43,561 nucleotides of DNA from Macrostomum lignano (Eukaryota): assembly GCA_002269645.1 (NCBI GenBank), contig NIVC01004513.1:1-43561 (forward strand), written 5' to 3'. The notes under the pieces are model-generated. The model did not search any database. It saw nothing but the letters and a program-made list of their open reading frames with translations, and was not told the origin of the DNA. The translations under genes were made by a program, and so were the position numbers. This document shows positions 1 through 43,561 of the stretch, in pieces. Each line of letters opens with the position of its first letter. Positions within the stretch are counted from its first letter, which is position 1.

Positions 1-3000
1 GGGTCTGGCGCGAAATTTTGTGGAACCATGGGCGCGAAAATTGCATTCTTATTTTCTGCTTTTTACACACTTATTCTCTTGTCAGACAGTATGAAATACA
101 AGAATGTCATAGCTTAGGAGATTAATCTAAAAACTGAGTTCAATCTTTATCATTTTACTTCATGTCTTTAGTCAACGTCGTCAATCACCAGCACAAGCAT
201 CGTCTGCCTGCAGACATCGCCAACAAGAAGTTCAGGCGGGACACGGCTGGGACTTGAGAGACATGCTAATTGGTAGCCAGACGCATCTTCAAAAGTGTCA
301 TCAATTGACTTATTTGGCTGTCAGTAGAATATTATTGGCATGGCGCGAAAATTTTCAGTCGGCGCGAAATTTGGCAAACTTTCCAATCACACCACTGCTT
401 ACCTGCCGCTTGCCGGGCTTCGATCTGTCCGGATGCAGTGGGAGGCGTCGCCGCCCACGGACAGCTACTGCTGCTGTATCACTCAGGGAGACTTGGTTGT
501 GCTGGTGTCCGCAGCAAAGTCCAGGAATAGTGAATGTTCGCTCGCCAACAGCGGACGAGCTGGCAGAGATTCTTTGAGCTCCGCGGATGGCGGGGGAGGA
601 ACGGGATGGCTTAGTGAGACTGTCGCAGTTGGGTATTTGCTCACCTCTCACCTACCTCTTCACTGGTTGATCCGAGCGGCGACGACGGTAGGAGCCACGG
701 GCAGGCTTCCAAATAAGGACCCGAGCCGGTTTTAGCTGTTTTATTGTCTGATAGCTGAAACTTCTTTTTGAATACGGTAGATCTACTGCCGGTGTGCCAA
801 ATATTTGTAGCCAGCGATGGAGTTGGGACCCGTCAGTGAAGCAGTGTTTGCCAGCTGTCCTTTGCTTCGTGACTTAGTAATGCTGGTTTTGAGTTTGAGT
901 TGAACGCAGCGTGGACGGGATTCCACCCGAGAGGGCCTCCCGCTGCTTCCAGGTCACGCAGGTGAGATCGCCGTAGGTTTGATTTCTAAAACCGAACTTG
1001 CTTTTGGGTGGGGACGCTCACGTCTGGGAGACGGCGGGTGGCCTTTAACGCTTCCGTTCGAACAAAGAGGTTAAAGGAAGACTTCCAGGAAGGAGTGCTA
1101 GAATGTACAGGGTGCCGCGCCCATGGTGGCTCGACAAGGGCGGCCCTGCATCCTGTTGAGGGCTTCAAGAACCCCTTTCACCTCCAAGGCACTGTTTCAA
1201 ATGAAGCCAGCAAAGGAGCCAGACCTGCAGTGCTAATCCAGCACAGGCGACGGGGTGAAATGAGTTCAATTTCATTGCATTTTTATAACGGTTTTTCCGA
1301 TTATTTGATCCCGGGCTTTTAGATCCTTCGGCTTAATCCAAATTTTTAATCCCGAGATTTAGCCAGATATTGCGATTCCCACTGCTGCGCCGCTGCTATT
1401 CTAATGAATGGTAATTCATCTCGAACTGTTCCTTATGGAGTTTAGTGATGTTCTATTATTTTGAGTAGAATCAAATAATTTTAGCTTATTTAAAAATAGT
1501 GAAGACTAATGCAACACTCTAAATTAAACTTTGCAAAATAATTGCTCTTTCTGCGATTAATTTTGAAAAGTTTTTTTAGAAGCTATAAAACGTGAAAATT
1601 AAAAAATGCTCACAAAAGCTCAATTAGCTGCTAAATGGCTGCTCTGCTAATGCTAAAAAATTCAACAAATTACTTTTGATCAAAAGCGTTGTTTCAGAAA
1701 GGCTTCATAAATTTGTCACCCACGATTCATGCAGAATAACCGTGGTGTCAGAATCTTAGGAAAAGAATGATTTCAAACTGCAGAGAACTGCTGCTTGCGT
1801 GCTCAAGCCTAGAAACCCTCCTCAGTCCTTGCAGCTGGCCCAGCCGAAGCGCTACTCTGAATTGGGCAACCCCTGTAACTGCATCCCGTTCCACTCAATC
1901 CCTGTGCAGAGGCTGACTGGCTGTGGAGTCAAGTCCTGGCGGTGTCGTTCGTGCAAGTAGATGCTGTTCGTGGGCCTCGCCCTTCCTGCTTACTGGCCTC
2001 GGCCATTGTAAACATCGGCTTCTTCAGTCGGGCCATTGTGTCTTAAGTATGGTTGGAAATCTTTTCATCGATGTTGAAAATTAACCGAATCATCACTTCG
2101 TCACACGCATGATTGTCTATAATACTGCTGTGTCCGTAGAGCTAAGTAAAAGTACGTGATGCTGTTCCCTATTTATAAAGTTCATTGGGCCGTGTGCTTA
2201 AAGTCTAGCAAACACTTAAATTTCTTAAAGCAAGTGGTCGCTGTTTTCTTGTGCTTCATTAGAGCCGTGCTCATCCATGTCAGTTTGACCGTAAACTAGT
2301 TGTATTGTCACCCGAGAGGATTTGCACAGACAGTCCAGAGTTGAATTTAGTCAAGCTTCAGATTTCATTGAAGTAACACCGTATGCATTAAAGCTCTGAA
2401 GTACATGTCAGGCTCCAAAGCCGGACCTCCGATCCCTGGTTGAGGCCAGTTTGTAATTCTGGCTCTATCAAAGTTATTCAACTTTAACCATATGGTCTCG
2501 GGACCAGCAGCTTGTTGGTTTTAATTAACGATCAAATTGAGCAGCTGTTTGCGAAATAAGCAAGGGTGCTTAAGGATTGCGTTGGCTCAGGTTTTGATGG
2601 CGAGTTCGGGTTCCGATGGGTCCAGAAACTTTTGAGCTACCAGCTATCAGGTGTCCGCCGCTGTATTCATTTGAATGGTAATCAACGCATATATGCCCTG
2701 CTTTTGCTCTCAATGAACGCCCTGATTCCATTTGGCGTGCGAGGGTGGGACTTCTGTGTTCAGCTTCTGGATAGCAGACTTTAGACTAAGCTTTTTAATT
2801 TGTGTTCTGGCTCTGACCGTCTGAGAATGAGTTGCAGTGTGGGTAATAGCAAGTCTAATTAATAATTCTGTAGCTTTAATAGTAACAGTAGAATTTCTTT
2901 GCTATGCTATGTTTTGCTATGAAAGTTTGGAACGTTGAATAGTACATGTGGATAAGGAACTTGGGTAAACTGTTTCGAACTTGGATGAATTTAACTTCGT

Positions 3001-4424
3001 ATGAACAGATAAAGTAAGCACGCTTATCACTCACAATGTCACTCATTTGGTTTGACAAATTCTTGCGCTTGCTACGCTTTGCGCTTTACAAGAGAGACCA
3101 GCAGATCGAAGAGAAACAGAGACACTACGGTGCACACGAAATCTGCTGGAAAAATTCTTGCGCGTCCGTCACCACACAATCTGCTTTACAAGAGATCAAC
3201 AGATCGAAAAAACGAAGAGGCACTGGGAACACGCAAAATGCCCAGCACCATCCCGTTCAACCCGAATTCCCAGCCTTTCCAGCTGCCCTTTGCACGCCTG
3301 CTTCCAATTATGGGCTGTCGGAGAAGCAAGAAGAAGGAATCAGTGCTTTCAATTCTTTTTCCCTAGACTTCACTTATGTGGCATGCCCGCTCCCAATGCC
3401 CATTACTGTAGTCCTGAAGACCAAGGACCGATGCGCAGGGCAAGCGTCGGCATATTTCAGAAACTATCAGATTTAGTGGCATGCTTGTATATTCTATTGA
3501 CACAGGGGCAAATGGCATTCCTTGGTCTCAGTTTACTTATTATTGTGTACTTATACAGGTAATACGGCAGATTCGTTTCACCTCGCCGTGGCACCTGAAT
3601 TCCTGTTTAAAGATAAAGTGACTTTATAACTCCTGCTTGTTCAAACAGTAATTGCTCTGGCTATGTGTACACCAGCTACTTACTAATCAAAGTGGTAATG
3701 CCACCCTGGCTGTTTGACCTTTGATTGTAAAAAGCCGGCAACTCTTTACGACCTCTATCTCCCTGGTACGTGGTAGATTCTCGTAGGATGCATCGGCACT
3801 GAAGACTTTTATGGCCCATTCTTGTTAGACTTTAGTAACAGTTTCACAGGAGCACACAACGCTAGCTGCTTCCTTTTGCAGTTACCTTTGCATGCGCACT
3901 TTCCTAGCTAGCCGTATAACACAATGCTTTATTTGAACTGGGTCATCGGTTTGGAGCATTGGGGTGAAAAAGATCAATGACCGTGTGCTTTAGCGACAAG
4001 GTTAGCGACTTCTTTCTCAAAACTGATGAAACTGCATGGCAAACTCCTAGAATTTTGTCTTATTCAAGCTTGGAAGTTTGTCTAATTTATTCATCACACA
4101 AACCATCCCACCAAACTTGGTCTGTGAATTCATTTTCGCAGTTTCTTGTTTTGGGATTTTAGCATCAGAACAGTCGGCCAGAGATGGCTCTCTCATAGTT
4201 GATTGGCTGAGGCTAAAATACAGGGAATACTGAAAGCCATGCACCAAGAGCTTGCCCCATTGGACCTCAGGCGATAGTTCTGTGCATTAGATGGTATACC
4301 GCATACAGTCGGACCTGCCCCGCCTACTAGCAGCTGAGAGATCCTAAATCAACCGGATCGAAACGCCCAAGGCAAAGTAATCTGTCGGCACTTTTGGCCC
4401 TTGACTCTTCAGCTCTATCACTGC

Positions 4425-7400
4425 ATGAAAGGTGCATTCTTTAACGACTCATCTGAAGGAGCCAACGCTACTGGCAATGGCACCGAGGACGATTGCGCTA
4501 AAAGCTTACGTCTCTTCACTGACAGCGAGCGCCGCTTCATTCTTGTCACTGACGTTGGTCTATCCTCCGCAATCTGCTTGCTTGGCCTGCTTCTCAATTC
4601 ACTGTCTATTGTCGTGCTCAAGCGAGATGTGCGCCGATCATCAATGAGTATTCTACTCCTGGCTCTTGCAATCTGTGAGCTTTTTATTTCCTTTTTGTTA
4701 GTACAAAAAATACAGGGTGCAAACGATGGGATTACCTTTTCGGGTCTAGAAAGGCACCTCCGCACAATCTTTTTCTTCCCAAGACTAACAGTATTTCAGG
4801 TTTCAACTTAGCGTCGTGGCTTGAACGTTCAGATTTTTTACTTACTCAGATTATACCCCAGAAATATGCCACTCCCAAAAATCGCCACCTTTACATGAAT
4901 TCCTCATTTCTCTAGGAAACAGAGCCTTTCGCGAATTTCAGGAGCTCTGAGCCCATTTCTAACTGACTGGTGGCTGCTTCCCCACCTAATCCCCTTCTAT
5001 TTAGCTTTATGCTATTCGAGATACTATTTCTTTTTTCACTAGATTACCAGCATAGATATGCATCCTAATTTGATGCATATTTTATCAACCCGAGAATGGA
5101 CGTCGTGTTGCTTTTATCAAAATGCTTTTAGTGAACTTCTTGTAGTGCAAGATAAGAAATGTGACGTGAGGAACAATATGTATAAGGATTCTTTAGTGCA
5201 AGAAAGGATTTAGCGTGAAAGAAAATCTCCCGTTTACAGCAAAAGAAGCTCGATCGCCAGAGCCAAGGCTTAGTTAAACTGAGACGTTTCACTTCGGATT
5301 GACGCGTTTGCTCACGGCCCGATCTCAACTCTCGCACTCGTCTTTTGAAAAGTTGTTCATCTTGATTTTTGAGCTCGCTATCGGTACTTCTTTAAATCCC
5401 GATCGCCCCCTGGAGCGCGCACTGGCTGAGTGTTTCCAGCTCGTACCAAGAGTGAGTGGCCGACTGTGAGGCCAGTGGAGGAGGGGGGGGGAGAAAAAAG
5501 TTAGCAAAGTGAGCCAGGGAGCAAGAAGCTTTTTCTCTTTTCGCTTTGCCTGATTGAGCATACAAACCCCCGGTTAATATCGCAACTTGCGTTCGGCTTG
5601 ATTAGCCAGGAGATTCGCCGGCGAGAGCCCTTTTGCTCCTTTGCTCTGATGCAGCTTAATCATCCTTTCGTTTCTCTTGACTGGCATCCCGAGAGACTGT
5701 TTATCAGAAGAAAATTCCAACTTGAGTCATTTTTGGACCCCCGGGAGGGAACGCGCTTGCAGCTACGAGTAACTCACGAGCAACTCAAGGCTCCTGCTGA
5801 GTATGTATATATTAACCAGTGATTAAGAACAGTTTGACTTTTCCCTGTATTTAAGCTTGGCACACTTTCGACTTTGCCCGTCGAAATTTTCTTATAAAAA
5901 AATAATCTAGTCATTTATAACGAAATCGTTTAAACAAGAGTTCTTTTTGTTCGGTGCATACGCTCGTATGTATACGAGACCCAATAAAGTACTGACATTT
6001 TCAGTCCTGTTGTACAACTGATTTCAGGTGACATTTCGATTTCGCTTTTCGTTAATTTCAGCGGAAATTAATTAATTCTTCGATCTACCAATGCATGACG
6101 TTTGCAGTAGGCTGTGATTCCAAAGGGTCAGGGTCGCCACTGAGTTGTCAGCCGGTAACTTGGCTACTGTTGCCTAAGCACCATATTGAAGTCCATTTTG
6201 ATCAATGCATGATTAGTTCTGATCAGCGTGTACGAGTACAGAAAACCAATTCTAGCTGGGTTGGGCCTCTGGAACTCATCATCCGGCACAGAGTTTGATG
6301 CACCGGGATGCAAATGATACGCTTGTTGAATACACTCTTTTGTCCTAATTTTGTTCTTATTTATAAAAAATTGCAGCCTTCCTCCACTGTAGCTGAACTT
6401 GAAGCACACATGCGGGATAAATTAAGTTTCTGTTTCTTCTCTGTAACAGCTGTAATAAAAAATCTTAAGTGGATTCAGGCGCTGTCAATCAACGAACTTA
6501 TTAGTATGCTATTCTATTGGATATTCTATTGGATATGTGGGAAAAGTTTTACTTCAAACTTTCCCTCTTCAAATTTTCCCCTGTTTTATTTCGAGCGTAA
6601 TGATTAAAGTACGCTTTTACCCGCGTAAGAACGGTCGTTAACGAAACACTGTACCTGAATCTGTCACAATTCAGTGGCAAGACATTCTACCGACACCCAA
6701 CCAACTGATTTTCTTCATTGCAGTCGATTTGACCTTCATCTTACTGTCGGCGCCCTACTTCGTTGTGTACATGGGCCTGGGCTCCATCATCCAGGACTCA
6801 CATGGCGTAACTCTGCAGACATGGCTCCATGCCAGTCCCGGCATTCAGTTAATCCTGCCAGCTGTTTATTATCTGGGCAATGTTGCACGAACAGGTCGGA
6901 ACTGGATTGTCCTGCTGGTGGCACTGGATCGCTATATGGTTGTGCAGAATCCGTTCTTATCCACGCAGCGCAGCAATCCGAAGCGGTCAAGGCTTTACTG
7001 CATATGCGTCACGATTACGGCCATGTTTTACAACTTCCCGCTATTCCTGGAGTATAAATCGGATACGATAAAGTGCTTAAATATCAGCTTGATTTTGGCG
7101 CGCCCGAAAAGTCTGGGTAGTGCGTACATGTTTATATATAAGAAATTGCTGTACATTCTCCTGCTTACAGTTGGGCCTATGTTATGCCTGACGGCCCTTA
7201 ACATTCTTTTGATTCGAAGTTTGCTGGTGGCCTCGCGAATCCGCGCCGCCATTACTCGGGAGACCACGCGGCGCACTGAGGAGACCAAAATGCTGGTCGT
7301 CATTATTGCCGTGTTCGTGCTTACCGAGATACCTGGCACCATCTGGCACATGCTCCTGGGCACAAAATTCGACAAGAGCGCATGGTTCAACTCATACTTG

Positions 7401-7832
7401 TACTCGGTTGGCTCGCTACTGACACTATTCAATTCCGCTATCAACTTTTTCATTTACTGCGTTTGGAGTCGCAACTTTCGGCGCAACATGCTCTACGCCA
7501 TGCGCCGGCGAAAGAAGCCACCGGCCCGGGTGATTCGCTTTGACTCCGACTCAGACCGCACCCGGCAGCTCTTGCTACAGCAGCAGCAGCAGCAGCTGCT
7601 GTGTGTTCGGCAGCCACCGGGTCCCGAGCAGCAGCGACATCAACAGCGCGCGGAGTCCCTTCCTATGCAAGTTCTGCGCGCTTCACCGTTGAACAGTGCA
7701 GGCGGTGTCGCTGATGGCTGCGGTGTTGCTGGAGGCTCTGTTGATGAAAACTGTGACAGTAGAAGTGACAGCAGTGACCGCAATCACAATTTTCAGCAGC
7801 AGCGCGTGCAAATCAATCCCCTGCGTGTGTAA
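4425..7832 (+). CDS. Class A (rhodopsin-like) peptide GPCR, FMRFamide-receptor-like; join(4425..4674,6724..7832), 452 aa
   Basis: Exon 1 has an ATG, N-glycosylation sequons (NDS, NAT, NGT), TM1 and the start of TM2. The GT donor at 4675 and AG acceptor at 6722-6723 join in phase 1 to give LALAIFDL. Exon 2 has ALDRY (TM3), the remaining TM helices, NSAINFFIY (NPxxY-like) and a Gln-rich tail. Confidence 0.9.
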
Positions 7833-9098
7833 GAGATGCCCGCTGAATGCAAGGTACGACGTACCATTTTATCTATTGGCATAACAACTCTTATACTAGG
7901 TGGACGTGGTAGCCTGCACTGCAAATGAACTATAGCTTATAGTTATATTCAGCTTCCCCAAACACTAGCATTCTCTGCAGAGCCCGCAGGTTCTTGCAAT
8001 AACTATGCCTAGATACCTCAGCTACCATGCATTTTGCGCGGTATAAAATCTAAAAGCCCGCCACTTGGAGTCTTCTCGCAGACAGATTCAGTTAAAATTC
8101 AATATCAAGTTTGCACTGGCTATACACTTCGGGGAAAATATGGAACTGTAACATGCTGATTCATTGTTGCATATGCTTGCGTAATTACTTTTGTGTTTGC
8201 ATTTGATTTTTACTTCTGAATTCAAATATACAGTAGGCTATAAAGTGTGCTTCATGCTGTTGAGACTGTGTGTTTGAATTTTGCACTGAAAGATTCTGCG
8301 TTGAAGATGTCTGTGGTTGGATAGCAAAACAATTTAGTGGCTTTGTTTTGAGCGAACGGCAGAGTATCGCATTTCAGTGTAAATAAGTCCCAGAACTTTG
8401 TATTTTTCATCATAATACATGAACACAAGAGTTTTTTTCCAGAACGAACTCTAGCCATATTGCCTTGTACAAGCTGGCGCAGGGGGGTCGCCCAAATCCC
8501 CACTCCTGTGGCTTCCCAAGCTAACGAATCGGCATAGCATGGGTCGAAGGGTTGCCTGCCTCGGTGCTCTGTGCCGGCAAGCAGGACTGAAAAGCAGGAA
8601 AGGGGCTGCTGCAGAACAGGACTAATTGCTGCAGCCGGTTTCATGCTCGAGTGACTTTACCAAAGCTGCTGCGCTTGTAGCAGAAAAAATAAGCTTTTGG
8701 TTGATGGATTGCCTTATCCCCTTAAACCACTGTTAACCGTCTTCGATCGCAAGAATTTTCAATCCAACGAATCCAATACATGCCACTGCATGAAAGTGAA
8801 AGGCTTGTGCGATTGTCTTACTGAAAAATTGGATGGCCGTACAAATAACTGATGGCGTTTTATGTATCTTTGTCTTAAAAATGTATAAACGCGCTATTAA
8901 AATTAAATACTTAAAACCAGATAGAAAGCCGTAAGCTTGTGATATGACTATAAATTGTATATGAAGTAAATTAAATTAAACAACTTTAAAAATAAGACCA
9001 AATTCGTGTGATCACACCATTTGTACTTCCACTTTCATTCGTTTTTGCACATTAGTAGTGTGAGTTGATTCCTCATTCGGTGGCAGTGTGAATGAGCC

Positions 9099-9547
9099 TT
9101 TGGGTACACGAGCTATAGCCCTTCAAAATAAGCAGAAATGCTCTAAATTGCTTTTGGGTACACGAGCTATAGCCCTTCAAAATAAGCAGAAATGCTCTAA
9201 ATTGCTTTTGGGTACACGAGCTATAGCCCTTCAAAATAAGCAGAAATGCTCTAAATTGCTTTTGGGTACACGAGCTATAGCCCTTCAAAATAAGCAGAAA
9301 TGCTCTAAATTGCTTTTGGGTACACGAGCTATAGCCCTTCAAAATAAGCAGAAATGCTCTAAATTGCTTTTGGGTACACGAGCTATAGCCCTTCAAAATA
9401 AGCAGAAATGCTCTAAATTGCTTTTGGGTACACGAGCTATAGCCCTTCAAAATAAGCAGAAATGCTCTAAATTGCTTTTGGGTACACGAGCTATAGCCCT
9501 TCAAAAATGCCCCAAATGGCTTTTGGGTACAGGAGTTCTAGCCCTTT
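9099..9547. repeat. 54 bp minisatellite, ~8.3 copies
   Basis: Near-perfect tandem unit TTTGGGTACACGAGCTATAGCCCTTCAAAATAAGCAGAAATGCTCTAAATTGCT. Confidence 0.97.
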
Positions 9548-9913
9548 AAAATAGAGATAAATAAGCTTTGTACAACTACAACAACAAAAATAAGGTCTAT
9601 TTCGCCTGTACACAGTGTTTGAGTGCGGTTTTCATCCGGTGATATCTACATTTTTTCGGTATTCAACTTGTAGGATATGTCGGGAACACAATAGACTTCT
9701 AAAAATAGCCCTACGACAATGCAGTTTTCAAAAAATACTGCATTGGATAGCATAACTACCAGTGCCATAGACGTCCGCATGCTCAAACTTTTGTGGGATA
9801 ATTAAAAAAACTTCATCTTGTCAAGCTTGATGAAGTACGTAATATTGTATGGATTAAAAATTATGGACCATTAAGTTATGTTTTAGAAAAAAAGCAAATC
9901 CCGCCCCCCCCCA

Positions 9914-12900
9914 ATGTCTAATCCATCCGCACCGGCTGCAGAAGAGCTTGCTTCCGATCAGATCTTTATCGATTTCGAAATCGATAGCGAGTGGAAAAAG
10001 TGCATCTACAGTGACTGCAGCAGAGCGGGACCACAGCGGTCTCGAAATAACTCTTCCACCGCCCTACCGGCGAGCTCAAGTCCTGTTCCAGTGGTGAGGC
10101 TTTTTAAAATCTCCTGAATATACGCAACTCACGCCCACTGTAGGCCTAAAATGAGACTGCGAATAGTAAAACCATTTAAATATAGTGTTCAAGAATCAAG
10201 AACTACTCCTAACTACTACTAGAGCTTACTAGTCTCGCGCAGTGCCAGTGGTTTAGATTGCTTCTAACCAGAGAAACCCGCCTACGGCCACAGCCAGAGC
10301 CGGGCTTCCTGCACGGCTGCCAGAAGACTTTGCGACAGTCCTTTGAGGCCACGAGCCTTCGTCGGGATGCGCACAGTGTCACCCTCTGGCTGTGCGTCAG
10401 GAAGCACAATTACGAGAACTACTTGTGGCAGTTTGTGCGCCTTGGCCGGTTCCACGGGAGCGAAGCGTACTCAAACTTGTCGCTGTGGACTGTTCAGCTG
10501 CGAGTTCGAATGCACCGACGAGTTCCCTTTGGTTGTCTTCTGCGAGGTCTTTGCTGCCGCTTCGGGCTCGGCTCGACAAGTGAGGCTCTTAAACTGTGTT
10601 TGGACGGCTTCTACGGCATGCCTGGCTTTGGCGACATATTTGGAAACCATAGTGACGGTAAGCTGTGAGCCATGGCATATTATTAAACTTACTTTAAATT
10701 ATATTATACTGAAGTAGTATATTAAAGTTCATTTTTTACTTCACTACTTGTCGCACAAATTGAGTCACGTCACATAACAATGAAGATTGCGGTGCGAAAA
10801 CAAAAAAATAGAAGACATTTAAGATTGACAAGCAAAAAATAGCTACGAAATTTTAACATAGTACTTGGGGCTCTGAGCACTTCAACGTTGAGAACTCGAG
10901 TGATGCGGAGCTGTGCTCAAATTCGTGTGCACCACGCCAGAAGAGGCACCCTCTGCGTTCAACCAGGCCCAAGGCGGAGACATTCTACCATTGTCTGTCT
11001 CGAAAACCACAGACACAATCGATCATTGTCTGCCTCCAAAACCATAGACACAATCTACCATTGTCTACCTCCAAAACCATAGACACAATCTACCATTGTC
11101 TACCTCCAAAACCATAGACACAATCTACCATTGTCTGCCTCCAAAACCACAGACACAATCGATCATTGTCTGCCTCCAAAACCACAGACACAATCGATCA
11201 TTGTCTGCCTCCAAAACCATAGACACAATCTACCATTGTCTACCTCCAAAACCATAGACACAATCTACCATTGTCTACCTCCAAAACCATAGACACAATC
11301 TACCATTGTCTGCCTCCAAAACCATAGACACAATCTACCCTTGTCTGCTTCAAAAAACACAGACACAATCTACCATTTACCATACAACCTCCAGAACTAT
11401 GGACCCAATCTACCCATTTTTTAGACTGGTGTCCCCAAATCGAGAGTTAAAAAAGTGGATGACAGACAAACTTGTGCTAAACAGTCCTGTTTTTCACATT
11501 TAGATGCAGTTCCGTGGATGGAAATCTCAAATCAATCAACGGCGGACAGCCTCCAGCTACACGATGGAGACATTATATTTGTCAGCTATTCAAACGAAAA
11601 ACTCGAAAGCCTGGCTAGAGCTCGGAAGCGTGCTCTCGTAAATCAGTCGGCATCCAGCAACGTTGCTCGGTCTTTTGCTCCCAGAAGCAGTACAACCAGC
11701 GATACTGACTCTATTTCTTTAGCACCATTCGGAAAGCTTTCAAAGCCAATCTCGCAGAATGCCATGCCACTGGCAGATTCGGTCTCGCCGCCGCCACTGC
11801 ACATGGCGACAAAGATGCCTACGCAGCCTCGGGCCCGGTGCGCATCAATGCCCGCGGCTCACCCGGGCCAGCCAATGTGCATCTCTGCCGCCGCCACCTC
11901 GGCAGACATCCAGTTCTGTGAGGCGGTTATCAACACCAGCAAAACAGAGTTGGTGCATTTACGACTTGGTTTTTCTTTCTTTGTCTATGCGGCTTTGACT
12001 TATGACCCCAGGAAAAATATTTTCATACACGATACCTGGTTGATTCTTCAACCAGGCTTTAGCCACTTCATTCAGTGTGTAGGCTCTCATATTTCGTATC
12101 AATCGGATCAGATTATTGAGATTTTCATTTACCAATTTTTATGATATCTCGTAAACATCTAACTGATTAACAAACAAACAGGTTAGACCAAAGCCTGGCT
12201 GAGGATGGCATCGAGACAGAAGTGTTCGCAAAAGATGGCTGGGGCCTTCATCCCGGTGCACTAAATAAGCTACATCAAGCGCATTCAGACATTGGAGACC
12301 TCGTGCGCGTGTCCTATCCCAGCTCCAAGCGTACAGAGAAACTTGGCTTAGTGCTCACACCGGAGCTGATGACTTGGATGTTGGACGCTGCCAAAGATCA
12401 CCGCACTCCACTCATCCATCCACTGCTCCCGAAAATACGGGCAAAGGTGTTCAGGTGCGACACAGCCTCAGACGTTGATGCCGCCGATGGACTCGGAGCT
12501 GGCATCGGAGCTGGTAGAGGAGCTCTTGAGGAGCTGCGAAATTTCGCCAGCAAAGTTGACAGCATGCTGCGGGTCCGCTGCGCCGGCTCAGGAAGCTTCT
12601 TGGATATCTGGTCGCCAGAGAGTGCAGCCTATTTTGTCGTGGATACTTTCTTTGGTTCCTCGATCTGCAGCATCTATGGAATCGAGCGGGACCATCGCTT
12701 CCACTCGTACGCTGTGGACGCAGCGTTGCATGAGCTTGAAAAAGGTTTTGTGACATTCTTCAGCGGCAATTCCGGTAGTCAAGCAAAATTGCGTAAAGCC
12801 GACCTGGACAAAGCCTGGGAGAATCTCTATCGCCTGCACCCGACAGCCCAGGAGCTGGCTGCCGCTGAGCCATGTCATCATTTCAAGGATTTACTCAACA

Positions 12901-14800
12901 GAGCCCTAAAGAGTGCGTGCAACTGCTTGTTGACTGTTTGATTTACCATATATCGGCCGTCCTAACCAAAACGCTATGAGCATAGACACTGGCACAGGGA
13001 ACAGAACAGCAGTGCCTGTCCTAACCAAAACGCTATGAGCATAGACACTAGCACAGGGAACAGAACAGCAGTGCCTGTCCTAACCAAAACGCTATGAGCA
13101 TAGACACTAGCACAGGGAACAGAACAGCAGTGCCTGTCCTAACCAAAACGCTATGAGCATAGAAACTGGCACAGGGAACAGAACAGCAGTGCCCGTCCTA
13201 AGCAAAACGCTATGAGCATAGACACTGGCACAGGGGACAGAACAGCAGTGCCTGTCCTAACCAAAACGCTATGAGTATAGACACTGGCACAGGGAACAGA
13301 ACAGCAGTGCCTGTCCTAACCGGACCAAAACACTATGAGCATAGACACTGGCACAGGGAACAGAATGGCAGCGCCCACGCCTCTTGTGTTCCACTTTAAA
13401 GTTGATAACCAAAATGCTCACTTTTAGTGGAAACCGGGTCTGACCAATACAAGTCGCACCTCCAATCTAAACTAGCAGCAATAGCTTTATTTGTTATCTC
13501 AGAAAATTAACTCATGTATTTTCCAGATCCAAATAAGTCTTGGAGAGCCTTTGTCGGCTGCAGCATCAACTGTCTCTATAGCGACTACAGTGCTAAGAAA
13601 GCAGCTTTCTGGGCAATTCACTATCTCATATCTCACACAGCCGTGCAGGAGAGCCTGTTAGCCGAGATCGATTCCATGGCGACCGCAGCAAGACCGCACG
13701 AATTTCGGCGATTGACGCTCAAGGAGCTTGATGAGATGCCATTTCTTGGTGGGTGACACTTGCTTTGATTCTATTGAATATTTCGCGAAGCTCAGAGTCA
13801 ACTTTTCATTTCAGAGGCCTTCGTAAAAGAAGTTTACCGGCTCACGTCGGGGCAGTTCGTTAGCTTCAGAGCTGGAACTGACTTGTTGTTGCAGACGCAG
13901 AAGAACTCTGAAGGCATCTGCTTGCACAGCGGTGAAGAGATCGGGGTGCTGCTTCGTTCATTGAACATGGACCCCAGTCTGTTCAAAAATCCAGAGGTGA
14001 GTTTTTGGCTGTTAGTACTGAAAGTGCAGGTGAACATAGATATATGTTGTTAGTTATTCTGGGTCTAAATTACTCAGTACTAGCTTAAGATTAGTGATTA
14101 CTTTTGACATTCGCTTCGATATGGTTATAAGTAAAAAAGCTAGCGAACTATTTAGCAGCATTCAGATCTTAAAAATCTAAAGTCATTTCATTCTTTTGGA
14201 ATAGAAGATCATAATCCGGTGTGGTTTGCGAAGCTTAAAATACGGCCTGCCAAGCTACTTATTCAGGGGAGGAGGGTTGGTGCCGTACGTAAGGGTGGTG
14301 GTCTACTTGTAGAGTCTCGAAGTCAAAAGCAGAACTTTTGAGATGTCGTTCAGACTTTACAATGCACACTCCGATCTCCTTGGCGGCAGCAATGACACGA
14401 CACCTTGAATCCCACTTGAAGTATCGTAGAACGAATTCAATCCTAACTGGGATGATTTCTAGTGTGCTTCAACAAAGTCTTTTATTGCCGTACAGAAATG
14501 CGAATTCCCGTCCATTGTGCCACACAGGCGTTCCAGCCGCAGCGCTTTCTGTTTGAGACCCAGCATGCGGAGCTCCTGGCCCTGCCGTTCGGCTGTCTGT
14601 GGCCTCGCCGGCGCCTCGGGCTGTTGAAGCTTAAGCTGTTCTTGGTGCTGCTGCTGAGCCGGTGCCGCATTCGGGCTGATGAAGGCACAGGCGCTCAGGT
14701 TGACGCCAGCGCCTTCTGCGTTGATATTCTGCCCTGGACGGAAGACGTTGTCTTTCAGTTCCAGGCCAGGGAGCAGATGAGAGCGACATTTACGCTTTAG
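9914..14800 (+). CDS. Predicted SUMO-like-domain / cytochrome P450 fusion protein, 815 aa; join(9914..10093,10243..10657,11504..11948,12182..12912,13527..13748,13815..13996,14528..14800)
   Basis: All six introns are GT-AG with matching phases (0,1,2,1,1,0), giving 2448 nt without an internal stop. The N-terminal part aligns by eye to SUMO and the C-terminal part has P450 motifs. The exon 1-2 and exon 3-4 joins are the least certain. Confidence 0.55.
10492..11583 (+). other. SUMO-like (Rad60/NIP45 SLD-type ubiquitin-fold) domain split by the 10658-11503 intron
   Basis: VQLRVRMHRRVPFGCLLRGLCCRFGL..ALKLCLDG...EISNQSTADSLQLHDGDIIFV resembles SUMO [52 protein letters not shown]. There is no C-terminal di-Gly. 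Confidence 0.6.
10984..11378. repeat. 35 bp intronic minisatellite, ~11 copies
   Basis: Unit CAATCTACCATTGTCTACCTCCAAAACCATAGACA with minor variants. Confidence 0.95.
12182..14800 (+). CDS. Cytochrome P450 module, CYP7/CYP8/CYP39-like, 4 exons (12182..12912,13527..13748,13815..13996,14528..14800); lacks N-terminal membrane anchor and canonical heme Cys
   Basis: N-half pattern LHQAHSDIGDLVRV...LVLTPELM...IRAKVF; I-helix end AAFWAIHYL..VQESLLAEID; ExxR (KEVYR); DPSLFKNPEAFQPQRF (PERF); heme loop LPFGCLWPRRRLGLLKLKLF. Confidence 0.85.
12959..13375. repeat. 59 bp intronic minisatellite, ~7 copies
   Basis: Unit CCTAACCAAAACGCTATGAGCATAGACACTGGCACAGGGAACAGAACAGCAGTGCCTGT, lying between two P450 exons. 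Confidence 0.95.
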
Positions 14801-15174
14801 TGTGACGCGGCTCTTTCACTAGCCTCATGTGAAAATCAATCAGAGCTGAGCCCAATATTTTGAACTAATTGCGCCAGGTATTGCATATCTCCCTCCCTTT
14901 GCTTCTGTTCCGCCATATTTTTACGATATAGGTGTTAATTATCTTGTTACTATTCATTTCCTGTTCTGATTTGTCATGTAAAAGAGTAAGCAGCAGAAGG
15001 GCTATAGCATTTTATATAGATATTGTTTTTTTACTATAGACGTCTATATTAGTTCAGTAGTTAGAGCAATAAAAAGGAATTTCAGCTACGGCTCATGTTT
15101 TCGGTAAGTGAAACTGTACGTGTGAACTTAAAATCTGTCACTTTTATATCTACTAAGTCGGAATTTGTGTAGAG

Positions 15175-16491
15175 GGCTACTCACACCTGTCTCCCAGACT
15201 CAGTTTACTGAGATTTGAGTAGAAGGCTACTCACACCTGTCTCCCAGACTCAGTTTACTGGGATTTGAGTAGATGGCTACTCATACCTGTCTCCCAGACT
15301 CAGTTTACTGGGATTTGAGTAGAAGGCTACTCACACCTGTCTCCCAGACTCAGTTTACTGGGATTTGAGTAGATGGCTACTTACACCTGTCTCCCAGACT
15401 CAGTTTACTGGGATTTGAGTAGATGGCTACACCTGTCTCCCAGACTCAGTTTACTGGGATTTGAGTAGATGGCTACTCACACCTGTCTCCCAGACTCAGT
15501 TTACTAGGATTTGAGTAGATGGCTACTCACACCTGTCTCCCAGACTCAGTTTACTGGGATTTGAGTAGATGGCTACTTACACCTGTCTCCCAGACTCAGT
15601 TTACTGGGATTTGAGTAGATGGCTACTCACACCTGTCTCCCAGACTCAGTTTACTAGGATTTGAGTAGATGGCTACTCACACCTGTCTCCCAGACTCAGT
15701 TTACTGGGATTTGAGTAGATGGCTACTCACACCTGTCTCCCAGACTCAGTTTACTGGGATTTGAGTAGATGGCTACACCTGTCTCCCAGACTCAGTTTAC
15801 TGGGATTTGTAGATGGCTACACCTGTCTCCCAGACTCAGTTTACTGGGATTTGAGTAGATGGCTACACCTGTCTCCCAGACTCAGTTTACTGGGATTTGT
15901 AGATGGCTACACCTGTCTCCCAGACTCAGTTTACTAGGATTTGAGTAGATGGCTACTCACACCTGTCTCCCAGACTCAGTTTACTGGGATTTGAGTAGAA
16001 GGCTACTCACACCTGTCTCCCAGACTCAGTTTACTGGGATTTGTAGATGGCTACACCTGTCTCCCAGACTCAGTTTACTGGGATTTGAGTAGATGGCTAC
16101 ACCTGTCTCCCAGACTCAGTTTACTGGGATTTGTAGATGGCTACACCTGTCTCCCAGACTCAGTTTACTGGGATTTGAGTAGAAGGCTACTCACACCTGT
16201 CTCCCAGACTCAGTTTACTGGGATTTGAGTAGATGGCTACACCTGTCTCCCAGACTCAGTTTACTGGGATTTGTAGATGGCTACACCTGTCTCCCAGACT
16301 CAGTTTACTGGGATTTGAGTAGATGGCTACACCTGTCTCCCAGACTCAGTTTACTGGGATTTGAGTAGATGGCTACACCTGTCTCCCAGACTCAGTTTAC
16401 TGGGATTTGTAGATGGCTACACCTGTCTCCCAGACTCAGTTTACTGGGATTTGAGTAGATGGCTACACCTGTCTCCCAGACTCAGTTTACT
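15175..16491. repeat. Minisatellite with 50/47/46/43 bp unit variants, ~27 copies
   Basis: Unit GGCTACTCACACCTGTCTCCCAGACTCAGTTTACTGGGATTTGAGTAGAT; variants carry a 4 bp and/or a 3 bp deletion. Confidence 0.97.
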
Positions 16492-17594
16492 TAATTAAAA
16501 GCTAGGCAATAAGTAATCAGGCTTTTGTAGGTTTCGAATGCCTGGAAAAATTCTCAAGGTCGTCTCATGTACATGTTGGTGACAGGAGCATTCCGTATGT
16601 GCTTCGGAAGGCAAAAACATGCATGGCTCTAAGTAAAGGGCAGATCAATCAGTCCTGAGCAGAACATTTTTCAGAGAATTTTGGACATCTGAACTACTCT
16701 CGTTACCTTAGCCAACCAAGACATCGCCAGCATCTGAGAGCATCTCTAATTTTTCACCAATTCTGAAATCGTTTGATCTTTGACATTATTAATTAAAGTC
16801 TTTCATGTCCTTCATTACATTTAGGGCCCTTCTAATTTCTTCAAAGAATAATTGAGACACTGCTGCACGCCTATTTACCAATAAGTGAGATTTCACAAAG
16901 ATTGAAGACTGAAACTGATTCTGAGATGGCAAATTAGAAAATTGGGTTCACCGAAGTGGACGGCTACAAAAATGACTTCGGCTTCACAACTGATTTGAGT
17001 TTTTTTGACAGGTTAATTACATTTTATAATGCGTCCTAGAGCTTGAGCAGTATTAAAATCTCAGCTATTGAAGATTACCCCGGTGTCGCCACTAATTATA
17101 CAGAGAAATGAAAAGGCATCAAAGAGCCAGCAAAGCTGCTCCGAGTCCATAAACTGTTTGTAAAAGGCATGGAGCACGGGCTAAACTATTGACGCATTTG
17201 GAGAGGCACCAGAAGGCCTCAATACTGCCGGCTCCTCAAAATCGATGGGTTTTAATTCTAAAATGAATTCCCTTTCACGCAAATTTTATTACCCAACGCC
17301 GAGATTCCTTCACAGCCGGAATCGGAGATGTTCTCCAAAGGAAACTTAACTATTGACAGGTTTTGTCTTTGCTTTCCTTAAATTTGTTCTCTGAGACAAA
17401 AAATCGATATCAAACCACTAATCCAGGAAATTTATCCCGAAATGGGAAAAAATGTCCCTTAGTATAATGTGATTAGCAGATCGAAGGTCCTAGTTACATA
17501 CAAGCAGTCACTGATCAGACCCCGACGATATAAAGAGCGACTTTATCAGGAATGTTTTGATAAAAATGGCAGTTTTTCAGCATCAATGAGCCGC

Positions 17595-20500
17595 CTAGCA
17601 GTAGCTGCAGGACGCTGGCCGGTGACCGCTCTGGTGCCGCGAGTCCGCCTGGGCGATCGAGCCGCTGGTTTGGAAGTTTTGCTTTGCCAGAAGCTTCCTG
17701 AAGATCATTGAATTGATAAGTCAAGTTTCAATCCATCAGCGCCGCTATTTAGGTCTTGGGTATTAATTATTATTAATAACGGGGTATGATAGGGAATAAA
17801 AAAGAAACGAAGTTATATTGTTTCTTCAGCACTTCTTCATGATTTCGTTTACAACAAAAGCCATCAGCCATAGCCTCCTCCCCTCAGCCCTGCGAAGCCA
17901 TTCAAACCACAGTCAGAAGCTGACCTAACTAGCACCAATCAGATCCCATGAGGCAAGTTGAGCAGCTATGTAATTCAGTAGTGCACTAAAATTGAGTTGT
18001 CATCATTCTGATTGTGTATTTGCCATCATGCTGATCGTGTATTTGCCATCATGCTGATCGTGTATTTGCCATCAATCTGATTGTGTATTTGCCATCATGC
18101 TGATCGTGTATTTGCCATCATGCTGATTGTGTGTTTGCCATCATGCTGATCGTGTATTTGCCATCATGCTGATCGTGTATTTGCGATCATGCTGATTGTG
18201 TATTTGGCATCATGCTGATCGTGTATTTGCCATCATTCTGATCGTGTATTTGCCATCATGCTGATCGTGTATTTGCCATCAATTTTGCCATCATGCCATC
18301 ATGCTGATAGTGTATTTGCCATCATGCTGATCGTGTATTTGCGATCATGCTGATTGTGTATTTGGCATCATGCTGATCGTGTATTTGCCATCAATCTGAT
18401 CGTGTATTTGCCATCATGCTGATTGTGTATTTGCCATCATGCTGATTGTGTATTTGCCATCATGCTGATCGTGTATTTGCCATCATGCTGATTGTGTATT
18501 TGCCATCATGCTGATCGTGTATTTGCCAGCATGCTGATCGTGTATTTGCCATCATGCTGATCGTGTATTTGCCATCATGCTGATCGTGCATTTGCCATCA
18601 TGCTGATCGTGTATTTGCCATCATGCTGATCGTGTATTTGCCATCATTCTGATTGTGTATTTGCCATCATGCTGACCGTGTGATGACTGAAAACACCAAC
18701 TGAAAACTGATGCGTCGCACGATATTTCAAGCTGATAAATACAAATTTACGTACTTTGTCCGGATCGCTGCAGCTTGGGCGAGATGGACCAGTGAAGGCT
18801 TGAATTTCATAGTTAACGTGGAAATCGTTATAGCACGCTTTTCAAGAGCATCTAGGCAGAAGAAGAAAGGCAACTTACCGTCCTATTGTTTGGAAGCAGA
18901 GGTCAACATTGTGCCCCGTCCTGGCGCTCGTCTCCATAAAACACATTATGTCGCACTCCTGTGGGCAGCGTTGAAATTAAAATGACCCCCTCGATTTTCT
19001 GGATTGAAAACTCAGAATTAACCTGTGTGACCCACCTGAGCTAGCCGCTGCCCTTCGTGAGCGCTAACCTGCCTTTCAGAGTCCAGATCAGCCTTGTTGG
19101 CTACCAAAATGATGAATACATCCTCAGAGCCGTATTCGCGAATGTCCGTGAGCCAGGAGCGGACACTGCTGAATGTCTGGCGGCTGGTCAGATCGTAGAA
19201 TAGCAGAATAGCTGTGCTCGGCAAAAAGTCGGATTGAGAGCTTCCAGCTCACTGAGACTGTTTTCATTGATGCAGTCACTCAACAGACCTATGCTTTCGC
19301 TTCTGCACTTGTCTAAATTAATTCTTCCCATCTCAGCCTCTTGCCTACCTGCCGGTTCTTCTTTATACTCGAATTTAAGCAAATGACCGCTGCCTTTTAT
19401 CACGCTTACTTTTTAACTACTCGTAACTCTAGTCGAATGGTTTTGTCACTTTGGAACTACTAAAGTAGGAATTCACATTTCCATGATAGCAATACACTTG
19501 CGCATGCGCGTGAAAGAGGAAACGGTTTGCAATGCTCACAGTCAGCATCTCTGTAGTACGCACTGGTGATGCTCCGATATCGCTCCGTACCGGCCGTGTC
19601 CCAGACCTGAAAGATGGGACACGTGCTGCATGGTTGGTCAATTGCATGAGCGCAAAGTTTTCAGCTCTCTGGGTTTAAAATGTGGAAAGAATAAATATCT
19701 GCTCAAGAGAAAGATGATTCACATTCTAGAAGCTTCTATATTTTTCTTACTTCATGTTTCTTCATCAGAAATAGCTCGTAGTCCTGGGCAATACAGTAGA
19801 AACATATACGTATGCATCCTAGCAGCATAGATTTCGTCAAACTAGCTTTGTGAGCAATTGGAATTATTCTAATTGAGCTAAAAGTGAACTGTAAAAGTAC
19901 GAGCGTATATTTTACCTGAAAGCGAACTCTGTAGCCATCCACTGGCAGTGTTTTGCTCTGGAATAAACATATATATAAATTACTGACTGAGGATCTGGGA
20001 GGCTGCCAAGCTGCAAAACGATTGTATGTACGAGTCTTGAAGCATAGAATTTGTAAAGACGGTCTCTTTGATCGTGGGCTCATAGTGCCCGGAGGGTGCA
20101 AGTGTCCCTGGGGGGGGGCCTTTCAGGTGGATGACCGCGCTCTTAGCCGCGTGGGCTGTTTGCGCAAGGTGAACTGACCTGCGCAGGGAACTGGTAAATG
20201 GACCACTTGGTATCGCCATGAGCCTCAAAAGTTAGTGCCCCTACTATAGTGTGACCGATTTAATTTTTTAACATTCTACATTTCAGCAACATGAAACATG
20301 AATTGGCTCGAAAGGTTCCAATGGGGAAGTCTCGGCAATGGAAAAGCTGTGACATATATATATACCCCAGGCCGCTGAAACATCGTCATAAAATGGACGG
20401 GAAAACCTCGTCAGGAAGAAATGAGATGCTCGCTGAAAAAATAGCATCTCATAGATCGTTCTCCATAATCTATTAAGTTAATTTGCATGAGACGCACATC

Positions 20501-20796
20501 TTAGTATGCCTTAAAAGATTTAAGAACTGAGAGTAAGAAGGTGCAAAAATACAGCGAACCCTGTAGTCGACCCCGACCGTGCTGATAAAAGTGCTGCCGG
20601 GAAACTTGGCGTCCTTGAACTGGTGCATAAAGCTGGTCTTGCCGGTGCCGCTGTCGCCAACCAGCATCACCTTGCACGATACATCGAAGGGATCGATGCT
20701 GATAGACTTCTTCAGCAAGCACCGGCCTGGCTCCTCCTCTGCGTCCGAGTCGCCCGGCAGGGCAAACCGAACTCCCGATGCTTCCGAGGCCAGTTC
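17595..20796 (-). CDS. Rab26/Rab37: Rab26/Rab37-like small GTPase, 5' end unresolved; complement(join(17595..17697,18879..18958,19036..19211,19540..19606,19916..19957,20560..20796))
   Basis: Phase-consistent GT-AG exons encode KVMLVGDSGTGKTSFMHQFKDAKFPGSTFISTVGVDYR, SKTLPVDGYRVRFQ, VWDTAGTERYRSITSAYYRDAD, NKAD, ETSAR and a C-terminal CSYC prenylation motif. QFKD...TFIxTVG is typical of Rab26/37. No start exon was found. Confidence 0.9.
18001..18682. repeat. 23 bp minisatellite in the last Rab intron, ~29 copies
   Basis: Unit CATCATGCTGATCGTGTATTTGC with point variants. Confidence 0.96.
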
Positions 20797-23520
20797 CTAT
20801 CCTGCAAAAGCGCACACATGGCTGTATATGAGTGGAAGAACAAAATTATGCAAACCACAATGGCTGAAATTATTGTATAATCCACAGTGTATATACTGCA
20901 TAATTAAGTATGTACAAGCTTCTGCTGCAAGTTCATTTTTGTGACACCTCTTGAACGCAGAGCCTTACAATTGAAGACTTACAAAACACGGCTGTGTGCA
21001 CAAATGCAACTCGTGTTGGTCGGATAAAACAAAGCAAAACAGTAGATAAAGAGCTAAGTTAGGATTGAACTTGCAAGTCTTATACACGTGTAGCTCCGCT
21101 TGACTTTATGCACACAATTTTATAACTGCAAGCACAAGCAGTTCATGCAACTGCGGGAGACTGATAAGATCGAGCATTTATAGCTATTTTTAACTGACAG
21201 ACAGCGGTGTCACCAACAATTAATGTACAATTTGCATTTGCAGTGTTCGACTCTATATAGCTCGTACTGAAATAATGAGCGATTTAGATATTAATATAAT
21301 AATAAGAAGCTGTGCATTTACATGTATCTAAAATACGCTCGTAAGTTATAATCATACGAACTATGATCCACGAACTAATTAATGTATGAACATGTCGTTT
21401 AATGGCCTGCACTTTCCAATGCATGGACGTGATGGATTTTTATAGGCATCAAAAACGCCTGGCAAAAGCGCCAGTCTCACAGAGTGGTCGAGGAGCTGGG
21501 TGTAAGAAAGCTGCACTTAACTGCAATCTGCAGCCTGTGCGATTCCAGCAAGCTGCATGCTGTCCATGCGGCGCTCACTGATCCTGATCCCTATTCAATC
21601 TGGATTTCAGAGCTGTTTGCGCTCACAAGTCTTCTGCACAATGGTGCGAGTCACGACAGGCAGCTCTGAAAAATGACAAGCGAGAACTGTTGATAGGCAA
21701 AATGTTTCTTGAACTTTTGCAGTGCAGTGAACTCCTTATGTATTAGAGGCAGGTAGATGGCTGTGTGCACCCTGGCGCACTTTAAGCGACATTGTCACAA
21801 CCGGCATATATACTGGCCATTCCACAGACTTCCCTGAGCAGGTACACAAGCGCGCGGATTCGTACGCAGTCATACGCTCAAACACACATAACATGTAGCG
21901 GCCCTAACTTCATTTATCGTTAGGCATTTACACTTCACTGTGCCTTTGGGGGTTGGCCCTCAAAGGCGTTAATTGCATTCACGACCGAGCAGAGCCAAGC
22001 CGAGATTCCAATTTAGATCCAAATTAATGTGACTGCACTTGGAATCGAGCCTGGGCCGCTGGCACATAAGAGCGCTTGGCTACGTAAATACGACCCCCCA
22101 TTTTACAGCTTCAACCCAAATTCGATGGTGCTGCAAAGCGGTGCTGGTGTATAGTAGTTTTCTTTCTGTAACGCCTGGAAACACATGACTGCGAATTGTT
22201 TTTTGTAGTCCTTCAGTATTTTTATATGCAATTAATTAAATATTGCATATATTGCATAGCTGGAGTCGCCGACGGCGCAACAAGTCGCTTGGACAGACCA
22301 GGCCGGCGCGGCGATACAAAGCCGCGTTGGTCACTCGCTCGTAACCGATCTTGAAGGCGGGGCGCAGCAGCCCAGCGTGCACCGCGTCAACTTGTTGCCC
22401 ACCCACACCCTAGTATATATCAACACAGTATAAAATTATTCGCCTAAGATTGAATGCAATGATTTTTTAGGCATTTCACAAATTTTAAAGGCTACTGAGA
22501 GTCGAATCCAAATCTACTCAAAATTGACTAGCCCCACTTGTGTTCAGATACCAAATCTGATTTCGTTAGCTCCTACATGATGCCACTTCTCAACTATCAG
22601 TGCACTCGCAATCACAACTGCCACCGGCTTCACGACAGCATTAATATTCACAAATACGGGTATTGCATAAGTTTTCAGTCCTTTTGCAAAATATACATTT
22701 AAGAAGAGCTTTATTATTGAAGATGCTGCACTTTTCTTTACTAAATAACTATATTGTAGTAAAGATAAAATTTTAAAGACTACTTTATTTAATGAATTGG
22801 TTAACAAACTAATTTGAAAAAACATGATCACACAGACGGAACTACTCCAAACTACGGATGAGTAACTAAAACAGTACGATATGAAATAGGAAGCAAAAGC
22901 CAAAAATAACTACTGATCAGTAGACACAACTGATAATGAGCAGGAAGAACATACAATATTCGTTTCACTATTTGTGTACAAGTATCGATTAGTAAACCGA
23001 ACCAGCCAACCTATTTAACAGAATACAGGAAAGATCTGAGCATGCTTGACTAGGCTACGAAAAAATGTACCGATAAACATGCAGTTACAGTAGTGCTTAT
23101 TGCAGTCATATATGCCATTCCTACACTGTAAATATTTTTCAATACAAAACTGAATAAGGGTAGGTAAGGCAAATGAAAAAGCCCAGGTTCTGAAACACGA
23201 TTGCCGTACAATTACGAGTAATAAAACATGTAATCTGTGTAAAACAGTCAATATGACTCGTGTGCAATAAATGGCCGCATAGAAGTGAATTCAATTTCGG
23301 CAAGTAAACGACGCTTTAAAAATGGACTCAGATTGCAACTACTTTTTTCTAAATAGGCTTCGTTTTACAAGGGTTAAACAAACAAACATCGAAGAATATA
23401 CTAACCGGTTGGGATTGAATATCGCATCGAATAATGACGCATCTACTAGGCGGTAAGAGTTAAGAAAACCTGTCAAGTTGATAGTTGACTCCGCTCGTCT
23501 TCACTTGCTCCGGCAGACCT

Positions 23521-36497
<12,977 letters not shown>

Positions 36498-38031
36498 TAA
36501 TTATCAAATCTATTAGGGCCTATTATCTTTTAATTGCTTGACTCAATAGGCAAATCAATCTACAGCCTTTTTAATCTGCACTAAAAAATTAAAAGCACAT
36601 GTATGATTGATGATTCATGGAGTCATTAGTCTGAGACATGGACTTCTTTTCTCTCTCTTTTTAGTTTTAATAGTTTTACAATAATTTAAGTTTTACAGAA
36701 TTTTACAGGACTGTTTGAACGATCGAGAGCAAAAGCTGTGGGTGTGTGAACTCCAGGTACCAGATAGGCCTATTCAGTGATAATTGTGACGAGCTGTTGC
36801 TCATTGCAGTAGCTAATAATTCTTCCGCCCTTTTTACTTTATTATTTTTTCGATCGGCCTTAAAACAAGATTGAAAAAAAATTAAATTTTACTACGTAAA
36901 CAAACAACACAAACAAGTAAAGAAACCAACTTAATCATTTTTCTAGGGCCAATTTACCTAAAAATAAGCTAAAACGATAGAAATATAGGGCATAATCCTT
37001 TTCAGAAAGTTCTAAAATTCCTGAGATATGTCTTTACGAGTTAGTCAGTTAGGCAGGGGGGAAGACCTATCAGACGGAGATGGTTTACTTTTATACTAAA
37101 CTAGCTCTTATATTTTATACTGCTGGCAGTCTTTACTATTTACTATTAATTCGAAGAAGCGAATTTACTATTTTTACTTTCTGACTTTGTCTTCTAATAT
37201 TGAGGCCAGTCAAGTTACAACATCAATTTGAAGGCAAGGCTCTGAGCATTAAAGTTGAATTGGCCCGCTAGCTGTGGACTCCCGGCCGGTATAGTCGCTA
37301 TCATGAAGGCTGAAAACCCTAGTCATAACCATAGCTCTTTAACCATAAACCTAACTCTACAGCAATATTTTGGTCTTGTGAAGTAATGGCATTGAAAGAG
37401 CTATAGTTTTCCCGATCAGTTCCGAATTATATGATGGTATTTCGACATTGTAAACATCTTTTAGGTTTAGCAGTGATCCGTTTAGTCAAATAATTTATCA
37501 ATAAAGCATTTTAATAATGGTATTTTTGAGAGGAATTATGCAGCACTACCAAATCCTATGCTAAGCTGACAGAAGCATGAACCCCAAAAGCATCGATTTG
37601 CAAAGAAATTACATGCATGTGATCCCTGTAGTGCCTGCATGCATAGCCGTTTAGATTGATAGCCGGTTCTAACTTTTTTCGAATTTGGAGAGTTGATTAT
37701 CCAGGGTTATTGCATAGCGCGGCGATCTTGCTTTATCTTCAAATCTTCTGCTTAAAAATTTCCCTGCGCTAACTTAATTGCTGCGATCGTCTTGTTACCA
37801 AAGGATATATTGGCCACAGACATACTACGATCTAAATGAGAAACCATAGAAGCTATGATAGCTGCTTTCATTCATATAGCACGGAGTCCATCTGAGATCA
37901 CTCCCTCGGCGTTTTATATAAATGTAGTTCGATATTCAAACAGCTGTGTTGGAAGTTGTAGACAAGGTCATATTTCAGAGCGACTTATAATCTGTTTGCT
38001 GCCCCCGGCCCCTGTTGCATTACGGCTGAAG

Positions 38032-38487
38032 ATGCGCAGCAAAGGTTTAGAAAATGAGAACGAGTTCACAAAGCCTTTGGATGATTCATCCGCTACATTC
38101 TCTCTCTACAGAAGCCTGATAATTAAATCTCTAATTTCGGTGCTTTGCGACCAAGCCTTCTCATTATGCACTGGAATTGCATTGGCCATGATGCTGTGGG
38201 CAACGGTGCTCTACTGCTACCATACTCGCTACTTCTTCATTGGAACGGTGGATCGCATGTTCGGGTCGCAGGTATTCTCTATTGTGCGCTTCCGAGTGCT
38301 GTCATTTCTGCGCAACGCCTACATTTGGTACGTTAGCCAGTCCGAGCAGAACCGTGCGGGCGCTCGGCTGCAGACAATCAAGTGGGAGTTCATCAAGGAG
38401 ATGTATCCGGCTGAATTTGCGCGCTTCCGTGAGCAAAATCTGCTCAACCAGCTTTATCAGAATAACGAACGAAAGACTGATGATTAG
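38032..38487 (+). CDS. Hypothetical small membrane protein, 151 aa from the ATG at 38032 (could be an exon of a longer gene)
   Basis: Open frame of 210 codons (37855-38487), higher GC than the flanks, protein-like composition and a hydrophobic segment (LCTGIALAMMLWATVLYCY). Family not recognised. Confidence 0.55.
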   Translation: MRSKGLENENEFTKPLDDSSATFSLYRSLIIKSLISVLCDQAFSLCTGIALAMMLWATVLYCYHTRYFFIGTVDRMFGSQVFSIVRFRVLSFLRNAYIWYVSQSEQNRAGARLQTIKWEFIKEMYPAEFARFREQNLLNQLYQNNERKTDD

Positions 38488-39995
38488 TAAGTTGTGGATT
38501 ATCCTTTGGTGTAGCTGATACAGATCGCCTTTGACTACTTGTTCGTGTACAACAACGTTCCATGTTGCTCTCTTACACGCCATAACAATTTGTACCAATA
38601 TTCTGAGCAAGAAATCTGATAGTTCTGTATTAAATTAAACTGGATTGAAGCAATATGGCTAGTTAATATCGAAAAATCGTATAAAGGCAGTGAACAAGAT
38701 GTTTTTGCTTTTGTGATGAACAGCAATTTCCTTTTTCTCGTTTTAATCATTTTACCCTCCCTACGACTACAACATTAACTATAAATCACTAACTCCTACT
38801 CGATCTATTCCAACTGGCTTGGCTTTTGCTGCCTCACTTTTTCACCATCTAATAAACCATGCATATTGCTGAATAACCAATCTAACAAAATATAATAAGC
38901 ATCGATTATTAGAGCTTGAAACTGTAAATGCTTCGTTTAGCACTATCCAATTTTGGATGCCAAAGGATTTAAAAAGGCCTACACTATGTTCCATACCTAG
39001 CCATACATGTACTGCCTGTCACAAATTCGAAGTAATGTGTTAATATCGCTTTCTACTGTATGCTAATAATGCTAATAATATGATAATAACTGCACGGGAG
39101 TTGTCAACACCCTTGGCGTAACGCCTTCTTCGACGATACCGACCCACAACCAAGCGCTGAGGCCATTCTGCCCAATCCGCTGACTCATGACTGTGCGTAC
39201 ACATATCGTTCACGCACAGGCACGCTGCTAGGAGGAAACGAGTCGCGGCGGGAAAATGAGAAAAAAGTAACGCTTGAGTGACTTTGATCAATCGGCGGAG
39301 GGGGGGTGGGTGAGCAAAATCAAAATCAAGAAGACTGGGGGAGGAAACTTTAGGCATTGTTACATCATAAGTTTGCTGATCGATTTTCATAAAGCTTGTT
39401 TAACGAATTCGTGCTAATTAATAGTTCAATAGTTTTCGTATAGTTAAATAAATAGGCTTGCTATGCTATGAAGTTCTGCTTGGTGGGCTATTCATAAAAG
39501 TACGAGGTATAATTGTCCCAAATCTGCGGCAGTTAATTACACTCACTGCAGCCGTCAGGACTGACTCATGACTGCCAGCAATGCTCGCGTTTCTGATTCC
39601 AGCAGATTGCTTACTTCACTGACCTAGGCTAACGAAGATTCGGAGTAAGTGAAAACTTCCTGTTTGACACGTTGCTGCCATTGGTAGAGACGAAAACGAA
39701 CTGCGTTCTAATTAACTCTAACAGCTGTGTACGAATTTGCATTAAATTATATGCAAGGCAACTATAATGCCAAGCAACAATCACAATCGCTAGTCTTAAT
39801 AAAAAGAGCTGCTTGGCAATATCAACCAGCATAAGAACCCAAAGAATATTTTTTTGTAACGATTCAGTATTTTTGCAGGTAAAAAGCAGAAAACAACAGT
39901 AAAGCGAATTGCTACGAGAAAGACAAAGACTGGACCAAGAACCGGAAAATCAGTGGCAAAAGCAAGCAAAGAAGATCAGAAACTACAAAATATAG

Positions 39996-41294
39996 ATGGC
40001 ATCGTTGTGCTCAGTGGTTTGCAATATTTTACTCGCAGTACTCTGTGCCAGTGCACTTACAGGAGCCATAAGGGAAGAAAATGCGACCCAGCTAGAGGTC
40101 ATCATGCACCAATATGATCGCCTCTTTCGGCCATCGCCTTCGCTGGATCAGAACAATGGAACCAATGACAAAGCCGACGAAATGCTACAAACTGCTACTC
40201 AAGTTGAAATCGGCGTCAATGTGCTTAGCCTTGGCCCAGTTGATCAGGTACGAATGGAGTTCAGGGTTGAGATGCAACTGCTAATGCGCTGGATTGACCC
40301 ACGTTTGCGCCGAAACAGCGCCTCAAAGTCAGTAAGCAGCCAATTTGTTGGTCTGGTCCTTAGCCGCAGGGCGGATTCAGTATGGCTTCCGGGTGTGTAC
40401 TTTCCCGGTGCTACAGTCGTGCGCCGGCCTGACCGGCCATCCAGAAACATTCTGCTTTGGTTGTGGCCGAATGGAATGCTTCAGTACAGCCAGAAGTTGG
40501 ATGTAGTTTTCCGCTGCCGCATGGATGTAAAATGTTTTCCATTCGACACTCAGACTTGCTTAGTTGACATTGGAGTTTTTGACTTGAGCAGCAATGATCA
40601 GCAACTCAGTTGGTTTAAAAATGGAGTCACTTTTGAAAACCCGAATGCTGAGTTCAACAGTGAGTTTCATTCGCCTGTTATCGAAACAGCCAGCGCGGAA
40701 TCGTTTTCAGCCGAGACCGGACTCAACTTCAGTCATCTCACTGCGTCATTTTCCCTGCGCCGACGCCACACTCGTTACATCCTGACTAACTACTTGCCAT
40801 CTACATTTATTGTGCTCACTACTTGGTCATCGTTCGCCATCGATCATAAGTCACCTCCAGCCAGAGTGTCCTTGTCATCTCTATGTCTAGTGGCCCAGCT
40901 TACACAAAGTCTCAGTTTGGAGTCCAAACTGCCCCAGGTGTCATACGTTACCAGTCTCGGCATATGGCACACCGGCTGCATAGCATTTGTGTACCTATCC
41001 TTGCTGGAGTACATGGTCATTAACTTGCTAAGGATCCGGAAGCTGCGGCGACGTAAGCGCCAACAAGCGCTGGCCGCAAAGCGCCGGCGCGGGGGCACAC
41101 TGGGCCCGGCTGCTGCAAGTGAGGCGGCCGCTGCCATTGTGGCTGGTGCCGTAGTTCACCTTAGCAGCGGCCGCAAAGTCTGTTGGTATCTCACGCCCTC
41201 GCGGCTGGACTTATTCTGTCTGTTTGCTTATCCTATTGCCTTCTTTTTGTTCAATGTACTTTACTGGACACTTGCAGTGGACTGGCAGCACTGA
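39996..41294 (+). CDS. Cys-loop (pentameric) ligand-gated ion channel subunit, GABA/glycine-receptor-like anion type, single exon, 432 aa
   Basis: Signal peptide, Cys loop CRMDVKCFPFDTQTC, WIDPRL, four TM segments, PAR motif before M2. Confidence 0.95.
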   Translation: MASLCSVVCNILLAVLCASALTGAIREENATQLEVIMHQYDRLFRPSPSLDQNNGTNDKADEMLQTATQVEIGVNVLSLGPVDQVRMEFRVEMQLLMRWIDPRLRRNSASKSVSSQFVGLVLSRRADSVWLPGVYFPGATVVRRPDRPSRNILLWLWPNGMLQYSQKLDVVFRCRMDVKCFPFDTQTCLVDIGVFDLSSNDQQLSWFKNGVTFENPNAEFNSEFHSPVIETASAESFSAETGLNFSHLTASFSLRRRHTRYILTNYLPSTFIVLTTWSSFAIDHKSPPARVSLSSLCLVAQLTQSLSLESKLPQVSYVTSLGIWHTGCIAFVYLSLLEYMVINLLRIRKLRRRKRQQALAAKRRRGGTLGPAAASEAAAAIVAGAVVHLSSGRKVCWYLTPSRLDLFCLFAYPIAFFLFNVLYWTLAVDWQH

Positions 41295-41749
41295 GCGATG
41301 AGTTCAGCTGAAAATCCTCATTCAGATGTTTTCATGAACTGATAATAACAGTTTCATAGAGCCCTAGTTTGCGCTTTTTGTTGCAGATTTAAACAAAAGT
41401 GCTAGAACATTTTTCTCTAAATAAAATGAATACAAAGCTACCCATTATGTATTTTTTAAATCAAATAGTTAATTTAGATTGTCTTGATCCTCTTTCGGAT
41501 AAAGTCACCATTAAGCACAAGAAGTGGTTCAGCATTCTGCCTTTTTTACTCTTTACATTATAAATTTAATTTTGCACTTTTTCCGCTATTTCTCGTAGTA
41601 CAAGTGCGGCTGATTATACAGGTTTATGTCTTTAATTGCACCAATCTTTGTCAACTACTGTCATAAAATCTTTGAGACTTCTTCTTCGATTAAATTCAGC
41701 AATACATAACAAAATCCTTGTTCCATCATTCAACTTACGAGTTTCTATC

Positions 41750-41850
41750 AAAGTGATTCGAGAATCAAATTTAAATTTGGGCTGAATTTCGCTCAAAAAC
41801 AAAGTGATTCGAGAATCAAATTTAAATTTGGGCTGAATTTCGCTCAAAAA
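41750..41850. repeat. 51 bp tandem duplication, 2 copies
   Basis: AAAGTGATTCGAGAATCAAATTTAAATTTGGGCTGAATTTCGCTCAAAAA repeated. Confidence 0.9.
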
Positions 41851-41956
41851 GGTGCTGAAAGCGCTGCAGCTTGTTGTTCCACTGTATACAGTCAACTGTT
41901 TCAACTGATAGGTTGTGCGCATTCAAGCAACGCTCTATCACCATGAAAAATACAAC

Positions 41957-41957
<1 letters not shown>

Positions 41958-42028
<71 letters not shown>

Positions 42029-43056
42029 CGTTGTCTGTCAGTCAGCAGACAACGTCACAATGCGTGTTTCAAGGCCTGGGCGCGAACGTAGACCGCACCG
42101 CCGGCTGTGTCCGGGGCGCCGGCATCAGTCAGCAGACAGTCGACGAAACGCCGAGTGCGCGCCTGCCCCCTCCGGTAGGGTGCCTGCAGCGTCAGTAGCA
42201 GCACCTCGTGCACCGGCTGTGGGGAGAACGACTCGGCTCGGATAATATGGCTTACTAGCTGAAGTCGCCGACAGCGAAACAGTTCGCTGGGACGATACAG
42301 GCCGGTGCGGCGATAGAGTGCCGCATTGGTGAGCTTTGGCAATCTTGTAGACGGCGCGTGGCAGGCCAGCGTGCGCTGCATCGACCAGCTGTTCGAGCGA
42401 TTCCGTCAGCGTCCAGGTCAGCGTCCAGCGTCCTGGCATTGTACAACAGGACGGTCTCGATCACCGCCTGGAACAACGCCGCCCTCTGACGTTCAGGCAG
42501 GGCTTCGGACTGCAGGACAGCCCTCACAGAGGCAAGTCCATCACCTGTCCGTCAGCGCCTCGGCAGGCAGAAAATAGCGGCCTTGATGTCGTCCGGTACG
42601 CTGAGTACGACGGTCTTCTGCGTGTTGACCACCAGGCCGACACTAGCTGGCGCTGGGCGCCCTCGACGATCGAGGACAGCAGGGCGAGGCTGTCAGCGTA
42701 GCCAAGCAAGCTGAGCCGCCTCTCCGGTTAGCGTCGACCCACGCATCGCTGCAACAGGAAGTCATCCTTGTTAGAAGGGATCGAGTAGTCCGCAGCACCC
42801 AGTCAAGCACCAGGACGAAAAGGAACAGCGCGAGCGTATTTCCCTAAAGGACCCCAGAGGATGTCTCAAAGAAATCCGACATGCCGTCCGGTGTTAGCAC
42901 AGCAACTTTCATGCCATGATACAGCGCCATGACAGCGGATATACTCACGAAGCACCATTGGAGTACGGCCCTCACGACCAAGTCGAAAGCCTTCCTGAAT
43001 TCAATAAAGAGAGCAATCAGGCTCAACTGGCGGTCCGCGCTTCCTCGATGACAGCA
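41958..43056 (-). mobile_element. 5'-truncated, degenerate non-LTR retrotransposon (RTE-like), RT remnant with a (GTT)n 3' tail
   Basis: Frameshifted RT motifs FIEFRKAFD, SSGVL, LGYADS (YADD decayed) and LFQAVIETVLLY; the ORF ends at 42055 and is followed by ~24 copies of GTT (AAC on +, 41958-42029). Confidence 0.88.
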
Positions 43057-43561
43057 GCAATAAAGTCAGCAAAGTCAGCCTACTAAATACAAACCGGCTA
43101 CAACCACCTGTCCTCACCATAGTTGGTCACCAGGGAGCGCAAGCCTCCTCGAAGTTAAGGTATGCCTGTAGAAGTTCAGAATTTTCCACGGAAAGGTCAA
43201 TAAAAGTGACGTCTTTTGTGTAACAATTTCCACTTAAGGGGCTGGGAGAAGTACTGGGTGTAAATAGGTGTCCTTTGCTAAAAGTCCACTTCTTAATACA
43301 TTGGCGTCGTTGAAAAGAAAAAGAAAACAGCACACAGTTGTCTGGTTTCCTATCCTCTTCAGAGTTTAACCAAGGGAGCATGGGATTCCTTTCTGATGAT
43401 CCCTCTCCCGAATCGGCTGTACATTGCATTTTTTTCGAAAACGCAGATTTGCACAAATTCAGTCACGGGTTTTTTCCTTTCCTTCTGTACTTCTGGTTTT
43501 AGTTCGCAGAAAGAATCGGAAATTCGTCCCGCTGTGCATGAAGATGCACGAAGTGTTCCCA

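Follow-up and report, generated by a model that had tools for sequence, protein, structure and literature searches.

The DNA analysed here, a window of 43,561 nucleotides of Macrostomum lignano contig NIVC01004513.1, harbors at positions 9914-14800 of the forward strand (to which all coordinates below refer) a gene in which a SUMO-like domain (SLD) and a cytochrome P450-like module are joined in one polypeptide, and our results confirmed that this fusion is real. The folds themselves are known, and it is their combination that is a new domain architecture: in agreement with the preliminary description, we found no other SLD-P450 protein, either among 1.84 billion representative proteins or from a literature search. 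The gene has already been deposited in GenBank (BOX15_Mlig033662g2, PAA47265.1, P0029) and UniProt as an uncharacterised protein, its product of 798 aa being named 'hypothetical protein' in GenBank, and what had so far gone undescribed is the SUMO-like half, the family of SLD genes and the fact that the P450 has lost its usual heme-binding cysteine. Taken as a whole, we consider it probable that the product is a soluble fusion protein, made of an SLD and a non-canonical P450 fold, that would act as a tether to SUMO partners.

When we translated the seven-exon model, every residue was identical to PAA47265.1, the junction 11948/12182 included. All introns are GT-AG with compatible phases, and the deposited CDS uses exactly the two junctions proposed earlier from the DNA (10657/11504 and 11948/12182) and has the same exon 1 (9914-10093, aa 1-60, start codon at 9914). 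Exon 2, which had been placed at about 10243-10249 with a product of 815 aa, actually starts at 10294, giving 798 aa; its reading frame was validated by the alignment with stand-alone paralogues. The annotation of PAA47265.1 is transcript-derived, as the GenBank annotation of this assembly has RNA-seq-derived transcripts (StringTie/TACO and de novo transcripts) as its sole source, transcriptional units being split by the TBONE pipeline where trans-splice and poly(A) sites had been mapped by experiment (PMC5730564). The TBONE-annotated unit BOX15_Mlig033662g2 has no cut between the SLD and P450 modules. It is a real, expressed gene, for which the RNA support comes second-hand, via the annotation method. 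The single spliced ORF of seven exons that had been proposed thus matches the transcript-based annotation, and it is kept in three copies and under purifying selection.

The protein opens with an acidic, S/P/A-rich N-terminus encoded by exon 1, where we observed a hydrophobic-acidic stretch, IFIDFEID (9962-9985), whose resemblance to a SIM was judged by eye only, as well as an 'NNS..LPA' motif (10046-10075) that also occurs in the paralogues. The SLD follows at 10375-11589 (aa 88-210, with a SUMO-aligning core at aa 129-209) and is split by intron 2 (10658-11503). Its first part lies in exon 2 (10294-10657, aa 61-181/182), which codes for the N-terminal helix, beta1, a two-helix insertion, beta2, alpha1 and beta3, a fold supported by the AlphaFold2 (AF2) model. 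Exon 3 (11504-11948, aa 182-330) contains the end of the domain, a C-terminal helix (to 11676) and then the linker.

A SUMO-like fold had been suggested for this N-terminal module, and the profile search, hhalign and structure prediction agree that it is a genuine SUMO-like beta-grasp domain. When the SLD family profile was compared with PDB sequences, the top 38 matches were SUMO or Smt3, except for one unnamed chain (best E 9e-7), and hhalign gave a probability of 91.7% with SUMO (E 7.6e-7) against 0.1% with Ub/NEDD8. The AF2 model of the SLD (pLDDT 82.9, pTM 0.72) retrieved SUMO/Smt3 throughout the top 50 Foldseek matches in the PDB (E 5.6e-5 to 7e-4), with a target-normalised TM-score of 0.7-0.87 and an rmsd of 2-4 A to isolated SUMO chains. 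Among the Pfam profiles by which the two halves had been expected to be recognised, p450 was matched, whereas Rad60-SLD (PF11976) and ubiquitin (PF00240) were not at E<=1 in a single-sequence search of the window protein; none of 10 SLD family members matched Rad60-SLD significantly either (best E 0.25, in a single paralogue). No GG is present in the whole 798-aa protein, and the sequence past beta5 runs on as ...IIFVSYSNEKLESLARARKRAL. The lack of a C-terminal di-glycine after beta5 rules out a conjugatable SUMO modifier and makes the SLD an integral, non-conjugatable domain.

The SLD also occurs without any P450. We identified at least 9 clusters of homologues that are short (214-372 aa) stand-alone proteins lacking a P450, of which eight are from M. 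lignano (BOX15_Mlig015520, 022324, 027574, 014754, 027033, 010594, 006860 and 019084) and one (P0005) is from a Logan contig of run SRR30276812. Among the 1.84 billion representative proteins, no identified organism besides M. lignano had an SLD homologue. The stand-alone proteins share with the fusion the same domain (20-37% identity over ~175 aa), the N-terminal 'NNS' motif and an intron of the same position and phase within the domain, those of intron 2 being common to paralogue P0006. Unlike the fusion, they extend little beyond the domain and contain neither a P450 nor any other Pfam domain, and the genes beside theirs are unrelated.

Downstream of the SLD, the remainder of exon 3 encodes an S/P/A/T-rich linker (11677-11948; 50% S+P+A+T) containing a QNAMPLAD motif (11755-11778). 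Its length had been put at ~130 aa and is instead ~90-115 aa, varying with the domain end chosen. The two modules are separated by intron 3 (11949-12181, 233 nt, phase 2), which has the donor GTTGGT and the acceptor ...AACAAACAG; in the gene model, as had been proposed, the P450 module starts at the AG acceptor 12180-12181. The donor and the purine-rich acceptor tract are both weak, which would fit a different scenario, in which one transcriptional unit (operon or read-through) holds two genes, one for the SLD that terminates at the 12144 stop and one for the P450 further downstream, and the fused CDS is an assembly artefact or a rare chimeric isoform. Operons are indeed many in M. lignano, with intergenic distances of ~100 bp, and polycistronic precursors make up ~7% of the assembled transcripts (PMC5730564, PMC8629364); moreover, the 12144 stop lies only 37 nt upstream of the acceptor, and the stand-alone SLD paralogues are of comparable size. 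We nevertheless hold two separate genes to be quite improbable, since the frame is kept across the phase-2 junction and TBONE, which splits units wherever SL or poly(A) sites were mapped, left this one uncut. No AATAAA or ATTAAA was found within the intron 3 interval between the modules, and the GC content of this intron (0.36 versus 0.54 in the flanking exons) is the lowest in the locus. Its splice sites are identical across the three genomic copies, and the same junction is present in 3/3 GenBank copies. Two UniProt A0A1I8* models for near-identical copies (P0002 and P0003) use it as well (...NTSKTE/LDQSLAEDG), although other exons of these two models deviate from the GenBank CDS. The first 63 residues of the P450 frame include no start codon, and the M. 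lignano spliced leader, which is 35 nt long with an ATG at its end (PMC8629364), would supply this ATG in the wrong frame if joined to acceptor 12181 (MVRPKPG*), so that a separate P450 mRNA would not encode the module. Retention of intron 3 leads to a stop at 12144-12146 and a 411-aa SLD-only product, and since this product is sized like the stand-alone paralogues, the fused form may be one isoform among several.

The P450-like module of the fusion comprises ~468 aa, which fits the length of a P450 minus its anchor. Exon 4 (12182-12912, aa 330/331-574) encodes its N-terminal half, exon 5 (13527-13748) the I-helix region, exon 6 (13815-13996) the K-helix and beta-sheet region, and exon 7 (14528-14800, stop codon at 14798-14800) the PxRF motif, Cys-loop, L-helix and C-terminus. 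The Pfam p450 match (PF00067; 67.4 bits against a cut-off of 22.8, E 1.3e-18) begins in exon 5 and is limited to the I-helix onward (profile positions 283-440 of 462). The full-length P450 fold claimed in the preliminary description could therefore be recognised from the I-helix onward, while the first 254 aa of the module had no match to PDB sequences at E<=10; single-sequence AF2 (no alignment) on the module gave a pLDDT of 34. In exon 4, a 'G-D-L-V-R-V ... L-V-L-T-P-E' pattern might, by eye, correspond to that usual in the beta1 region of P450s. The absence of an ATG, a transmembrane anchor and a hinge from the module was borne out: it opens at the acceptor with LDQSLAEDG..., with neither an N-terminal anchor nor a Pro-rich hinge, no in-frame Met occurs before module residue 64, and no segment of transmembrane-strength hydrophobicity was found anywhere in the 798 aa (maximum 19-residue Kyte-Doolittle mean 1.59, in the P450 L-helix). 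A CYP7/8-like affinity had been proposed, but the PDB matches to CYP11A1, CYP17A1, CYP1A1 and CYP7A1 all scored 33-36 bits, too close to pick the CYP7/CYP8/CYP39 or any other clan; CYP7A1 gave the longest alignment, and the other three scored equal or higher.

The ExxR (EVYR, 13829-13840, aa 653-656, exon 6) and PxRF (PQRF, 14537-14548, aa 712-715, exon 7) motifs are kept and aligned with their counterparts in PDB P450s. In contrast, the heme-binding signature FxxGxRxCxG with its axial cysteine is absent from the degenerate Cys-loop PFGCLWPRRRLG (14585-14620, exon 7), in which phmmer against the PDB aligned the ligand Cys of CYP17A1, CYP1A1 and CYP2A6 with Arg and that of CYP11A1 with Trp. The I-helix motif (A/G)Gx(D/E)T(T/S) is absent as well, the corresponding residues, when the position is assigned by counting back from the aligned AFW/LQW, being YSDYS (13577-13591, aa 591-595, exon 5), followed by AAFWAIHYLISH. 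Since neither the heme-thiolate Cys nor the I-helix acid-alcohol pair is conserved, a non-catalytic or atypical role is more likely, and the idea of a sensor or scaffold would have some indirect support in these degenerate motifs.

An active soluble heme-thiolate enzyme could also be envisaged, with the displaced Cys731 (PFGC) as axial ligand and the SLD only localising, solubilising or regulating it. This Cys lies inside the Cys-loop, 2-6 residues upstream of the canonical ligand position in an ambiguous alignment, the ExxR, PxRF and PFG start of the loop are retained, and the module is under purifying selection. P450s of the CYP7/CYP8 and CYP74 types are also active despite having no classical I-helix Thr motif. 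However, in all four printed HMMER alignments the ligand position is occupied by Arg or Trp instead of Cys, and the conserved Gly of FxxG and the Arg/Cys spacing are disturbed, F and G being separated by an extra residue. For a P450, the Pfam score is low (67 bits), and the match ends at 440/462, near the Cys-loop by query coordinates. The protein also lacks a membrane anchor with which to reach the microsomal reductase. We thus regard an active enzyme as unlikely.

The gene is present in three near-identical genomic copies (98-99% identical), all seven exons being intact in each, and it is under purifying selection, the P450 module included. Divergence between the copies is 0.5% in exons versus 1.7-4% in introns, and pN/pS is 0.13-0.25 overall (three copies, ~22 substitutions). 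The P450 part has 9 synonymous versus 3 non-synonymous changes (binomial P ~2e-4), and all N-terminal non-synonymous changes are outside the SLD core. We also observed expanding tandem repeats in introns. These repeats, the degenerate P450 motifs and the restriction of the architecture to three near-identical copies in M. lignano might be taken as signs of a young chimera without selected function, a by-product of a highly duplicated, repeat-rich genome in which the P450 half would be a decaying relic. This seems to us very doubtful, given that 7/7 exons are intact in 3 copies, that exons diverge 3-5 times less than introns, that the synonymous excess is strongest in the P450 half and that the SLD core has no non-synonymous change at all. 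The loss of the heme-thiolate and I-helix motifs, combined with purifying selection, makes a non-canonical P450 fold most likely.

We retain a protein that consists of a short acidic N-terminus, a non-conjugatable SLD, a disordered S/P/A/T-rich linker and an anchor-less, highly diverged P450-fold module. The SLD half appears to retain the three-exon structure of the small stand-alone SLD genes, downstream of which a P450 gene truncated at its 5' end, without the exon for anchor and hinge, may have been captured, the weak donor GTTGGT in the former last SLD exon now splicing to the first remaining acceptor of the P450. The P450 module could serve in small-molecule binding or as a scaffold rather than as a classical monooxygenase. 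By analogy, the SLD may offer a surface mimicking that of SUMO, through which the module would be held non-covalently by SUMO-recognising partners; SIM-bearing proteins and a Ubc9-type E2 are candidates, this being the mode of action of the integral SLDs in Rad60, Esc2 and NIP45.

The latter belong to the RENi family (Rad60/Esc2/NIP45-NFATC2IP), whose integral SUMO-like domains occur as two in tandem at the C-terminus (PMC549199, PMC2946365, PMC7849368). As in RENi proteins, the beta-grasp of the fusion is built into a larger polypeptide, is non-conjugatable and has no C-terminal di-glycine; the N-terminal region is acidic/hydrophobic in both, and both have basic residues in beta2/alpha1, as SUMO does. 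However, membership in this family was not supported, since the protein has one internal SLD (aa 88-210 of 798) and not two tandem C-terminal ones; this SLD further differs by the two-helix insertion between beta1 and beta2, by a conserved ~40-residue loop (DGFYG...PWMEIS), by the lack of a significant Pfam Rad60-SLD match and by its junction to a P450 module. SUMO1/2/3 and yeast Smt3 are its best sequence-profile and structural matches, with R-x-G after alpha1, F-x-(F/C)-D-G and (E/D)-D-G-D-x-I-x-V in common, yet identity is ~12-15%, and the SLD has no GG processing site, has large insertions and lies inside a 798-aa protein.

Among animal P450s of the microsomal and mitochondrial types, the closest in score (CYP11A1, CYP17A1, CYP1A1, CYP7A1 and CYP8A1/PGIS) share with the module the PF00067 match from I-helix to L-helix, the ExxR and PxRF motifs and a Cys-loop beginning with PFG. 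The module differs from them in having no anchor or hinge, in the alignment of the canonical Cys with Arg/Trp and in the replacement of AGxxT by YSDYS, and its similarity to solved P450s reaches only 33-36 bits, the N-terminal half being undetectable by sequence. Fusions of P450s with other domains do exist. In CYP102A1, a P450-reductase fusion, an active heme-thiolate centre receives its electrons from the redox partner. In the oomycete CYP5619 family, P450 proteins are fused to peroxidase/dioxygenase (PMC5919972). Both resemble the M. lignano protein in combining a P450 fold and a second domain in one polypeptide, but their partner is a catalytic domain, whereas that of M. lignano would be an N-terminal ubiquitin-like protein-interaction domain, joined to a P450 fold in which the heme signature is degenerate.

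That a SUMO-like domain (SLD) and a P450 module share one spliced ORF, as the preliminary description had it, was borne out: the locus holds an annotated, transcript-derived gene encoding an SLD, a linker and a P450-like module in that order. When the P450-like translation was searched, the top database match was Macrostomum lignano BOX15_Mlig033662, and an exact-sequence look-up placed PAA47265.1 (BOX15_Mlig033662g2, 798 aa, 'hypothetical protein'), which belongs to that cluster, at NIVC01004513.1 9914-14800 on the forward strand. Since these are the coordinates of the studied locus, the gene is already deposited in GenBank, where PF00067 is the sole precomputed domain on its product. Our exon model, built from the three forward frames and the splice sites located in them, comprises seven exons on the forward strand (9914-10093, 10294-10657, 11504-11948, 12182-12912, 13527-13748, 13815-13996 and 14528-14800), and its translation is identical to PAA47265.1 at every residue. 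The six introns are all of the GT-AG type and have phases 0, 1, 2, 1, 1 and 0, and the GC content is 50-61% in exons and 36-47% in introns, the lowest value (0.36) being that of intron 3, which lies between the two modules. The junctions 10657/11504 and 11948/12182 proposed earlier are thus correct; the predicted length of 815 aa has to be replaced by 798 aa, the exon 2 acceptor having been set too far 5′ by about 45-50 nt. In exon 2 a second frame, frame 2, is open over 10270-10717; it was rejected, since only frame 1 can be aligned to the paralogues and continued into exon 3 over a conserved intron.

Whether the two modules are really joined depends on intron 3. The GenBank annotation of the M. 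lignano assembly consists of transcripts only, assembled with StringTie/TACO from RNA-seq and a de novo transcriptome, and its transcriptional units were cut at experimentally mapped trans-splice or poly(A) sites (PMC5730564). In this transcript-based annotation the SLD and P450 modules were left uncut. The same inter-module junction is found in P0002 and P0003, UniProt models (A0A1I8*) of near-identical gene copies, even though other exons of these models differ from the GenBank CDS, and the donor (GTTGGT) and acceptor of intron 3 are identical across three genomic copies. No AATAAA or ATTAAA occurs between the modules, the first AATAAA being found at 15068, past the final stop. The spliced leader of M. 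lignano carries ATG at its 3′ end (PMC8629364); joined to the acceptor at 12181 it reads MVRPKPG-stop, out of the P450 frame, and the first 63 residues of that frame are without Met. A P450 mRNA trans-spliced on its own would therefore fail to encode the module, and we rejected this origin of a separate P450 at 12181 on reading frame. Both donor and acceptor of intron 3 are weak, and its retention would yield a predicted SLD-only protein of 411 aa with a stop at 12144; across the three genomic copies the intron shows only 3 substitutions, too few to tell whether it carries a coding signal. Taken together, several indirect lines from annotation and sequence agree on the inter-module junction.

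The SUMO-like nature of the N-terminal domain (aa 88-210) became visible only once a family profile was used and the structure was modelled. With single sequences, Pfam gave no ubiquitin or Rad60-SLD match for the N-terminal 411 aa or for nine paralogues, and a phmmer search of the N-terminal 330 aa against the PDB gave no match at E<=10. The family alignment delimits about 130 residues as a conserved domain, whose invariant positions include W-T in beta2, R-x-G, D-G-F-x-G and the P of PWMEIS. When the profile was compared with PDB sequences, the best 38 matches were SUMO2/3, Drosophila SUMO or yeast Smt3, bar one unnamed chain, with E values of 9e-7 for a di-SUMO2 chain and 0.003-0.1 for single domains. 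An hhalign comparison with SUMO1/2/3/Smt3 aligned 58 columns, spanning beta2 to beta5, at a probability of 91.7% (E 7.6e-7), against 0.1% for ubiquitin/NEDD8. AlphaFold2, supplied with the family alignment, modelled aa 60-240 with a pLDDT of 82.9 and a pTM of 0.72, and the best 50 Foldseek matches of this model in the PDB were all SUMO/Smt3, with target-normalised TM-scores of 0.7-0.87 and rmsd of 2-4 A for isolated SUMO chains. By these three independent tests (profile against PDB, hhalign, and AlphaFold2 with Foldseek) the domain is SUMO-like. Two extra helices are inserted between beta1 and beta2, and beta5 is preceded by a conserved loop of some 40 residues. The di-glycine is absent from the SLD, and there is no GG in the whole 798-aa protein; the SLD is therefore an integral part of the protein rather than a modifier.

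Searched exhaustively with phmmer, a set of 1.84 billion representative proteins yielded nine clusters of SLD homologues (E 2e-28 to 7e-5), all made up of short proteins (214-372 aa) in which Pfam scans found neither a P450 nor another domain. Eight of the nine clusters are from M. lignano and the ninth is a Logan contig of run SRR30276812, so that the family has so far been found almost only in this species. In the stand-alone paralogue P0006, an intron interrupts the same codon in the same phase as intron 2 of the SLD-P450 gene, which validates the exon 2/3 junction and shows an ordinary SLD-family gene to be the source of exons 1-3. The Logan contig (SRR30276812_169748, 1016 nt) has no introns and is apparently a transcript; it encodes a 218-aa stand-alone SLD protein nearest to P0006 and is the sole family member that we could not trace to the M. 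lignano genome assembly. The stretches NNSSTALPAS (exon 1, 10046-10075, aa 45-54) and QNAMPLAD (linker, 11755-11778, aa 266-273) resemble NNSMPLADKAY near the N-terminus of the stand-alone paralogues P0005 and P0006, and may be a short linear motif that belongs to the family and recurs in the linker. The UniProt/UniRef names of P0002, P0003, P0004, P0016 and P0026-P0028 (A0A1I8* entries), which include 'Protein kinase domain-containing', 'FERM domain-containing', 'SH2', 'Spt5-NGN', 'NSE4', 'TF-B3' and 'UAS', found no backing when these sequences were scanned with Pfam, and look mis-assigned. For this reason all such names, 'Rad60-SLD' among them, were discarded as domain evidence; that of P0006 (A0A1I8GFI7, 'Rad60-SLD domain-containing protein') happens to suit the fold found here.

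The P450 module matches Pfam p450 at E 1.3e-18 (67 bits against a cut-off of 22.8), with coverage limited to profile positions 283-440 of 462. Solved P450s scored 33-36 bits, and CYP11A1, CYP17A1, CYP1A1, CYP7A1 and PGIS all appear, with none standing out as the clan. Both the ExxR (EVYR) and the PxRF (PQRF) motifs are kept. In the heme loop, PFGCLWPRRRLG, the ligand Cys of CYP17A1, CYP1A1 and CYP2A6 is aligned to Arg and that of CYP11A1 to Trp in the printed PDB alignments, and the sole Cys of the loop lies 2-6 residues upstream of the ligand position. At the position of the I-helix (A/G)Gx(D/E)T motif, counted back from an aligned AFW, the module reads YSDYS. The first 254 residues of the module gave no match in the PDB, and an AlphaFold2 model made without an alignment was unusable (pLDDT 34); a complete P450 fold is plausible from the length of the module and by eye. 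No hydrophobic anchor was found anywhere in the 798-aa protein. As read from the sequence, the motifs for classical monooxygenase chemistry are not conserved, and the protein is not a canonical P450. The pentapeptide PFGCL occurs twice, at 10525-10539 (aa 138-142, alpha1 of the SLD) and at 14585-14599 (aa 728-732, the start of the P450 Cys-loop), in different codons; with a chance expectation of about 0.1, this is probably a coincidence.

Two further genomic copies, L001 and L002, recent duplicates or homeologues, are 98-99% identical to the gene in the window, introns included. Each copy has kept the seven exons intact, and divergence among the copies is about 0.5% in exons and 1.7-4% in introns. 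Overall pN/pS for the three copies is 0.13-0.25. In the P450 half we counted 9 synonymous and 3 non-synonymous substitutions, where neutrality would give about 1:3.3 (binomial P ~2e-4). Every non-synonymous change of the N-terminal half is located in the first 14 residues or the linker, and the SLD core has none. Small as these numbers are, they argue against a decaying relic; both modules are under constraint. In L002 (copy g1, contig NIVC01003205.1), intron 2, which splits the SUMO-like domain, spans about 5.6 kb (3745-9313) against 846 bp in the window (10658-11503), having undergone a large insertion or repeat expansion.

The window is rich in long, well-kept tandem arrays (9099-9506, 10980-11377, 12959-13365, 15183-16491, 17997-18681, 24657-25623 and 32065-32329), with periods of 54, 35, 59, 50, 23 and 40 bp and a (TC)n tract. 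Two lie inside introns 2 and 4 of the SLD-P450 gene, one (54 bp x 7.6, 100% identical copies) sits just upstream of its start, and copy numbers vary between the genomic copies. A 367-aa ORF at 6729-7832 on the forward strand, matching rhodopsin-family 7TM receptors (PF00001, E 2.4e-13), is not among the genes called on NIVC01004513.1 and may be a single-exon GPCR gene that escaped annotation, or else a pseudogene. The neighbouring Arf/Ras-like small GTPase (191 aa; 17595-20667, reverse strand), TB2/DP1/HVA22 (REEP-like) ORF (25753-26325, reverse strand) and Cys-loop ligand-gated ion-channel ORF (39996-41294, forward strand) look ordinary, and we saw no functional tie between them and the SLD-P450 gene.

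No other SLD-P450 protein was found among the 1.84 billion representative proteins searched, nor did our literature search find any mention of Mlig033662 or of such a fusion. This is a new domain architecture made from known folds, in a gene already deposited and uncharacterised. The interpretation in the preliminary description is partly supported: the architecture it proposed holds, while coupling to the SUMO machinery and a CYP7/8 identity stay at the level of proposals. Few protein families are catalogued as well as the P450s; the natural fusions known for them involve redox or other catalytic partners, and, to our knowledge, few cases of non-enzymatic reuse of the fold are documented. A SUMO-like partner, the loss of the canonical thiolate Cys and continued purifying selection together point to such reuse. 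A 5′-truncated P450 gene was probably captured downstream of an SLD-family gene, in whose last exon a new weak donor would have arisen and linked both modules; the P450 fold probably now serves as a ligand-binding or scaffold module. A bolder reading, which we regard as rather unlikely, would make this the first case of a P450 fold that lacks the heme thiolate, serves in ligand binding or as a scaffold, and is tied to the SUMO system by an integral SLD, this domain stemming from a hitherto unrecognised family of cryptic SLD proteins expanded in M. lignano. If true, the protein could make SUMO-dependent protein assemblies of a regenerating flatworm respond to a bound small molecule (a lipid, sterol or xenobiotic). 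The architecture is known from one species only, and the function is a proposal. M. lignano is a model organism for stem cells and regeneration, and at least eight of its paralogous protein groups with a SUMO-like domain escape standard domain annotation. These SLD-family proteins are candidates for lineage-specific regulators of SUMO-dependent processes. The SLD might mimic SUMO and dock on SIM-bearing proteins or an E2, for which the SLDs of Rad60/Esc2/NIP45 provide the model (PMC549199, PMC2946365, PMC7849368). That family, RENi, has two C-terminal SLDs, and the 798-aa SLD-P450 protein stands outside it.

Follow-up and report, generated by a model that had tools for sequence, protein, structure and literature searches.

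A P450-like domain with tryptophan at the heme-thiolate position, joined to a SUMO-like domain, in a Macrostomum lignano protein: a probable pseudoenzyme

Introduction

Cytochromes P450 are defined by their axial cysteine. To our knowledge, natural members of the family that lack this residue and yet remain under selection are rare, and the well-studied cases are bacterial. The P450 homologues of the EryCII type have no such Cys and are not active P450s; their I to L helices are kept, whereas their N-terminal half diverges (PMC3391682; PMC10054333). They serve as activating partners of glycosyltransferases in actinomycetes, as seen for the EryCIII-EryCII structure (PMC3391682).

BOX15_Mlig033662g2 of Macrostomum lignano encodes a protein with a P450 fold, confidently predicted for residues 585-798, in which the conserved heme-ligand Cys is absent, as it is from EryCII, DesVIII, AknT, and TylMIII. 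In both cases the C-terminal half (I, J, K, and L helices and beta sheets) is conserved and the N-terminal half has diverged, and both have been retained, the EryCII type as functional, non-catalytic proteins and the M. lignano protein presumably as a non-catalytic one. They differ in lineage (bacterial versus animal CYP7 clan), and only the M. lignano protein has a SUMO-like fusion and a Cys-to-Trp change within a shortened loop. EryCII (2YJN) was not among the 57 PDB sequence matches at E ≤ 0.01, and no partner glycosyltransferase gene was found near BOX15_Mlig033662g2. The likeness to the EryCII type is one of independent, convergent loss and not of membership.

The best sequence and fold matches were animal CYP7-clan enzymes (CYP7A1, CYP7B1, CYP8A1 prostacyclin synthase, and CYP39A1) and a short-loop lophotrochozoan subfamily. 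These proteins resemble the query in having an I helix without AGxxT, conserved ExxR and PERF motifs, and Pro after the ligand position, but they possess a ligand Cys, a Gly two residues on, an I-helix Asn, the His of HxDP, a membrane anchor, and EPPLVPG, none of which is found in the query. BOX15_Mlig033662g2 was not described in the literature searched on flatworm P450 inventories and P450 pseudoenzymes, and a text search of papers and of the supplements of PMC5816591 gave no match to the identifier Mlig033662.

Results and discussion

Gene structure and genomic copies

The window analysed, a stretch of 43,561 nt from contig NIVC01004513.1 of M. lignano, carries BOX15_Mlig033662g2, which consists of seven exons and encodes 798 aa. 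The gene and the main parts of its product are as follows.

9914..14800, + strand: BOX15_Mlig033662g2, whole gene (tblastn of P0001; stitched model)
9914-10093, 10294-10657, 11504-11948, 12182-12912, 13527-13748, 13815-13996, and 14528-14800, + strand: exons of BOX15_Mlig033662g2
10369..11673, + strand: SUMO-like beta-grasp domain, residues ~86-238 (coding 10369-10657 and 11504-11673, split by intron 2; phmmer, AF2, and Foldseek)
11674..11948, + strand: Ser/Pro/Ala-rich linker, residues ~239-330, predicted to be disordered (pLDDT <50 for 239-328)
12182..14800, + strand: P450-like domain, residues 331-798, exons 4-7 (Pfam PF00067, phmmer, AF2, Foldseek, and hydropathy scan)

The CDS is uninterrupted over 2397 nt (798 aa plus stop), and all six introns have GT-AG boundaries. 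The stitched seven-exon model showed no differences from the deposited protein PAA47265.1 (P0164); the query of the protein database searches (P0001) is near-identical to the spliced model. The gene occurs in three genomic copies, and in the other two (L001 and L002) the CDS is intact and the exon lengths are the same. Divergence between copies is 0.54% in exons versus 1.2% in introns. The GenBank models of M. lignano come from RNA-seq-guided transcript assembly, with transcripts cut at trans-splice and poly(A) sites (PMC5730564), and BOX15_Mlig033662g2 is a real, expressed gene of this species. Nearby genes encode a GPCR, an Arf-like GTPase, a TB2/DP1 protein, and an ion channel. None of the protein database searches run yielded an orthologue in another species, and a profile search of a word-indexed database matched only a Littorina saxatilis protein (P0012) and the query's own clusters.

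Placement of the P450-like domain

The Pfam PF00067 match (E = 1.3e-18; 67.4 bits versus a cut-off of 22.8) is limited to the C-terminal half of the P450 domain, covering only positions 283-440 of the 462-position profile. The AF2 model is confident from the I helix to the L helix, beta sheets included (residues 585-798), and has pLDDT <50 at residues 338-564. Foldseek matched animal P450s including CYP7A1 (E ~2e-11; TM only 0.37-0.43). The best P450 matches were A0A1I8ITJ4 (P0004) and A0A1I8HMK7 (P0010), both of M. lignano, and the 'CYP7A1-like' protein of L. saxatilis (P0012); the phmmer alignment to A0A1I8ITJ4 spans residues 440-790. The query is 17-26% identical to its relatives (~25% to the nearest paralogue), and the paralogue A0A1I8ITJ4 is 39% identical to a mollusc enzyme. 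In a neighbour-joining tree of 210 C-terminal columns, drawn without support values, the query was sister to the short-loop group within the CYP7 clan and had the longest branch in its clade. The C-terminal 468 residues belong, though highly diverged, to the animal CYP7 clan, and within it to the subfamily whose Cys loop is shortened to FGSLCPG.

The Cys-pocket loop

The loop that would carry the heme ligand lies in the last exon.

14582..14620, + strand: Cys-pocket loop LPFGCLWPRRRLG (direct reading; last exon 14528-14800)

The codons (ctg ccg ttc ggc tgt ctg tgg cct cgc cgg cgc ctc ggg) are translated as LPFGCLWPRRRLG, in which Cys731 is TGT at 14594-14596, Trp733 is TGG at 14600-14602, and Arg735 is encoded at 14606-14608. 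The original prediction, anchored on the downstream helix, had placed Trp in the invariant Cys slot, with Arg for the following Gly and a Cys two residues upstream, and had proposed an alignment to the closest invertebrate CYP7-like proteins. All three assignments were recovered without helix anchoring by aligning the loop to its nearest relatives, i.e. the M. lignano and mollusc CYP7-clan P450s with the short loop FGSLCPG. FGCLWPR matches FGSLCPG without a gap (S to C, C to W, and G to R), for which reason Trp733 is assigned to the thiolate position and Arg735 to the Gly column. The query and the short-loop subfamily both lack three residues between PFG and the ligand position. Cys is kept in 126 of the 127 related P450 matches spanning the ligand column, and two residues before the ligand (position -2) every close relative has Ser or Val, Cys (Cys731) being found only in the query. 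An alternative alignment, to PFGxGPRxCxG as the canonical long loop, brings the third Arg into the Cys column; the ligand position has no Cys under either alignment. In simple pairwise phmmer alignments to P450s with the canonical long loop, the Trp lay opposite the Gly of GPR. This placement was judged an artefact of loop length, given that the short loop recurs in the closest relatives.

The loop DNA, TGG included, is identical in all three genomic copies, and models built on a second, older M. lignano assembly likewise read Trp. An assembly error or allele at TGG, for which the original prediction had allowed, was rejected on these grounds, and a frame error at the loop was rejected because the other two frames of exon 7 meet stops.

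Other conserved positions and the membrane anchor

Further P450 motifs were located in alignments with relatives.

13574..13612, + strand: I-helix segment LYSDYSAKKAAFW, including Ser595 (13589-13591) and Ala596
13829..13840, + strand: K-helix ExxR, kept as EVYR (653-656)
13964..13966, + strand: Asn698, where the clan has an invariant His in HxDP (His in 11 of 11 relatives)
14537..14548, + strand: PERF-type motif (PxRF), kept as PQRF (712-715)

Conservation of ExxR and PxRF agrees with the original prediction, which had also pointed to the absence of AGxxT from the I helix. The latter is true of the query but is not specific to this gene: AGxxT is absent across the CYP7 clan, relatives reading LHVNYNT or LWASQANT, and the I-helix argument in its original wording is therefore weak. 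The I helix of the query reads YSDYSA, with Ser595 where Asn stands in 11 of 11 relatives and Ala596 replacing the Thr of short-loop relatives (HVNYNT); the Asn is conserved clan-wide (CYP7A1-type ASQANT). In line with the several concurrent active-site changes proposed originally, other residues stand in place of the thiolate Cys, the next Gly, the I-helix Asn, and the His of HxDP. Among 42 conserved columns, in which ten or all eleven of the clan relatives agree, the query keeps 24 (including ExxR, the R and F of PERF, W602, G730, and P734) and differs in 18 (including C733W, G735R, N595S, and H698N). The conserved beta1-4 Arg column is occupied by Phe665, but Arg666 adjoins it, which makes the loss of this Arg ambiguous; R665F was accordingly not counted as a lost heme ligand. 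Treating R665F and H698N as lost heme-propionate ligands was dropped, and both were counted only as changes at clan-conserved positions.

A hydropathy scan detected no hydrophobic window >1.6 outside the L helix, i.e. no N-terminal membrane anchor, whereas the N-terminal hydrophobic window of relatives scored 2.06-2.49. The EPPLVPG motif was not present in the query when aligned with relatives. The lost anchor and the N-terminal SUMO-like fusion had gone unnoticed in the original prediction.

The SUMO-like domain and the linker

The N-terminal beta-grasp domain was assigned to the SUMO-like fold by AF2 (pLDDT 80-95; mean of the model, 73) and Foldseek (SUMO/Smt3, E = 4e-5 to 9e-4, target TM 0.65-0.86), these two methods being the basis of the assignment; Pfam gave no match in the N-terminal 330 residues or in homologues of the domain. 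By phmmer, the domain matched stand-alone M. lignano proteins of 218-319 aa with 35-41% identity, and its family has so far been found almost only in M. lignano. It has a long insert (~45 residues) with the family motif CLDGFYG...PWMEIS. No C-terminal Gly-Gly for conjugation was found, the domain being internal and followed by a helix and the linker. Because of this position, the insert, and the absence of a Pfam match, the domain is regarded as SUMO-like and not as a conjugatable modifier. No homologues aligned to the linker in phmmer searches.

The fusion of the SUMO-like and P450 parts is predicted by annotation pipelines, and the independent annotation of the older assembly likewise joins them. 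Exon 4 contains no in-frame ATG before residue 393, so that a separate start for the P450 part is not obvious. A search of 1.84 billion representatives found no other protein in which a SUMO-like domain is linked to a P450 fold that lacks both anchor and Cys.

Sequence variation among the three copies

In the P450 domain, the variable codons comprise nine synonymous and three non-synonymous ones (omega 0.10-0.13; binomial P = 2e-4), a test on only 12 variable codons in very similar copies from one inbred line, the outcome of which might be skewed by gene conversion or by mutation bias. Variation is nearly neutral in the N-terminal and linker regions, with three synonymous and five non-synonymous differences; three of the latter are in the linker (residues 247, 294, and 297) and the others at residues 6 and 14. 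No stops, frameshifts, or broken splice sites were detected in the window copy, for which the original prediction had already described an ORF free of stops and frameshifts; the other two copies likewise have an intact ORF and intact splice sites. A dN/dS near 1, named at the outset as the sign of a young pseudogene, was not seen. Given the omega of ~0.1 and P = 2e-4, the P450 domain appears to be under purifying selection among the copies and not to be a decaying pseudogene.

Interpretation of the Cys-less domain

We favour, with a probability of roughly 0.6, the view that BOX15_Mlig033662g2 encodes a heme-thiolate-dead P450-fold pseudoenzyme, i.e. a diverged CYP7-clan domain that has lost its anchor, has been joined to a SUMO-like domain, and is kept by selection. 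A fold-keeping pseudoenzyme had been suggested from the start, and support for it comes from TGG in three copies and Trp in the older-assembly models, the intact ORF, the omega of ~0.1, the joint replacement of the ligand Cys, the next Gly, the I-helix Asn, and the HxDP His, and the conserved ExxR and PERF motifs together with the confidently modelled C-terminal P450 half. The gene would have arisen by duplication from ordinary Cys-bearing, membrane-anchored paralogues. The N-terminal anchor and EPPLVPG hinge would have been lost, a SUMO-like beta-grasp domain joined via a disordered linker of ~90 residues, the heme-thiolate Cys replaced by Trp and the next Gly by Arg, and further clan-conserved active-site residues replaced. 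Trp cannot ligate iron, and a bulky Trp together with Arg would occupy the proximal pocket. Heme binding through a thiolate and P450 chemistry have therefore most likely been lost from the domain. More speculatively, it may be a soluble binding or scaffolding module for a sterol-like or other lipid ligand or a partner protein, with the SUMO-like domain delivering or regulating it.

A transcribed but functionless relic, i.e. a young unitary pseudogene or a dying duplicate that has not yet acquired stops, is an unlikely explanation. The gene is indeed lineage-specific, without orthologues in the databases searched, has a very long branch and many lost conserved residues, and its N-terminal and linker regions vary almost neutrally. 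Against this, the 468-codon ORF and the GT-AG boundaries of all six introns are intact in three copies despite the ~25% identity to the nearest paralogue; such identity implies a long history, over which a neutral sequence would have gained stops and frameshifts. The low omega of the P450 domain and the selective retention of structural motifs also argue against a relic. An artefact, either a sequencing or assembly error at TGG or a mis-joined model (merged neighbours, or a wrong exon or frame at the loop), is the least probable of the explanations considered. TGG is a single substitution away from TGC or TGT, and the N-terminal domain has its homologues in stand-alone proteins; operons and trans-splicing also occur in M. 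lignano, whose assembly shows redundancy (PMC5730564). The loop DNA is nevertheless identical in three contigs, with which the older-assembly proteins agree, the other frames of the exon meet stops, and one error cannot account for the several further changed residues. As for the fusion, the pipeline that cuts at trans-splice sites made no cut between the two parts, the P450 part lacks an obvious start, and the Cys-less P450 domain stands even if the fusion is wrong.

It is also rather improbable that the protein remains a heme enzyme in which the proximal ligand has moved or is of an unusual kind, Cys731 or another residue, and in which Trp733 packs on the heme. Cys731 at position -2 is unique to the query and could be compensatory, and the retained ExxR, PERF motif, and L helix and the purifying selection on the domain would fit this reading as well. 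However, the Gly that lets the loop approach the heme is Arg735, neither the I-helix Asn of the clan nor the His of HxDP is kept, the N-terminal half is strongly diverged, and the clan has no shorter loop than this one, in which a two-residue ligand move would find little room. We know of no natural P450 with a shifted thiolate. In its specific form, with heme bound via displaced Cys731 (or without a thiolate), Trp733 stacked proximally, and redox or peroxidase-like chemistry in a soluble protein targeted by the SUMO-like domain, this reading is a little more doubtful still; the proximal environment, if it were so, would be one never seen in a natural P450.

Under the pseudoenzyme reading, BOX15_Mlig033662g2 would be a Cys-less P450 under selection that arose independently in an animal and, if confirmed, would illustrate a route from a membrane monooxygenase to a soluble non-catalytic module. 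The scope is narrow, a single lineage-specific gene of one species. P450 counts based on Pfam would misscore it as an enzyme. Knockdown by RNA interference is feasible in M. lignano. Transgenesis has also been established in this animal (PMC5730564). With both approaches available, the role of a dead P450 could be tested there.

The ligand Cys is also missing from a CYP7-like transcript protein of Diphylleia rotans (P0078; EukProt EP00002), which has a LLWESIANLIPTAFW I helix and reads IRPG for ICPG. This protein differs from the query in being from a protist and having Arg as the substitution, a loop of normal length, a retained N-terminal hydrophobic segment, and no SUMO-like fusion. The loss of Cys in the D. 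rotans protein is independent of that in BOX15_Mlig033662g2.

Loss of the heme-thiolate cysteine

The P450-like protein stitched from the window shares 99% identity with BOX15_Mlig033662g3, a hypothetical protein of the free-living flatworm Macrostomum lignano, and the sister model BOX15_Mlig033662g2 (PAA47265.1 = P0164) is carried on the 43,561-bp window, which is the entire contig. The sequence is already public, annotated merely as hypothetical. The gene contains seven exons.

Exons of BOX15_Mlig033662g2 (window positions)
9914-10093, exon 1
10294-10657, exon 2
11504-11948, exon 3
12182-12912, exon 4
13527-13748, exon 5
13815-13996, exon 6
14528-14800, exon 7 (last)

As originally predicted, the ORF is intact: all introns are GT-AG, and the 2397-nt CDS, free of internal stops, translates into the deposited 798-aa protein. 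Direct reading also confirmed that Trp (TGG, 14600-14602, exon 7) occupies the Cys slot, positions 14582-14620 (ctg ccg ttc ggc tgt ctg tgg cct cgc cgg cgc ctc ggg) encoding LPFGCLWPRRRLG. Both alternative frames of the last exon run into stops, excluding another reading frame at the loop.

A phmmer search of 1.84 billion representative proteins (E <= 1e-3) yielded just 466 matches in total, indicating a very diverged protein. Among P450s, P0004 (29% identity, E = 2e-30) and P0010, both M. lignano paralogues, matched best, ahead of a 'CYP7A1-like' protein from Littorina saxatilis (P0012) and a pair of unnamed sequences. The homology to P0004 spans residues 440 to 790, extending beyond the C-terminal half to which the Pfam match of the P450 part is limited. 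In the best P450 matches, the Cys loop is three residues shorter (FGSLCPG or YGVLCPG) than in CYP7A1/CYP7B1 (FGSGxxxCPG). FGCLWPR of the query has the same length as the short-loop motif and aligns with it gap-free (S/V to C, L and P retained, C to W, and G to R), with the following L helix in register; when alignment to the canonical PFGxGPRxCxG is forced, Arg falls in the Cys column. The alignments thus indicate that the ligand Cys is absent whichever of them is used. Cys is present in 126 of the 127 related P450 matches covering the ligand site, the sole exception being a protist sequence.

The window shares its loop DNA (TGT CTG TGG CCT CGC) exactly with two further genomic copies, L001 and L002, and three protein models from an older independent assembly (P0002, P0003, and P0166) read the same loop. 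This agreement rules out the assembly or sequencing error at TGG that had originally been allowed for, and an artefactual loop or gene model is highly improbable. The presence of three near-identical copies is explained by the large recent duplications in the sequenced line (PMC5730564).

Retained and replaced residues

Of 42 alignment columns in which 10 or all 11 CYP7-clan relatives agree, 24 are kept in the query and 18 are changed. The residues kept include ExxR (E653 and R656) and the PERF Arg-Phe (R714 and F715), whose retention had been noted from the sequence, as well as W602, D700, P707, G730, and P734, whereas C733W, G735R, N595S (the I-helix Asn), and H698N (the HxDP His) are among the changes. 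The earlier observation that AGxxT is missing holds for the query, but this is a clan-wide trait and not diagnostic by itself; Ala596 replaces the Thr that follows the I-helix Asn in short-loop relatives. Phe665 occupies the conserved Arg column of beta1-4, a loss that is ambiguous because Arg666 adjoins it. The N-terminal hydrophobic anchor and EPPLVPG, found in all relatives, are both missing from the query. AF2 confidence in the P450 part is limited to residues 585-798, and Foldseek matches were animal P450s, including CYP7A1.

Identity of the query to its relatives is 17-26%, compared with 39% between P0004 and the mollusc enzyme. An NJ tree placed the query within the CYP7 clan, adjoining the short-loop group, and its branch is the longest of its clade, which points to a fast-evolving copy. 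Since its relatives bear the Cys and the anchor, this position within the clan indicates that the ancestor was an ordinary Cys-bearing, membrane-bound P450.

Selection and possible function

Divergence across the three copies is 0.54% in exons and 1.2% in introns. Variable codons in the P450 domain comprise 9 synonymous and 3 non-synonymous cases (binomial P = 2e-4 for these 12, against a neutral expectation of 77% non-synonymous), and the Nei-Gojobori omega is 0.10-0.13, a value from a small sample of three copies in one line. It lies far from the dN/dS near 1 that would mark a young pseudogene. Because Trp is common to all copies, the constraint on the P450 domain acted after Cys loss. The N-terminal 330 residues contain 3 synonymous and 5 non-synonymous changes, the latter all in predicted disordered regions. 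The low omega and the 468-codon frame, intact despite ~25% identity to the nearest paralogue, make a neutral, transcribed relic unlikely, as judged from this small one-line sample.

Trp is incapable of coordinating the heme iron, and Trp and Arg together fill the space through which the loop must approach the heme. Ligation by a relocated Cys731 is conceivable but disfavoured, with a slim chance of being correct. Given Trp and Arg in the loop and the other replacements, the protein is most likely a heme-thiolate-dead P450 fold kept for a non-catalytic role. With its membrane anchor gone, it would be soluble and coupled to a SUMO-like interaction domain; suggestions that it retains a sterol/lipid pocket or binds a partner protein are guesses.

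The closest functional analogy is EryCII and its relatives, P450 homologues without the conserved Cys that are not active P450s, retain the I-L helices and C-terminal sheets with a diverged N-terminal half, and serve as stabilizing, allosteric partners of another protein (PMC3391682, PMC10054333). Unlike these, the query is an animal CYP7-clan derivative and no member of that family; EryCII was absent from its PDB sequence matches, and no glycosyltransferase was found near the gene. Neither this gene nor Cys-less animal P450 homologues were described in the literature searched, and we rate the gene product as a putative P450-fold pseudoenzyme that combines a new domain architecture with an independent origin in an animal. 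An unrelated CYP7-like protein, P0078 (Diphylleia rotans transcriptome, EukProt), also lacks the ligand Cys (IRPG for ICPG) and retains a CYP7-type I helix, apparently through a separate loss event in this protist.

Probable fusion to a SUMO-like domain

Residues 55-247 share 35-41% identity with a family of stand-alone proteins (218-319 aa), whose named members are all from M. lignano, with one additional match in Logan (public read archive). The N-terminal region has no Pfam match; its AF2 model (mean pLDDT 73), which contains a long insert, resembles SUMO/Smt3 (target TM reaching 0.86). Residues 239-328 are predicted to be disordered. The first in-frame ATG in exon 4 does not occur before residue 393, the fused model derives from an RNA-seq-guided pipeline that uses trans-splice and poly(A) sites to split transcripts (PMC5730564), and the older assembly, annotated separately, has the same parts fused. 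The fusion, resting on gene models, is thus probably genuine. The N-terminal domain (exons 1-3, 9914-11948) is part of a multi-copy small-protein family with P0005-P0008, P0013, P0115, P0130, and P0152, which has the motif CLDGFYG...PWMEIS, no Pfam model, and a predicted SUMO-like beta-grasp with a large insert; this family appears to be undescribed.

Genomic neighbourhood

Six long, clean minisatellite arrays (up to 30 copies) flank the gene on either side and also occur in its introns, consistent with the high tandem-repeat content reported for the M. lignano genome.

Minisatellites and neighbouring genes (window positions)
9099-9506, minisatellite, 54-bp period
10980-11377, minisatellite, 35-bp period
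12959-13365, minisatellite in intron 4, 59-bp period
15183-16491, minisatellite, 50-bp period
17997-18681, minisatellite, 23-bp period
24657-25623, minisatellite, 40-bp period
6729-7832, + strand, rhodopsin-family 7TM receptor ORF just upstream of the gene (PF00001, E = 2e-13)
about 17.5-21 kb, - strand, Arf/Ras-like small GTPase gene, downstream, assigned by colinearity with L001
25753-26325, - strand, TB2/DP1/HVA22-family gene, downstream
30843-31340, + strand, ZSWIM1-3 RNaseH-like/MULE transposase-domain ORF in an AT-rich stretch, probably a transposon remnant
39996-41294, + strand, Cys-loop ligand-gated ion channel ORF (ligand-binding and transmembrane Pfam domains)

The 59-bp array is shorter in L001. 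Intron 2 is ~5.6 kb in copy g1 (L002, 3745-9313) versus 846 bp in the window (10657-11504), which implies a large insertion or deletion in one copy.
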